A DNA stretch of 64,000 nt. It comes from an uncultured Eubacteriales bacterium (GTDB taxonomy: Bacteria; Bacillota; Clostridia; Oscillospirales; Oscillospiraceae). Position numbers and translations under genes: made by a program. The notes below the pieces were generated by a model that did no database searches, had not been told where the DNA came from, and saw only the letters and a list, made by a program, of their open reading frames with translations. Location of the stretch: assembly GCA_900544975.1 (NCBI GenBank), contig UQXI01000007.1:4285-68284 (forward strand). Reading direction: 5' to 3'. Of this stretch, positions 1-64,000 are shown piece after piece (the stretch's first letter is position 1; the number at the start of each line of letters is the position of its first letter).

Positions 1-450
1 CCGCCGGTTTATGATTAGAAGTTCTGATCCAGAATGGTCAGGAGCTTGGCCATCTGGGCACGGGTGAGCGTTTTGCCGGGACGGAGGGTGCCGTCTCCAT
101 AGCCTTCGAAGAATCCTTCTGCAACCGCCCAGCTCATAGCAGTCTTCGCATAAGAATGGACTGCTTCCCCGTCTATATAGGCCTTCAGGTCTGCGCCCTG
201 AATCGGTTCCTGTTTCAGGTACAGGGTGACATACCGGTATAGGAACGTGGCCGCCTGCTCCCGCGTGACGGTTCCCTCGGGGGCAAAGATGGTGGTGGTC
301 ATACCCTGCACAATGCCCAGATCTTCCGCCCAAGCCACAGCATCGGTATAGTAACGTCCCTCCTTCACATCGGTGAAGGTCGCAGGCTCGGTCACTTCCG
401 GCGTGCCTGCCAGGCGGTACAGCGTGGTCACCAGCTGGCCCCGGGTGAGG
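1..450. repeat. Direct repeat: 450 bp identical to 10313..10762 (3' coding end/SLH module plus 14 nt downstream of both giant protease genes); may extend left of window
   Basis: Base-by-base comparison of window positions 1-450 with 10313-10762 shows identity. Divergence begins after ccgggtgagg (450 / 10762). Confidence 0.9.
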
Positions 451-3400
451 TTCCCCTCCGGGGCGAAATGGGTCTTGTCCATGCCGTTCATCAGCTCATG
501 GGCAATGACATAATCGGTATACTCGTGATACCACTGCGCTGTATTCAGGTCCACAAACGCCTTGCTGGGGCAATGGGCGGGAATGGTCTGGCCCTGTTTC
601 ACAACTTCGCCGCAAACCGTACAGACCTCATCGCCGGTGTAACCATCTTCGGTGCAGGTGGCTTCCCTGGCGTTCCGCAGTTCGGTTTCCCCATGGCCCA
701 GAGGCGCAGTGAAATGATCGTGGTACTCATAGCCGCAGACCGTACAGACATACTCGTCGCAACCGGAGGTGGTGCAGGTGGGGGCAACGACCGTCTTTTC
801 GTACTGGTGGCCCTTGGCGGAAATGTTCTCCTCCTTGGTCTCGCCGCAGACGGTACAGGTGTGCAGCATCACGCCCTCTTCGGCGCAACCAGGCTCCACC
901 TTGACGACGCCCTCGTCCCAGCTGTGGCCGGTGGCGGGAACGACCTCTCCCCGCTTTACAATCTCGCCGCAGACGGTGCAGACCTCGTCGCCGGTGTAAC
1001 CATCTTCCGTGCAGGTGGCTTCCTTGGCATTCCGGAGCTCGGTCTTGTGGCCCAGAGCGGGAACAATGGTATCCCGGTAACTCAGGCCGCAGCGGCTGCA
1101 GTCGTGCTGGGTGTAGCCCTCTGCTGTGCAAGTGGGCTCCACAACCTTGCTTGTCAAATCGTGTCCCAGCGCCTTCATGACTTCGGTATAGGAGTCATCG
1201 CATTCTGCACAGGTCCAAACCTCATAGCCGTCGCTCTCACAAGTAGCGGCCTTGGAATCTGTAAGCTGATAGTTGTGCACATGGGCATTGACAAATGTCA
1301 GGCCGCTGTAGCTGTCTGTATACCGATAAGCGCCCTGCTGGGTCATCTCGCCAATGTAATCCACCACAGCCAACTCGCTGGTTTTGGGGTTCACGGTGTA
1401 CATGCGGTAGAAATTGCCGTTGCTCGTAAACAAGTGGTAGATGAGACCGGTGAGACTGTCGTAATACAGATCATGGCGACCGTCATCATCGCCGTAGGCG
1501 TTCATGGTTCTACCGGAAATGATGCTGGTGATGGTACCGGCTACCGGGTCCAGGGCATAATAGTATTGCTCGAAGGTTTCATAGAAGTAGATGACCCCAT
1601 CATCGCCCACCGTCAGAGCGTTGACGAAATTGTGATGGTTAAACGTGTACAGCGGCTCCAGAACACCAGTTTCCAGATTTACAATGTAAATGGCAGAGCC
1701 GTTGGTGAACTCCTGCACCTGGCCGTAGCTGTTGAAGCCATAGCGGGTGCCCAGGGCCACCAGGCGGTCGTTGGCCTTGTCATAGGCCAGGTCACGTACC
1801 ACAAACTCTGTCACACCCTGATCCGGAAGCAGCTTGACATGGGTCATAACCGTCTCGGCATCGGCAATGACTGTGCGTTGGAAAGTCTCGGTATCCAGAG
1901 AGAAGAAATTGTTCTCCTCATCGAAGCCATAAACCACATCATCGATGGAGGCGATGGCGGTGGGGATGGACTCCTCAACCCCCTCAGTCAGGTTGGTGAC
2001 CTGGGTCACATCACTTCGGCTGATGTGGGCCCACCCCTGATCCGTCACATTGTAGGTCAGGAAGCTGGCATCGGCATGGAGGACAGAAACCACGCAGGTG
2101 CGCTCTATGGTGCGGGAACCATCGGTGACAGAAGCTGTGATGTTGGCAACGCCCATAGAAACAGCGGTGATGACGCCGTTCTCGTCCACCGTGGCAACCT
2201 TTTCGTTGGAGGAAGACCAGGTGACCCGATCTGTCAGGGGCATGGGCAGAGCCACAGCAGTCAGGGCCTGGGTGGCGCCTTCCGTCAAAATGACCTTCTC
2301 CGCACTGAGGAACAGGTTTTTCAGCGCATAGGTCACCGGCTCTTGGGGAACATGTTCGGACATGGTGAATAGGCCCATAACCTCCAGCATCTCCCCACCG
2401 GGACCAATGGTACCCAAGGAAGTGGACTCGCCAGTTTTGGGATCCAACAATCCGAGAGTGCCGTAGTTCGTCCAGTAGATGATGTCATTTTCGTAGTCGT
2501 AAGACATAGAGCCCACGCCGAAGGAGAAATAGCCGCTCTCAGTTAGCAGCTCGCAGGTTTCCGCTCCGGGGTCAATGACATAGATGCTGCTGGTGCCAAG
2601 CTCGGCGGCGTACAGCTTTCCATCGGGGCCTGCAGTCACGCTCATGAATGTCTGCTCGGTCTCCATAATCTTGGTCAACAAACCGGTCTTCAAGTCCACA
2701 ATATACACCGCCTCACCGCCCGTGGGGCCGCCCACAGCGAAAGCCGTGGAAGTGGTGTAATCATACGTCATGTCGTGGAGATCGGGGAATCCGGCGGGCA
2801 TGCTCAGGACCTGCTCTGCCACAAAGGTTTTGGGATCCAGGACGTAGAAGTTCCACATACTGTCGCTCCACTCCGTGGGATCGATGCCATAGGCGTAGAC
2901 CTTTCCATCATAGGATTCCTGGGCGTAGATCATATCGCTGGATCTAGCCAGTAGCTCCGGCTCTCTGGAATTTGCAGTGGGAATCTTGATCCAGCTGGAA
3001 TTATTGGCTAGGAAGCCATAGACCTCCGATGCAGCTTGAATGACCTCAACTTCCATACTGACGCTCCAGGTATTCTTGCTGACCTGGTCCGTCACCGCGC
3101 AGGTAATGGTGGTCTTGCCGGGGCTCAGGGCTTCTACCAACCCATTCCCATTCACGGCAGCCACATTGGGATCTGCGCTGGCCCATTCCATGGTATAGCC
3201 GTTGGCGTTGGCGGGCGCAATGGACAGTTGAGGGATGAACGCACATCCGACCACGGTCTGCTTGCTGGAAAGGCTCATGGAAACCTCCTCAACCGCCACA
3301 GGAGCTAGCGCAGGGATGTTTTCTGGAATGGTATACATCCCCACAAACTCAAAGGTGCCCGTGCCGGTGGGATCCCCTACAGGAACAATATAGGGGGTCT

Positions 3401-6400
3401 GTGCATTGTGGCCGATCCAGGCAATGGTGCGGTATTCAGGAGTAGCCCAGATCAGAACATCGTTGGCATAGTCATAGCACATGGACTGCACGTAGCTCAG
3501 GTTGCCCAGGTTTTCCAGAATCAGCTCATATCCCAGATTGCTGCCATCCACATGCAGCTTCAGCAGTTCCCCTGCGGTGGCAATGGAATACAGCTGCCCT
3601 TCCCCATCACAGGCCAGCGTCCACAGCGTGGGGCCGTAGCCATAAGCCACTTGAGTCAACTCACCGGTCTTCAGGTTGGCAGAATACAGGGCTCCATCAT
3701 CTACGGCATACATGGTACCGGTGGTGTAGTCATAGGCCATATCGCTGGGGTAAGAGCTCTGGGCCGCACCCACGGCGATGCACTCGCCGGTCTTCATATC
3801 ATAGCGGTAGAGCTGGCCCGTCTCAGAATAGCCGTAGAAGTAGCCATCGTGACCGTTGTAGTCGCCAGCAATGAAGTCCACAGGGACATCCGCCAGGGAC
3901 TGATAGGTCATGCTCTCCAGGTCCACCTGGATCATATCACCGTAGCTGCCGGTGCCGTTGTAGTAATCATAGGCAAAGAAGCTACCGGCAATCTGAATCG
4001 CAATCACTTGGCAAGTAGCCGTCCGGTCACCGCAGTGCGCGGTAATGGTGGCATCGCCTGCGCCCACAACGGTCACCACGCCACGGTCCACCGTTGCAAC
4101 CGCCTCATTGCTGGAGGTCCAGGTGACCTCTGTCAGCTCTGCATTCCAGGGGATGGGATTGACCTTCAGCTCCGCCGTATCGCCCACGCGCAACTGCAAA
4201 TTCGTGTGATCCAGCCAAATGGAGGTGACCTCGGTGGATGCCGGGATCTGATACTCTGTCTCGTTCAAGGTCAGAAGACCCACCAACTCATTGTCAGACT
4301 GGTAAGACTGGCCAGCGGCGGAGACGTTGCCGAAGACCGTGTGAGTGTAAGCATAGCCGTCAGCCGGGTCAATGGTCAAAAGCTCAGAGACATTGCCACT
4401 GGCCTTGCCGCGGAAATACGCCCAGTAGATTTTCCCATCGGCAATCGTCATGGATTGGGCATAGTTGGGGCTCAGATTGGCGCCGGTGTAGTCCAGGAAG
4501 GTGATGGCCTTGCCGTCCTCACCAGTGACTGCCTTCATAGCCCAGGTCTCTCGATCCACAATAAAGAGGTTGGCGCTGGTGTAGCGGTTGGCATACATCA
4601 CGCCTTCGTCAGAAATGGCAATGTTGTACAGGCCGAATGTCTGGTAGCCGTAGTTTTTCAGCATCGTCAGTTCGCCGGTTAGCAGGTCTACAGACTGCAG
4701 CTCAGTCATGGCGGAGCCGCCTCGTCTGGTCACCATGTACATGGTATCTGTGGTGTCATCAAAAGCCATGTCCACAACGGGCACGCCCAGGTTGGTGATG
4801 ACCGTGCGGTTCCACAGGCCAGGCTCCATCACCAGGAAGTCGTTGTTTGCATCCACCGCAAAGATTTTGCCGCCAGCATATTCCGCAGCCGTCAGGGCGT
4901 AGGTTTCCAGACGGTCATTGGTCAAGCTCTTGACCCAGGTGACGTTGTCCGCATCGGGCGTCTTTGCAAACTGGACCCAGCCGTACATGTCATCCCTGGC
5001 AATGCCCTGGTCATGAACGCGATAGGCATACAGAAGGTCCGTGTCCAGCTCGGGCATATTACCGTCCCCGGCAGAAACATAGGTCAGCTGATATGCGCTC
5101 TCGTTGGCAGCATAGTCACCCAGACTCAGGCGGAATTCCGTGCCCAGGCCGGTGATGTCGAAGGTAACCACGCAGTTCCCTTCCGCATTGGTTTCAAAGG
5201 AAGAAGCCTCCCGCAAAATCCGGGTGCCGGTGGTGTTCATCAGCCGGGCGATGGCCAGATCCACCTCATCCGCAACCTCCACGGTCAGATAGTACTTGCC
5301 ATTGTCCTGGGTCTCCTGGGGATTCCCCAACAGCTCAGGAGCATTGGTGTCTACCGTGATGGGAATTTCCAAAACATGATCGCCGCCATTGCCATAGTCT
5401 AAGGCGCCCTGGATGGTCAGCAGAACCTTCGTGCCACTGGGTAGCCCTGAGAAGTCAAACAGGTTCCTACCATACCAGGAGTAAATCCAAGGGATCGTCT
5501 GGCCAACAGCAGAACGGTAAACCGTCTTGCTGGCGTTACCGATGGTCTCCCGCTGGACCACTTCCCCATCCACGGTATATGTAAAGGTCAGTGTCTTGGC
5601 GTTACGCATCAGCGACAGGTAAATTTCACTGATGTCATCGAGCATGCCATCGCCGTTGGGAGAGAGGGAGTTGTGAGCGGGATCATACACAATTTTTCCG
5701 TCCTCGCCCAGGGCGGGGGCCACGTAGGGGTTCAAACCCAGAACCCAGTCTTGATTGCCCAGGCTCGTCCATACCACGTTGTAATACTCGTTGGCATCGG
5801 GCAAGCCGTCGGAAGACGGGAGACCGAAGAAGCCGTTATCATACCAGAAGCCACTGTCAAACACAGGCGCATCTGTCCAGTCTCCATAGAAGCCCAGGTA
5901 GGGCAGACTCAGATCAACGCCGTCTTCGGCTTCGTTGGTCAGGTATACAAAGCCCTCCACATAGATGCCGTTTTCAAAGTGCTCGTCCATCCAGACTTTG
6001 TCTTCCTCGGATAGCTGGACCGTCACAGTGACATTGGCAATGCCGCCGGCAGGCACAACCACGGTATCCTTGTCGAAGGTGACAGAGCCGCTGAGGGCCC
6101 GGTCCTGCCCGGCCATGAAGTCGATTCCGCCGGTATTGGTCACATCCTCCGTCAGCAGACTGGCAGACAGGGTGTAGCGTTTTTCAGCTTGGGAGAAGTT
6201 GTGCACCTCAAAGCTGAAGACATACGAACCGGCGCCGTGATCGCCCAGGGAGACCTTGGGCTTATGGCCGCCTACGGTCAGGTAGGCTTCGGAGGTGACG
6301 GCGGACAAGGCGTTCACCAGGCCGGAGCCCTGCTGCCGGGGGGAAGCCTCCACCTTGGACGCGCTGCCGACAACTGGCTCGGCGGTACTCATCAGCAGAG

Positions 6401-8486
6401 CCTCCGCCATGCTCCGGAGAGAACCATCGGGGGCATCGGGATACTTCTCATGCAAGTACTCCATCACCAAGGCGGCAATTCCGGCGATTTGCGGAGTGGC
6501 CATAGAGGTGCCGCTCATCACATCGTACTGGCCCCGGTCCACAGTGGAGTACACGTTGCCGCCAACGGCGGTGATATCCGGCGCCAGGGTCAGGTTGGGA
6601 GCAACGCCCCAGGAGGAGAAGGAACTGATCTGGCCGCCAATGACAGAGGCCACAATGCCCTGCTCCGCAGAAACTGTCAGCTTCTTGGTCCCGGCAGCAG
6701 CCATGGCCTCCCCATCGGCCTTGCTAATGGAGACGGCGGGCACACGGCCAGAAACGCCCTCCGGCAGGGCTCCCGTGGCGCCATCGGTCATGTCCATGGC
6801 GATCAGCTCGGCGTTGTCGGAATTGTCGTAAACGATCAACCCCACCGCACCCGCAGCCTCAGCATTGGCCAGCTTTTGGGAGAAGGGGATGCTGCCACGC
6901 TGCGCCACAGCCACCTTGCCGGTCAGGTCCAGGCCCTGGAAATCCTGAGCCTCGCCCACGCCTGGAATCATCACATACTCCAATTCGCCCAGCCTTGCCA
7001 GGGAGTCGAAGGTCACAGACAGGCCCCGGGACTCGGTGTAGGCCACCTCGGCCTCGCCGTAGGTGAAATACGGGGACATACCGTAGGCGTTGTTGGCGCT
7101 GGCTACGGCGGTGGCGTTGGGGCAGACGGCGGGGGAACCAATGGTGGCATTGTCCGGGTGGGCTGTGGGGTTCTTGTTGGTGCCCCACAGATTATTGGCG
7201 GCGCTGGTGCCGTCATTGCCGGCGGCAACGGCCACAATGATATCCTGAGAAGCAATGCGCTGGTAAATGAGATCCAACTCCGTATTGCTGGAAGTGAAGC
7301 CTGCCGTGGAGCCCAGGGACAGGTTGGCAACGTCGCAGCCCAGGGTCATTGCGTCTTCCAATGCGGCGACAATATCATCAGAGACGCCGGCTCTAGTCGC
7401 TCCGAACACCTTCATCACAATGACTTGTGCATCGGGCGCCATACCTACCACCTCGGTCCCCTCCACGTTGGCGTTGGCGGCAGCTATGCCCGCTACGTGG
7501 GTGCCGTGGTCACCCTGGCTATCTCTGGAATGGTCGGTCACTAGATTGCTGTCAGAATAGTTAAAGGCAAAGGGCGTCTTGGGGCTGTAGTACAGCTCTT
7601 CCGCAGTCAGCTTGCCGTTCATCCTGCGATAGGCATTGAGATCTCCCAGGACCGCCGCAATGTCTGCGGTTGTCATGGAGTTGTCATTGGCCTCCGGGGC
7701 AGCGGCAAAGGACTTGTGGTCCATATCCAAGCCGGTATCAATCACGGCGATCTTCATGCCGGTGCCGGTGTAGCCCAGCTCCTCGGCCCAGACAGCGGGA
7801 ACCCCCACCATCTGGCCACTGGAGGCCGTCAAGGGACGGACGTCAGATGTGCCAGTCTCAACAGGCTGATACACAGGGGCCAGGAACACGCTCTTGACGC
7901 CATCCAGGGCGGCAATCTCCTCCAGATTCTGGAACTCCGTATCAATGGAAAAGGCGTTGGTCAGGTACGTAAACTGGTAGCGAACCGCCAGCTCCTCGCC
8001 CTCCAAAACGCAGTCCTCAATGGAGGCAATCACCGCATCCTGCTTCTGGAGCATCCGCTTCTCCGCAGCCGGAGAGACCTGATGAATCGAAGCGTAGGCG
8101 TCTGCCAGGGCGGCGTCCTCCATCACAACAAACGCTGTGACACGCTCGCCCGGATCAAACTCCTCTGCCGCCTTACGCAGCTCCTCTATGCACCCAGGGG
8201 CAACAGTCTGGTGCAAAGATGGGGAAGCATCCTTCTCCAAAGCAGTGGCAACCCAGGCGCCGCCTTCTACTTTCGAGGCCACCGGCTCCAAGGGATTGGT
8301 CTTCAGTGTCTTGGGAACCACGGGCTCGGTTTCCTCCGCCATGGTAGCGGGGGATTCTGCGCTTGGCGTCACCTGTGTGGTTGTCACACTGTCCGGACCT
8401 ACGGTCGTTGCGTGGACCGCTGGAGACAGGATGCTGAAAACCATACAGAGTACCAAGAGCATGGACAGCAGATGTTTGTTTTTCAT
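15..8486 (-). CDS. Giant secreted subtilisin-like (peptidase S8) cell-envelope protease with PA-domain insert, beta-propeller-like repeats, Big_2 domains, Cys-rich repeat modules and three C-terminal SLH (S-layer homology) domains
   Basis: ORF track 15..8654. A signal peptide (MKNKHLLSMLLVLCMVFSILSPAVHA) starts at the ATG at 8486, preceded by GGAGGA. S8 catalytic motifs are present: DTGLD (Asp), HGTHVAG (His) and GTSMATPQIAG (Ser). There are repeated YDYTTGTMY...LKTGEL propeller-like units and Big_2-like segments. About 7 repeats of A-T-C-T-E-D-G-Y-x-G-D-E-V-C-T-V-C-G-E...G-H follow, and the C-terminus has 3 SLH domains (FxDxxxxxWY...). Confidence 0.85.
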   Translation of the reverse strand: MKNKHLLSMLLVLCMVFSILSPAVHATTVGPDSVTTTQVTPSAESPATMAEETEPVVPKTLKTNPLEPVASKVEGGAWVATALEKDASPSLHQTVAPGCIEELRKAAEEFDPGERVTAFVVMEDAALADAYASIHQVSPAAEKRMLQKQDAVIASIEDCVLEGEELAVRYQFTYLTNAFSIDTEFQNLEEIAALDGVKSVFLAPVYQPVETGTSDVRPLTASSGQMVGVPAVWAEELGYTGTGMKIAVIDTGLDMDHKSFAAAPEANDNSMTTADIAAVLGDLNAYRRMNGKLTAEELYYSPKTPFAFNYSDSNLVTDHSRDSQGDHGTHVAGIAAANANVEGTEVVGMAPDAQVIVMKVFGATRAGVSDDIVAALEDAMTLGCDVANLSLGSTAGFTSSNTELDLIYQRIASQDIIVAVAAGNDGTSAANNLWGTNKNPTAHPDNATIGSPAVCPNATAVASANNAYGMSPYFTYGEAEVAYTESRGLSVTFDSLARLGELEYVMIPGVGEAQDFQGLDLTGKVAVAQRGSIPFSQKLANAEAAGAVGLIVYDNSDNAELIAMDMTDGATGALPEGVSGRVPAVSISKADGEAMAAAGTKKLTVSAEQGIVASVIGGQISSFSSWGVAPNLTLAPDITAVGGNVYSTVDRGQYDVMSGTSMATPQIAGIAALVMEYLHEKYPDAPDGSLRSMAEALLMSTAEPVVGSASKVEASPRQQGSGLVNALSAVTSEAYLTVGGHKPKVSLGDHGAGSYVFSFEVHNFSQAEKRYTLSASLLTEDVTNTGGIDFMAGQDRALSGSVTFDKDTVVVPAGGIANVTVTVQLSEEDKVWMDEHFENGIYVEGFVYLTNEAEDGVDLSLPYLGFYGDWTDAPVFDSGFWYDNGFFGLPSSDGLPDANEYYNVVWTSLGNQDWVLGLNPYVAPALGEDGKIVYDPAHNSLSPNGDGMLDDISEIYLSLMRNAKTLTFTYTVDGEVVQRETIGNASKTVYRSAVGQTIPWIYSWYGRNLFDFSGLPSGTKVLLTIQGALDYGNGGDHVLEIPITVDTNAPELLGNPQETQDNGKYYLTVEVADEVDLAIARLMNTTGTRILREASSFETNAEGNCVVTFDITGLGTEFRLSLGDYAANESAYQLTYVSAGDGNMPELDTDLLYAYRVHDQGIARDDMYGWVQFAKTPDADNVTWVKSLTNDRLETYALTAAEYAGGKIFAVDANNDFLVMEPGLWNRTVITNLGVPVVDMAFDDTTDTMYMVTRRGGSAMTELQSVDLLTGELTMLKNYGYQTFGLYNIAISDEGVMYANRYTSANLFIVDRETWAMKAVTGEDGKAITFLDYTGANLSPNYAQSMTIADGKIYWAYFRGKASGNVSELLTIDPADGYAYTHTVFGNVSAAGQSYQSDNELVGLLTLNETEYQIPASTEVTSIWLDHTNLQLRVGDTAELKVNPIPWNAELTEVTWTSSNEAVATVDRGVVTVVGAGDATITAHCGDRTATCQVIAIQIAGSFFAYDYYNGTGSYGDMIQVDLESMTYQSLADVPVDFIAGDYNGHDGYFYGYSETGQLYRYDMKTGECIAVGAAQSSYPSDMAYDYTTGTMYAVDDGALYSANLKTGELTQVAYGYGPTLWTLACDGEGQLYSIATAGELLKLHVDGSNLGYELILENLGNLSYVQSMCYDYANDVLIWATPEYRTIAWIGHNAQTPYIVPVGDPTGTGTFEFVGMYTIPENIPALAPVAVEEVSMSLSSKQTVVGCAFIPQLSIAPANANGYTMEWASADPNVAAVNGNGLVEALSPGKTTITCAVTDQVSKNTWSVSMEVEVIQAASEVYGFLANNSSWIKIPTANSREPELLARSSDMIYAQESYDGKVYAYGIDPTEWSDSMWNFYVLDPKTFVAEQVLSMPAGFPDLHDMTYDYTTSTAFAVGGPTGGEAVYIVDLKTGLLTKIMETEQTFMSVTAGPDGKLYAAELGTSSIYVIDPGAETCELLTESGYFSFGVGSMSYDYENDIIYWTNYGTLGLLDPKTGESTSLGTIGPGGEMLEVMGLFTMSEHVPQEPVTYALKNLFLSAEKVILTEGATQALTAVALPMPLTDRVTWSSSNEKVATVDENGVITAVSMGVANITASVTDGSRTIERTCVVSVLHADASFLTYNVTDQGWAHISRSDVTQVTNLTEGVEESIPTAIASIDDVVYGFDEENNFFSLDTETFQRTVIADAETVMTHVKLLPDQGVTEFVVRDLAYDKANDRLVALGTRYGFNSYGQVQEFTNGSAIYIVNLETGVLEPLYTFNHHNFVNALTVGDDGVIYFYETFEQYYYALDPVAGTITSIISGRTMNAYGDDDGRHDLYYDSLTGLIYHLFTSNGNFYRMYTVNPKTSELAVVDYIGEMTQQGAYRYTDSYSGLTFVNAHVHNYQLTDSKAATCESDGYEVWTCAECDDSYTEVMKALGHDLTSKVVEPTCTAEGYTQHDCSRCGLSYRDTIVPALGHKTELRNAKEATCTEDGYTGDEVCTVCGEIVKRGEVVPATGHSWDEGVVKVEPGCAEEGVMLHTCTVCGETKEENISAKGHQYEKTVVAPTCTTSGCDEYVCTVCGYEYHDHFTAPLGHGETELRNAREATCTEDGYTGDEVCTVCGEVVKQGQTIPAHCPSKAFVDLNTAQWYHEYTDYVIAHELMNGMDKTHFAPEGNLTRGQLVTTLYRLAGTPEVTEPATFTDVKEGRYYTDAVAWAEDLGIVQGMTTTIFAPEGTVTREQAATFLYRYVTLYLKQEPIQGADLKAYIDGEAVHSYAKTAMSWAVAEGFFEGYGDGTLRPGKTLTRAQMAKLLTILDQNF

Positions 8487-8697
8487 ATGTATCCTCCTCG
8501 CGAATTTGTTTGTAAAACACTGAATTTTCCTCAGCGTTTTGCCACAACCGCTGTGCAAAAATTCAAGCCTTACCGTTTTCAAGCTCCAGAGTTTCCAAAG
8601 TAGGCATCCCCATTGGAATTTGCTTGCGCCGTCTGCTGAGAACCTGGACTGCAACTAAATGGCAGTTTTATTGTAGCACAGTTTAATCCGGAAAGAT

Positions 8698-8737
8698 ACA
8701 CGGCAGTTTTGGCAATTATCGCCAAAATCTGCCGTGT
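8698..8737 (-). terminator. Hairpin (16/17-bp stem, acacggcag(a)ttttggc ... gccaaaatctgccgtgt) just downstream of the regulator stop; probable intrinsic terminator
   Basis: Near-perfect inverted repeat 10 nt after the stop codon at 8747-8749. A U-rich tract follows on the minus strand (tatctttcc). Confidence 0.5.
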
Positions 8738-8746
8738 AAAGCCCCC

Positions 8747-9955
8747 CTATATTTTGTTGTTTAGGAAAATATACCGTATAAATTCATGGGCCTGCTGGTA
8801 CTGCCGGTTGGCAACATACCACTCATCCAGCCACCCCGCATGAAACCGGACAAAGCTCATAGGCAGCTGCTTCTTCGTATTTTGGAAATAGGCCTGGAGA
8901 ATGCGCCCGTATTCAGGGTTTTTGAGATAGTTGGAGTCATCCAGCCGGAGCTGCACCAGCCGGCACATCTGAGAGAAGACCTCTCTGGCCTGGTCGGGGG
9001 TACCAGGCAGCGCCTTCAGCGGAGCCGTCTGCGCCTGCTCCAGGGCCTGTTGCACCTTTTCCCGCTTCCCCAGCCGCTCGTAGCAGATCGCCAGCTTGTG
9101 AAAATACATGGCCTCGTTCCAGGGTGTGCTCAGCAGGTGATATAAGGCATCCTCCGTCAGTCCCACTTGCAGCTCTGTGGTGGCCAGGTTGTAGGTAATG
9201 ACCTCCATGAGATCCTTCCGCCCCAGGCTTCTAGCCATACGGATGGCATCTGCGTAATGCTCCCGGGCCTGCTTTAGCTGGTTTAAGTTGCCGAAGCAGT
9301 TACCCAAAAAGATGCAGCACTGCATAATGATGTTTAAGCTGCGTTCCCGATAGGCCTGGTCCATCCCCCGCTGGAGATACACAATCGCATCGCCGTACTC
9401 CCCCTGCCAGAAGAACCGCTTCCCTGCCTCCAGGAGGAAATAGCTTCGGTCTGATCTCCGAAGCAGCTCCTGGAACCGCTCCGTAAGGCGCAGATACAGT
9501 TGGTACTGCCTTTCATCCATAGCCGGAACAAAATCCCTCACATCCTCGGGAGGAGACCCCTCGGTCAGCCAGGAGAGCAGCAGCCAGTCCAGAAAAAATG
9601 GGCTGTTCCCATATTCCTCCTGGCGCTGGGTCAGCGCTGGCCCTAGCTCCCGAATGCTTTCACCGGAAAACAGGCGGTCATACCATTCTTCAAACCAATT
9701 GGAGGTCTCCCGGCAGAACTCCGGCTCCTCCCTCCAATGGATGCCCAGGCGGCGAAGTAACAAAAGCAGCACCTCAGAGCTCCCCTCTGTCTTCCCCTGC
9801 TCAATCTTTGATAGATAGGATACGGCGCAAATTCCTTTGCACAGAGTCTCCTGAGACCAATCTGCTGCCTGCCGCCGCTTACGAATGAGAATTCCCTGCA
9901 ATCTCCGATTCACAATGTCTCCCCCACTTTCACAAAAGGCTCCCGTTTCTGTCAT
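8747..9955 (-). CDS. HTH_XRE + TPR-repeat transcriptional regulator (RNPP/Rgg/PlcR-like architecture)
   Basis: The N-terminal segment LQGILIRKRRQAADWSQETLCKGICAVSYLSKIEQGK is a typical Cro/C1-type HTH, and the remaining ~330 aa are alpha-helical TPR-like. The true start may be the GTG at 9913 (VNRRLQG...), which is preceded by GGGGGAG with 5-nt spacing. Confidence 0.8.
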   Translation of the reverse strand: MTETGAFCESGGDIVNRRLQGILIRKRRQAADWSQETLCKGICAVSYLSKIEQGKTEGSSEVLLLLLRRLGIHWREEPEFCRETSNWFEEWYDRLFSGESIRELGPALTQRQEEYGNSPFFLDWLLLSWLTEGSPPEDVRDFVPAMDERQYQLYLRLTERFQELLRRSDRSYFLLEAGKRFFWQGEYGDAIVYLQRGMDQAYRERSLNIIMQCCIFLGNCFGNLNQLKQAREHYADAIRMARSLGRKDLMEVITYNLATTELQVGLTEDALYHLLSTPWNEAMYFHKLAICYERLGKREKVQQALEQAQTAPLKALPGTPDQAREVFSQMCRLVQLRLDDSNYLKNPEYGRILQAYFQNTKKQLPMSFVRFHAGWLDEWYVANRQYQQAHEFIRYIFLNNKI

Positions 9956-9970
9956 GATACCACAGGCTCC

Positions 9971-10072
9971 CTACATGGTCTTGCCCATCTGGGCCTGGGT
10001 TTTCTTCAGGTCGGCCTCCTTTCTGCGGGCTTCCTTGGCCTTGTACTCCGATGTGTATGTCCTTCGTGTCAT
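9971..10072 (-). CDS. Candidate small ORF (33 aa, MTRRTYTSEYKAKEARRKEADLKKTQAQMGKTM), highly basic, immediately upstream of the XRE/TPR regulator
   Basis: The ATG at 10072 is preceded by AAAGGAGA at 7-nt spacing. Its stop lies 15 nt before the regulator ATG. It has no signal peptide and is not in the ORF track (<60 aa). Confidence 0.35.
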   Translation of the reverse strand: MTRRTYTSEYKAKEARRKEADLKKTQAQMGKTM

Positions 10073-10087
10073 GGTCTCGTCTCCTTT

Positions 10088-10129
10088 TTATTTGCCTGGT
10101 TCTGTAAAGGAGCAGCTACCCGCCTCCAT
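10088..10129 (-). CDS. Candidate leader-type micro-ORF (13 aa, MEAGSCSFTEPGK) directly upstream of the 33-aa ORF
   Basis: The ATG at 10129 is preceded by AAGGAGGG at 6-nt spacing. The TAA stop is followed directly by the SD of the next small ORF. Confidence 0.25.
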   Translation of the reverse strand: MEAGSCSFTEPGK

Positions 10130-10326
10130 GGCCTGCCCTCCTTGGTTTTTATCTATGATATCTCCCCAGCCCATCAATTGCAAGGCAAAAAGCAGCGGAA
10201 AAGTAGGCAAAGCCTGCCCACCCCGCGTATCACAAACCCCCATAAGAAGCAGCGTCCTGTTTTTGCCGCTTCCTATGGGGGTTGCTTCATCCTTTGGCTA
10301 GGCGGGGATCAGCCGCCGGTTTATGA

Positions 10327-13300
10327 TTAGAAGTTCTGATCCAGAATGGTCAGGAGCTTGGCCATCTGGGCACGGGTGAGCGTTTTGCCGGGACGGAGGG
10401 TGCCGTCTCCATAGCCTTCGAAGAATCCTTCTGCAACCGCCCAGCTCATAGCAGTCTTCGCATAAGAATGGACTGCTTCCCCGTCTATATAGGCCTTCAG
10501 GTCTGCGCCCTGAATCGGTTCCTGTTTCAGGTACAGGGTGACATACCGGTATAGGAACGTGGCCGCCTGCTCCCGCGTGACGGTTCCCTCGGGGGCAAAG
10601 ATGGTGGTGGTCATACCCTGCACAATGCCCAGATCTTCCGCCCAAGCCACAGCATCGGTATAGTAACGTCCCTCCTTCACATCGGTGAAGGTCGCAGGCT
10701 CGGTCACTTCCGGCGTGCCTGCCAGGCGGTACAGCGTGGTCACCAGCTGGCCCCGGGTGAGGGCGCCGTTGGGGGCAAAGCGGGTGGCGGATATGCCGTT
10801 CATGAAGCCGTGGTCAAGCACATAGTCCGTGTATCCATGGTACCACTGGGTGATGTCCAGATCCATAAATCCTTGGGAGGCGCAGTGGGCCGGAATGACC
10901 TCGCCCCGCTTTACAATCTCACCGCAGACGGTGCAAACCTCATCGCCGGTGTAACCATCTTCGGTGCAGGTGGCTTCCTTGGCGTTCCGCAGCTCCGTCT
11001 TGTGGCCCAGAGCAGGAATCACCTCGCCCTGCTTCACCGTCTCGCCGCAAACCGTACAGACCTCATCGCCGGTATAGCCATCCTCGGTGCAGGTGGCTTC
11101 CTTGGCATTCCGCAGCTCCGTCTTGTGGCCCAGAGCGGGAATCGCCTCACCCTGTTTCACCGTCTCGCCGCAAACCGTGCAGACCTCGTCGCCGGTGTAG
11201 CCGTCCTCGGTGCAGGTTGCCTCCTTGGCGTTCCGCAGCTCCGTCTTCCCGTGACCCAGAGGCGCGGTGAAGTTATCGTGATACCGATAGCCGCAGACGG
11301 AGCAGGTGTATTCGTCATAACCGGAGGTGGTACAGGTGGGGGCAATCACCGTCTTTTCGTATTGGTGGCCCTTGGCGGAGATGTTCTCCTCCTTGGTCTC
11401 GCCGCACACGGTGCAGGTGTGATGCATCACGCCTTCCTCGCAGCAGCCGGGCTCAACCTTGACTACGCCCTCGTCCCAGCTGTGGCCGGTGGCGGGGATC
11501 ACCTCACCCTGTTCCACAATTTCGCCGCACACGGTGCAGACCTTGTCGCCGGTGTAACCATCTTCGGTGCAGGTGGCTTCCTTGGCGTTTTGCAGCTCGG
11601 TTTCCCCGTGGCCCAAGGGCGCGGTGAAATGATCGTGATATCCATAGCCGCAGACAGAGCAGACATATGCGTCGTAGCCGGAGGTGGTGCAGGTGGGCGC
11701 CACCACCGTCTTGTCAAACCTGTGGCCGGTGGCGGGGATCACCTCGCCCTGCTTTACGATCTCGCCGCAGTCAATGCAGACCTCATCGCCTGTGTAACCG
11801 GCTTCGGTACAGGTGGCTTCCTTCTGGCCCACCAGCTTTGTATTCGTGTGCTTATGGCCCTCTACCAGCGCCTGAATGGCGGCAGCCAGGCCGGTGGCAG
11901 CATCGTTCACCTGGGACTGGGTCGCCGTCTCATTGGCGGCCACCGCCCTGGCCTCTTCCAACGCATCTGCGAGATTGGCCCAGGTTTCGGCGGTGTAATC
12001 GTGTTCTGCAAGGGCCTCCGCCACAGCGATGGTCGCATTCAGGTCAGACCGATCCGTAACAAAGGGCGTGCGTGTGGATTCTGCCACCTTCAGGTATCCG
12101 ATGGGATGCTGCGCCATCAAATTCGTGATAAACTCCAGCTGAAGGCCCCGGGGCAGCTCCATCATCTCCATTCGGTATTGGCGAACGCCGGTCACCGGGT
12201 TGTCGTAGACCATGGTGGCCTCGTACATGTCGTAATCGGAGGAACTCCGTCTGTAACGAAGAGCGGTGATGTTCTGGCCGGTGAAGTTGCCATCGTTGTA
12301 GTTGGAGAAAGAGGGGAGATTGCCGCTTTCTATGGTCACCGTCACCAGGTAGGTGTCGTCCGCCGTCTCTTCAATTTCCACGGTGTCCTTAATAATGGGA
12401 GAAATTTCGCTATTGTCAAGGTCCATGAAGCTAAACTTGCTGAGAACGGCACTCATGGTATAGTGCTCCGCCTCCTGACTGCCTGCGGAAATCGTCAGGT
12501 CCTTGGAGATGGTATACTGGGTCATGTCCCGGACATAAACACGAACCGTAAGGTCTGTATCTCCCATGGGAACCGTCGCCGTATTTTGAGTGGAGAAGCC
12601 CTGGAGCTCCGTTTCCACGCCGTTTGCATCCACGGTGACGAAGCGGTATTCCGTCCCCTCAATGCCGCCGGTGGCGGAAGCGGTAACCTGGGCAGCTTCC
12701 TGGTCCTGGGCTGCGTCCAGCTCCACAGACAGCGGCGTATAGGCCTGCAAGCTCACCTGGGCGCCCTTCCGGCTGTTGAGGTCCGCCACCAGGGCCTCGC
12801 CGGACGCGTACCCTGGGGTGCCCGGCTGGGCGTAGAACACGGTCTTGAACACATCGTTGAAGAGATACTCTCCCACATCTGTAATGCCCGCGCCAAGGAC
12901 CACATGCTTGAGGGTCGTATTCCCGGAAAACGCGCTCCGTTCCAGAGTCTTCACACCATCACCCAGGTAGAGGGTCTCCAGGGCGTCCATGCTGGGAATC
13001 CACGCCACGCTGGTGTCGTTGCCCTTGGTAAACACCAGGTGCTTCAGGGAACCCATAAAGGAGAATGCCCAGCTGGCCACGGTTTGGAGGTTATCTCCCA
13101 GGGTCAAGGTCTCAATGGCAGCATTGGCAAAGGCAAAGGCTCCCACCGTCTCCAGGGAATTGGGCAGTTGAATCTCCTTCAGGCTGGTGCAGCCGTTGAA
13201 GGCGCTGGTGCCCAAGGTCTTCAGGCCCTCCTGGAAGGTGACCTTTTCCAGCGTTGTGACATTTCGGAAGGCAAAATTCGCAACAATTTCCACTGTGGCG

Positions 13301-16300
13301 GGGGCGATAAATTCCTTCATCGGGTTCTTCGGCGGGCAGAGAACGATCTCCTTTCCGCTGTCCCGCAGTAACACGCCATCCACGCTGCTGAACACAGCGT
13401 TTTTCTCAGAGACGTGAATGGTCTCCAGATTGTTGGCGCCGGTAAAGCTAATCTCTCCCAGATCCGTCAGGCTGGCGCCAATGGTAATGCTTCGAATCTT
13501 TGGACAATTGGAGAACGCGCTCTTCCCTACAGTCGTCAGAGAGTCGGGGAACACCACAATCTCCAGATTGGGGCACCAGGCAAACGAGTATGCTCCCAGC
13601 TCCACCAGAGCATCGCCCAGGTCCGGCTGAACAAACACGTCGTACTGGAAGGCATAGTCCCCTACCGTCTCCACCTGGTTGAGATCCAGCTCCGTGAGGC
13701 TCTTACAGAAGGAGAAGGCGTTACCTCCGATGGTTTTCACACTGTCCGGCACGGCCAGGCTGGAAATGGGCGTGCCGCTGAAGGCAAATGCGCCGATTTC
13801 CGCCAGCTGCGTCTCCGGAGCAAAGCGCAGCTGCTCGAGGTTGGCCAGGTAGGCAAAGGCGTAATCTGCAACCGCCGTGACATTCGCCGGAATGGTGTAT
13901 GCGCCGGTGGCGACCAGCTCCGTCTGTGCGGCGGGATGGCTCACCAGCACGGTCCCATCCATGCTAAACAGGATATTGTCCACCACCCGGAAGCTGGTAT
14001 TTCCATCGGCAACGAAAAGATGCTCCAGATTGGGGGTGGAGACGAAGGGCGCATACAGGCTGGTGACGCCTGCGCCAATCGTCACCTCTTTCAGAACCGG
14101 GCAGCTTTGCAGAACGAAATCGCCCACCTCTGTAACGCTGTCCGGGAGGGTCAGGGAGGTCAGGTAGGTCTGGGAGAAAGCCGCAGCTCCGATGGTCTTC
14201 AATCCATCGTTCAGGTGCGCCTGCGTAATGCCGGAGGCCACAAAAGTGCCCCTTCCGATGGTCACAAGGCCGGCCGGCGCGGTAAAGGTGCGAATGGGCG
14301 CACCGCTAAACGCGTAATCCCCAATGGTTTCCAGCCCGGCAGGGAATTCCAACACTTCAACGCCGCAGGATGCGAAGGCGTAGTCTCCGATGGTCTTCAG
14401 TGTACTGGGGAGGTTGATGTTTTTCAGATTGCCACAGGCGTAGAATATGTAGGCAGAAAGCTCCGTCAACCCCTCCGGCAAATGGACGGTATTGAGGAAA
14501 TAGCAGCTATAGAACGCATTTCTGCCAATCTTCCGCAGGCTGGAAGGTAGCTCAATCTCCGTGATCACCGTAGTTTCAAAGGCATAATCGCCAATCTCAT
14601 ACAGCTTGCTGCCCTCTGCAAAGGTCACCTGATACAATCGCTGGCAATTGGAGAAGGCATAATTTCCAATCTCCGTGACACTGGCAGGAATGGAAATTTG
14701 CTTCACAGGCCGCATGGCAAAGACGTAGTCGTCAATCTTCGTGACGCCTTCCGGAATGGCAATCTGGGTGCGCCAGCCCGTGTACTCCTTTAACACGCCG
14801 TCGTCATCGATTACAAAGTCGTCATAGTCCTCCGGGCGCACCGACACGGCGCAGGAGGCGGAATATGTGACGCCGTCTGCCGTCACAGAGGCAGTTACCG
14901 TGGTCCTTCCGGTGCTGACGCCAAACACCACTCCATTTTCGTCTACCATCGCCACCTGGGCGTCGCCGCTGGTCCAGGTGACCATAGCATCCCCCACACC
15001 GGTCGCCAGGGACGCGGTCAACTGGCTGGAAGTGCCCATATTCAGCGTGATTTCATCATAATCCATGACGATTCCCTGCTGGGCGGGAATTTCCTCTACC
15101 GTCACGGTGCAGGACGCAGCCACGCCCTCCGCCTCCGTCTGGGCCGTAACCACGGCTGTACCAGCGGAAATGGCTCTCACCGCGCCGGCTTCATCCACGG
15201 CGGCCACAGCCGGGTCGCTGCTGCTCCAGGTGATCCCGTCCTTGGTCACGGTCTCCGGCTCCAGAGTTGCGGTCAGAGTCATGACCTTTCCCCGGGTCAT
15301 CTGGAGCTGGCTGGCATTCAGTGTAATGCCTGTGGGATAGGTATCCCGAACCACAGTGGACAGCTCAGCATAGTTCACCGCATAGTCGAAGGCGTCGATT
15401 CGAATCCTGTCCGTCCGGTCGCCGGCCTGCTCCAGCGCCGCGATCAGCTCCTCCAAGTCAGCTTCCACCGTGTAGAGGCTGCGCCCATCCGCCTGCCGGG
15501 TCTCCAGGTTATCGGGGTCATCAAAGGTAAAGGTCTTCAGCGCCTTACCCTCGGAGGTCACCAGCTGCACAGCGCTCAGGTAATGGTTGTCCGACAGATG
15601 AAGCACCAGGGTCTGCTGGCCGGTCTCGCCAACGATCTCCGCATGCTCCAGCTTTGGCGGCGTGGTATCATAGTAGAAATCAAAGGTCCAGGTGTCCAGC
15701 TCCTGGGAGCCGGGCCGTGTGGCGGCAATGGTAAAGGTATACCAGCCTTCGGCAATCTCCCGGCCGCTGCTGTCCAAGCCGCTGAAGGTGGGAGCATAGG
15801 GCAGGAAGGCCTCTGCATACGTCACCACGCCGGCATTGACAAAGTAGTAGGATTTCTTCACCTGGCGGAAGACATCCTGCTGCATGACTCTTCCCGTGTC
15901 CTTCTGCGTCACGGTGTAGGTCACCTGGTCGGCGTTGCGCAGCATACCAGTCACGGTGCCCAGCTCCGCAAAAATCTGAGCCATGCTGTCTGCGGAAATG
16001 ACGTATTTGTCCGGGTCGATCCCATAGGCTCCGTTAAATACGTTTTGTCCCAGGTAGTAATAGCTGTTGCTGGCGCTGTAGACGTAGCTGGAACGCATAT
16101 AATGGGCAGAATCCCCGTCGATGAACAGGCCGTCCAGAACGGGAGCGGCGCTCCAGTCGCCGTAAAATGCGAGATAAGGTAGAGACAGATCCGAACCGCT
16201 ATTCTCACCGGCCATCAGGAACACGAAGCCGTCAATAAAGGTGCCATTCACTGCCTCGGCAACCGCCGCCCGGAAAGACTCCTCCGGCGTGATGGTCACC

Positions 16301-18645
16301 GTCACCGTGGCAGCGCCATGGCTGGGAACGGAAATTGTCCCGTCATCCGCCGCGCCAGTGTAAGTCACTGTGATTCCGTCCCCTGCGTAATTCTTTGATT
16401 TCTGCTGGAAAAACCCGTCAGCAATTTCCTCAGACAAGGCCGCCGCGTTCATGACATAGGTCAGCGGGTCGCCGGTCAGGTTGTGCACCGTGAACGTGAA
16501 GCGATAGGGGCCTGTGCCGTCGCCCAGCTCCGCTTTGGGCTTTGCGGGATCTGCCCCCTCCACCGTCAGATAGGCCTTGGCATTGGCCACAGCCTGGATG
16601 TTTGCCAGGCCCGCGCCCTGCTGGCGGGGAGAGTAGTAGCTGTTTTCCCCCCGGGTCAGAGGCTCCGCCGTAGCCATCAGCAGGGCGGAAACCAGGTTGA
16701 TTTTCTCGTCTTCGTGAAACGCTGCAAACTTTGCATCAGACTCTATGTATTGCTTTGTCAGTGCGGACAGGCCGGCCATATGGGGGGAAGCCATGGAGGT
16801 TCCGCTCATAGTGGCGTATGCATTGTTCAGCACGGCAGAGTAAATGTTTCCGCCCGGCGCCGCAATTTCCGGCTTCAGCTCCAGGTCCAGGGTTACGCCC
16901 CAGGAGCTGAAATCCGACATGGTCAGCGCCCCATTCTCCCACTGATCCGGTCCTACGGTCACCGTCTTCCCCGCAAGGGAAAGGAGCTTTTCGCCATCGG
17001 CCTTGGAGATGAATACAGAGCCGATATCGGCTTTTGTAATGCCGCCCATATCCGTCAGGGATTCGCTGGCAACGTTGTCATAAACGATAATGGCCTTGGC
17101 GCTCTTGGCATAGGCGTTGTCCACCTTTTGTTCAAAGGTCAGCTGGCTGGCCTCTCCCTCTGCAACGCCCCGCTGTACCAGGGCGATTCTCCCCTCCAGG
17201 GTTGTAAGGCCCGCTTTGGTCAAAGCATGGTCAAAATCAGCGGCGCTGCCATACCCGCAGTCCACATATTCCAGGGTACCGTTCAGGCTTGCCAGCAGAG
17301 TCTTGCCCTCCACCGTCGCTTCTTTGTAAGCAATCCTTGTGCCGTCAGAGGCCACCAGGTAATACGCTTGGGACACCGTGTTCACACTGGCAACTGCCAG
17401 CGCGGAATTCTGGGTCGCGGGGGACGCAACGATGGAGCTATCGGGATTGGTAACAGCAGGCAGGTTGTTTCCGGCCTCGTTGCCGAGGGTGGAGCTGTAG
17501 GCATTGCCTGCAGCCACATTCAAAATCACCCCGTGGCTTTTCACGGAATCGTAAATCCTCTGGATCTGCTCGTCCGTGCTGGTGGAGAAACCGGCGTCGG
17601 AGCCCAAGCTCATATTGATCACATCCACGCCCAGAGTCACCGCATCCTCTACCGCCGCAATGATATTGGATTCACGCCCCTGGCCCAGGAGGTCGTCAAA
17701 AACCTTCATGGCCACAATCTGGGCATCAGGGGCCACGCCGCGAATCGTGTCTCCACTGTTGGCCGCCGCAATGCCGGCCACATGGGTGCCATGATCCAGG
17801 CCGGTTTCGGGGCCGGGAATGGCATTGGTATCTCTGTCGGCATAGTCATAGGCAAAGGGGAACTTGTCATCCACCCGCAGCTGCGCCGCCGCCAGGGCGC
17901 CATTGCCTGCATGCAGCCGCCCCGTCAATTCAGAGAGTTTCCCTTCCGTCAAAGCGTCTGTGGGGACCTGCCCTTGGAACGCCTCGTGCTCCACATCCAC
18001 GCCGCTGTCGATGATGGCAATCACCTGACCGTCGCCGGTGTATGGGCTGTTGTCAGCCCCTACCATTGCCAGGGAGTTGGCATTTTTGTAATCCTGCTCC
18101 TGATCCTCCGGCACGGTGAAGATGGTCTCCACATAAACCGACTCCACTGCGTCCAGGGCCGCGATATCCTTCAGGAAACGATATTCCACGTCTGCGGCAA
18201 ATCCGTTTATCACCTCATAATAATCGTAGCGCACCGCAAAGGTGCTGGGTGCAGGCCCGTCTGCCGTGGCATGGGCCAAATCGGAAGCCTCTGCCTCAAT
18301 CAAGCTTGCAATCTCGTTCTGTACACGCTGATGCTGCGCCTCTTTCTCCCGGATGCCACCCTGGGTCGTGGAAGAAACCTCTTCCAGGTTGACAATCACG
18401 GTGACAACCTCGTCAGAAGCATAGACAGGCTCTGTCAATTCCGCTTTTTGCAGGCCATTGTCTTGGTCAAGCATATCCAGCAAACGCTGCTCCGCCTCAT
18501 GCTCCGGTTCAGAAAGAACCGGAGCGCCGTCTGAACCGGCAGGTGATGCCTGCACAGCAGCAGGCAGCATACCAAAGAGCAACGCAAATGCCAGAATCAT
18601 CGCGAGCCCTCGGTGTAACATCAGATACCATTTCTGCATTTTCAT
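10327..18645 (-). CDS. Giant (2772 aa) secreted subtilisin-like (S8) protease with N-terminal propeptide-like region, PA insert, long array of BspA-type leucine-rich repeats, Big_2 domains, ~9 Cys-rich repeat modules and three C-terminal SLH domains
   Basis: A signal peptide (MKMQKWYLMLHRGLAMILAFALLFGMLPAAVQA) follows the RBS AAAAAGGAGAA. S8 motifs are present: DSGVD, HGTHVAG and GTSMASPHMAG. There are many IGDYAF/IGxxAF BspA-like LRR units. Tandem TELRNAKEATCTEDGYTGDEVCTVCGE.VKQGEVIPALGH units lie at 10895-11290. The C-terminal 140 aa are identical to protease 1. Confidence 0.85.
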   Translation of the reverse strand: MKMQKWYLMLHRGLAMILAFALLFGMLPAAVQASPAGSDGAPVLSEPEHEAEQRLLDMLDQDNGLQKAELTEPVYASDEVVTVIVNLEEVSSTTQGGIREKEAQHQRVQNEIASLIEAEASDLAHATADGPAPSTFAVRYDYYEVINGFAADVEYRFLKDIAALDAVESVYVETIFTVPEDQEQDYKNANSLAMVGADNSPYTGDGQVIAIIDSGVDVEHEAFQGQVPTDALTEGKLSELTGRLHAGNGALAAAQLRVDDKFPFAYDYADRDTNAIPGPETGLDHGTHVAGIAAANSGDTIRGVAPDAQIVAMKVFDDLLGQGRESNIIAAVEDAVTLGVDVINMSLGSDAGFSTSTDEQIQRIYDSVKSHGVILNVAAGNAYSSTLGNEAGNNLPAVTNPDSSIVASPATQNSALAVASVNTVSQAYYLVASDGTRIAYKEATVEGKTLLASLNGTLEYVDCGYGSAADFDHALTKAGLTTLEGRIALVQRGVAEGEASQLTFEQKVDNAYAKSAKAIIVYDNVASESLTDMGGITKADIGSVFISKADGEKLLSLAGKTVTVGPDQWENGALTMSDFSSWGVTLDLELKPEIAAPGGNIYSAVLNNAYATMSGTSMASPHMAGLSALTKQYIESDAKFAAFHEDEKINLVSALLMATAEPLTRGENSYYSPRQQGAGLANIQAVANAKAYLTVEGADPAKPKAELGDGTGPYRFTFTVHNLTGDPLTYVMNAAALSEEIADGFFQQKSKNYAGDGITVTYTGAADDGTISVPSHGAATVTVTITPEESFRAAVAEAVNGTFIDGFVFLMAGENSGSDLSLPYLAFYGDWSAAPVLDGLFIDGDSAHYMRSSYVYSASNSYYYLGQNVFNGAYGIDPDKYVISADSMAQIFAELGTVTGMLRNADQVTYTVTQKDTGRVMQQDVFRQVKKSYYFVNAGVVTYAEAFLPYAPTFSGLDSSGREIAEGWYTFTIAATRPGSQELDTWTFDFYYDTTPPKLEHAEIVGETGQQTLVLHLSDNHYLSAVQLVTSEGKALKTFTFDDPDNLETRQADGRSLYTVEADLEELIAALEQAGDRTDRIRIDAFDYAVNYAELSTVVRDTYPTGITLNASQLQMTRGKVMTLTATLEPETVTKDGITWSSSDPAVAAVDEAGAVRAISAGTAVVTAQTEAEGVAASCTVTVEEIPAQQGIVMDYDEITLNMGTSSQLTASLATGVGDAMVTWTSGDAQVAMVDENGVVFGVSTGRTTVTASVTADGVTYSASCAVSVRPEDYDDFVIDDDGVLKEYTGWRTQIAIPEGVTKIDDYVFAMRPVKQISIPASVTEIGNYAFSNCQRLYQVTFAEGSKLYEIGDYAFETTVITEIELPSSLRKIGRNAFYSCYFLNTVHLPEGLTELSAYIFYACGNLKNINLPSTLKTIGDYAFASCGVEVLEFPAGLETIGDYAFSGAPIRTFTAPAGLVTIGRGTFVASGITQAHLNDGLKTIGAAAFSQTYLTSLTLPDSVTEVGDFVLQSCPVLKEVTIGAGVTSLYAPFVSTPNLEHLFVADGNTSFRVVDNILFSMDGTVLVSHPAAQTELVATGAYTIPANVTAVADYAFAYLANLEQLRFAPETQLAEIGAFAFSGTPISSLAVPDSVKTIGGNAFSFCKSLTELDLNQVETVGDYAFQYDVFVQPDLGDALVELGAYSFAWCPNLEIVVFPDSLTTVGKSAFSNCPKIRSITIGASLTDLGEISFTGANNLETIHVSEKNAVFSSVDGVLLRDSGKEIVLCPPKNPMKEFIAPATVEIVANFAFRNVTTLEKVTFQEGLKTLGTSAFNGCTSLKEIQLPNSLETVGAFAFANAAIETLTLGDNLQTVASWAFSFMGSLKHLVFTKGNDTSVAWIPSMDALETLYLGDGVKTLERSAFSGNTTLKHVVLGAGITDVGEYLFNDVFKTVFYAQPGTPGYASGEALVADLNSRKGAQVSLQAYTPLSVELDAAQDQEAAQVTASATGGIEGTEYRFVTVDANGVETELQGFSTQNTATVPMGDTDLTVRVYVRDMTQYTISKDLTISAGSQEAEHYTMSAVLSKFSFMDLDNSEISPIIKDTVEIEETADDTYLVTVTIESGNLPSFSNYNDGNFTGQNITALRYRRSSSDYDMYEATMVYDNPVTGVRQYRMEMMELPRGLQLEFITNLMAQHPIGYLKVAESTRTPFVTDRSDLNATIAVAEALAEHDYTAETWANLADALEEARAVAANETATQSQVNDAATGLAAAIQALVEGHKHTNTKLVGQKEATCTEAGYTGDEVCIDCGEIVKQGEVIPATGHRFDKTVVAPTCTTSGYDAYVCSVCGYGYHDHFTAPLGHGETELQNAKEATCTEDGYTGDKVCTVCGEIVEQGEVIPATGHSWDEGVVKVEPGCCEEGVMHHTCTVCGETKEENISAKGHQYEKTVIAPTCTTSGYDEYTCSVCGYRYHDNFTAPLGHGKTELRNAKEATCTEDGYTGDEVCTVCGETVKQGEAIPALGHKTELRNAKEATCTEDGYTGDEVCTVCGETVKQGEVIPALGHKTELRNAKEATCTEDGYTGDEVCTVCGEIVKRGEVIPAHCASQGFMDLDITQWYHGYTDYVLDHGFMNGISATRFAPNGALTRGQLVTTLYRLAGTPEVTEPATFTDVKEGRYYTDAVAWAEDLGIVQGMTTTIFAPEGTVTREQAATFLYRYVTLYLKQEPIQGADLKAYIDGEAVHSYAKTAMSWAVAEGFFEGYGDGTLRPGKTLTRAQMAKLLTILDQNF
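10895..11290. repeat. Tandem ~99-102-bp coding repeats (Cys-rich module) inside protease 2; diverged copies also in protease 1 (about 600-1130)
   Basis: Near-identical consecutive blocks gtctcgccgcaaaccgt(a/g)cagacct(c)(a/g)tcgccggt(a/g)tagcc(a/g)tcctcggtgcaggt... are visible. Confidence 0.7.
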
Positions 18646-19113
18646 AAATCATTTCTCCTTTTTGTTTCATTCCAGGCAGTCGCTGGGGCAAACAATGGTA
18701 CTCTGTCATATCTTTGCTCGTATGAGCCGGGCGCTCTGCCCCGCCCAAACGTATGTCGGCTTCTCCTCCTTTCTGAACAGCGCCTTACATACCCGCGCGT
18801 TGAAGCAAATTTACTTTTCATTTTTTGCAACTGCTTTCCCGTAAGTTCCAGATTGCCGGTTCCGTTACACAGCATCTTTTGCAACTTCCTCTTTATTCTA
18901 GCATCAAAGCACCAGAATTTACAACTGTAATATTCTACAAAAAATCGCAAAATTTTTTTCAAAAATTGTATATTTTGCACAAATTTCGCCGTCACGCAAA
19001 ATTCAGAGCCCCCCGCTACTAGTAATTTCCGGCAAAGTGTGCTATCATCTCCTTGTATTTTATTGCAACTAACATAGCGCGCGCCTGATTCACGACAGAA
19101 AGGACAACATGCT

Positions 19114-20235
19114 ATGCACATTACATTTTACCGTCATCCATGCCTGTACCCGGATGCCACCGAGCTGCTCTACGCCTATGTCAACGATACCCCAGCGAAA
19201 AATCTGGTCTTCCCCAGCCCCTACGCCCTTCCCAAATCGGTCATTGAGTCGATGATCCAAGAGGCTTGCGCCGGAATCGATCCCGCAGACGAACAGGTGC
19301 GCTTCTATTTCGAGCCGTTTCCTCTTCCAAAATATGGCTCTGGTTCGTACACCTGCGTAGCGCGGCTCCTGGCGTTCACCTACTCTGATTGGAGCAGCCC
19401 TGACGCCGAGCACTGCGTCTCCAGCATACAGGACGCCTGGCCTCTGGAAAGAATGCAGCAGGAACGAATTGTGTTCAGCGGGATTGCGCCCTATCGTCTC
19501 TGCTTCCGGCCATTGGGTGCGGATGAACCGGTTCCCTTCGCCAACGGTCTGGGACAGTTCCCGGCGCCTGCCGTGCTGAAGGACCGGCTGCTGGAGGTCT
19601 TTTCCGACTATCCGGCCCATGTTGGTACCCTGTCCGGCATTCTGCTTCCCGTGATGAAGTACCTGGAGCGTGCGCTTCAGCCCTGGATCGCAAAGGCTGC
19701 CCCTCTCATTGCCGCCTGGGAGCAGCATATGCAATTTACGTCGGCCAGGGATTTCATTCAAAAGGACTTGTGCAACAACGCAGATTACGAAATTTCCAAG
19801 GTAACCGCCTCGATGATGTTCTTCCATCCGCAGCGTCTTTTCTTCTATTACAACCAGGAAACTCAGGTCCTGGATCTCCTGATTGGCGCAGCTTCCTCCA
19901 TTCCCGGGCAGAAAACTCAGAAGTTTGCCAATTGGGAATACACCGCCCTGCGGCTGCTGAGCAGCCCATCGAGAATGAAGATGCTTTACGCCCTCCGGGG
20001 TAAAACGCTATCCGCACAGGAAATCATCACCGAAACCGGGGAAAAGCTTCTGATGAGTACCGTGACTCGGGATCTGTACAGCATGCGAGAAGCCCACATC
20101 CTGTATGTGGAATACCGCAACAATCGCCGTTACTATAGCATCAACTACGACACCTTGGACCTGCTCATCAACCACCTGAATTACCTGCGCCTCAGCCAGG
20201 GCAGCCCATCTGACGAATCCGCCGGGGAGGACTGA
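19114..20235 (+). CDS. Hypothetical protein with C-terminal ArsR-type winged-helix HTH (putative transcriptional regulator)
   Basis: The C-terminal segment LRLLSSPSRMKMLYALRGKTLSAQEIITETGEKLLMSTVTRDLYSMREAHILYVEYRNNRRYYSINYD is ArsR/SmtB-like. The N-terminal ~270 aa have no recognisable family. A weak RBS (AAAGGA) is present. Confidence 0.65.
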   Translation: MHITFYRHPCLYPDATELLYAYVNDTPAKNLVFPSPYALPKSVIESMIQEACAGIDPADEQVRFYFEPFPLPKYGSGSYTCVARLLAFTYSDWSSPDAEHCVSSIQDAWPLERMQQERIVFSGIAPYRLCFRPLGADEPVPFANGLGQFPAPAVLKDRLLEVFSDYPAHVGTLSGILLPVMKYLERALQPWIAKAAPLIAAWEQHMQFTSARDFIQKDLCNNADYEISKVTASMMFFHPQRLFFYYNQETQVLDLLIGAASSIPGQKTQKFANWEYTALRLLSSPSRMKMLYALRGKTLSAQEIITETGEKLLMSTVTRDLYSMREAHILYVEYRNNRRYYSINYDTLDLLINHLNYLRLSQGSPSDESAGED

Positions 20236-20407
20236 CTTCCACACCTGGCACGACCTCCATGAGCCGAAAGATCGTAATCCCCCGCTCTAAGAAGCAACTT
20301 CCGGTATTTGCCGCCTCTGATTGAAAGCACATTCTACTTTAACCCTGCTCGCCACAGTGGAAATTGTGCCAGTGATGGGATGAAAGCAGGAATTTCATAA
20401 AAATCAG

Positions 20408-20436
20408 TTGCAAAAAGAGTCGGGCTACTGTATAAT
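20408..20436 (+). promoter_or_regulatory. Sigma-A-type promoter (TTGCAA-17-TATAAT) for SLH/Big_2 protein gene
   Basis: ttgcaa aaagagtcgggctactg tataat lies ~50 nt upstream of the ATG at 20487. Confidence 0.55.
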
Positions 20437-20486
20437 CAGATCATCCTGAGCCTCTGATTTATGGGGCACACTTTGAAAGGAAGAGA

Positions 20487-22247
20487 ATGATGAGGAAGCT
20501 TTTATCAGTTGCCCTTGCACTTTGTATTGTGTTAGGGCTGTGCGGAACCCTGGGCGCCAATGCCCAGCCCATAGCTGCCGGCTGCTGGATTTCGACGGAC
20601 AGCTCCAGCCGGGGGAAGACCGTGGTAGCGGGCCAAACCATGGAGCTGGATGCCTATATCTTTTGCACCGGCCCGGTCGGTGGAGGGAGTGGTACATATG
20701 CGTATCATGTAGAAATCTATCCGGGAATTCTGAAGCGTATTCCTGAAGATATGAAGCCGGTGTTCTCTCACAGAACTGTGGTAAATTCCTGGACGGAGGA
20801 GCACCGCGTCTTCCGGTGGGATACCAGCGGCTGCCCGGTAGGGGACTATACCGCTATCTTCTATTCCACTCGCGACGACTACATTTTAACCGCCCAGTAT
20901 GCCGACCTGTACGTCACAAACACATCCAAGCCGCTGACCGGCGCCGCCTTCATGGACGAGGACGGCGAAGTGATTACCAGCCTGACTCTGTACGAGGGCT
21001 ACACCACCAGGGGCGACTTTGACTTTTTCCTAACCAGGTCTCCCTACCACGCCACCAGCGGCGACGAATTGGGAACCGCCACCGTGGCGGACCCCTCAAT
21101 TATCAGCCTCACACAATCTCATGGCTTCTTCAGCGCCAAGGCCCTAAAGGTCGGCTCCACCACTATCACCGGTACTCTGAATGGGAAAAAGGCCACCTTA
21201 CAGGTGACCGTAATCCCGGTGCCAAGCGAATTCGGCTTCCCGGAGTACAGCTTCCGGTTCTGTATGCACCATCCCCAGCATGAGCTGACCTTGCAAGTTT
21301 CCCCCTACAACGGCCTGCCTATCAAGTGGCGTTCGTACAATGAGGACGTTGTAAAAATTTTAAAAACTGAAGGCCAGACCGTAACTTATCAGCTGGTGGG
21401 AGCCGGCGAAACCATTCTGGAAGCTGTCTATGCCGGCTATTTCGCTAGAGCAACCATCCGCGTGTATGAGGATCATTGCTATTATCAGAAGGAGTACCAG
21501 CCTGCCAGCTGTACAGAAGACGGCTACATCATCTCTGCCTGCTCCTTCTGCGGCGATGAGAAGCGGGAAATTCTCCCCGCATATGGTCACTCGATTCCAG
21601 AGCTGACCGTGGACACCCCCAATACCGCTACCCAGCCTGGCGTAGGTCACGGATTCTGCCAATACTGCCAGCGTACAGTCACCGTGGAAATTCCGCCTGT
21701 GTTCATTGATACGCAGCCCAAGGCCTACTACGCAATTCCCCTGGACTACTGCTACGAACAGGGCCTCGTCAACGGCATCACCGCCACCACCTTCGGCCCC
21801 AAGGTAAACCTGACTCGGGCCATGATGGTGACGCTTCTGTACCGGATGGAGGGGACACCCGCCGTAACGGGAACCTGCCAGTTCACAGACGTGGAGCCGG
21901 GAGCTTTCTACTATGACGCAGTACTCTGGGGCCAGGAAAACGGCATTGTTCAGGGTACCTCCGACACCAAATTCAGTCCCAAGATGAATATCACACGGGA
22001 GCAGCTGATAACGTTTTTGTACCGGTACGCCCAGCAGAAAGGTATGGACACAAGCATCGCAGGCGACCTGACGGCATTCACGGACGCAGATCGGATCCAA
22101 CCTTACGCAAAAGACGCCATGCTCTGGGCTGTTGGAGTTCGCCTGATCCAGGGAATCACCGAGACTACCCTGGCTCCTGCCGGAACTGCCCTGCGCAGCC
22201 AGGCGGTCACGTTCCTGTACCGCTTCGCCGGCCTGCAGGAGGCCTGA
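20487..22247 (+). CDS. Secreted SLH-domain cell-wall protein with Big_2 domain and one Cys-rich CTEDGY...CxxCG...GH module
   Basis: Signal peptide MMRKLLSVALALCIVLGLCGTLGANA. Big_2-like segment ADPSIISLTQSHGFFSAKALKVGSTTITGTLNGKKATLQVTVI. Module CTEDGYIISACSFCGDEKREILPAYGHS. Three SLH domains at the C-terminus. Confidence 0.8.
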   Translation: MMRKLLSVALALCIVLGLCGTLGANAQPIAAGCWISTDSSSRGKTVVAGQTMELDAYIFCTGPVGGGSGTYAYHVEIYPGILKRIPEDMKPVFSHRTVVNSWTEEHRVFRWDTSGCPVGDYTAIFYSTRDDYILTAQYADLYVTNTSKPLTGAAFMDEDGEVITSLTLYEGYTTRGDFDFFLTRSPYHATSGDELGTATVADPSIISLTQSHGFFSAKALKVGSTTITGTLNGKKATLQVTVIPVPSEFGFPEYSFRFCMHHPQHELTLQVSPYNGLPIKWRSYNEDVVKILKTEGQTVTYQLVGAGETILEAVYAGYFARATIRVYEDHCYYQKEYQPASCTEDGYIISACSFCGDEKREILPAYGHSIPELTVDTPNTATQPGVGHGFCQYCQRTVTVEIPPVFIDTQPKAYYAIPLDYCYEQGLVNGITATTFGPKVNLTRAMMVTLLYRMEGTPAVTGTCQFTDVEPGAFYYDAVLWGQENGIVQGTSDTKFSPKMNITREQLITFLYRYAQQKGMDTSIAGDLTAFTDADRIQPYAKDAMLWAVGVRLIQGITETTLAPAGTALRSQAVTFLYRFAGLQEA

Positions 22248-22285
22248 CTGACGGGCCGAAGCCCTTTTCCCCACCTTGACATGCA

Positions 22286-22333
22286 AAACCGCAGACTCCG
22301 AACCGCTTCCCATTCGGAGTCTGCGGCTTTTTA
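22286..22333 (+). terminator. Rho-independent terminator (aaaccgcagactccgaa...ttcggagtctgcggcttttt)
   Basis: Perfect 15-bp stem followed by a T-run, 40 nt after the stop of the SLH protein. Confidence 0.75.
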
Positions 22334-22494
22334 CGCCGTGTAGACGTCTGCCCTTTTTCAGAAAAGCCTACCAGCGCAAAAAATGCCACCTCTGAAATCA
22401 ACCCCGAGGTGACGTGATCATTCACGTTACACGACATTCCGCTGGAGCATTCCAAGGAAGCAGCGCTTCAACCATATCTTGCTGAGCCACATCT

Positions 22495-22533
22495 CTGGCC
22501 TGTTGCAAAAATTCGTTTGTTGCAACAGGCCAG
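22495..22533. promoter_or_regulatory. Perfect 14-bp inverted repeat (ctggcctgttgcaa-N11-ttgcaacaggccag), candidate operator upstream of the BSH promoter
   Basis: Seen in sequence. It is not followed by a T-run, so it is unlikely to be a terminator. The core TTGCAACAGGC resembles the palindrome at 51434-51470. Confidence 0.4.
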
Positions 22534-22603
22534 TCCCATATGATGAGATGAGGGAAAAAAAGTGGAGTCTCCCACCCTAAATAAAAATTTTACGTTCCCT
22601 TCG

Positions 22604-22612
22604 TGGTATAAT
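22604..22612 (+). promoter_or_regulatory. Extended -10 promoter element (TGgTATAAT) upstream of choloylglycine hydrolase gene
   Basis: tcgTGgTATAATag lies ~70 nt upstream of the ATG at 22681. The -35 is weak. Confidence 0.45.
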
Positions 22613-22680
22613 AGAAACAGCAACCAAGGCGCCGTCAATCTCTCCCCGAACATCGGGGACTGCATCTGGGAGGTTTTTTT

Positions 22681-23658
22681 ATGTGTACTGCAATCACCTA
22701 TCAAACGAAAGACCATTATTTTGGGCGAAACCTGGATCTGGAGTATGTCTACCGGGAGACCGTAACCATTACACCCAGGAACTACCCCTTCCGGTTCCGG
22801 CAAATGGGGACCATGGAGCGGCACTACGCCATGATCGGCATGGCCTACGTGCTGGGGGACTACCCCCTGTATTACGACGCCACCAACGAAGCCGGGCTCA
22901 GTATGGCGGGGCTCCACTTTCCGGACAACGCCGTGTACCGTCCCGAGGAGCCGGGGTGGGACAACGTGGGGTCCTTTGAGTTCATTCCCTGGATCCTGGG
23001 CCAATGCGCCACCGTCCAGGAGGCCCGAGCCCTGCTGGACCGTCTGAGCCTGTGGGACACTCCCTTCAGCTCGGAGCTGCCCCCCTCTCCCCTGCATTGG
23101 ATGATCTCAGACCGGAACAGCTCCATCACTGTAGAACCTCTGGCCGATGGCCTGCGGGTCTATGACAACCCGGTGGAAACCCTGACCAACAACCCGCCCT
23201 TTGATTATCAGGTCAAAAATCTGTCCAACTACCTGAATCTCACGGCCTGCGTCCCGGAAAACCGCTTCTGTACGCAGCTGAACCTCACCCCGTACAGCAA
23301 GGGAATGGGGGCCATGGGGCTGCCTGGGGACCTGTCTTCCGCCTCCCGGTTCGTGCGGGCTGCCTTCACCCGGATGAATTCCGTGGCCGGTGACTCGGAA
23401 TCGGAGAGCGTCAGTCAGTTCTTTCAAATCCTGCGTTCTGTCGCCATGGCCCGGGGCTGCGTACGCCTGGGCGGGGACAGCTACGAGATCACCGTCTACT
23501 CCTCCTGCTGCAACACAGACCGGGGCATCTATTACTACACCACCTATGAAAACAGCCAGATTTCCGCCGTGGACCTCCATGGAGAGGACCTGGATGGAAC
23601 CCGCCTGGTGTCCTATCCCCTCATCACCGGGCAACAAATCCGAATGCAGAACCGGTAA
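22681..23658 (+). CDS. Choloylglycine hydrolase family protein (Ntn-hydrolase; bile salt hydrolase / penicillin V acylase type)
   Basis: Starts MCTAITY, so the catalytic Cys2 follows the initiator Met. Length (325 aa) is typical. NRxxD-like motifs (GRNLDLEY) are present. RBS GGGAGG lies 8 nt upstream. Confidence 0.85.
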   Translation: MCTAITYQTKDHYFGRNLDLEYVYRETVTITPRNYPFRFRQMGTMERHYAMIGMAYVLGDYPLYYDATNEAGLSMAGLHFPDNAVYRPEEPGWDNVGSFEFIPWILGQCATVQEARALLDRLSLWDTPFSSELPPSPLHWMISDRNSSITVEPLADGLRVYDNPVETLTNNPPFDYQVKNLSNYLNLTACVPENRFCTQLNLTPYSKGMGAMGLPGDLSSASRFVRAAFTRMNSVAGDSESESVSQFFQILRSVAMARGCVRLGGDSYEITVYSSCCNTDRGIYYYTTYENSQISAVDLHGEDLDGTRLVSYPLITGQQIRMQNR

Positions 23659-23818
23659 GCGCCGCCTCTGAGGATCCATGGACCGGGGACCGGTTGCGTG
23701 CAAATCCAATATGAATTCTAAGTATTTGCCCAATTGGAACCCCCAGGGGGGCTTGCGTGGTGCAGGGCCGTGCGATATACTGGCGGAGGTAAAAAACAGC
23801 GAAACAGGAGGAAACCCC

Positions 23819-25423
23819 ATGAAAAAAGTTGTTCTTTCTCTCACCCTCGCCCTGCTCACCGGCGCGTCCCTGCTCGCCGGCTGCGCCTCCCAGACCCAGG
23901 AGCCAGAACACAACCCCCAAGACGAAGTGGTCATCTCCATCTCCAGCGAACCAGACACTCTGGACCCCTGCCAGGGCTGGGGCCACGGCACCACCCCCCT
24001 GGTCCAAAGCACCCTGGTGGAATATGACTATGACATGCAGTTTGTCAACGACCTGGCAACGGGCTACACCCTGTCCAGCGACGGCCTCACCTGGACCTTC
24101 ACCCTCCGGGACGACGCCAAATTTACCGACGGCCAGCCGGTGACCGCCCAGGACGTGGCCTTTACCTTCCGCACCGCAAAGACCAGCCAATCCTCCCTGG
24201 ACCTCACCTTCCTGGAAGAGGCGACGGCTGTAGACAGCACCACGGTGGTATTCACCCTCAACAAGCCCACCTCCTCCTTCCTCAACACCGTTGCCACCGT
24301 GGGCATCGTGCCGGAACACGCCTATGGTCCTGACTATGGAACCAATCCTGTGGGGTCCGGCCCCTACCAATTCGTCCAGTGGAACAAGCAGGAGCAGCTC
24401 ATTCTGGAAGCCAACGACGACTATTACGGCAAGACGCCTGCCATCCGGAAGGTGACCATCGTCTTCCAGGATGAGGACGCAGCCCTGGCAGCCGTGCGGG
24501 CGGGACAAGTGGACATTGCCCTCACCGCCGCCACCTTGGCCACCACCCAGGTGCCGGGCTACACTGTAAAAGCTGTAACTTCCGTGGATAACCGGGGCCT
24601 CACCCTGCCGGTGGAGCCGGACACCGGCAAAACCACAGAGTCTGGCCAGCCCATTGGCAACAACGTCACCTGCAACCTGGAAATCCGCCAGGCCATGGCC
24701 TACGCCATCGACCGGCAGCAGGTGGCAGCTGCCGCCCTCAACGGCTTCGGCTCTCCCTGCTACTCCGAAAATGACGGCATGCCCTGGAACAACCCGGAGG
24801 TGGCTCTGGAAACCGATGTGGAATATGCCAAGAAACTCCTGGCAGACGGAGGCTGGGCCGACACCGACGGAGACGGCATCGTGGAAAAGGACGGGCTCAA
24901 AGCGGAGTTCACCTGCCTGTATGGCAGCGGCGACTCCGTCCGCCAGGCTGTGGCCATGGCGACGGCAGAGCAGCTCCGGTCCATTGGCATCCAGATGCAC
25001 GTGGAGGGCACCAGCTGGGATGACATCTCCAAGCGCATGTTTTCCAACGCCGTACTCATGGGCTGGGGCGCCGCCAACCCCTATGAGAGCTATTGCCTGT
25101 ATCACAGCAGCTACGCTCTGCGGGACGACTACTACAACCCCGAGGGCTATGTTTCCTCAGTGACCGACGGCTATCTGGAGGCCGCCATGGAGGCCCTGGA
25201 CACGGAGACGGCTTATCAAAACTGGAAGCTGGCCCAATGGGACGGCGCCACCGGCACCTCCATGAAAGGACAGTGCCCCTGGGTCTGGATCGTCAATGTG
25301 CAGCATGTGTACTATGTCCGCGACGGCCTGGACATCGGCCCCCAGCAGCTCCATCCCCACGGCGCTTCCATGCCCCTGCTCAAAAATCTCCGGGACTGGA
25401 CTTGGAACAGCTCTAATTCATAA
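23819..25423 (+). CDS. ABC transporter substrate-binding lipoprotein, family 5 (OppA/DppA/NikA-like)
   Basis: Start MKKVVLSLTLALLTGASLLAGC, with lipobox LAGC. RBS AGGAGG. Overall SBP_bac_5-like sequence with a Thr/Asp-rich mature N-terminus. The ORF track extends upstream to 23678, but the signal peptide defines the start. Confidence 0.85.
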   Translation: MKKVVLSLTLALLTGASLLAGCASQTQEPEHNPQDEVVISISSEPDTLDPCQGWGHGTTPLVQSTLVEYDYDMQFVNDLATGYTLSSDGLTWTFTLRDDAKFTDGQPVTAQDVAFTFRTAKTSQSSLDLTFLEEATAVDSTTVVFTLNKPTSSFLNTVATVGIVPEHAYGPDYGTNPVGSGPYQFVQWNKQEQLILEANDDYYGKTPAIRKVTIVFQDEDAALAAVRAGQVDIALTAATLATTQVPGYTVKAVTSVDNRGLTLPVEPDTGKTTESGQPIGNNVTCNLEIRQAMAYAIDRQQVAAAALNGFGSPCYSENDGMPWNNPEVALETDVEYAKKLLADGGWADTDGDGIVEKDGLKAEFTCLYGSGDSVRQAVAMATAEQLRSIGIQMHVEGTSWDDISKRMFSNAVLMGWGAANPYESYCLYHSSYALRDDYYNPEGYVSSVTDGYLEAAMEALDTETAYQNWKLAQWDGATGTSMKGQCPWVWIVNVQHVYYVRDGLDIGPQQLHPHGASMPLLKNLRDWTWNSSNS

Positions 25424-25448
25424 AGTCATAGATCCTTTTCCATGGGGA

Positions 25449-25700
25449 ATTGCGAATTCGCCGAACGTGAGAGGAACATGCAAAATGTTTCTGCCGGGCG
25501 GACACATAGGTCCGCCCCTACGGCAGATGGGAAGTCTGGGCAGAAATTGCTCGACACATTTTGTCATTTTAGTGCCCCGTATCTAGCGAAAGCATTCTCA
25601 TTTTACGGAAACACCGAAGAATCTATCAACGCACCACGTTGCGATACGATCGTAGGGGCGGACCTATGTGTCCGCCCGTAGCAGACACTACGATTTTGCC
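25449..25700. repeat. Copy A of ~250-bp interspersed element with 27-bp hairpin-forming terminal inverted repeats (GGGCGGACACATAGGTCCGCCCCTACG ... CGTAGGGGCGGACCTATGTGTCCGCCC); MITE/REP-like or structured ncRNA
   Basis: Shares the ATTGCGAATT(c/t)GCCGAA leader, the arm sequences and the internal GGGCAGAAATTG(c/t)TC(g/a)ACAC(a/g)TTTTGTCAT with copy B at 40753..41000. It lies in a 333-bp gap inside the ABC transporter operon. Confidence 0.7.
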
Positions 25701-25756
25701 GGACATGCCCCAGGTCTCCTGGGAAAACGGATTACATACAAAGAAGGAAGTGGACT

Positions 25757-26749
25757 ATGACCGGTATGGTTGGCCGATTTGGCCGGATTTTTTTGCGGTA
25801 TGGCTGCAAAACGCTTCTGCTGCTATTGGCAGTCAGCGTCATTGCCTTTATTCTAGTAAGCCTGTCCCCCGTGGACCCGGTGCAGCAGTATGTGCTGGGG
25901 GCCGGGGGCGTCTCTGCAGAGCAGCGGGCGCAGCTGGAGGAATACTGGGGTGTAAATGACCCCCCGGTGGAGCGGTACATCACCTGGCTAAAGGCCCTGG
26001 TCCGGGGAGACTTCGGTCAGTCTCTCTTATATCGTCGCCCTGTTTTGGAGATCATTGGGGAGCGGTTTGTGAACTCTCTGGCTCTGATGCTCTGCGCCTG
26101 GCTGTTCTCCGGCCTCATCGGCTTTGGTCTGGGCTGCGCCATGGGCATGACCCGGGACCGGCTGCCAGACCGGATTCTGAAAAAACTCTGCTACATCCTC
26201 AGCAGCGTCCCCACCTTCTGGCTGGGTTTGGTGTTTTTGTTGGTATTTTCCGTGGGGTTGGGATGGTTTCCCCTGGGTTTTTCCTCCCCCATTGGCGTCC
26301 TCAACCGGGAGGTCACTCTCTGGCAGCGGCTGCACCACCTGGTGCTCCCCGCCCTCACCCTGAGCCTCATGTCCTTTGCAAACATCGCTCTGCACACCCG
26401 GCAGAAGCTGGTGGACGTGCTGGAGAGCGAATATGTCCTCTTTGCCCGGGCCAGAGGGGAGCGTGCCGGAACCATCTTGCGAAGGCATGGGCTGCGGAAC
26501 ATTGCGCTGCCCGCCCTCACCCTCCAGTTTGCCTCCTTCGCCGAGCTCTTCGGCGGCTCCGTGCTGGCTGAGACCGTGTTCTCCTACCCCGGCCTGGGCT
26601 CCGCCGTGGCGGCGGCCGGGCTCAACTCCGACGTGCCGCTGCTGTTGGGCATCACCCTCTTTTCCACCCTGTTTGTCTGCGTGGGCAATCTGATTGCCAA
26701 CCTGCTGTATGGCGTGGTGGATCCTCAGATCCGGGAGGTGACCCTATGA
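25757..26749 (+). CDS. ABC transporter permease (OppB/DppB/NikB-like)
   Basis: Multi-TM protein with the DppB-type N-terminus and the EAA-like region. RBS GAAGGAAG. Confidence 0.85.
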   Translation: MTGMVGRFGRIFLRYGCKTLLLLLAVSVIAFILVSLSPVDPVQQYVLGAGGVSAEQRAQLEEYWGVNDPPVERYITWLKALVRGDFGQSLLYRRPVLEIIGERFVNSLALMLCAWLFSGLIGFGLGCAMGMTRDRLPDRILKKLCYILSSVPTFWLGLVFLLVFSVGLGWFPLGFSSPIGVLNREVTLWQRLHHLVLPALTLSLMSFANIALHTRQKLVDVLESEYVLFARARGERAGTILRRHGLRNIALPALTLQFASFAELFGGSVLAETVFSYPGLGSAVAAAGLNSDVPLLLGITLFSTLFVCVGNLIANLLYGVVDPQIREVTL

Positions 26750-27573
26750 GCCTGCGCTGCAACCGGCGGACCCGGCTGGTCCTCTTCACGGGGCTCATGC
26801 TCCTGGTGCTTCTGGCCGCCTTCCTGGCTGGCCGTCTGATTCCCGACAGCGCTGTGGCGGCAGATTTTACCCGGGTCAAGGAGCCCCCCTCCTGGAGTCA
26901 TCCCTTCGGCACCGACCATCTGGGACGGGACCTCCTTCTGCGGACCCTGAAGGGCCTGTCCACCAGCCTCACCATTGGAATCGTTGCCTCTCTCATCAGC
27001 GCCATTGCGGCGGTGCTCATTGGCATTGCCGCGGCCACAGGCTCCCGGGCTGTGGACGGCTTCATCACCTGGCTCATCGACCTGGTGATGGGGGTGCCCC
27101 ACACCGTATTGGTGATTCTCATCTCCTTCGCCTGCGGCCGGGGATTGAAGGGGCTGCTCATCGGCGTAGCCGCCACCCACTGGACCAGCCTGGCCCGGCT
27201 CATCCGGGGGGAGGTGCTCCAGCTTCGAAGCCAGCAGTACGTAGCCGTCTCCCGGCGGCTGGGGAAGTCCAGCGGCTGGATCCTTCTGCACCACCTGCTG
27301 CCCCATCTGATCCCCCAATTTCTGGTGGGTCTCATTCTCATGCTCCCTCACGCCATTTTGCACGAGGCCTCCATTTCCTTCCTGGGCTATGGACTGCCCC
27401 CGGAGCAGCCGGCCATTGGCATCATTCTGGCCGAAAGTATGAAGTATCTGTCCGCCGGTATGTGGTGGCCGGCGGTGTTCCCGGGACTGCTGCTGGTGGC
27501 CACGGTGCTGCTCATTGACCGTCTGGGAGAGACCTTGCGGGCCATTCTGGACCCCCACAGCGCCCAAGAATAG
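26746..27573 (+). CDS. ABC transporter permease (OppC/DppC/NikC-like)
   Basis: Contains HPFGTDHLGRDLL, the classic DppC/OppC N-terminal motif. Start overlaps the previous gene by 4 nt (ATGA). Confidence 0.85.
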   Translation: MSLRCNRRTRLVLFTGLMLLVLLAAFLAGRLIPDSAVAADFTRVKEPPSWSHPFGTDHLGRDLLLRTLKGLSTSLTIGIVASLISAIAAVLIGIAAATGSRAVDGFITWLIDLVMGVPHTVLVILISFACGRGLKGLLIGVAATHWTSLARLIRGEVLQLRSQQYVAVSRRLGKSSGWILLHHLLPHLIPQFLVGLILMLPHAILHEASISFLGYGLPPEQPAIGIILAESMKYLSAGMWWPAVFPGLLLVATVLLIDRLGETLRAILDPHSAQE

Positions 27574-27585
27574 GAGGAACCTGCC

Positions 27586-28521
27586 ATGGAACACACACAA
27601 ACGCCCCTTTTGGAGGTATCCGACCTGTCTGTCTCCTTCCGGATGTACGGCAGCGGGCTGGAGCAGCGACAGCTTCCGGTGATCTCCAGTCTGAGTCTTC
27701 GGGTCCTGCCTGGGGAGATCCTGGCAGTGGCAGGCTCCTCCGGCTCCGGGAAGAGCCTACTGGCCTCCGCCATTTTGGGCATTTTGCCGGGCAACGCCAC
27801 CGTATCCGGCGCCTTGCAATTTGACGGAGAACCCCTGACCCCAGAGCGGCAGGCCCGGCTCCGAGGAACCGAAATCGCCCTGGTACCCCAATCCGTCGCC
27901 TTCCTGGACCCCCTGATGAAGGTGGGCGCCCAGGCAGATGGCCACCGGAAGCCTCGGCCCACGGAAGCGCGCCGGGCGCTCTTCCGCCAGTTGGGTCTTC
28001 CGGAGAAGACAGAGCGCCTCTACCCCTTCCAGCTCTCCGGCGGCATGGCCCGTCGGGTTCTGGTGTCCACCGCCCTGCTCTCCGAGGCCCGGCTGATCAT
28101 TGCCGACGAACCGACCCCGGGTATGAGCCTGGAGCAGGCGGAAGAGGCCCTGTCCATGTTCCGGGCCATGGCGGATGCCGGCAAGGGCGTGGTGCTCATC
28201 ACCCACGACATTGACCTGGCTTTCCACATCGCCGACCGGATTGCCGTTTTCTACGCAGGAACCACCGTGGAGACCGCCCCGGCGGCGGACTTTCGCCGTG
28301 GGCCGGAGGCCCTGCGCCATCCTTACAGTCAGGCGCTTTGGCGCGCCCTGCCCCAGCATGGGTTCCAGCCCATTCCGGGCTTTCAGCCCTATGCGGGAAG
28401 CCTCCCCCAGGGCTGTCTTTTCGCCCCCCGCTGTCCCCACCGGACGGCGGAATGTGAACAAGCGGTCCCGCCCATGGAGACGGTGCGGAGCGGAGAAGTG
28501 AGGTGCTACCATGCGACTTGA
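27586..28521 (+). CDS. ABC transporter ATP-binding protein (OppD/DppD/NikD-like)
   Basis: Walker A GSSGSGKS, signature LSGGMARRV, Walker B IIADEPT. Confidence 0.85.
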   Translation: MEHTQTPLLEVSDLSVSFRMYGSGLEQRQLPVISSLSLRVLPGEILAVAGSSGSGKSLLASAILGILPGNATVSGALQFDGEPLTPERQARLRGTEIALVPQSVAFLDPLMKVGAQADGHRKPRPTEARRALFRQLGLPEKTERLYPFQLSGGMARRVLVSTALLSEARLIIADEPTPGMSLEQAEEALSMFRAMADAGKGVVLITHDIDLAFHIADRIAVFYAGTTVETAPAADFRRGPEALRHPYSQALWRALPQHGFQPIPGFQPYAGSLPQGCLFAPRCPHRTAECEQAVPPMETVRSGEVRCYHAT

Positions 28522-29158
28522 AGCAAACCATGTGTCCTTCCGATACAGCGGGAAAAGCCCCTGGATCCTGGAAGACTTGAGCCTCGGGGTGGACAGTGGA
28601 GAGCGCTTGGGACTCTTCGCCCCCAGCGGCTACGGCAAAAGCACCCTGGCCCGGCTCCTGGCCGGTTACCTGACGCCCCAGGCGGGGCAAATCCTCCTGG
28701 ACGGCAAGCCCCTTCCCCAAAGGGGGATCTGCCCCGTCCAGCTGATTTGCCAGCATCCGGAGAAGGCCATCAATCCCCGGTGGCGGCTGAAGCAGGTCCT
28801 GGAGGAGAGCGGGACGCTCCGGCCGGACGTCCTGGCCTCTTTTGGCATCGAACTCGCCTGGCTGGACCGGTTCCCCCGGGAGCTGTCCGGCGGGGAGCTT
28901 CAGCGCTTTTGCGTGGCCCGCGCCCTCATGAGCGGGGCGGATTTTCTGATCTGTGACGAAATCAGTACCATGCTGGATGTGATCACCCAGGCTCAAATCT
29001 GGAACAAAATTCTGGAAGAGGCCGCAGCCCGCGGCATGGGTCTCATCGCCGTCACCCACAACCGCGCCCTGGCCAGCCGGATCTGTACCCGGGTGTACGA
29101 TCTCTCCACCAGGGAATGCTGGGTTCCCGGAGATGGACAGGTCCAGAAGCAACCCTAA
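28511..29158 (+). CDS. ABC transporter ATP-binding protein (OppF/DppF/NikE-like, short form)
   Basis: Walker A APSGYGKST, signature LSGGELQRF, Walker B LICDE. It is 215 aa and lacks the C-terminal oligopeptide extension. Confidence 0.85.
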   Translation: MRLEANHVSFRYSGKSPWILEDLSLGVDSGERLGLFAPSGYGKSTLARLLAGYLTPQAGQILLDGKPLPQRGICPVQLICQHPEKAINPRWRLKQVLEESGTLRPDVLASFGIELAWLDRFPRELSGGELQRFCVARALMSGADFLICDEISTMLDVITQAQIWNKILEEAAARGMGLIAVTHNRALASRICTRVYDLSTRECWVPGDGQVQKQP

Positions 29159-29162
29159 AAAA

Positions 29163-29228
29163 GCGCCCCAGCCAATCCCATCGTAAAATAGACGGGATTG
29201 GCCGGGGCACATTTTTTGGATTGATTTC
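29163..29228 (+). terminator. Intrinsic terminator after ABC operon
   Basis: gcgccccagccaatccc...gggattggccggggc is followed by acatttttt. Confidence 0.65.
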
Positions 29229-29502
29229 GCCGGGAATTCGTAGTAGAATACATAGCATTCCGCTTGATGTACTGGCGGGCGAATGCTCGCCCGCCTCCGG
29301 CTCCATGGCTGCCGGTTCGCATCTACCGCATGCAATTGCTGTGGGATACACTTGACAGTCGATGTACCTCTGGGGAGTCCGGCTTTGAATGCGTTGCGCT
29401 TCGCTTTTCATCGGCGGTCTCGCCTCTGTTCATCTTCTGTCCAAGCCTATTATGTCCCCCCAGGCCGAAATCATACCACACTTTTTGAAAAGGAGGGGTT
29501 CG

Positions 29503-29757
29503 ATGCACGAAATCCTTGCGCTGGCGGTCCCGGTTCTGTTCATTTTTTTATTCATCAAGATACTTCTGACCCCCATGAAGCTGATCTTCAAGCTGCTGCT
29601 CAACACGGGCTGCGGATTCGTCTGCCTGTTCCTGCTGAACCTGCTGTCCGGCTTCACCGGCATTGTCTTTGAGCTGAACTTCATCACCGCCGCCATTGTG
29701 GGCTTTCTGGGCCTGCCCGGCATTGTCCTGCTCCTGGTGGTACAGTTTTTCCTCTGA
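29503..29757 (+). CDS. bofA: Pro-sigmaK processing inhibitor BofA (small integral membrane sporulation protein)
   Basis: 84 aa. The C-terminus LNFITAAIVGFLGLPGIVLLLVVQFF resembles B. subtilis BofA (NLVTTAISGFLGIPGIAALVVIKMF). RBS AGGAGG at 6-nt spacing. The longer annotated ORF starting at 29389 lacks an RBS. Confidence 0.75.
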   Translation: MHEILALAVPVLFIFLFIKILLTPMKLIFKLLLNTGCGFVCLFLLNLLSGFTGIVFELNFITAAIVGFLGLPGIVLLLVVQFFL

Positions 29758-29768
29758 TTCTCGCAATC

Positions 29769-29819
29769 CAGCAGCGTCTCCGGCTTCTCGTCTTGCCGGG
29801 ACGCTGCTGTCTGTTTTGT
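29769..29819 (+). terminator. Intrinsic terminator after bofA (cagcagcgtctccggc...gccgggacgctgctg + tctgttttgt)
   Basis: Long GC-rich hairpin followed by a U-tract. Confidence 0.7.
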
Positions 29820-30044
29820 ATGAGCAACACCCAATCAGGAGACGAAAGGCGGCGCAAGCGGAGCGGTCAAGACCGCTCCCTACGTATACCCGGTGCTCCA
29901 CGGAAAAAAGGATACGCAGTGCTGGACCCACAAAAAACGTTTTTCTTTTCAGAACGGACAACATGTGCTATAATAAAAAAATAGCGGTTATCACCGCCGA
30001 TTGGGGGCACAATCCGGAACCTGCCCCGAAGGGAGCGAACCAAT

Positions 30045-30809
30045 ATGAAAGAACCAAAAGCCATGGCATATGTGAATATGTACGGCGTTCTTGGCGCCCT
30101 GGAAAACCTGTGCAGCCTGGACGACCCTGCCAGGGAAATTCTCAGGGGCCTCAAAAAGCCTGTGAGCCTGTGCTTCCAAGTCAAGGACGGCCCTTGCTGC
30201 ACCTTCCACTTCACCCAGGAGGGCTGCCGCATGACGGAGGGCGACGGAGGCTGCACCTGCAAAATGAATTTTTCCTCCCCGGAAAAATTCAATGCCCTCA
30301 TTGATGAGAACAAGCCGGGCCTGCCTGGGAAGAATCCGGTGCAGCTTCTCCCCTTCCTCCTGGGTCCCTTCACCCAGCTGACGAACCGCCTGACAGAGCT
30401 GCTCCGGCCCTCGGAAGAGGCCCTCCAAGACCGGGCCTTCTTTGAAAAGAGCACCGTCCTCACCATGTATACCATCGCCGGGGCCATTTCCGCCCTGGCC
30501 AACACCGATTCCATCTCCCAAATCTCCGCCAGCTACACCGTAGACGGGGAGATTTCCCTGGGCATCCGGGACGTTGCCCAGGTGACCATATCCGTCCAGG
30601 ACCACCGCTTCACCACCATCAAGGCCCCGGCGGAGCATCCCCGGGCCATTATGGAATTTGCCACCATCGACCTGGCCTACGGCCTCTTCACCGGCCAGGT
30701 CTCCACCATCAACGAAATGTGCAAGGGCACCATCCACCTGCGGGGCATGCTCTCCATGGTGGACAACATCAACCGGATTCTGAACCGGGTGTCCGCATAT
30801 CTGTCTTAG
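30045..30809 (+). CDS. Hypothetical protein (254 aa) with N-terminal Cys cluster (CFQVKDGPCCTFHFTQEGCRMTEGDGGCTCKM)
   Basis: ORF only. No confident family assignment from sequence. The aminotransferase starts 12 nt downstream, so the two are likely co-transcribed. Confidence 0.55.
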   Translation: MKEPKAMAYVNMYGVLGALENLCSLDDPAREILRGLKKPVSLCFQVKDGPCCTFHFTQEGCRMTEGDGGCTCKMNFSSPEKFNALIDENKPGLPGKNPVQLLPFLLGPFTQLTNRLTELLRPSEEALQDRAFFEKSTVLTMYTIAGAISALANTDSISQISASYTVDGEISLGIRDVAQVTISVQDHRFTTIKAPAEHPRAIMEFATIDLAYGLFTGQVSTINEMCKGTIHLRGMLSMVDNINRILNRVSAYLS

Positions 30810-30820
30810 GAGGAGCCGCC

Positions 30821-32095
30821 ATGAGCAAGTACCCTGAATACCAACACACCAAAAGCCGGGCCTGGTTCGACCGGGCGCTTCATGTGATTCCCTCTGGCGT
30901 ATACGGCCACCTGGGGCCCTCGGAAGGTCTGTTTCTGCCTCTGGAGAAGTGGCCCCTTCTGTCCTCCAAAGCCAAGGGGGCCTACTTTTGGGACATGGAC
31001 GGAAATCCCTACCTGGACCTGATGTGCGCCTACGGTCCCAACGTCCTGGGCTACGGCGACCCCGATGTAGACCGGGCCGCTGTGGAGCAGCTGATGACCG
31101 GCAACTGCACCACCGCCCCCTCCTACAAAATGGTGGAGTGCGCCGAGCTGCTGGTGGACACAGTCGCCATGGCCGACTGGGCCTTCTTCATGAAAAACGG
31201 CACCGACGCCACCACCTTCTCCATCCTCACCGCCCGGGCCTTCACCGGGAAGAAGAAGACCATGTTCCTCCGGGGCTACTATCACGGCAACGACCCCTGG
31301 GCCATGAAGGCGGACTACCCCGGGGTCCTGCCGGAGGATGTGGCCAATAACCTTGTGGTCCCCTGGTTCGACCTGCCCGCCATGGAGGCCGCCTATGAGG
31401 CCTGCGGCGGCGATGTGGCCGCCCTCATCGCCCAACCCTATGACCATGGCAACTTTGCCGACAACCGCTGCGCCACCAAAGAGTTCTGGGCCTCGGTCCG
31501 GCAGTTCTGCGACAAGCGGGGCATCGTCCTCATCATCGACGACGTGCGCACCGGCTTCCGGCTGGACCTTCAGGGCTCGGACCACTACTACGGATTCCAG
31601 GCAGACCTCATCTGCTTCTGCAAGGCCCTGGCCAACGGCTACAACATGTCCGCCGTCTGCGGCCGGGAGCATCTGAAGGCCACCGCCTCCTCCATCTCCT
31701 TCACCGGCTCCTACTGGATGAGCGCAGAGCCTTTTGCCGCCTGCATCGCCTGCATCCAGAAGCTGAAGGCCCTGGACGCCCCGGCCCTCTTCCGGCGCAT
31801 GGGGTTGCAGCTCACCCAGGGCTTCCAGGCCGCCGCCAAGGCCCACGGCTTTGACCTAGTGGTCTCCGGCGAACCGGCCCTCTTCTACCTGCGGATCGCC
31901 AACGACGACAGCCTGATGCTCCATCAGGAGTGGGTGGCTGAATGCGTCAGCCGGGGCCTGTTCCTGGCCAGCCACCACAACCACTTCCTGAACGCCGCCA
32001 TCACCGACGAAGACATCGCCCTGGCCATCGACATTGCCAACGACGCCTTCTCCGTGGTAGCCGCCCGGCACCCGGAGCTGGAGCTGAAAAAATAG
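30821..32095 (+). CDS. Class III PLP-dependent aminotransferase (glutamate-1-semialdehyde 2,1-aminomutase-like fold)
   Basis: RBS AGGAGG. Motifs AYFWDMDGNPYLDLMCAYGPNVLGYGDP and IIDDVRTGFRLD are present. The PLP-binding Lys context FCKALANGYNMSAV is present. Confidence 0.8.
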   Translation: MSKYPEYQHTKSRAWFDRALHVIPSGVYGHLGPSEGLFLPLEKWPLLSSKAKGAYFWDMDGNPYLDLMCAYGPNVLGYGDPDVDRAAVEQLMTGNCTTAPSYKMVECAELLVDTVAMADWAFFMKNGTDATTFSILTARAFTGKKKTMFLRGYYHGNDPWAMKADYPGVLPEDVANNLVVPWFDLPAMEAAYEACGGDVAALIAQPYDHGNFADNRCATKEFWASVRQFCDKRGIVLIIDDVRTGFRLDLQGSDHYYGFQADLICFCKALANGYNMSAVCGREHLKATASSISFTGSYWMSAEPFAACIACIQKLKALDAPALFRRMGLQLTQGFQAAAKAHGFDLVVSGEPALFYLRIANDDSLMLHQEWVAECVSRGLFLASHHNHFLNAAITDEDIALAIDIANDAFSVVAARHPELELKK

Positions 32096-32147
32096 CCAAA
32101 CTGCCCTCAAATCCGAAGTACATCGGAATTTGAGGGCAGTTTTTCCA

Positions 32148-33629
32148 TTAAAAGATGATGCAAATCATCCCCGTGGCTCCTTCATTGACCACCCGGGCCA
32201 GGGAGCCCCGGAATTTCACCCGCACATCGTCGGGAATCCGGCGGAGCTTGGTGGTAAGGCCGTCGTTCACCATTTCAAAGACGGACTTGCCGAAAATGTT
32301 GCTCTCCCACAGCTGATCCGGTGCAGTCTGGTACTGCTCAGACAGGCTGTTCACCAGGTCCTGGGACTGCTTCTCATCCCCCACCATGGGGCTGATCTCC
32401 GTGTCCAGGTCCACCCGCAGCATGTGGATGGAGGGCGCGCCGGCCTTCAGCTTCACGCCATAGGCGCTTCCCTTGCGGACAATCTCCGGGGCCTCCAGCT
32501 TCATCTCCCCCCGGGTGGGCATCACCACGCCGTAGCCGGTGGCGCTGGCCTCTTCCAGGGCCGAGGCAATCTTGTCATAGGACCGCTTCACCTGGGCCAG
32601 CTCCGTGAGCAGCTCCATGAGCTCGCCCTCTCCTGTGATGGTAAAGCCGGTCTTGCCGCTGAGGATGTCATAATACAGACTCTCCGGGAACTGGAGCTCA
32701 CAGGCCACCATGCCGCTGCCCAGGTCGATCTCCCGCAGGCGGCAGCCGGCCACATGCTCCACCTCCGTGAGGGTTCCCAGCACCGTCTCCGCCTGGCACA
32801 TCTCCGAAATCTCCCCTGCCCGGCTGGCCAGGGCGTCGTAGAGCACCGCCTTCACCGGATGATCGTACTCCAGGCCGTCCATCCACCGGGGCAGATACAC
32901 CCGCAGCTCCTGCATGGGGAAGGCGTACAGCAGGTCCCGCAGGAGCTCCCCAATCTCCTGGGCGCTCATGGTCTGGCAGTCGGCGCAGAGGGCCTTCACC
33001 TGATAGGTCTCCTGGATCCGGCTGCACAGCTCCCGGGCGGCATTTCCCCGGGGCTCCCGGCTGTTGACCACCACCACAAAGGGCTTGCCGGTGGCCTTCA
33101 TATCCCCAATGGCCCGGTCCTCGGCGGTCAGGTAGTCCTCCCGGGGAATGTCCGTGATGGTGCCGTCGGTGGTCACCACCAGGCCAATGGAGCAGTGATC
33201 CTCCATCACCTTTTTGGTGCCCAGCTCCGCCGCCTCGGTCATGGGGATCTCATGGTCGTACCAGGGGGTGGTCACCATCCGGGGCGCCCCGTCCTCCGTG
33301 GCGCCCACGGCCCCGGCCACCATATAGCCCACTGAGTCAATCATCCGCACCCGGAGCTTCGCCGTCCCGTCGGGGGAGATCTCCACCGCCTCCTCCGGCA
33401 CGAACTTGGGCTCCGACGTCATAATGGTCTTGCCAGAGCCGCTCTGGGGCAGCTCATCCCGGGCCCGCTCCTTCCGGTAGGGGTCGGAGATGTTGGGAAT
33501 CACCAGCTCCTCCATCACCCGCTTGATGAGGGTGGACTTCCCCGTCCGGACCGGGCCCACCACGCCCACATAAATATCTCCGCCGGTTCTGGCTGCAATC
33601 TCTTGATAAATGGATTTTTCCATCGCCAT
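32148..33629 (-). CDS. spoIVA: Stage IV sporulation protein A (spore coat morphogenetic ATPase)
   Basis: The N-terminus MEKSIYQEIAARTGGDIYVGVVGPVRTGKSTLIKRVMEELVIPNI...ELPQSGSGKTIMTSEPKFVP matches B. subtilis SpoIVA nearly motif for motif. Confidence 0.95.
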   Translation of the reverse strand: MAMEKSIYQEIAARTGGDIYVGVVGPVRTGKSTLIKRVMEELVIPNISDPYRKERARDELPQSGSGKTIMTSEPKFVPEEAVEISPDGTAKLRVRMIDSVGYMVAGAVGATEDGAPRMVTTPWYDHEIPMTEAAELGTKKVMEDHCSIGLVVTTDGTITDIPREDYLTAEDRAIGDMKATGKPFVVVVNSREPRGNAARELCSRIQETYQVKALCADCQTMSAQEIGELLRDLLYAFPMQELRVYLPRWMDGLEYDHPVKAVLYDALASRAGEISEMCQAETVLGTLTEVEHVAGCRLREIDLGSGMVACELQFPESLYYDILSGKTGFTITGEGELMELLTELAQVKRSYDKIASALEEASATGYGVVMPTRGEMKLEAPEIVRKGSAYGVKLKAGAPSIHMLRVDLDTEISPMVGDEKQSQDLVNSLSEQYQTAPDQLWESNIFGKSVFEMVNDGLTTKLRRIPDDVRVKFRGSLARVVNEGATGMICIIF

Positions 33630-33843
33630 CCTGCCTCCTTCAGTCTCGGCAGGAGGGCGCTCCTGCCATGGTGTAGTACAGGGTATGTCCGGCAGGGACG
33701 GGTTAGAACCAGGAGCGGCGTGCGCTTTCCCTGGACCGTGGTGAAACCGGGATTTCCCATAATTAGGAATTTCTTCCTTTACAATATTATCAGACTTTGG
33801 TATACTGATAAGAAATCAGTCAGTTCTGAGGGGAGGCAGACGG

Positions 33844-36800
33844 ATGGGTAGAAAAATTACGGATCCGCAGGAAATTGAGGCGTTGTTTCGGCTGTTGAAT
33901 CGAATGGCAGATGGGTATGAGGCGACGGAGAAAGAGGCTGCAGAATTGGAGGAAATCGATGAAATTGGAACCCCCGACTTTATAACGTCCTCTGAATTTT
34001 TTAATGCGGTTAGTATGCGGAGAGAACTAGCGATATCACTACGCGGAGTTGACCAGCTCAAGTGTTTGTGTACTCTGAATTTGTGCTACATATCAGTTAG
34101 CGATCTAAGTGGAACTCATTTCCCTGACAGAATCCAATCTTTGAATCTGAGTAGCACACAAATCACCAGTCTGGACGGTGTCCATTTGTCTGCAGAGCTC
34201 CAGTCGCTGGACCTGAGTGACACACAAATCGCCAGCCTGAAAGACGTCCAGCTGCCTACAGGACTCCAGTCACTGGACCTGAGCGGCACACAAATCACTA
34301 GTCTGGACGGTATCTATTTGCCTGCAAAGCTCCAGTCGCTGAAGCTGAGCAGCACACAAATCACCAGTCTGGACGGCATCCGGCTGCCTGCAGAAATCCA
34401 GTCGCTGAACCTGCGCAGCACACAAATCACCAGTTTGGACAGCATCCAGCTGCCTGCAGGGCTCCAGTCGCTGGACCTAAGTGACACACAAATCACCAGT
34501 CTGGACGGCATCCAGCTGCCTGCAGAGCTTCAGTCGCTGGACCTAAGCGACACACAAATCACCAGTCTGGACGGTGTCCAATTGCCTGCAGGGCTCCAGT
34601 CGCTGAAGCTGCGCGGCACACAAATCACCAGCCTGGACGGCATCCAGCTGCTTGCAGAACTCCACTCGTTGGACCTGAGCGACACACAAATCACCAGTCT
34701 GGACAGTGTCCAATTGCCTGCAGGGCTCCAGTCGCTGAAGCTGCACGGTACACAAATCACCAGCCTGGACGGCATCCAACTGCCTGCGGAACTCCAGTCG
34801 CTGGACCTGAGCGACACACAAATCACTAGTTTGGACGACATCCGGCTGCCTGCAGGGCTCCAGTCGCTGGACCTGAGTGACACACAAATCACTAGCCTGG
34901 AAGACGTCCAGTTGCCGCATCATATCCAGTCCTTGAATCTTTCTGGCCTGTTCCTGTGCCAACTTCCGCCCAAACTTCTATCGCTCAACATTCCATTTGT
35001 ATTTAAATTTAATCCATTATATCCATCATATGGAATCTTGCTAAAAGAAACAATATTAAATATTCAGCCTATCAGTCTCTTCGAACAGCCCCGTGAACTC
35101 ATTGAGAGCTATTACGCAGCACCCAAGGTTTCCATCAGCGAAGCCAAAGTCATCTTCCTGGGCGATGGCGGTGTAGGGAAGAGTTATACCATTCAGAGAA
35201 TCCACAACGATGGATTGCCCGGGAACTATCCTACCGAGACGACGCCTGGCATTGACATTACAGACTTCCCGGTCCGTCAGCCTAATTATAATTTTGACAT
35301 CCACTTTTGGGACTTTGGCGGCCAAGAGATCATGCACGCCATGCACCGGTGCTTCCTGACCAGCCGCACCTGTTACGTGGTGGTCATCTGCAACCGCTAC
35401 CAGGACCTGACCGGACAGGCCCGGTACTGGCTGAACAACGTGGCCAGCTTCGCCAAAGATTCTCCTGTCATCCTGGCTGTGAATCAATGGGACAACATCC
35501 AAACCCGCGACTTGGATCATCGCCGGTTACAACAAGAATTCCCCAACTTAGCAAAGGTCGTTTTTTACTCCGCCAAGGATTCCAATCAAAAAGAATTCCA
35601 AGCGCTCACCAACGCCATTGTTGATCAAGCCCGGCACTTGGACAGCTGCGGCATGGAATTCCCTGTAACATGGGCTGGCATCCGGGAGAAGCTGTTATCT
35701 CTGGCCAAAGAAAACCGAAACTATATTAGCAAGGACGAATATTATCAAATCTGTCAAGAAAACAAGGAGCTGTCTCCGGAAATCTGCGTTTGGCTCCTGG
35801 AGTGGTTCAATGACCTGGGCGTTTGCTTTAGCTACCATCAAAATGCAGAAGACAAAAAGGAGCTGGCGGAATACAAGGTCCTGAATCCTGTCTGGCTCAC
35901 CAACGCCATCTACATCATCATCAACTGCGGACCGCGCCGGGCAACCAACGGCATCATTCACACCCAGGTGATTCTGGATTTGCTGCAAAAGCCGGAAACC
36001 AGTGTTCTTCCTGGCGTCACCTACACCGCCCAAGAGCGGAACTATGTCTTAGAGGTGATGCGGAAATTTCAGCTCTCCTACGCCGTCTCCGAAAGTCAGG
36101 AGTTCATTCCGGCCCTCTGTCCGGACGTCACGCCCAAGGAGTTGCATCCCACCAGCTGGAGAAAGCACGTTGCTTACGAGCTGCAATACACGTACCTGCC
36201 TGACAGCGTGATCCATCAGCTTATGATTCGCTTCTACCATTGCCTCAACATCGGAAAAATTTGGCGAAAAGGTCTGCGAATTGACCCAGACCCGATCAAC
36301 GGCCTAATGGCGGTGGTGGATATGGGCGGCGGGGACTCTATTTTGCGCATTGACGTCTATGCCCAAGCGGATACCCCACCTTGGCCGCTGCTGCATCAAC
36401 TTCGCGATGACATCATCCTCATCAATCAGGCCCTAAACCTGAAGGCAGAGGATTACATTGTCGTACAGAAAAATCGTCATACCGCACGGTTTTCTGTAAC
36501 ATATGTCCTACAGGCGAAGGAACGCGAGTATTCGAAACTACCCTATTCTTCCGAAGGCTGGTTTGAAGAGTACGATATAGCCGACATCCTGGGAACTGCT
36601 TTTGGTCCCGAAAATATTGAAGCTGCAGCCCAGATTCTGCCAAAGTCTGAAAATTTGAGCACTGTCCTATATCAGCCAATCATCCACGTTCATGGCAACC
36701 TCAATTATTATGCAAATTGTCAAGTCTCCAACACGTCTGAATCCGCTGAGCGTCTCCTTCGCGCCGTGCTGGAACACGAAGAGAAATTCAATGAACAGCT

Positions 36801-37053
36801 GACCCAGGAGCTGATTTCTATTTTCCAAGGCCAATCTGCTGACCGGGATGTGCAGCAACTGGGCGCAGAAATGGCGCGGGCCAAAGCCCAGAAAAAGAAG
36901 CCCCTGGCCCGCCTGAGGGATTTTCTTAAGAACAGCGCAGACACCGCCGGAAACCTGCAAAAGCTGGCAACCATTTTGGGTCCCTTCGTGTTAAAGCTGG
37001 TGGAAAAGGCCCCAGAAATCCTGCAATTCTTCCAAGCCGCTCTTTCTCATTGA
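33844..37053 (+). CDS. Bacterial ROCO protein: ~13 tandem 22-aa leucine-rich repeats + Roc (Ras-like GTPase) + COR domain + C-terminal coiled region (1069 aa)
   Basis: The LRR unit is LQSLDLSDTQITSLDGIQLPAE. Roc G-motifs are G1 GDGGVGKS, G2 TTPGID, G3 DFGGQE and an unusual G4 NQWD instead of NKxD. A COR-like region follows (EFPVTWAGIREKL...). Confidence 0.8.
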   Translation: MGRKITDPQEIEALFRLLNRMADGYEATEKEAAELEEIDEIGTPDFITSSEFFNAVSMRRELAISLRGVDQLKCLCTLNLCYISVSDLSGTHFPDRIQSLNLSSTQITSLDGVHLSAELQSLDLSDTQIASLKDVQLPTGLQSLDLSGTQITSLDGIYLPAKLQSLKLSSTQITSLDGIRLPAEIQSLNLRSTQITSLDSIQLPAGLQSLDLSDTQITSLDGIQLPAELQSLDLSDTQITSLDGVQLPAGLQSLKLRGTQITSLDGIQLLAELHSLDLSDTQITSLDSVQLPAGLQSLKLHGTQITSLDGIQLPAELQSLDLSDTQITSLDDIRLPAGLQSLDLSDTQITSLEDVQLPHHIQSLNLSGLFLCQLPPKLLSLNIPFVFKFNPLYPSYGILLKETILNIQPISLFEQPRELIESYYAAPKVSISEAKVIFLGDGGVGKSYTIQRIHNDGLPGNYPTETTPGIDITDFPVRQPNYNFDIHFWDFGGQEIMHAMHRCFLTSRTCYVVVICNRYQDLTGQARYWLNNVASFAKDSPVILAVNQWDNIQTRDLDHRRLQQEFPNLAKVVFYSAKDSNQKEFQALTNAIVDQARHLDSCGMEFPVTWAGIREKLLSLAKENRNYISKDEYYQICQENKELSPEICVWLLEWFNDLGVCFSYHQNAEDKKELAEYKVLNPVWLTNAIYIIINCGPRRATNGIIHTQVILDLLQKPETSVLPGVTYTAQERNYVLEVMRKFQLSYAVSESQEFIPALCPDVTPKELHPTSWRKHVAYELQYTYLPDSVIHQLMIRFYHCLNIGKIWRKGLRIDPDPINGLMAVVDMGGGDSILRIDVYAQADTPPWPLLHQLRDDIILINQALNLKAEDYIVVQKNRHTARFSVTYVLQAKEREYSKLPYSSEGWFEEYDIADILGTAFGPENIEAAAQILPKSENLSTVLYQPIIHVHGNLNYYANCQVSNTSESAERLLRAVLEHEEKFNEQLTQELISIFQGQSADRDVQQLGAEMARAKAQKKKPLARLRDFLKNSADTAGNLQKLATILGPFVLKLVEKAPEILQFFQAALSH
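34130..34940. repeat. Near-identical 66-bp tandem repeats (LRR coding array)
   Basis: Repeating cagtcgctggacctgagcgacacacaaatcaccagtctggacggcatccagctgcctgcagagctc units. They generate spurious minus-strand ORFs at 34116..34962. Confidence 0.85.
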
Positions 37054-37396
37054 GCATTCCCCATTGGGGCATATGGGTATCGCTCAGGAGTGTGCAGCTT
37101 GTCCTTCCACCTGCCCCGTAGGGTGCTCCCGGACGCTACCCGGCAGAAGGGGCTTACCGTGGCGGCCGGTCTGGGCGAGTTCGTACCCGCTTTTGGGGGC
37201 AGGTTCGGATTTGCCCACATGCTGTGGAGTACGGAACATCCTGCCGCAGGTGCGTCCAGGAGGCCGCACCCTACGGCCCTCAGCTTATGGATGTTAAAAA
37301 ATCATGGCATATCCCTGTAGGGGTATACCGTGTGCGTCAGGCTGTAGAAACCTCCGGTTTTTCCGAATTTTGGGTGGGTTTGCAGGTTTTGGAGGC

Positions 37397-37480
37397 GGGC
37401 GCACACTGTGCGCCCCTACAGCGCCCCTACAGCGCCCCTACAGCGCCCCCGTAGCGCCCCCGTAGCGTCCCTGCAGCGTC
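37397..37480. repeat. Hairpin GGGCGCAC-act-GTGCGCCC followed by tandem short repeats (cagcgcccctac x3, agcgcccccgt x2)
   Basis: Seen directly in sequence. The motif is related to the arms (GGGCGGAC..GTCCGCCC-CTACGG) of the 250-bp element. Confidence 0.7.
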
Positions 37481-37594
37481 TGTGCACGATCCTGGCAAAT
37501 TTTCGGGGGTTATTTTCGCTGTATGCATTTCCCCTTCCAGATATGCCTCAGCCCGGAGGCTGCCGTCAGGCATGCTCCCGGGCTGTGTTGGGTT

Positions 37595-38290
37595 TTATTT
37601 GCGGTGTAGCCAGGACATGGTATCCTTGGATAGCTCCATGCCCACCTTTTTCTGCAGGCTCATGGACTTTTCGTTGCCCACGATGACCTGGTCGAAGGGC
37701 ACCCGGCCCTGGGAGAGGTAGCGGTTAATCTGGAAGCTCTCCAGGGCCAGGCCCAGGCCGTGGCCGCGGTATGGGGGGAAGACCTCCAGCATGCCCATGC
37801 TGCCCTCGTGGTGCTCGCCCACGAAGCCGGCCAGGCGGCCGTCTACAAAGGCGCCGAAGATCACGCCGGCCTTCAGGCGGTCTTCCACATACTCCGGGTT
37901 GTGGAACAGGCTGTAGCCGTCCAGCACTGCCTGGAAGTAGCTCATATCCAGGGGCCGCACATCGGCCCGGACGGGCAGGGGCTCTTTCCGGAAATAGGCA
38001 GCCTGATAGCAGCGGCTTTCCTCCTTCAGGCCCAGAGCCGCCGCCACAGCGTCCGAAAGCGCTCCCGCCATCACATTCCAGGTCTGGACCTCTGGAAGCG
38101 TCTCCAGGAGGCTGAGCGCCTCTCCCAGGTTCTCGGCTGCTACCATGGCGATGCCGTCCATCTCCAGGGCCACGCCCTGGCCGCTCTGGGCGGCCACCCG
38201 GGCACGGCCCAGGCGCAGGGGCTCGATCATACTGATGTTCAACACCGGGTCCTTGCCGAGGTAGGCAAGGGCCTGTTCTTTCTCTGTCAT
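37595..38290 (-). CDS. GNAT family N-acetyltransferase
   Basis: Acetyltransferase fold motifs GVIFGAFVDGRLAGFVG...MLEVFPPYRGHGLGLAL (acetyl-CoA-binding Q/RxxGxG/A) are present. Start taken at MTEKEQ (ATG at 38290). Confidence 0.7.
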   Translation of the reverse strand: MTEKEQALAYLGKDPVLNISMIEPLRLGRARVAAQSGQGVALEMDGIAMVAAENLGEALSLLETLPEVQTWNVMAGALSDAVAAALGLKEESRCYQAAYFRKEPLPVRADVRPLDMSYFQAVLDGYSLFHNPEYVEDRLKAGVIFGAFVDGRLAGFVGEHHEGSMGMLEVFPPYRGHGLGLALESFQINRYLSQGRVPFDQVIVGNEKSMSLQKKVGMELSKDTMSWLHRK

Positions 38291-38300
38291 GGGTCCTCTG

Positions 38301-40577
38301 TCACTCCTTCTCCAGTTCCACCTTTCCGTCCCGGACCACAGCCCGGAGGGCAGAAATGGGAGTCTCAAAGCTGTCGATGATGGCCTCTGCAATGGGGTCC
38401 TCCAGATCCCGCTGGATGGTCCGGCGGAGGTTTCTGGCTCCATAGGTGATGGAATAGGCCTTCTTGGTGAGATAATCCCCCAGAGTCTCGTCCCAGGTAA
38501 AGGACAGGCCCCGCTCTGCCAACGCATCCCGGAGCTCTGCCAGCATAATCCCGGCGATGGCCCGGAAATTCTCCTCGGACAGGTGGTTGAAGCTGATGAT
38601 CTCATCCACCCGGTTCAAAAACTCCGGCCGGAGGAACTCCCGCAGGGCCTTCATAGCCCCTTCCTTCCGCTGCTCCGACAGGGTCTGGCCAAAGCCCAGG
38701 CCGCTACTTTTCCGGTCGGACCCGGCGTTGGAGGTCATCACCAAAATGGCATTTTCAAAGTTCACCACACGGCCCTGGGCGTCGGTGATCCGGCCGTCGT
38801 CCAGCACCTGCAGGAGCACGTTCAGCACGTCGGGATGGGCCTTTTCGATCTCGTCGAACAGGACCACGCTATAGGGCCGCCGACGGATCTTTTCCGTGAG
38901 CTGGCCCGCTTCATCATAGCCCACATAGCCCGGGGGCGAGCCGATCAGCTTGGAAACCGTGTGCTTCTCCATATACTCCGACATATCCAGACGGATGAGG
39001 GAATCCACCGAGTCGAACATCTCCCCGGCCAGGCACTTTACCAGCTCCGTCTTGCCCACACCGGTGGGACCCACGAAAATGAAGGAAACCGGCCGCTTCT
39101 TGGGGGAAATGCCCACCCGGCTGCGGCGGATGGCACGGCTCACCGCCTCCACCGCTTCGTCCTGGCCTACAATCCGCTCTTTCAGGCGGTCGCCCAGGTT
39201 CCGGAGCTGCTGGTACTCCTGGGCCTGAATCTTACTGGCGGGAATCTTGGTCCAGAGCTCAATGATCCGGGCCAGGTTCTCCATGGTGACCGGCGGGGGC
39301 GGCAGCTGGTCCAGCCGCTCAATCTCCGCGGCCACCCGGCAGAGCCTGCTCCGAAGCTCCGCCAGGCGCTCATAATGCTCCCCTTCCGTGTCCTCGGTGA
39401 GCATGCGAAGCTCCAGCTCATAGTCGTCCCGCTCCTTTTTCAGCTCCGACAGCCGGGAGATTTCCCGGCTGCGGAGGTTCACATCAGAGCAGGCCTCATC
39501 CAACAGGTCAATGGCCTTATCCGGCAGGAAGCGGTCGGTGATATACCGCTCCGACAGGACGACGCACTGCCGGGCAATCTCCGGGGAGATGGACACCCCG
39601 TGGAACTGCTCGTAATAGTGGGCGACGCCCCGCATGATCTCCGCCGCCTCGGCCATGGTAGGCTCCGCCACCGTCACCGGCTGGAAGCGGCGCTCCAGGG
39701 CGGCGTCCTTTTCAATGTACTTCCGGTACTCCGAGAAGGTGGTGGCGCCAATGACCTGGATCTCCCCCCGGGACAGGGCCGGCTTCAGGATGTTGGCGGC
39801 ATTCATGGAGCCCTCCGCATCCCCGGCGCCCACCAGGTTGTGGACTTCGTCAATGACCAGGATGATGTTGCCGCAGACCTTCACCTCGGCAATGAGGCTC
39901 TTCATCCGGCTCTCAAACTGGCCCCGGAACTGGGTCCCGGCCACCAGAGCCGTGAGGTCCAGGAGGTATACCTCTTTGTCCCGAAGCTTAAACGGAACCT
40001 CCCCCTGGGCAATCCGCTGGGCCAGCCCTTCGGCAATGGCAGTCTTGCCCACGCCGGGTTCGCCGATGAGACAGGGGTTATTCTTCTGGCGGCGGTTCAG
40101 GATCTGAATGACCCGCTCCGTCTCCATGTCCCGGCCCACCACCTGGTCCAGCTTCCCCTCCCGGGCCCGGCCGGTAAGGTTCAGGCAGTAGGTGTCCAAA
40201 AATTTGTGTTTTTTGGTTTTAGGCTTGGGAGGCTCTTCTTTTTCCTTCTCCCGATTCGGCTTTTCCGGCAGATCCCGGCGACGGTCGGAGCCGCTGAACA
40301 GCTGGTTCAGGAGGGGGAAGGTGGCAGTTTGGCTGCCCACCTCGTCATCCTCCTCCGGCTGATCCTGGCCGAAGACGGCGGACATCTCGTCGCTGATCAG
40401 ATCCAGATCCTCTTCGGAGATCCCCATCTGCTTCACTGCATCATCAATTTGCGGAATTCCCAGCTTCCGGGCGCACTTCAGGCAGTAGCCCTCATTCCGG
40501 GAAACCCCGTTTTCCAAGCGGGTGATGAACACCACGGCTACATTCTTATTACATTTCACGCAAAGCTTTGGCTGCAT
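38301..40577 (-). CDS. clpE: ATP-dependent Clp protease ATP-binding subunit ClpE-type (N-terminal zinc ribbon, two AAA+ modules)
   Basis: N-terminal zinc ribbon CVKCN...CLKCA. Walker A GEPGVGKT and GPTGVGKT. The ClpP-docking loop region, UVR-like middle domain and sensor motifs are present. Confidence 0.9.
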
Positions 40578-40752
40578 AATCCAAACTCCAATTCAAACGG
40601 ATGTGTTTAGAAAAAAGTATAGCACAAATCCGGAAAAAGTCCAGTTCCATTTTCCCCCGACCTGGGCAGCGCTCCTGATTTGATGATACGTTCCTGCGCT
40701 GGTGTATCGTCGCCTTATGTGTATGCCCGTTGGTCATATGCGGAAATGGGCA

Positions 40753-41000
40753 TTGCGAATTTGCCGAAAATGGGCGGAAACCGTGTGATGTTTTCGCTGG
40801 GCGGACACACAGGTCCGCCCCTACGGAGGATGATAAGAATGGGCAGAAATTGTTCAACACGTTTTGTCATATAAATGCCAAAAATTTGGTAAAAATAGTG
40901 AGAATCCTACGGCAACGTCGAATATCTGTTGATACACTGCGTCGGGATATCATCGTAGGGGCGGACCTGTGTGTCCGCCCGTGGTAGACACTACAAATTC
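40753..41000. repeat. Copy B of the ~250-bp element with hairpin-forming terminal inverted repeats (GGGCGGACACACAGGTCCGCCCCTACG ... CGTAGGGGCGGACCTGTGTGTCCGCCC)
   Basis: Same architecture and conserved blocks as copy A. It lies in the divergent clpE / yabE-like intergenic region. Confidence 0.7.
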
Positions 41001-41205
41001 GTCAGAGCAGTATGAAACCAAGGCCCATGTCCCTGTGGAACCCCCCCGCAAGGGGGTCCGGCCAAATTCGTCTTATGTTAACCTTTTTGTAACTTTCTCC
41101 CCATATCTGGTGCTTTTCCGACGTTTTCCGTCAAAGATCTTGCCACAGGTTTCCAATAATATTGCTTGAAAAAATTGTCATTTTTCTGCCCTTTGCTAAA
41201 AACTC

Positions 41206-41233
41206 TTGACATTTCCGGCAAAATAGTTATAAT
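41206..41233 (+). promoter_or_regulatory. Sigma-A-type promoter (TTGACA-16-TATAAT) for yabE-like/rsmA operon
   Basis: cttgacatttccggcaaaatagttataat lies ~100 nt upstream of the ATG at 41332. Confidence 0.55.
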
Positions 41234-41331
41234 ATCAGAACAGTTGCAATATGGTTACAAACGTAACACGTTTGACACCAGCAACCTGGCAGCCTGGCAA
41301 ACTGCCGTCCATGTGAAAAGGAGGTTCTCCG

Positions 41332-42495
41332 ATGCACACCATACAGCATCTTTTCCCAACGAAAAAAAGCCTGCTTCTGCGGCTGGGGGCAGTCGCCCTG
41401 ATCCTGCTATTGACTGCAGGTCTCCTCTCCCAGGCCGTATTTGCCCAGACCACTTACGTCATCACCGATGGCGATCGGGTACTTGTTCATACTACATATG
41501 CAACAGACCCTGCGGCCGTCCTCACCGAGGCAGGCCTGGAGCTGGGCGAGGCAGATACTTTCACCGCCCAATCTGACGGAGCCGTCTCTGAAATCACCGT
41601 CAAGCGGATTCAAATGGTCCGGATCAACAACGGCCACCAGGCTCTGGAATTGGCCACCTACGGCTGCACCGTAGCCGATGTTCTGGCGCAGCTGGGCATT
41701 TCCACAGAGGGCGATCTGCGCATTTCCCAGAGCCTGGACAGCGAAACCTACGACGGTATGGTCATTGATGTGGTTTATCTCACCTATGAGACCGTGGAAT
41801 ACGTGCGGTCCACCCCCTATGAGACGGCTTACTGCACCGATTCCACCCTGGAGCCCGGTGAAGAGAAAATCCTGACTCCCGGCCAGGACGGCAGCATCCA
41901 GTGCACCGCCCGAATCACCCGGGAGAACGGAACAGAGGTCTCCCGAACTGTCATCCAGGAGCAGGTCCTGGATGCCCCAGTCAACGCCGTCGTGGCCCGC
42001 GGCATTGACCGCTCCAGCAAAGAGCAGGAGGGCGCAGGCCGGGCCTATTCTCCGGAACGCACCACCGCAGAGGAGCCGGCCGGCCACGAAGCGCCCGCCG
42101 CCACCACAAGAGAGCCGGAACCCACCGCCGCCCCGGAGGAGGTCTCTGACCCCGCCCCCACCGGCAACACCTTCACCACTGCCTCCGGCGAGGTGGTCTC
42201 CTACTCCCGGAAGCTGACTGTGGACGCCACCGCCTACAGCTGCGAGGGCTATACCGGCACCACCGCCACCGGCACCACCGCCCGGTACGGCGCCATTGCT
42301 GTGGACCCCAGCGTCATCCCCTATGGCACCCGGATGTACATCGTCTCTGACGACGGCTCCTACATCTACGGCTATGCCACTGCGGAGGATTGCGGCGGCG
42401 CCATTCAGGGTTACATGATCGACCTGTATTTTGACACCCTGGCAGAGTGCTATGCCTTTGGCCGCCGGTCCTGCACCGTATACATCCTGGATTGA
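41332..42495 (+). CDS. 3D-domain (RlpA/MltA-like) cell-wall protein with DUF348/G5-like region (YabE-like)
   Basis: N-terminal TM/signal segment. The C-terminal 3D domain DATAYSCEGYTGTTATGTTARYGAIAVDPSVIPYGTRMYI is present. It sits upstream of rsmA, as yabE does in Bacillus. RBS AAAGGAGG. Confidence 0.8.
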   Translation: MHTIQHLFPTKKSLLLRLGAVALILLLTAGLLSQAVFAQTTYVITDGDRVLVHTTYATDPAAVLTEAGLELGEADTFTAQSDGAVSEITVKRIQMVRINNGHQALELATYGCTVADVLAQLGISTEGDLRISQSLDSETYDGMVIDVVYLTYETVEYVRSTPYETAYCTDSTLEPGEEKILTPGQDGSIQCTARITRENGTEVSRTVIQEQVLDAPVNAVVARGIDRSSKEQEGAGRAYSPERTTAEEPAGHEAPAATTREPEPTAAPEEVSDPAPTGNTFTTASGEVVSYSRKLTVDATAYSCEGYTGTTATGTTARYGAIAVDPSVIPYGTRMYIVSDDGSYIYGYATAEDCGGAIQGYMIDLYFDTLAECYAFGRRSCTVYILD

Positions 42496-42560
42496 TCCGG
42501 AAGTTCTCATTGCAAATCCGCCTTTTCTCTGGTAAAATACAGGGGAAAGGCGGGTTTTTT

Positions 42561-43418
42561 ATGATCGATTTGTGCAGCGCCCAGGAGGTCAAGGGGCTTC
42601 TGGCCCGGCATGGGTTCCGGTTTTCCAAATCCAAAGGGCAAAACTTTCTCATCGCCCCCTGGGTTCCCCAGCGGATCGCCGAGGAGTCCGGCGTAGACGG
42701 AAGCTGTGGCGTCCTGGAAGTGGGACCCGGAATTGGCCCCCTGACGCAGCAGCTGTGCCTGCGGGCAGGGCGGGTGGCCGCCGTGGAGGTGGACCGGACT
42801 CTGGCCCCCATTCTGGCGGAAACCCTGGGGGAGTTTTCCAACCTTCACATCCTCTGGCAGGACATCTTAAAGGTGGACATCCCGGCCCTGGTTCAGGCGG
42901 AGCTTCCCGGCCTGCGTCCCATGGCCTGCGCCAATCTGCCCTACTATATCACATCCCCGGTCCTCACAGCCCTTCTGGAGGCCCGGTGCTTCTCCTCCGT
43001 CACCGTCATGGTGCAAAAGGAAGTGGCACAACGTATGGCGGCGGCCCCCGGCTCCCGGGACTACAGCGCCTTTACGGTGTTCTGCAACTATTACGCACAG
43101 CCGGAGCTGTTGTTTGACGTCCCTCCCTCCTGCTTCCTGCCTCAGCCCAAGGTGACCTCCAGTGTCATCCGGCTGAACGTCCGGCAGGCGCCGCCCTACC
43201 CTGTGGCAGACGAGGAGCTGTTTTTCCGGGTGGTGCGGGCCAGTTTTGCCCAGCGGCGCAAGCAGCTGCAAAACGGCCTGGCCGCCGGATTTCCCGCACT
43301 GGGCAAGGAAATCATAGGAGACATCCTCCGGAATTGCGGACTCTCCCCCACCGTGCGGGGAGAAACTCTGGACATTCCCACCTTTGCCCGGATTGCCGCC
43401 GCCATTGGCCGCGCGTAA
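42561..43418 (+). CDS. rsmA: 16S rRNA (adenine1518-N6/adenine1519-N6)-dimethyltransferase RsmA/KsgA
   Basis: Motifs KSKGQNFL, the SAM-binding LEVGPGIGPLT and NLPYYITSP. Confidence 0.9.
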   Translation: MIDLCSAQEVKGLLARHGFRFSKSKGQNFLIAPWVPQRIAEESGVDGSCGVLEVGPGIGPLTQQLCLRAGRVAAVEVDRTLAPILAETLGEFSNLHILWQDILKVDIPALVQAELPGLRPMACANLPYYITSPVLTALLEARCFSSVTVMVQKEVAQRMAAAPGSRDYSAFTVFCNYYAQPELLFDVPPSCFLPQPKVTSSVIRLNVRQAPPYPVADEELFFRVVRASFAQRRKQLQNGLAAGFPALGKEIIGDILRNCGLSPTVRGETLDIPTFARIAAAIGRA

Positions 43419-43428
43419 GGAGGCCGGA

Positions 43429-44106
43429 ATGTTTCAATTTCTGTTCTTTGACTTAGACGACACCCTGTTGGATTTCCACCGGGCTGAAGCCATCGCCGTG
43501 TCCAAGGCCTTCCGGGACATGGGGGTGACGCCCACACCAGAGCGGATCCGGCAGTACAGCGCCGTAAACAAACGCCATTGGCAAATGCTGGAGCAGGGAT
43601 TGCTCACCCGGGAGCAAGTACTGGTGCAGCGGTTCGCCTGCCTCTTCCAGGAGCTGGACATCCCGGCAGACCCTGTGGCCTGCCAGGCGGCCTACGAAGA
43701 ATATCTATGCGTGGGGCACTACTTTATAGAAGGGGCAGAAGCGCTGCTTGCTGCCCTGGCCCCCAAATACCGGCTGTACCTGGCCAGCAACGGCACCGCC
43801 CGGGTCCAGGAGAGCCGCCTGAAAAGCGCCGGAATTGGCCCCTATTTTGAACAGGTGTTTATCTCCCAGAACCTAGGCGCCAATAAGCCCAGCCCTGCTT
43901 TTTTCCAGCGGTGCTTTGCCCGGATCCCGGATTTTGACCCCAAAAAGGCCCTGATGATCGGCGACAGCCTCACCTCCGACATCCGAGGAGCCAACGGGGC
44001 GGGCATCGCCGCCTGCTGGTTCAACCCCCGGCGGGAGCCCCCTCTGCCCGGTATTTCCATGGAGTACGAAATTCACAGCCTTCCTCAGCTTCTGGAATTC
44101 CTGTAA
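43429..44106 (+). CDS. HAD-superfamily hydrolase (YjjG/noncanonical nucleotidase-like)
   Basis: Motif I FDLDDTL, motif II LASNGT, motif III/IV K...GDSLTSDIRGANGAG. RBS AGGAGG. Confidence 0.8.
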   Translation: MFQFLFFDLDDTLLDFHRAEAIAVSKAFRDMGVTPTPERIRQYSAVNKRHWQMLEQGLLTREQVLVQRFACLFQELDIPADPVACQAAYEEYLCVGHYFIEGAEALLAALAPKYRLYLASNGTARVQESRLKSAGIGPYFEQVFISQNLGANKPSPAFFQRCFARIPDFDPKKALMIGDSLTSDIRGANGAGIAACWFNPRREPPLPGISMEYEIHSLPQLLEFL

Positions 44107-44367
44107 AAAAGCAGCCTGCGCTTCCCGCCCTCGTCAAAAAAGTGCTTTTCTTTTTCCACCATTTCCGGTATAATATCCCAATCCGACTCAGCCAGCGGCT
44201 TTTCGGGGAAACGGATTCGTCTAAACTATGCTGTGCATTCCACATAGAAACAGCCATGCCCAGGCTGAAACACATGGACCAGACATCCTGTGCGAAGCGA
44301 AGGATCTGCACTTTTCACGCCAAAGATCGCCAAAAGCTTCTACCGCTCACGTGGAAGGGGACCGTCT

Positions 44368-45243
44368 ATGAAAAAACGAAGGATTCAAAACCGTCACGTT
44401 GCCCGGGTGGTGGACATGGTGCTGAGCCTAAACCGCCTGGACGTGCCGGTGTATGCAGCCAATGCGGCCTATTTCATCATCCTGGCTGCGTTTCCCACGG
44501 TGATGCTCTTGCTAAATCTGCTGAGCTACACCTCCCTGGGAGGCGGCGCCCTGTTGGAAATTCTGGAGAAGGTGATTCCCGCCGCGCTCATGCCCTCTGT
44601 CACCCGGCTGCTCACTGGGATGTTCGCCAGCAGCTCTAAAACCCTGGTCTCTGTATCGGCTCTGGCGGCGCTGTGGGCTGCCTCCCGTGGGATCTTCGGC
44701 ATGCTCACCGGCCTCAACCGGATTTACGGCGCGCAGGAGGACCGGGGGTATGTATTCACCCGGCTGCTCAGCCTGGTGTACACCTTCCTCTTTCTGCTGG
44801 TGCTGCTCCTGACACTGGCCATCCATGTGTTTGGCCAGACCATCCTGGCCCAGCTGCCCCAAAGCGACAATCCGGCCATCCTGTTCCTCTTGAAGATCAT
44901 CTCCAGCCGGTTTCTGGTGCTTCTTGTGATGCAGACCGCGCTGTTTGCCGCCATGTTCATGTTTCTTCCCAACCGGCGGAACAAATTTCTCCCCTCCCTG
45001 CCCGGGGCGCTGCTGGCCTCTCTGGGATGGCAGCTGTTTTCCGGTTTTTTCTCCCTGTATGTGGAGCATTTCAGCAATTTCTCCACCATATACGGCAGTC
45101 TGTCTGCCGTCGCCATTGCCATGTTGTGGCTGTATACGTGTATGGCCATTGTATTTTACGGCGGCGCGCTGAACAAATACCTCACCGACATTGGCTATCA
45201 GCTCCGGCTGAGGCGGGCGAAAAAAACAGCAGAGGATTTCTGA
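44368..45243 (+). CDS. YihY/BrkB family inner-membrane protein
   Basis: A 6-TM profile and the typical N-terminus (VYAANAAYFIILAAFP) and SALAALWAASRG motif are present. Confidence 0.75.
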   Translation: MKKRRIQNRHVARVVDMVLSLNRLDVPVYAANAAYFIILAAFPTVMLLLNLLSYTSLGGGALLEILEKVIPAALMPSVTRLLTGMFASSSKTLVSVSALAALWAASRGIFGMLTGLNRIYGAQEDRGYVFTRLLSLVYTFLFLLVLLLTLAIHVFGQTILAQLPQSDNPAILFLLKIISSRFLVLLVMQTALFAAMFMFLPNRRNKFLPSLPGALLASLGWQLFSGFFSLYVEHFSNFSTIYGSLSAVAIAMLWLYTCMAIVFYGGALNKYLTDIGYQLRLRRAKKTAEDF

Positions 45244-45333
45244 AAAAAGATTTCCACTTGGTTGTTAAAAAATTAATTTTCTGTTCACAACTGGCCGGTA
45301 ACATGGTACAATCACCAAAAGGAGGCCTGTGCC

Positions 45334-46176
45334 ATGTTTGGATATGTAATGGCAAACTCCCAGGAGCTGCGCCCAGAGCAGCGGAAACGGTACCTGGGCT
45401 GCTACTGCGGCATCTGCCGGGCCATTGGGGCGCGGGCCTCTCTGGCCAGCCGGGTGGCCCTGAATTACGATATGGTGTTCCTGGCCCTTCTGCTGTCGTC
45501 TCTCTATGAACCGGCAGAAGAGCAGGGCTCCGGCCGCTGTCTGGTTCATCCCCTGGCCTCCCGGCCTTGGCGGCAGAATGAGGCCACCTTGTATGCAGCG
45601 GATATGAACGTGGCGCTGGCCTACTTCAGCGCCGACGATCACTGGCGGGACGACCACCGTCCCGACGCCCTGGCCCTGCGGCGGCTGCTTCGGCCCCATT
45701 ACGAGGCCATTCAGAGCCGGTTTCCCCGACAGTGCCGGGCCATAGAGACCTGCATCCAGGATTTAAGCCGGCTGGAGTCAGAACGCTGCCCCAACCCAGA
45801 CCTGCCCGCCAACTGTTTTGGCCTGCTGATGGCGGAGCTCTTCTGTTGGCGGGACGACCGCTGGTCCGGCTATCTCCGGCAGATGGCCATGGGCCTGGGG
45901 CGGTTCATCTACTTCGTGGATGCGGCGGTAGATTACCGGAAAGATTTGCACCGGGGCAGCTACAATCCCTTCCTGGCCATGGGCGGAGACCCGGACCCCG
46001 AAAAGTGGGAGGATTACCTGGTCCTGGAAATGGGACGGGCCACCCGGGCCTATGAAATGCTGCCCCTAGTCCAGGACAAGGACCTGCTGGACAACATCCT
46101 GTACAGCGGCGTTTGGGTTACATACAGAAGAAAAGAGAAAAAAGCGCGGGGAACCGCGCAGGAGGGTCCAACATGA
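45334..46176 (+). CDS. Hypothetical Cys-motif protein ([13 protein letters not shown]), possibly DUF5685-like; translationally coupled to downstream J-domain protein
   Basis: ORF with the ATGA overlap with the next gene. The family name is a low-confidence recollection. Confidence 0.55.
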
Positions 46177-46826
46177 TCGATGATCCCTATCAGGTTCTGG
46201 GTCTGGAGCGGGGCGCATCTGACGAAGAGGTCAAAAAAGCCTACCGCCGCCTGGCAAAAAAGTACCACCCCGATGCCAACCCCGGCGACGCAGAAGCTGC
46301 CCGGAAGATGCAGGAAATCAACGCCGCCTATGAGCAAATTAAGAATCCCCCTCAGACCGGTCCATCCGGCTATGGCGGCGGCTCTTACACCGGCGGCGCT
46401 GGCTACGGCCAGGACCCCTTTGAAGATATCTTTGGCCAGTGGCGGCAGCAGCAGCGCCAGCAGGAACCCCAGTTCCACACCACCGAGGCCCAGGCTGCCT
46501 ACCGCTACATTCAATATGGCCGCTTCCAGGAGGCCCTCAACGCCCTGGCCGGGACCCAAACCCGGGACGGCCAGTGGTACTACCTCAGCGCCCTGGCCAA
46601 CGACGGCGCCGGCAACCGGGTCACCGCTCTGGAGCACATCCGCCGCGCCGTCTCCATGGAACCAGACAACACCCTGTATCAGCAGGTCCTCACCACCCTG
46701 GAGCAGGGGGGGAGCACCTATCGCCGCCAGGCCAGCGCCTACCGCGGCTTCGGCGGCCTGGGGGACCTGTGCATGCCCCTGTGCCTGTGCTGGGGCGCCC
46801 AGTGGTGCTTCTGCCCCAGGTGCTGA
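46173..46826 (+). CDS. J-domain (DnaJ-like) protein with Gly/Tyr-rich linker, TPR-like region and C-terminal Cys cluster
   Basis: J-domain [31 protein letters not shown] with the HPD motif. The C-terminus is [27 protein letters not shown]. Confidence 0.8.
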
Positions 46827-47085
46827 GGGTAAAATTTGTTTTGAACTACCATCCAAAGATTTCTGGCAGGAAATCGGAGACAGCTCTGATTTCCTGCCAG
46901 ATTTTTCCCTATGATGTGCGAATCCAGGCAACGTCACCCCCAGGCAGAGCATCCGGCCGCCGTGGGCAAACTTCATCCCTGCTCGCATGGCTTCCCTGCG
47001 CCAAAAAGTTTTGCGGTTTATAACCGGAAAACTATTGATTTCGACGTCAAGTTGCGATATGATTGAGAAAACGGAGGTGGGCAAC

Positions 47086-48297
47086 ATGATTGACAGGCCA
47101 AAATACGTGGATCAAATCATGCGCTATGTGGACACGCCCTTTGTCAAAATTCTCACCGGCGTTCGCCGGTGTGGCAAGTCTACCATTCTAAATCTGGTCA
47201 TGGAGCGTCTGCGGGACAGGGGAGACATTTCTGCTGAGCAAATCGTCAGCTATCGCTTCGACTCCATGGAATATGAAGATCTGACAGCGAAGCAGATGTA
47301 TGCAGAATTGAAAGGGCGGCTCTCCAAAAGGGGGAAGACCTATTTTTTCCTGGATGAGGTTCAGGAAATCATAGGTTGGGAAAAGGTGGTCAATTCGCTG
47401 GCATCAGACTACGATGTCGATCTGTACGTAACCGGGTCCAACTCTCGCATGATGTCCTCCGAGATTGCCACCTACCTGACTGGACGCTATGTTGCATTCC
47501 GTATTTTTACACTCTCCTTCGCAGAGTATCTAACCTTCAAGGAGCAGTACGCCCCTCTGGAAGACCACCGCATAGAGCTGGCAAATTATATTCGTCTGGG
47601 TGGTTTTCCTGCAACGCATCTGCGCGCATATGGCGAAAGCGAGGTCTATACAATCATCCGCGATATCTATAACTCTACAATCTTTTCCGATATTGTAAAG
47701 CGGAATCAAATTCGGAAAATTGACCAGCTGGAGCGAGTCGTCAAATATGCTTTTCAGAATGTGGGTAACACCTTTTCCGCGAAGTCTATTTCCGACTATT
47801 TGAAAGCGGAACACCGGTCTCTGGACCATGAAACCGTGTACAGCTACCTGGAAAAGCTGGAAGCAGCCTATTTATTGCACCGCTGCCCCCGGTATGATCT
47901 GAAAGGGAAAGAAATCCTGAAAACTCAGGAAAAGTTCTACCTCGCAGACACCGCATTGCGATACAGCGTATTGGGCTACCATCCCGATACCGTAGCTGCA
48001 GCTTTGGAGAATGTGGTGTTTCTGGAACTTTGCCGCCGTGGATATACGGTTTACATTGGCAAACACGGAGATGGCGAGATCGACTTTGTGGCGACCCGAC
48101 AGAACCATAAGCTCTATGTTCAGGTCACCCAGCGCATCGAAAGCGAAAAAACAGAGCGGCGGGAGTACGAACGTCTGCTGGATATTCGGGACAATTACCC
48201 CAAATATGTCCTCCGAACCGACGAATTCGCCGGGGGCAATTACGAAGGCATCCAGACCATGCATGTTGCCGACTTCCTGTTGAGCACGGAATATTAA
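47086..48297 (+). CDS. AAA+ ATPase of the AAA_14/DUF4143 family
   Basis: Walker A GVRRCGKST, Walker B FFLDEVQ, and the C-terminal DUF4143-like region (ELCRRGYTVYIGKHGDGEIDFV). RBS GGAGGTGG. Confidence 0.75.
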   Translation: MIDRPKYVDQIMRYVDTPFVKILTGVRRCGKSTILNLVMERLRDRGDISAEQIVSYRFDSMEYEDLTAKQMYAELKGRLSKRGKTYFFLDEVQEIIGWEKVVNSLASDYDVDLYVTGSNSRMMSSEIATYLTGRYVAFRIFTLSFAEYLTFKEQYAPLEDHRIELANYIRLGGFPATHLRAYGESEVYTIIRDIYNSTIFSDIVKRNQIRKIDQLERVVKYAFQNVGNTFSAKSISDYLKAEHRSLDHETVYSYLEKLEAAYLLHRCPRYDLKGKEILKTQEKFYLADTALRYSVLGYHPDTVAAALENVVFLELCRRGYTVYIGKHGDGEIDFVATRQNHKLYVQVTQRIESEKTERREYERLLDIRDNYPKYVLRTDEFAGGNYEGIQTMHVADFLLSTEY

Positions 48298-48337
48298 GAA
48301 TGTCACCTGCCGGGGCCTTCGTAGGCATGTCCCGCCT

Positions 48338-48817
48338 TTACAGCCGCTCCAGCAGACACACTGCGTGGCAAGCCATGCCCTCTTCTGCGCCGGTGAAGCC
48401 CAGGTGTTCCTCGGTGGTGGCTTTCACATTGATCTGCTCCTCTTCCACACCCAGAACCTGGGCGATGTTTTCCTCCATCTGGGAGATGTAGTCCCGCAGC
48501 TTTGGTTTTTGGGCGATCATGGTCACGTCCACATTTTCCACCTCGTAACCGGCCCAATACAGCTTCTCCCGCACCAGCGCCAGGAGTTTCAGGGAGGAAA
48601 TCCCCTCATACCGGGGATCCGTATCGGGAAAATGCTGGCCGATGTCCCCCAGTCCGGCGGCGCCCAGGAGGGCGTCCATCACCGCATGAAGGAGCACATC
48701 TGCATCGGAATGGCCTTCCAGGCCCAGCTCAAAGGGAATCTCCACCCCACCCAGAATCAGCTTCCGGCCCGCTGTCAGCCGGTGTACATCGTATCCATGT
48801 CCAATTCTCATTCCCAA
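48338..48817 (-). CDS. ispF: 2-C-methyl-D-erythritol 2,4-cyclodiphosphate synthase
   Basis: Start [12 protein letters not shown]. Motifs HSDADV and GDIG are present. Confidence 0.9.
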
Positions 48818-49539
48818 TCCTCCTGCACCATGGCCCGGGCCAGGAGGAGATCCTGCCGGGTGGTCACCTTCAAATTCCGTTCTTCCCCCTCTACCAGCCG
48901 GATGCGCATACCCAGCCGCTCCACTGCGGAGCAGTCGTCCGTCACTGCGGCGCCGTCTTTCTCCGCCTGGGACAGCGCCCCCCGCAGAAGGTCAAAATCA
49001 AACACCTGGGGCGTCTGGACCGCAAAGAGGCTGGACCGGTCCGGCGTCCGGACCACCACGCCGCCTTTTGCAACCTTGACGGTGTCTTTGACCCCAATGG
49101 CCGGCGCTGCCGCGCCGTAGGTATGGGCTGCCCGCACCACCCGGTCGATGAGCTGGGGCGTCGCAAAGGGCCTGGCCCCATCCTGCACCGCCACCAGGGA
49201 CACCCCTTCCAGGGCCGCCAGGCCCAGCTGCACCGAGGCCTGCCGGGTATCTCCCCCGGCAATCACCGCCCGGACCTTGCCAAATCCCGCCGCCTGGCAG
49301 GCCGCGGAGACCGCCTCAATCAAATCCGGGCGGGTGACGATGACCACTTCCCGGATCACTGCCGTGGCCTCAAAGGCCCGAACCGTCCGGACCAGGAGGG
49401 GCTCTCCCCCCAGATCCGCCATGATTTTATCCACCCCGGCCATCCGCCGGGCCGCGCCCGCCGCCACAATCACCGCGCCGCAGGATTGGCAGGGAATGGC
49501 CCGCCGGATCAGCCGGGTCCATTTTTTCACATGCATCAC
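48808..49539 (-). CDS. ispD: 2-C-methyl-D-erythritol 4-phosphate cytidylyltransferase
   Basis: Motifs [15 protein letters not shown] and VAVQDGARP are present. It overlaps ispF and murD by a few nt. Confidence 0.85.
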
Positions 49540-50936
49540 AGGCTCCTCACCAAGTCTTTAAAGTGCTGGCCCCGGACCATAAAGTTCCGGAACTTGTCAA
49601 AGGCTGCGCTGGCTGGAGACAGGAGCACCACATCTCCCGGCTCCGCTCCCCCGGCCGCCTGCCGGACTGCCTGGTCAAAATCTTCAATAAAAAGAATCTC
49701 CGGCTGGTATTCCCGGTACTCTGGGGCCGCCAGCACCGCCTGGCGGATCTTTTCTCCGGTGGCGCCTGTCACAATGAGCCGCTTTACATGGCGGCAAATT
49801 TCCGGCCCCAGGGCGTCGTAGGGGATGTGCTTGTCATAGCCCCCGGCAATGAGGATGACCTTCTGAGGGAAGCTCCTGAGCCCCGCAATGGTGCGGCTGG
49901 GGCTGGAGGCGATGGAGTCGTTATAAAACCGAACGCCGTCTTTCTCCCGGACCAACTCAATCCGGTGCTCCACTCCGCCAAAGGTCTGGGCCACCTGCCG
50001 GGCGGTCTCGTCCGAAACCAGGCCCTCCACCGCTGCCAGGGCGGTCATATAGTTTTCCACGTTGTGCATGCCAGGCAGCAAAATATCCGTCTGCGCCATG
50101 ATCGCCTGGGGCCCAGACGGAGCGGCCCGGTATAGGACGCCGTCCTCCAGATAGACGCCCCGATCCGGGCGGCCCTGCCGGGAAAACCAGCGAACCTGCC
50201 CCGGGGCCTCGGCGGCAAAGCTCCGGGTGATGGCATTGTCCCCATTCAGGACCAGGACGTCCCCGGCTCCCTGGTAAGAGAACACATGCTTCTTGGCCTC
50301 CACATACTCCGCCATGTCCCTGTGCACATCCAAATGATTGGGGGCCAGGTTGGTTACCACGGCAATGTGGGCGCTGCGGTCCATATCCATCAGCTGGAAG
50401 GAGCTGAGCTCCACCACGGCCCAGTCCGAAGGAGCCATGCGCTCTGCTTCCGGGAGCAGAGGCTTTCCGATGTTGCCGCCCACCCAGACGGTCTTCCCGG
50501 CTGCCTGGAGCATCTCTGCAATGAGGGTGGTGGTGGTGGTCTTTCCGTCTGAGCCGGTGACAGCAATCACAGGGCAGGGGCAGACCTGGAAGAACACCTC
50601 CATCTCTGAGGTCACCACCGCTCCCTGGCTCCGCAGCGCCTCCAGGGCCGGGTTCGCCGGGTGCATCCCCGGGGTGCGAAACACCACGTCCGCCTCCAGG
50701 CGGTCCAGATATCCCGGGCCAAGACGGAGTTCCAGCCCCTGTTCCTCCAGCTCCAGCACCTCCCGGTCCAGGTGTTCCCGGTCTGTCCGGTCGCAGCCGG
50801 TGACCCGGCATCCGGCCGCCAGCAACAGCCTGGCCAGGGGCCGGTTGCTGACTCCCAACCCCAAAATTAACAGCCGCTTCTGCCGCCATTCGGTCAAAAG
50901 CGTCTCTAATTTCCCATTCGCCATACCAATCCTCAA
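49536..50936 (-). CDS. murD: UDP-N-acetylmuramoyl-L-alanine--D-glutamate ligase
   Basis: Mur ligase motifs VIAVTGSDGKTTTT and AVVELSSFQL, plus the C-terminal region, are present. Confidence 0.85.
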   Translation of the reverse strand: MRIGMANGKLETLLTEWRQKRLLILGLGVSNRPLARLLLAAGCRVTGCDRTDREHLDREVLELEEQGLELRLGPGYLDRLEADVVFRTPGMHPANPALEALRSQGAVVTSEMEVFFQVCPCPVIAVTGSDGKTTTTTLIAEMLQAAGKTVWVGGNIGKPLLPEAERMAPSDWAVVELSSFQLMDMDRSAHIAVVTNLAPNHLDVHRDMAEYVEAKKHVFSYQGAGDVLVLNGDNAITRSFAAEAPGQVRWFSRQGRPDRGVYLEDGVLYRAAPSGPQAIMAQTDILLPGMHNVENYMTALAAVEGLVSDETARQVAQTFGGVEHRIELVREKDGVRFYNDSIASSPSRTIAGLRSFPQKVILIAGGYDKHIPYDALGPEICRHVKRLIVTGATGEKIRQAVLAAPEYREYQPEILFIEDFDQAVRQAAGGAEPGDVVLLSPASAAFDKFRNFMVRGQHFKDLVRSL

Positions 50937-51045
50937 TTCCGCGCAAGACGCGCCATTCTTCTACCCTAGTATAGCCATTTTGCCGGGAGTTTGCAAGCCG
51001 CTTTTGAACGGGAACCCCGGATTGCCGGCTGGGGGAGAAAAAGTT

Positions 51046-51074
51046 TTGACAATTCCACTGAAATCAGCTACAAT
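51046..51074 (+). promoter_or_regulatory. Consensus sigma-A promoter TTGACA-17-TACAAT driving RNase P RNA
   Basis: ttgaca attccactgaaatcagc tacaat lies ~5 nt before the predicted RNA 5' end. Confidence 0.7.
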
Positions 51075-51077
51075 AGG

Positions 51078-51427
51078 ACCGCGACCGGGTCGGACAGCCG
51101 CGGGGGGAGGCCGAAAGGCCCCCCGTGAGGAAAGTCCGGGCTCCACAGGGCAAGGATAACGGGTAACGCCCGCCGGGGGTGACCCTAGGACAAGTGCAAC
51201 AGAGAGATACCGCCTCCCTCCCGGGAGGTAAGGGTGAAAAGGTGCGGTAAGAGCGCACCCGCCCCATGGGAACATCGGGGTGCTGTAAACTCTATCCGGA
51301 GCAACACCGTGTGTGGGACAACAGGCTGGCCCGGCCGTCCCCAAGAGGTGGCTGGAACCCAGGAGCAATCCTGGGTCTAGATAGATGGCTGTCAATGACA
51401 GAACCCGGCTTATAGACCCGATCGCGC
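51078..51427 (+). ncRNA. rnpB: RNase P RNA (bacterial type A)
   Basis: Contains the universally conserved P4 strands GAGGAAAGTCCGGGCTCCACAGGGCA and ACAGAACCCGGCTTA. GGGTGAAAAGGTGCGGTAAGAGCGCACC (P10-P12, type A) is present. The P1 stem pairs gcgaccgggtc with gacccgatcgc. Confidence 0.9.
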
Positions 51428-51433
51428 CAAAGA

Positions 51434-51470
51434 GCCTGCTGCAAAATTTCACTTTTGCAACAGGCTCTTC
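51434..51470. terminator. Bidirectional hairpin terminator (gagcctgctgcaaaa-tttcac-ttttgcaacaggctc) between rnpB and convergent DUF1905 gene
   Basis: 15-bp near-perfect inverted repeat with a U-rich 3' side. Confidence 0.6.
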
Positions 51471-51473
51471 TTG

Positions 51474-51758
51474 TCATTGGGATTCCCGCCGAGGGGGTCT
51501 CTCCCGCAGGGTCACATGGATGGTGTCTCCCGGCTGTTTGCCAATTTTGTTTCGGATGTCCTTTCGGACCCCCAAAATATGACACGGCGTCTTCATCCGG
51601 ACCACTTGGCCGTCATAGGGTTCCCCATCCAACGTGGCATGGACCAGCACGCGACCCTTGCCAAATACTGCCCGGACATCCAGCGGAACCTCCACATAGG
51701 CCCCATGGGTCCCCGGAACCTGGATGATGGTTGCGTCAAATTCATACGTTTCCTGCAT
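51474..51758 (-). CDS. DUF1905 domain-containing protein
   Basis: 94-aa ORF with the DUF1905-like pattern ([19 protein letters not shown]...GDTIHVTL). Confidence 0.6.
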
Positions 51759-51950
51759 CCTCTTTCTCCATCCTGTCAGGCGTTTTCTATGGGAAGGCGC
51801 CTGACAGTTCTATTGTAACAACCTGGGCTGCCTATGATACACTGTACAAAGAGAAACCGCTCACTCCCATAGAACGTACCATTTCTCTCATCTTGCCCCC
51901 TTGGGCCGGATGTTCCCTGTCTCCTTTTTAAGCTTGTTTGCCATTTGTCA

Positions 51951-51988
51951 AAAACGGATCTATTACAAATTTGCAACAGATCCGTTTT
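51951..51988 (-). terminator. Intrinsic terminator downstream of lysS (aaaacggatct-loop-agatccgtttt)
   Basis: 11-bp perfect stem. On the minus strand it is followed by tttttgac. Confidence 0.6.
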
Positions 51989-52049
51989 GCAAGATACACC
52001 GAAATAACCGGAAATTTCAGATCAATCCTGACCTGACAGCCCTTGCATA

Positions 52050-53552
52050 TCAGGGCTTGTCGATGGGTTTCATGGTGGGGAACAAAATGACCTCCCGGAT
52101 GGTCTCCTGTCCGGTGAGGAGCATGACGCAGCGGTCAATGCCGATGCCCAGGCCCCCTGTGGGGGGGAGGCCGTATTCCAGGGCGGTGATGTAATCCGTA
52201 TCCATCATGCCCGCTTCGTCGTCGCCGCGCTCCCGCATCTCCACCTGCTTCTGGAAGCGGGCCTTCTGGTCAATGGGATCGTTGAGCTCCGAGAAGGCAT
52301 TGCCCATTTCGCTGCGGCAAATGAAGAGCTCAAACCGCTCCGTAAGCCTGGGGTCCTTGGGAGACCGCTTGGCCAGGGGGGAGACATCCACGGGATGCAT
52401 GGTGATGAAGGTGGGCTGCACCAGCTTCCCCTCCACCTTCTGGTCAAAGCATTCATACAGGAAATTGCCCCAGGTGTGGTCCTTTTCCGGTCCCAACTCC
52501 ACGCCCACCGAGGCAGCCAGCGCCTCCGCCTCTGCATCTGTGGAGACGGACATGAAGTCCACACCCAGATACTTCTGCACGGCCTCTGCCATGGTGAGTC
52601 TGGGCCAGCCCGGAGTCAGGTCCACATCCTCGCCCATCCAGCGCACCTGGTAGGTCCCCAAAATCTCCTGGGCCGCACCAGAAAGCAGGGCTTCAAAGAG
52701 ATCCATCATATCGTGGAAATCGGCGTAGGCCTGATACAGCTCCACCGTAGTAAACTCCGGGTTGTGCTTGGGATCCATGCCCTCATTCCGGAAAATCCGC
52801 CCGATTTCATAAACCCGGTCCAGGCCCCCCACCACCAGCCGCTTCAGGTGCAGCTCCGTGGCAATGCGCATGTACATGGCAATGTCCAGGGTGTTGTGGT
52901 GGGTGACAAAGGGGCGGGCTGTGGCGCCGCCGGAGATGGTGTTGAGCACCGGGGTCTCCACCTCCATATAGCCCCGGCCATCCAGGAACCGGCGGACATA
53001 GGAGATGAATTTGGAGCGAATCTCAAAGGTGCGTCGCACCTCGGGATTGATAATCAGGTCCACATACCGCTGGCGATAGCGGGTCTCCAGGTCCGTGAGA
53101 CCGTGGAACTTTTCCGGCAGGGGCAGCAGCGCCTTGCTGAGCAGGGTGGCTTCATGGACCCGGAGGGAAATCTCTCCCTTCTGGGTGCGGAAGACATCGC
53201 CCTGGACGCCCACAATGTCGCCAATGTCCAGCTTCTTAAACCGCTCATAGGACTCGGGTGTGGTCATCTCGTCCATGCGGACATAGAGCTGGATCCGGCC
53301 GGCATAATCCTGCAAGTCGCAGAACATCACCTTGCCCATGCCCCGCTTGCTCATCATCCGGCCAGCCAGGGAAGCGTGCTTGCCCTCCATGGACTCAAAA
53401 TGCTCCTTGATTTCTGCACTGCAGGAATCGAATTCATACTTGGTCTGCGTAAAGGGGTCCATCCCCTCCGCCTGGAGCTGCGCCAGCTTCTCCCGGCGGA
53501 TCTGGACCTGATCGCTCAGAGACATCTCAGATGCGGGTACAAACTTTCCCAT
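52050..53552 (-). CDS. lysS: Lysine--tRNA ligase (class II)
   Basis: Class II motifs FRNEGMDPKHNPEFT and GGLGIGIDRCVMLLTG, plus the OB-fold anticodon-binding N-terminus. Confidence 0.95.
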   Translation of the reverse strand: MGKFVPASEMSLSDQVQIRREKLAQLQAEGMDPFTQTKYEFDSCSAEIKEHFESMEGKHASLAGRMMSKRGMGKVMFCDLQDYAGRIQLYVRMDEMTTPESYERFKKLDIGDIVGVQGDVFRTQKGEISLRVHEATLLSKALLPLPEKFHGLTDLETRYRQRYVDLIINPEVRRTFEIRSKFISYVRRFLDGRGYMEVETPVLNTISGGATARPFVTHHNTLDIAMYMRIATELHLKRLVVGGLDRVYEIGRIFRNEGMDPKHNPEFTTVELYQAYADFHDMMDLFEALLSGAAQEILGTYQVRWMGEDVDLTPGWPRLTMAEAVQKYLGVDFMSVSTDAEAEALAASVGVELGPEKDHTWGNFLYECFDQKVEGKLVQPTFITMHPVDVSPLAKRSPKDPRLTERFELFICRSEMGNAFSELNDPIDQKARFQKQVEMRERGDDEAGMMDTDYITALEYGLPPTGGLGIGIDRCVMLLTGQETIREVILFPTMKPIDKP

Positions 53553-53583
53553 AGTAACCTCTCAAATCTTGTTTTCTATTCTA

Positions 53584-54057
53584 TTATCTCGTCACATTCA
53601 GAATTTTGGCCTCAAAGCGGCCGGCAGGGGCCTCTACCGTCACCACTTCCCCGGGACCGTGGCCCACAAGCGCCCGCCCAAAGGGAGAGTCGTCGGACAT
53701 TTTCCCCAGCATGGGGTTGGCCTCCTGAGAGCCAGTGATCCGGAAATCAAAAATCTCCCCGGAGGACAGGTCCTGAATCTGGACCGTGCAGCCCAGGCCA
53801 ATGCGGCCGCTGGCTTCGTTGTCATCTTCGATGATCACGGCGTGGGCCAAAATGTCTTCGATTTCTGTAATCCGGCCAAAGAGCTTTGCCTGCTCATTTC
53901 TGGCCTCATCGTATTCGCTGTTTTCCGACAGGTCGCCCTGGGAGCGCGCTTCTTTGATATCCTCCACAACCTCCTGCATGCGGGTTGTCTTCAGGTAGTT
54001 CAGTTCCTCTTCCAGTTCTTTGACTCTTGCAGCGGTCAGCTTAAATTCCTTCGCCAT
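53584..54057 (-). CDS. greA: Transcription elongation factor GreA
   Basis: Start MAKEFKLTAARVKELEEEL. The acidic coiled-coil tip SENSEYDEA is present. Start chosen at the ATG at 54057. Confidence 0.9.
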   Translation of the reverse strand: MAKEFKLTAARVKELEEELNYLKTTRMQEVVEDIKEARSQGDLSENSEYDEARNEQAKLFGRITEIEDILAHAVIIEDDNEASGRIGLGCTVQIQDLSSGEIFDFRITGSQEANPMLGKMSDDSPFGRALVGHGPGEVVTVEAPAGRFEAKILNVTR

Positions 54058-54222
54058 AACAAATCGAGCCCTTTCTTGGGATTCGCATCCACAAATTTCA
54101 GTTTCGCCTGTGATTATAGAAGATTTTCTCAGACCAGTCAAGGTCTATTTGAGAAATTGCCCCAGTTTACGCATAAACATACAACTTCCGGCAAGGTTTT
54201 TTCCGCCCCATGGGCAGGGCCC

Positions 54223-55413
54223 TCAGGCAGCCTCTTTCAGAGCCGCAACAGCGGCCTGCAGCTGGTTATCCTTTTCATGATCCAACTGTCCCAGGTAGAG
54301 GTAGTAGGCAACTTCCTGATCCAGATCCACCGGCACATCCGGCGTGACGCCAATGCCTGTCAGATTGCGACCATTGGGCGTAAAATACTTCCCCAAGGAA
54401 ATCGACGCAGCCGATCCGTCTACCAGCGGGAAGAGCTGCTGATAATACCCCTTGCCGCTGGTCTTTGCCCCAACAATCACCGCAGCGTCATACTCCTGCA
54501 TGGCAGCGGCGAAAAATTCTGCGGCTGAGTAAGAGTGTTCGTTGACCAGAACCGCCATCGGCAGCTCCACGCAGCGGGCGTCGGAGTACGACACCTCCTC
54601 CTGGCCATCGGAGCTCTCTGTGCGAAACAGCGGCCCCTCAGGCAGAAGCGCATCCAAAATCTCCACCAACTCGGTGGTAAAGCCGCCGGGATTGTAGCGG
54701 ACATCAAAAATGAGGCTGCTCGCCCCCTGCTCCACCAGGGCATCCACTGCTGCCAAGGTCTCCTCTGCTGCTCTGGCTTCAAAATTCTCGATGGTAATGA
54801 GGCCGCTGCCAGAGGGGAGCATCTCATAGGTTGCCACCGGCAATTCAATCTGCCCCCGGGTCACGGTGAAATCCAGCTCCTGCCCATTGCGATCTACGGT
54901 GAGAACCACATTGCTTCCCGCCTCCCCCTGGATCCAGGGGGTTACCTCCGACACACCCAATTCCGCGCAACTTTGGCCGTCCACCCCAACCAACACGTCG
55001 TGGACCTGGAGCCCGGCTTTCTCTGCCCCGCCGCCTTCCGCCAATTCTACAATCTCCAGCCCAGTCTCATCCTCTCGCTGCTCCAGAGTGATGCCGACGC
55101 CCACATAGACATTGTCTCTCCGTTCTATGTGGGCCTGATACTCGGATGCGGGGATATAATAGCTCCATCGGTCTCCCGTGGCCTTCAGCATCGCCTCGGC
55201 GGCGGCATCCTCCAGGGCAGTCCGGTCCACATCTTCCACGAACTTCTGGTCAATGATGGACAGCAGCTGATACAACTTCCCCTGTTTGCTCCCATCTGTT
55301 TCCAGCCGATCCAGGAAACACAGCGATACCAGCAACGCGCCAAACGCTGCAGCGATCAGATATGTAATTGCGCGCCAAATGTTGTTTAAATATCTCTCAA
55401 ACATCCTGTTCAC
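54223..55413 (-). CDS. S41 family C-terminal processing peptidase (CtpA/CtpB-like) with PDZ domain
   Basis: PDZ-like GLQVHDVLVGVDG. Catalytic region around NEHSYSAAEFFAAAMQ (Ser) and K in GKTSGKG. Confidence 0.85.
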   Translation of the reverse strand: MNRMFERYLNNIWRAITYLIAAAFGALLVSLCFLDRLETDGSKQGKLYQLLSIIDQKFVEDVDRTALEDAAAEAMLKATGDRWSYYIPASEYQAHIERRDNVYVGVGITLEQREDETGLEIVELAEGGGAEKAGLQVHDVLVGVDGQSCAELGVSEVTPWIQGEAGSNVVLTVDRNGQELDFTVTRGQIELPVATYEMLPSGSGLITIENFEARAAEETLAAVDALVEQGASSLIFDVRYNPGGFTTELVEILDALLPEGPLFRTESSDGQEEVSYSDARCVELPMAVLVNEHSYSAAEFFAAAMQEYDAAVIVGAKTSGKGYYQQLFPLVDGSAASISLGKYFTPNGRNLTGIGVTPDVPVDLDQEVAYYLYLGQLDHEKDNQLQAAVAALKEAA

Positions 55414-55467
55414 ATCCTTGAAAATGGTTCGCAGAGGCTGCCTCTTATGAGACAGCCTCCTGCAACG

Positions 55468-56805
55468 TTAAATATAATCCATGGGGTTGACGGTGGAACC
55501 GTTGTAATAAATGGTAAAATGAAGATGGGGACCTGTGGACCAGCCGGTGCTGCCCACATAGCCGATGACCTCACCCTGGGAGACATACTCCCCGGCGGAA
55601 ACCACATAGTGGGTCATATGCCCATACAGGCTGGAATAGCCGTCGCCATGGTTGATGGTGACATAGTTGCCGTAGACGTCGCTGTATGTAGCCGTGGTCA
55701 CGGTGCCGCTGCGGGTGGCATAAATTGGCGTGCCCTCCGCCGCGCCCAGGTCCACGCCGGTATGGAAGCTCCAAGCTCCGGTCACCGGGTGCACCCGATA
55801 GCCATAGGCGCTGGTCACAGCCACCCGGTAGGGGAGCGGATACAGCCATCCAGAGGAAGACGAACTGCTGCCACTGCTGCCGCCGCTCTCGCCGCCTCCT
55901 TCTTCTTCGCTGCCGCCGTTGTTTTCCTCTTCCTGCCTGCGGTTCTCCTCTTCTTGCCGACGGTTTTCTTCTTCCTGTCTGCGCCGCTCCTCTTCCTGCC
56001 TTCTGGCCTCTTCTTCCTGCGCCAAAGCGGCGGTGTACTCCTGCTCTTTTTGCGCAATTTCGTCGGTCAGCGCCGCTTCTTTGTCCTCGTATGAGACATA
56101 GAGGCTGTCCAACTTGGCGGCGTCAGCGGTCAGCTCTGCCAGAATGGCGTTTGCCTCTGCGCTCTTCTCGTCCAACTCCGCCTGGCTCACTGCCAGAGCA
56201 GTCTTTTGGGCGTCCAGGTTGGACTTCTCCTGGGCCAGCTCTGCCTGAGCAGTCTGAATTTCCTGGGCAACCCGGTCCAACTCTGCCAACATAGCCTGGT
56301 CATGGGCTGCAATCTCGGAGATTTTGTTGATGGTATCCAGCAGATCTGTGAAGCTGTTGGCCTGAAAGAGCACGGACCAGTAAGAAATCTTGCCGCTCTC
56401 CTCCATGGTGCGAATGCGGACCCGGTACTGCTGGTTGAGCTCTGCCTGCCGGGTCTGGGCGTCGTCCAGCTCCTTTTGCTTTTCCACAATCAGCTGATTG
56501 TAGTTCTGAATCTGCGCATTCAGGTTTTCAATTTCATCGTGGATGATTTTGATCTCCTGGTCGATGTCTTTCTTCCGGGACACCACATCCCGGGTATCGG
56601 AGGCATTGGCCGCCTGCTGCTGAGCAAGTTCCTCCTTGGCCCGCTGAATTTCCTGGGCCTGGCTTTCCAAATTGTTCAGTTCCTCTTGGATGTCCGAGGA
56701 GCTGGCGGCAAATACTGTGGCGGGAATCAGACTCAGCAGCAGCGCCAGAATGAGAAGAATCGCCATCCCTGCCGCTACGGCACTCACCAGTTTTTTTCGC
56801 TTCAT
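55468..56805 (-). CDS. M23 family metallopeptidase with long N-terminal coiled-coil (EnvC/FtsEX-associated activator type)
   Basis: Signal/TM anchor followed by a coiled coil. M23 motifs HTGVDLGA and GPHLHF. Low-complexity (EEN/RRQ)n and Ser/Gly linker. Confidence 0.85.
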   Translation of the reverse strand: MKRKKLVSAVAAGMAILLILALLLSLIPATVFAASSSDIQEELNNLESQAQEIQRAKEELAQQQAANASDTRDVVSRKKDIDQEIKIIHDEIENLNAQIQNYNQLIVEKQKELDDAQTRQAELNQQYRVRIRTMEESGKISYWSVLFQANSFTDLLDTINKISEIAAHDQAMLAELDRVAQEIQTAQAELAQEKSNLDAQKTALAVSQAELDEKSAEANAILAELTADAAKLDSLYVSYEDKEAALTDEIAQKEQEYTAALAQEEEARRQEEERRRQEEENRRQEEENRRQEEENNGGSEEEGGGESGGSSGSSSSSSGWLYPLPYRVAVTSAYGYRVHPVTGAWSFHTGVDLGAAEGTPIYATRSGTVTTATYSDVYGNYVTINHGDGYSSLYGHMTHYVVSAGEYVSQGEVIGYVGSTGWSTGPHLHFTIYYNGSTVNPMDYI

Positions 56806-56835
56806 CGTGTTTTGTCCTCCTTTGTACTTCCAGCT

Positions 56836-57723
56836 TTAGACATCCAGGAACTTCCGGATGGAGGTAAAGCTACCAAAAATACCCACAAACAGGCCGGCGG
56901 CGCCGAAGGTTGCCACCATGGGCCAAATCAGCTCCATAAACGGAACAAACTGCAGCAGATTCAGAGCATCCACAGACGCAATCCAGCCCACCATGGCGTT
57001 ATACAGTCCCCACTCCAGGAAGAACGCCACCGCTGCGCCAAACATGCCCAGCAGGAAGCCCTCCACCACAAAGGGGAACCGAATAAAGGAATTGGTGGCG
57101 CCCACCATCTTCATAATTGCAATCTCGTCCCGCCGGTCATACATGGCAAGCTTGACGGTGTTGGAGATGATAAGGAGCGATACCACTAGCAGCAGCGCAA
57201 TCACCGCAGCCGAAACAATGCGCAGGATGTGCTGAATGGTGGCAAACGCCTCCGCCACGCGGTAGGGCGCATTCACCTCCGCCACGCCGGAAACCGCCTC
57301 AATCATGGGGACGGTCTCTTTCATTTTGTTGTTATCCTCCAGGGTGACCAGGAACCGGTCCCGCAGAACATCCGCCTGGATGCCCTGAAACGCGCTCTCG
57401 TCCCCCTGCTTGGCCACAAACTCCTCCAGGGCCTGTTGGCGGCTGACGAAGGTGGCTTGATGTACATTTTCAATCATGTTGATTTTGGAGCCTACGCTTT
57501 TTGCCTCTGCCTCTGTGAAGCTCTCGTCGATGTAAACCAAAATCTCTGCATCCTGCTCCACTTCTGCAACCATGATGTTCAGGTTATACAGGAGCACGGA
57601 AAAGCTTCCAATGATGACCAGGCAGGCCACTGTGACACACACTGCGGCAAAGGACATAAAACCGTGGAGGAAAATGCCCCGAATGCCCTCTTTCAACAGA
57701 TAACCGAAATTATTGCTCTTCAT
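56836..57723 (-). CDS. ftsX: Cell division ABC transporter permease FtsX
   Basis: Four-TM topology with a large extracellular loop. The C-terminal motifs MKMVGATNSFIRFPFVVEG are present. Confidence 0.85.
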   Translation of the reverse strand: MKSNNFGYLLKEGIRGIFLHGFMSFAAVCVTVACLVIIGSFSVLLYNLNIMVAEVEQDAEILVYIDESFTEAEAKSVGSKINMIENVHQATFVSRQQALEEFVAKQGDESAFQGIQADVLRDRFLVTLEDNNKMKETVPMIEAVSGVAEVNAPYRVAEAFATIQHILRIVSAAVIALLLVVSLLIISNTVKLAMYDRRDEIAIMKMVGATNSFIRFPFVVEGFLLGMFGAAVAFFLEWGLYNAMVGWIASVDALNLLQFVPFMELIWPMVATFGAAGLFVGIFGSFTSIRKFLDV

Positions 57724-58399
57724 AGTGATAATACCCGTCCATTCCGTCGCTGATTACCTTGCCATCGTCAATGGCAATGACGCGTTTGGTGAATCGCTCC
57801 ACCAGCTCCCGCTCATGGGTCACCACCAGCACCGTCGTACCCAGATTGTTGATCTCCTCCAGCAGGAGCATGATCTCATAGGACCGGGCCGGGTCCAGAT
57901 TGCCGGTGGGCTCATCGGCAATGATCATGGAAGGATTGTTCACCAAGGCTCTGGCAATGGCCACCCGCTGCTGCTCACCGCCAGAGAGCTCGCCGGGGTG
58001 ACGGCGGCCTTTGTTCTCCAGCCCCACCAACTCCAGGACATAGGGGACCCGGCTGCGGATTTCCTTCTCCCGGGCGCCAATGACCCGCATGGCAAAGGCG
58101 ACGTTTTCGTAAACGGTCTTATTGGGAATCAGGCGGAAGTCCTGGAAGACCACCCCCACCGTCCGGCGCAGATAGGGAATCTCCCGACTGCGGATGGACT
58201 CCAGATGGAACTCATTGACGAGGACGTTCCCTTCCGTGGGTTGGATCTCGCCGGTAATGAGCTTGATGATGGTGGACTTGCCGGAACCGGAGGGACCCAC
58301 CAAGAAGACAAACTCCCCGTCATCGATGTGCATGGAGATCCCCTTCAGGGCTTTGTTGCCGGTGTGGTACGCTTTTACCACATTTGTAAATTCTATCAT
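57710..58399 (-). CDS. ftsE: Cell division ATP-binding protein FtsE
   Basis: Walker [10 protein letters not shown], signature [15 protein letters not shown], Walker B IIADEPT. Confidence 0.9.
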
Positions 58400-58429
58400 A
58401 ATTCCTTCGCTCCAGATAATTTGCCGAAA

Positions 58430-59524
58430 TCAGGCAGTATGAATGTCGCGGGAGGACAAATATTTCCGAACCATGAGGGCCACCTTGAAAATAATGGCGT
58501 GATCAAACTGCCGCAGATCCAGCCCGGTGAGCTTCTTGATCTTCTCCAGTCGGTACACCAGGGTATTCCGGTGGACAAAAAGCTTGCGGGAGGTCTCCGA
58601 TACGTTCAGATTGTTCTCAAAAAACTTGTTGATGGTAAACAGCGTCTCCTGATCCAGGGAATCGATGGAGTTCTTCTTGAACACCTCGGTCAGGAAAATC
58701 TCGCACAGGGTGGTGGGCAGCTGGTAAATCAGCCGGCCAATGCCCAGATTTTCGTAGTGAATGATGGTCTTCTCCGTGTCAAAGACCTTGCCCACGTCAA
58801 TGGCCGTCTGGGCCTCTTTGTAAGAGTCTGCCAGCTCCCGGAGGTGGCTGGATACGGTGCCGATGCCGATCACCGTCTTGATGAACAGCTCTGTTTTTAA
58901 GAGATCCTCCATGGACTGGGCCATCCGCCGAAGGTCGTCTGAAGTGGTGCTGGGATTGATCTGCTTGACCACCGCAATGTCTGACTCGTTGATGCTCAGC
59001 ACAAAGTCCTGAAGCCGGTCTGAGAAAATTCCCTGGAGCACCTCCACCGCCGCCACGTCCCCATGGCCCAGCTGCCGGACCAGGAAGACGGCTCTGGGGG
59101 CGTCAATGGAAAAATGCAGCTCCTTGGCGCGGACATAGATGTCGCCAGGCAGAATATTGTCCGTAAGGATGTTCTTCACAAAGGTCCCCCGGTCATGCCG
59201 CTCTTCGTAGAACACCTTTGCATCATTCAGGGCCACATAGGCCATGAGGCACATGCTCCTGGCAATCTCATCCTCGCCGCCGGAGAACACCGCATACTCA
59301 TAGTAGTTGCTATTGCCCACAATGGCTTTGAAGGTCCTGCCTCCAAAGCCCACCATGGCGTCAAAGGAGCTGCCAACCTTCAGCGCGGCGTCTGGCCATC
59401 TCTCACCCAGGAGGCTCGTGTCGCTGCAGGAGATGACAATCCCCTCCGGATCCATGACGCCCAGAACTCGGTCTGTGGCGTCTTTTAGTTGCACGATCAC
59501 ATTCTGAAAAATCCGATTGGACAT
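58430..59524 (-). CDS. PucR/CdaR family transcriptional regulator
   Basis: C-terminal PucR HTH (SETSRKLFVHRNTLVYRLEKIKKLTGLDL). Start taken at MSNRIF (ATG at 59524) with RBS AAGGAGGG. Confidence 0.75.
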   Translation of the reverse strand: MSNRIFQNVIVQLKDATDRVLGVMDPEGIVISCSDTSLLGERWPDAALKVGSSFDAMVGFGGRTFKAIVGNSNYYEYAVFSGGEDEIARSMCLMAYVALNDAKVFYEERHDRGTFVKNILTDNILPGDIYVRAKELHFSIDAPRAVFLVRQLGHGDVAAVEVLQGIFSDRLQDFVLSINESDIAVVKQINPSTTSDDLRRMAQSMEDLLKTELFIKTVIGIGTVSSHLRELADSYKEAQTAIDVGKVFDTEKTIIHYENLGIGRLIYQLPTTLCEIFLTEVFKKNSIDSLDQETLFTINKFFENNLNVSETSRKLFVHRNTLVYRLEKIKKLTGLDLRQFDHAIIFKVALMVRKYLSSRDIHTA

Positions 59525-59700
59525 GGCAGCGCCCTCCTTGCACCTCGCATCAAAACGGTAAACACAAAATCGCAAGAATATCATACACCGTTTTGGCACG
59601 TTTTGCAAGTGGCATTTGACAAATTGTTGCAAAACGGACCCGGTTTTTTATGGAATATCACATATTTTCAGGCACTTCGCCCAGTTCGCGGCGGGTATTT

Positions 59701-60429
59701 TTAAAGAAAATGACCAAAAGCTTCCGCCGGTCCGTGGGGATGCAGCAGGCGGCGTTCAGCCTCGCTCAAAATGCGAAAATGACCACGCAGGACCCCATCC
59801 AGGGTCAGCTGTCCCTCTGCCTGCCGCTCTAAATAGGTCACTGGCATCCCCCGGGAGGCCAGCATCCGCCGGACCTGATGATACTTTCCCTCACAAATCG
59901 TGACCAGGCTCTCGCCCGGTCCCAGAGGCTCCAGCTTAGCAGGCAAGCACTGGGTCCCATCTCCCAGCACCAGTCCAGCGGCAAACGCCTCCACATCCTC
60001 CCCATTCCCCTGCCCTTGGTGGCGGGCATAGTACCGCTTTGGCACCCGATACCGGGGAGAGATCAGCCGGTGTGCCAGCTCGCCGTCGTCGGTCAGGAGC
60101 AGGAGCCCCTCCGTCTCCTTGTCCAGCCGCCCCACCGGTTTGACCCGCCGCCGGTAGACTGGGGGCAGCAGCTCCATCACCGTGGGATCCCTGGGGTCCT
60201 GGGTGGAGGTGACATATCCCGCCGGTTTATTCAGCAGGAGCACCACCGTGCCCCCAGTTACTGCCACCCCATCCAGGGTCACCTGCACCTGCTCCGGATC
60301 CACTTTCTCCGCCCCATCCCGGACCGGAACGCCATGGACCTGAACCCGCCCCGCCCGGAGGGCCTCCCTGGCCTGGCTGCGGCTCAGGAGTCCGGAGCCA
60401 GCCAGGATTTTATCCAATCTTTGCAGCAT
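59701..60429 (-). CDS. rsuA: 16S rRNA pseudouridine(516) synthase RsuA-like (S4 + RluA/RsuA catalytic domain)
   Basis: S4 domain LQRLDKILAGSGLLSRSQAREALRAGRVQV. Catalytic motif VGRLDKETEGLLLLTDDGEL. Confidence 0.85.
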   Translation of the reverse strand: MLQRLDKILAGSGLLSRSQAREALRAGRVQVHGVPVRDGAEKVDPEQVQVTLDGVAVTGGTVVLLLNKPAGYVTSTQDPRDPTVMELLPPVYRRRVKPVGRLDKETEGLLLLTDDGELAHRLISPRYRVPKRYYARHQGQGNGEDVEAFAAGLVLGDGTQCLPAKLEPLGPGESLVTICEGKYHQVRRMLASRGMPVTYLERQAEGQLTLDGVLRGHFRILSEAERRLLHPHGPAEAFGHFL

Positions 60430-60501
60430 GTACCCACCCTCTGTTCTAATCGTCTGGTCCAGGCCATAGGATGTACCACCAAAACAACTGGAGGGATCGC
60501 T

Positions 60502-60975
60502 ATGGTCATGATGACCGCAAAAGTCAATAAAAAACGCGCTATCCTGGTTCTGGCGGCTTTGGCCGCACTCATCGTCCTCATCTGTATCCTGGCCAAGGGC
60601 GGCGGCACAGAGAACCCCGCAGCGCCTCAGGAGCAGCCGGTTTCCGTCGCCACCAATGACGCCAGGGTGCAATACCTGACCGATTACGGCTGGGAGGTCG
60701 TTCATTCCCCGGTCCAAACCCAGCAGGTCCGGATCCCTTCGGAGGTCACCGATGTCTATGACCGGTACAACGCCCTTCAAATGAGCCAGGGCTTCAACCT
60801 CACCGATTACGCCGGAAAAACCGCTACCCGCTATGTCTATGAGATCAAAAACTATCCCAACGCCTCCGATCCGGTCTATGCCACGCTGCTGGTCTACCGG
60901 GATCAGGTCATCGGAGCCGACATCACCGACACCTCGGCCAATGGCGTGGTCCAGGGCCTGGAAATGCCCGGCTGA
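60502..60975 (+). CDS. DUF4830-like small secreted/membrane-anchored protein
   Basis: N-terminal TM anchor, then DYGWEV...YDRYNALQMSQGFNL. RBS GGAGGG at 8 nt. The family name is a low-confidence recollection. Confidence 0.6.
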   Translation: MVMMTAKVNKKRAILVLAALAALIVLICILAKGGGTENPAAPQEQPVSVATNDARVQYLTDYGWEVVHSPVQTQQVRIPSEVTDVYDRYNALQMSQGFNLTDYAGKTATRYVYEIKNYPNASDPVYATLLVYRDQVIGADITDTSANGVVQGLEMPG

Positions 60976-61461
60976 TTACAGCCAGATTGCATCCACCGGC
61001 AGCCCCAAGCCCTTGGCATAGGCCACTGCCGCGCCGGTCCCACCGCCGGTTCCATCGTAGACGCTGATCAGCCGGTGAGCGGCCCGCAGCATGGCTTGGT
61101 TCCGGCGCAGCATACAGCCCGGCGTATACGCCGGTTCCACCACATGGACCCGGCTGCACCGGGTCAGGAGGGCGCGGTATCGGACCTGATCTGCCTCCGG
61201 CCACCTGCCCGGCTGCTCCGGGCAGGGAACCCAGGCCTCCAGGGAGAGATCCGCTCCCTGTTCTTGGAGCCGGAGCACCGCCTCGGCAAAATACACATCG
61301 CACCCCCGGGCCAGGCCACAGGCAAACACCGTAGCCCCCGCCTCCCAGGCCGCCCGGACAGCCCGATCCAGCTGTATCTTCAAAGCGCAGCACCGGGGAT
61401 CCGTCTCCCGGCTGCCCCAGGGCAGCTTCTCCGGGCGATGCCCCGTAAAGGCGCAGACCAT
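60976..61461 (-). CDS. SLOG-family YpsA-like protein (DUF1273)
   Basis: The FTGHRPEKL motif near the N-terminus is typical of the YpsA/DUF1273 SLOG domain. The start is assigned to that Met. Confidence 0.65.
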   Translation of the reverse strand: MVCAFTGHRPEKLPWGSRETDPRCCALKIQLDRAVRAAWEAGATVFACGLARGCDVYFAEAVLRLQEQGADLSLEAWVPCPEQPGRWPEADQVRYRALLTRCSRVHVVEPAYTPGCMLRRNQAMLRAAHRLISVYDGTGGGTGAAVAYAKGLGLPVDAIWL

Positions 61462-61565
61462 GGTATCCCCCGCTTTCCAACGTGCGCCACTACCACAGGA
61501 GCGGCACACAGAAATTCCGGCATATCACAGCCGTTTGACCGCCATTATACCAGAAAAAAAAGGTC

Positions 61566-61594
61566 TTGACAATCCACCCGGTCTGCGGTATAGT
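61566..61594 (+). promoter_or_regulatory. Sigma-A promoter TTGACA-17-TATAGT upstream of FMN riboswitch
   Basis: cttgaca atccacccggtctgcgg tatagt. Confidence 0.65.
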
Positions 61595-61599
61595 GTCAC

Positions 61600-61800
61600 C
61601 GACCCAACAAAATACGGAAATCTTCAGGGCAGGGTGAAATTCCCGACCGGCGGTGAGCCCCAGGGCGAGTCCGCGAACGCTGCTTGCAGCGCCGAGCTGG
61701 TGAGACTCCAGCACCGACAGTACAGTCTGGATGGAAGAAGATGCGCACTGGTCTATGTGCGTTTATTTTCGCGCCCGGAGAATTTCTCCGGGCGTATTTT
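61600..61800 (+). ncRNA. FMN riboswitch (RFN element) with terminator-type expression platform
   Basis: Conserved RFN core CTTCAGGGCAGGGTGAAATTCCCGACCGGCGGT ... GCCGACAGTACAGTCTGGATGGAAGAAG, like the B. subtilis ribD leader. The terminator gcgcccggagaatttctccgggcg + tattttg is at 61771-61800. Confidence 0.9.
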
Positions 61801-61817
61801 GTTACGAGGTGATACAC

Positions 61818-62537
61818 TTGAAAGAACTCCTGGAAAACGCCAAAGAAAACCTGTCCTTCCTCCTCATTTGCATCCTCATCGCCCTGGCCCTGGTGGCCGT
61901 GGCCCGGATTGCGGAGCACTTCCTGCCCCACAAGCGCAAGGTCTCCCCCACTCGGCGGATTACCCTCATCGCCATCTGCGGCGCCATCGCCATGGTCCTG
62001 CACCTGCTGGACTTCCCCCTGCCTTTCCTGGCCCCCAGTTTTTATCAGCTGGACTTCTCCGAGCTGCCTGTGCTGCTGTGCTCCTTTTACTTAGGACCTT
62101 CTGCCGGTGTGGCCTGTGAGGGACTCAAAATTCTGCTGAAGCTGCTGGTCAAAGGCACCTCCACCGCCTTCGTCGGCGACTTTGCCAACTTTGTGGTAGG
62201 CTGCACCCTGGTGCTCCCCGCCGCCATTTGCTACCATGTGAAGAAGACCAAGAAGACCGCCCTGCTGGGCCTTGCCCTGGGGACCGTCATCATGACCATC
62301 TTTGGCAGCCTGTTCAACGCGGTATACCTGCTGCCCAAGTTCTCCGTTCTCTTCGGCCTTCCCCTGGACCAGATCGTCTCCATGGGCAGCGCCATCAACG
62401 GTCACATTCACTCTGTATCCACTCTGGTGCTTTTCTCCGTGGCTCCTCTCAATCTGCTCAAGGCGGTTGTGGTCTCTCTGCTCACCCTGCTGCTATACAA
62501 GCGGGTGGAAAAGCCGTTGTTTGAAAAAGTCGCCTAA
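61818..62537 (+). CDS. ribU: ECF transporter S component for riboflavin (RibU)
   Basis: Multi-TM ~240 aa directly downstream of the FMN riboswitch. Start assigned to the TTG at 61818, preceded by GAGGTGA. The ORF-track start at 61731 would overlap the riboswitch. Confidence 0.8.
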   Translation: MKELLENAKENLSFLLICILIALALVAVARIAEHFLPHKRKVSPTRRITLIAICGAIAMVLHLLDFPLPFLAPSFYQLDFSELPVLLCSFYLGPSAGVACEGLKILLKLLVKGTSTAFVGDFANFVVGCTLVLPAAICYHVKKTKKTALLGLALGTVIMTIFGSLFNAVYLLPKFSVLFGLPLDQIVSMGSAINGHIHSVSTLVLFSVAPLNLLKAVVVSLLTLLLYKRVEKPLFEKVA

Positions 62538-62585
62538 GCATTCGGGGGATCTCTCATCTCTGAGAGATCCCCCGTCGTTTTGATG

Positions 62586-63266
62586 TTACATTGGAGCCGT
62601 GTCATCCGAATCTTCCGGATCCACAGTCGCCTGTGCAGTGGGCGTCTCCGGCAGAGGCTGCACCTGCTGCCGTCTGGGGGGCATGCCCCGGTCCAGGTTC
62701 CGGTCTGCCAGCAGGAAGAAGGCCTGGATCCCAGAAATCAGAATGGACAGCACCAAAAAGACCACCGCCGTATCCGGATTGCAGGATTTGTAAACCTGAT
62801 ACAAGCTGATGCTGTGAAACACGGTATAGAGAATCAGCAAAATGAGCGCCGCCTGAACCAGCAGCATAGCCGCCAGGAACCAAGCCGCAAAAATTCCGTC
62901 TGGCTCTCCATCCACGAGAATCACCCGGCTGACCATGCCAATGAAGCAAACCAGATACCCCACCATCGCCACACAGCTGGCAATGGACAGACCCAGCATC
63001 ACCTTTCTGCGGCTCTGGACCTTTCTCTTCACCACATACTGATACTGATCCGAAAGACTGCCCAAAATCCACGCGTTTGCCAGGGGGATCCAGGCCAGCC
63101 AAGGCTTGTTGATTTCCCGCCGCTTAGCCAGAGAATAGAGGCTCAGCGCCTGCAGAACATAGCAGGCCACGCCAATGGCGAGGCAAATGAACAGCCATGC
63201 CAGGGTCGTCTGCAAAATGAACACCATCTCTTCGGATGTGGGAGAATACGTCCCATGCATTCTCAT
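62586..63266 (-). CDS. Hypothetical integral membrane protein (paralog of next gene)
   Basis: 4-5 TM segments. Shares the WIPLANAWILGSLSDQYQYVV...NRRK, QVYKSCNPDTAVVFLVLS and ADRN.DRGMPPRR blocks with 63286..63987. Confidence 0.65.
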   Translation of the reverse strand: MRMHGTYSPTSEEMVFILQTTLAWLFICLAIGVACYVLQALSLYSLAKRREINKPWLAWIPLANAWILGSLSDQYQYVVKRKVQSRRKVMLGLSIASCVAMVGYLVCFIGMVSRVILVDGEPDGIFAAWFLAAMLLVQAALILLILYTVFHSISLYQVYKSCNPDTAVVFLVLSILISGIQAFFLLADRNLDRGMPPRRQQVQPLPETPTAQATVDPEDSDDTAPM

Positions 63267-63285
63267 ACCAATTTCTCCTCTCTGA

Positions 63286-63987
63286 TTACGGCTCTACCGG
63301 ATGATCCTGGTCCGGGGTGTGCCAGGGCTCCTCTGCCGATGGCTTTGCCTCCCACTGCGGCGCCTGGGGCCCCTGCTCAGGTGGCACAGAATCCCGGCGG
63401 GGCGGCATTCCACGCTCTTGATTCCGATCTGCAAACAGGAAAAACGGAGTCAAAAAGGGAAACACCACAGATAACACCAGAAAGACCACACTGTTCTGGG
63501 GATTGCAGGACTGGTACACATCGTACAGGCTGATATATTGGTAAACCGCCAAGGCTGCCGCCACCAATCCCGCCAATGTAGCAACGGCAGATCGGCCCAC
63601 ACCCACCCCAAAATAGAAAGCGTCCCAATCAAACGCATCCAAAACCGTGGTATAATTGGCCAGGAACAACACCCCTGACTGGCCCAGGAAGAAGCCGGCA
63701 ATGGCCAGACCCAGCAGAATCTTCCGGCGATTGCAGACCTTTCCCCGGACCACATATTGATATTGGTCCGAAACGCTGCCCAGAATCCAGGAATAGGCCA
63801 CTGGCACCCAGGCAAGGCCAGGGTTGGCAATCCCCCGCCGCTTGGCAATGGTGTACAGGCCTATGGATTGGAAGACATACATGACGACAAAACACGCCAG
63901 TACTACAAACGCAACCAGTAGCCCCATCCCAGCAATGGCGATCCCGGCCGGATTCGAAAGCAGCTCCTCTAAGTCAGAAAACGTCAT
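63286..63987 (-). CDS. Hypothetical integral membrane protein (paralog of previous gene)
   Basis: Same motif blocks (WVPVAYSWILGSVSDQYQYVV, DVYQSCNPQNSVVFLVLS, ADRNQERGMPPRR) and a Pro-rich C-terminal tail. Confidence 0.65.
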   Translation of the reverse strand: MTFSDLEELLSNPAGIAIAGMGLLVAFVVLACFVVMYVFQSIGLYTIAKRRGIANPGLAWVPVAYSWILGSVSDQYQYVVRGKVCNRRKILLGLAIAGFFLGQSGVLFLANYTTVLDAFDWDAFYFGVGVGRSAVATLAGLVAAALAVYQYISLYDVYQSCNPQNSVVFLVLSVVFPFLTPFFLFADRNQERGMPPRRDSVPPEQGPQAPQWEAKPSAEEPWHTPDQDHPVEP

Positions 63988-64000
63988 CTCATAACGGTAG

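Follow-up and report, generated by a model that had tools for sequence, protein, structure and literature searches.

GTAG-tagged REP doublets, probably of BIME/REPIN type, in an ABC importer operon and a divergent promoter region of a gut Oscillospiraceae-like Clostridia genome

The window considered here, which is the whole stretch of DNA that was analyzed (64,000 nt), carries two copies of a short interspersed element in two different genetic settings. Copy A (~25444-25703) lies within an ABC importer operon, in the 333-nt gap that separates the stop (25423) of a gene for a substrate-binding protein (SBP; SBP_bac_5) from the start (25757) of a permease gene, the first of a pair assigned to BPD_transp_1. 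Copy B (~40747-41006) lies in the divergent promoter region between a minus-strand gene for a Clp-type AAA+ ATPase, which starts at 40577, and a plus-strand G5/3D-domain gene, which starts at 41332; it is flanked there by outward-facing consensus promoters at 40643-40616 (minus strand) and 41206-41233 (plus strand, 12 of 12 matches). Both locations are extragenic, between Pfam-supported genes. A gene of the choloylglycine (bile-salt) hydrolase family (22681-23658; CBAH, E = 1.7e-95) is found directly upstream of the ABC importer operon and fits a bacterium of gut origin.

Alignment of both regions indicates that the copies are ~255 bp long each and ~78-80% identical, and the 64-kb window contains no further full copy. 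A preliminary description of this DNA had placed the same two copies at 25449-25700 and 40753-41000, the first in the unusually long operon gap and the second in the divergent promoter region. Our reading and alignment bear out the presence of the copies, their location and their genetic settings; their extent had to be revised, with similarity reaching slightly beyond those ends. The constituent parts of the two copies, together with a remnant upstream of copy B, are as follows.

25444..25495, plus strand: left linker module of copy A, with the palindromic block GCGAATTCGC; it matches the 56-57-nt linker of the arrays at loci L138, L124 and L133
25496..25522, plus strand: left REP-type arm of copy A, the hairpin GGGCGGAC-ACATAG-GTCCGCCC (25496-25517) followed by the foot CTACG (25518-25522)
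25523..25650, plus strand: core of copy A between the two arms, 128 nt, with a conserved 5' block at 25538-25567
25651..25677, plus strand: right REP-type arm of copy A, the foot CGTAG followed by GGGCGGAC-CTATGT-GTCCGCCC; exact reverse complement of the left arm
25678..25703, plus strand: right tail of copy A, the first ~26 nt of the next linker (GTAGCAGACACTACGATTTTGCCGGA)
40716..40734, plus strand: half-arm remnant upstream of copy B, a degenerate 3' half of a right arm with tail (TATGTGTATGCCCGTTGGT); 2 of 2000 shuffles score equally
40747..40798, plus strand: left linker module of copy B, from alignment with copy A and the family units
40799..40825, plus strand: left REP-type arm of copy B, GGGCGGAC-ACACAG-GTCCGCCC followed by CTACG
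40826..40953, plus strand: core of copy B, 128 nt, with the conserved block at 40841-40870
40954..40980, plus strand: right REP-type arm of copy B, CGTAG followed by GGGCGGAC-CTGTGT-GTCCGCCC
40981..41006, plus strand: right tail of copy B, a partial linker

All four arms share the same construction, with a GC-rich 8-bp stem (GGGCGGAC-N6-GTCCGCCC), a 6-nt loop and a CTAC/GTAG foot. As the preliminary description had noted, the left arm is itself a perfect 8-bp hairpin in both copies, and the right arm is its exact reverse complement; the resulting inverted repeat is perfect over 28 nt in copy A and extends over 42 nt at 83% identity in copy B. Counting both strands, the arm pattern yields eight matches in the window, against an expectation of 0.03, and the arm-to-arm distance is an identical 128 nt in A and B. 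The internal block reported between the arms is present in both cores (0 matches expected from shuffles), and a conserved 3' part of the core of copy A (TACGG.AAC..CGAAGAATC...GCAC) adjoins the right arm. Inspection by eye revealed no extended inner inverted repeat between the core halves.

The 5' block that had been described as common to both copies was also recovered (GGAATTGCGAATTCGCCGAA at 25446-25465 and GGCATTGCGAATTTGCCGAA at 40749-40768), and comparison with related loci assigns it to a linker of 56-57 nt, which connects the right arm of one unit with the left arm of the following unit. In A as well as in B, a near-complete linker precedes the left arm, and the first ~26 nt of a linker follow the right arm. 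The arms, which had been taken for terminal inverted repeats, are hence better described as subterminal, with similarity continuing for ~50 nt past the left arm and ~26 nt past the right one. Checked for target-site duplications, the positions at which similarity between A and B ends show no direct repeat of 5 nt or longer, the ends being defined by this comparison and not by an exact empty site.

GTAG-tagged REPs are defined as GC-rich stem-loops with GTAG directly at the foot (Di Nocera et al. 2013, PMC3733652). In the window, a GC-rich palindrome of 20-40 nt with a perfect 8-bp stem occurs four times, and CTACG/CGTAG stands right at the foot of the stem in four of four arms, as it does in the other family members. 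By these features the arms classify as ordinary GTAG-tagged REP hairpins. They also display the shape reported for the REPs of subclass 2.4 (Quentin et al. 2018, PMC6006769), namely GTAG-GGGCGGAC...GTCCGCCC, with three consecutive G-C pairs at the bottom of the stem and a 5' GT[AG]G foot. A search for CTAC-tagged GC-rich hairpins across the window returned nine candidates, compared to 1.4 in shuffled sequences; four of these are the arms of this class, at least three are other hairpins with the same tag, and three of the latter are listed below.

37397-37419: REP of a second class, GGGCGCAC-ACT-GTGCGCCC-CTAC
37249-37278: CTAC-tagged hairpin, GGTGCGTCC-agga-GGCCGCACC-CTACGG
29860-29883: CTAC-tagged hairpin, GGAGCGGT-caag-ACCGCTCC-CTACGT

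These hairpins suggest that several REP classes reside in this genome. The second-class REP lies inside the intergenic region 37054-37594 and is followed directly, in the segment 37397-37470, by 11-nt tandem repeats (AGCGCCCCTAC three times and AGCGCCCCCGT twice).

The arm is not confined to this lineage. A genome scan using one genome per species returned at least 135 exact matches to the pattern GGGCGGAC-N6-GTCCGCCCCTACG in at least 118 genome stretches, against a chance expectation of 0.3-3 matches (21 specified bases and ~1.2e12 positions, by our own arithmetic). The phyla represented among the matches listed include Acidobacteriota, Chloroflexota, Bacteroidota, Cyanobacteria, Planctomycetota, Desulfobacterota and Nitrospinota, among others, and the matches listed also come from lineages of the candidate phyla radiation and from several Clostridia; the exact 27-nt REP is common to at least 15 phyla at the nucleotide level. 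Among the matches listed, the flanks are unrelated and the loops are non-random, most of them conforming to ACAYRG and others showing lineage bias (GAATGC and GAGGGC in Acidobacteriota; AGAGTC and AGAGGC in Oscillospiraceae). The same 27-mer pattern is present in 53 viral-contig stretches from IMG/VR. When the whole element was compared by BLAST with the arm-bearing genome loci (at least 118), only the arms matched, over 27-49 nt, and the arms therefore constitute a pan-bacterial REP class, the core being lineage-specific. Sharing of the 27-nt REP across phyla and with viral contigs hints at horizontal spread or at a strong shared constraint imposed by RAYT recognition.

A connection to transposase genes emerged from a protein search using the translation of the element as seed, which identified P0141, annotated at NCBI as 'transposase, partial'. 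Downstream of its HUH motif, PNHFHGII, this protein contains VGADLCVRP...GRTHRCAPT, the in-frame translation of the two hairpins. Using P0141 as the tblastn query, full genes were located beside hairpins in a Dehalococcoidia MAG (L068) and in a deltaproteobacterial MAG (L117), and a fragment was located in L089. The L068 ORF (3682-4269, 195 aa) matches Pfam Y1_Tnp with 24.5 bits, above the cut-off of 23, and its best NCBIfam match is REP_Tyr_transpos (49.9 bits, E = 3e-13), under the 80-bit cut-off. The same REP as in the window lies in this ORF twice: in frame, after the HUH motif and before the Tyr motif (3964-3989), and again at the 3' end (4265-4291), where the stop codon is formed by TAG from the GTAG foot. 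The L117 gene (2366-3002), which is frameshifted, is organized in the same way, with an in-frame copy of the REP that separates the HUH motif from the Tyr motif and another copy just 3' of the gene.

TnpA_REP subclass 2.4, equivalent to RAYT group 4, comprises proteins of ~194 aa with NH[IFV]H, WQ and Y..NP motifs, scattered over many phyla with modest copy numbers (Quentin et al. 2018, PMC6006769; Bertels et al. 2017, PMC5581495), and its REPs are long, have three G-C pairs at the bottom of the stem and are inserted in frame in tnpA_REP (PMC6006769). The repeat studied here resembles this subclass in the length and foot of the REP, in its apparently low to moderate copy number and its scatter over many phyla, and in the presence of an identical REP inside and 3' of ~195-aa Y1 genes with the NH[IFV]H...WQ...Y..NP signature. 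Judging from sequence, the placement of REPs in and 3' of the Y1 genes of L068 and L117 is the published hallmark of subclass 2.4; we found no description of an overlap between stop codon and GTAG foot as seen in L068, unlike the in-frame insertion, which is known for the subclass. The repeat studied here departs from this pattern in that tblastn with RAYT sequences detected no RAYT/Y1 transposase gene within the 64-kb window, and that no RAYT gene was seen in any Oscillospiraceae locus examined. The REP sequence itself points to a subclass 2.4 REP/RAYT system as the one to which the REPs of the host would belong.

Relatives of the complete unit were traced through spurious ORFs called on other copies, by translating the plus-strand frame of the element and searching protein sequences. 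Further family members were found in other gut-metagenome contigs (loci L123/L124, L131, L132, L133-L137, L138 and L139), and a scan of viral contigs added L172. In nine aligned units from seven loci, the gap from left to right arm measures 126-130 nt and the gap from right to left arm 56-57 nt, with a period of ~239 nt. One contig of 915 nt (L138) consists of nothing but 3.5 tandem units with this period, and three other loci (L124, L133 and L136) contain 1.3-2 units. In the nomenclature of Di Nocera et al. (PMC3733652), the succession left arm-core-right arm is a tail-tail dimer and the succession right arm-linker-left arm is a head-head dimer. Clusters of regularly spaced, alternating REPs with conserved inter-REP motifs are found in the related loci and not within the window.

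The modules of the family behave as a BIME-like mosaic. The linker occurs in both orientations (units 1 and 2 of L138, as well as L133, are opposite to the others), and in L172 it is the core that is inverted with respect to the linker. L139 has an unrelated core of 164 nt between identical arms and linkers, and L133 and L136 contain units that break off after the 5' block of the core. Orientation with respect to neighboring genes also varies, being sense in copy A and L131 and antisense in L133. L133 and L136 have their upstream genes and first unit in common and carry different downstream genes after the second left arm, a divergence for which either element copies that recombined or a chimeric assembly at the repeat would account. 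Scanning JGI metagenomes with the core pattern recovered only the same species, at 98-99% identity, and the family must therefore be rare or too diverged for an exact pattern; only two full units per genome were seen.

Comparison with orthologous operons addresses the origin of copy A. In L126 and L127, the gap between the SBP and permease genes measures 58 and 78 nt, respectively, as opposed to 333 nt in the window, and the permeases of these two loci are 86% and 85% identical, respectively, to that of the window; each of the two short gaps contains one small native hairpin. Because the orthologous gaps in relatives span only 58-78 nt, copy A is interpreted as an insertion relative to sister lineages. 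Two other loci, L125 (1-180) and L140 (2730-2990), with permeases that are 96% and 89% identical, carry in the same gap a head-head dimer of a different REP class (GGGCGCAC-N4-GTGCGCCC-CTACGG) with a related linker, the same class as the second-class REP at 37397-37419. The junction has therefore repeatedly acquired REP-type elements, and it resembles a hot spot at which REP classes replace one another. An exact empty site for copy A was not found among these operons: the relatives at 85-89% permease identity are too diverged in their intergenic sequence, and those at 96% and 89% carry the other REP.

We conclude, with a probability of about 0.8, that each copy is a REP doublet of BIME/REPIN type, with its tags pointing inward (tail-tail), a core of 128 nt and pieces of linker on its flanks. 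The copies present what defines a GTAG REP and a BIME/REPIN-type doublet at the level of sequence: inverted arms, the same 128-nt spacer in A and B, and similarity across the whole unit. The element is a gut-Clostridia version of the known REP/BIME (REPIN-like) selfish repeats, it represents no new type of transposon or RNA, and it reveals no new mechanism. The preliminary description had offered a MITE/REP-like mobile repeat or a family of structured RNAs as possible architectures; the REP-like component of that proposal stands, and the evidence discussed below speaks against both a classical MITE and a structured RNA.

A joint alternative, which we regard as unlikely, holds that the unit of ~239 nt goes beyond REP debris and functions as a nucleoprotein or regulatory module and, separately, that the REP found with identical nucleotides in at least 15 phyla and in viral contigs marks ongoing inter-phylum spread of one RAYT group-4/REP system. 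A functional module is conceivable because spacing is strictly kept (126-130 and 56-57 nt) and both core and linker are conserved across species in either orientation. By analogy with the IHF and gyrase sites of E. coli BIMEs, the unit could harbor binding sites for nucleoid proteins or for RAYT; if this were true, it would have been recruited to operon junctions and promoter regions in gut Oscillospiraceae.

We assign a lower probability still to the proposal that the element belongs to a family of structured non-coding RNAs, be they cis-regulatory or small RNAs, in which a long-range stem encloses a functional core. The predicted fold of copy A is very stable (-132.8 kcal/mol, z = -7.3), with a stem that does enclose the core, yet this stability is due only to the inverted arms. 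The core is partly conserved between species, but it contains indels, its orientation relative to the linker goes either way, and there are truncated units as well as units with another core. The single T/A versus C/G 'covariation' between copies A and B fails in the wider family. With the nine collected units, the covariation term from RNAalifold amounts to -0.32 kcal/mol, internal helices are poorly preserved, and the loops of left and right arms are non-Watson-Crick in 7 of 18 cells, with G-U-type mismatches even between strands. As had been anticipated, the element corresponds to no known Rfam family. At the gathering threshold, the window yields only a bacterial RNase P class A RNA (51082-51428, 265.9 bits) and an FMN riboswitch (61616-61746, 109.6 bits), both away from the element, and at E <= 10 the element adds nothing but a miRNA match of 13.9 bits to the hairpin, which is spurious. 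Transcription of copy A as part of its operon is almost certain, but the element is antisense to its neighbors in L133, and copy B sits between two promoters that face outward. A promoter and terminator scan across units identified neither a conserved promoter nor a terminator in the core, and a lone minus-strand promoter match in copy A (TTGATA-18-TAAAAT) is absent from the other units.

A classical MITE, that is, a derivative of an IS with a DDE transposase that moves by cut-and-paste through 27-bp terminal inverted repeats, would account for perfect inverted repeats of 27-28 bp that lie ~180 bp apart, for two dispersed copies with ~80% identity and for the insertion of copy A relative to sister lineages. 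We nevertheless deem it very improbable, given that no direct duplication of 5 nt or more flanks either copy where copy-to-copy similarity ends and given the subterminal position of the arms. In addition, each arm is self-palindromic and forms a hairpin with GTAG at its foot, arms are encountered alone as well as in tandem or alternating arrays across many phyla, and they are tied to Y1/RAYT genes and not to DDE genes. The Correia elements of Neisseria, which are MITEs with terminal inverted repeats of 26 bp, have TA target duplications and lack self-palindromic GTAG-tagged hairpins as arms, offer an instructive comparison. They resemble the element in being small inverted-repeat elements found in operons, with a long-duplex transcript that is a candidate RNase III substrate; the element described here differs in that it shows neither true terminal repeats nor target duplications and in that its arms are self-palindromic and GTAG-tagged.

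The notion that the element encodes a small protein, based on plus-strand ORFs of 79 and 85 aa or minus-strand ORFs of 49 and 51 aa that span it, has next to no chance of being correct: frames are open through both copies on both strands and gene callers do report such ORFs in metagenomes, but the frame varies within the family (a single hairpin is read as GRTHRSAPT or as GGHMGPPLR), the core contains indels of 1-5 nt, no precomputed Pfam domain exists for any such ORF, and the 'conserved' peptides are translated REP hairpins.

An IS200/IS605-derived PATE was also considered and rejected; it requires different hairpins at the left and right ends on one strand, and here the arms are exact reverse complements and the ends are symmetric.

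For REP doublets of the kind proposed here, dissemination would rely on a RAYT of subclass 2.4 (group 4 of Bertels et al.), present in the host now or formerly, that recognizes the single-stranded hairpin together with its GTAG foot. Nicking and rejoining by this RAYT beside the hairpins would allow doublets to spread without generating target-site duplications, and recombination between inverted or direct REPs may flip cores and linkers and expand or trim arrays. RAYT-driven transposition of REPs is not known to have been demonstrated in vivo in any organism, and how REPs disseminate is described as poorly understood (PMC8266576).

The doublets agree with the GTAG REPs and the BIMEs of E. coli (Di Nocera et al. 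2013, PMC3733652) in several respects: the repeat is an extragenic, GC-rich stem-loop with a GTAG/CTAC foot; it forms pairs in opposite orientation, with the tags inside (TT, across the core) or outside (HH, across the linker); and its dimers recur in tandem, the motifs between REPs being conserved and several REP classes sharing one genome. They differ in their host, a gut Oscillospiraceae-like member of the Clostridia, with Firmicutes missing from the phyla given in that survey; the nearest named homologues are labeled 'Oscillospiraceae/Ruminococcaceae bacterium' and are ~80% identical. They differ further in their TT spacer of 128 nt, which is conserved across species, compared with a usual spacer of 20-100 bp in GTAG dimers (PMC3733652). 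Their density of two units in 64 kb is also low relative to the described GTAG REP families. The REPINs of Pseudomonas fluorescens are likewise units made of two inverted REPs and a spacer that can fold into a long hairpin; the REPIN is regarded as the replicating unit, and its mobilization by a single-copy RAYT has been proposed (Bertels and Rainey 2011, PMC3116915). In contrast to REPINs, the unit presented here carries extra external linker sequence. Its spacer is also longer than that of REPINs, which measures ~70 nt.

At the importer operon, read-through into copy A is expected because a promoter and terminator scan predicts neither a plus-strand promoter nor an intrinsic terminator in the gap, and copy A would then be co-transcribed with the ABC operon. 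Its position, with the SBP gene on one side and the first permease gene of the importer on the other, is also that of the malE-malF and hisJ-hisQ REPs of enterobacteria. Those REPs reportedly, in work of Newbury and colleagues in 1987 and of Stern and colleagues in 1984, uncouple binding-protein mRNA from permease mRNA. For copy A, in distinction to those cases, an effect on mRNA is proposed by analogy: the very stable hairpins, or the 28-bp long-range duplex, may act as a barrier to 3'-exonucleases or as an RNase III site, and such a barrier or processing event would uncouple the SBP mRNA from the permease mRNA. REPs are known to be able to stabilize mRNA (PMC3733652). A REP-type mRNA barrier between the SBP and permease genes is thus, on this analogy, a likely side effect of copy A, and as such a by-product of its insertion and not the reason for which the element exists.

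The doublets extend GTAG-tagged REP/BIME-type repeats to an abundant, uncultured lineage of gut Clostridia, and copy A provides a concrete, testable instance of a REP doublet between SBP and permease genes, the malE-malF situation, in a Gram-positive gut anaerobe. They also bear on metagenomics practice. REP hairpins break metagenome assemblies, with several family members being located at contig ends or in contigs of 500-900 nt, and they give rise to spurious 'hypothetical proteins' (GRTHRSAPT and VGADLCVRP motifs), the recognition of which improves annotation.

The window contains other repeated sequences. A 66-nt (22-codon) repeat is present in twelve tandem copies at 34003-35028, inside a 1069-aa ORF (33844-37053). 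Positions 1-300 are duplicated with 100% identity at 10313-10612 (300 nt, 10.3 kb apart), and several repeats spaced by 123 nt, at 69-92% identity, relate positions 566-1063 to 10888-11861; the duplications at 1-1063 and 10313-11861 look like paralogous repeat-domain genes.
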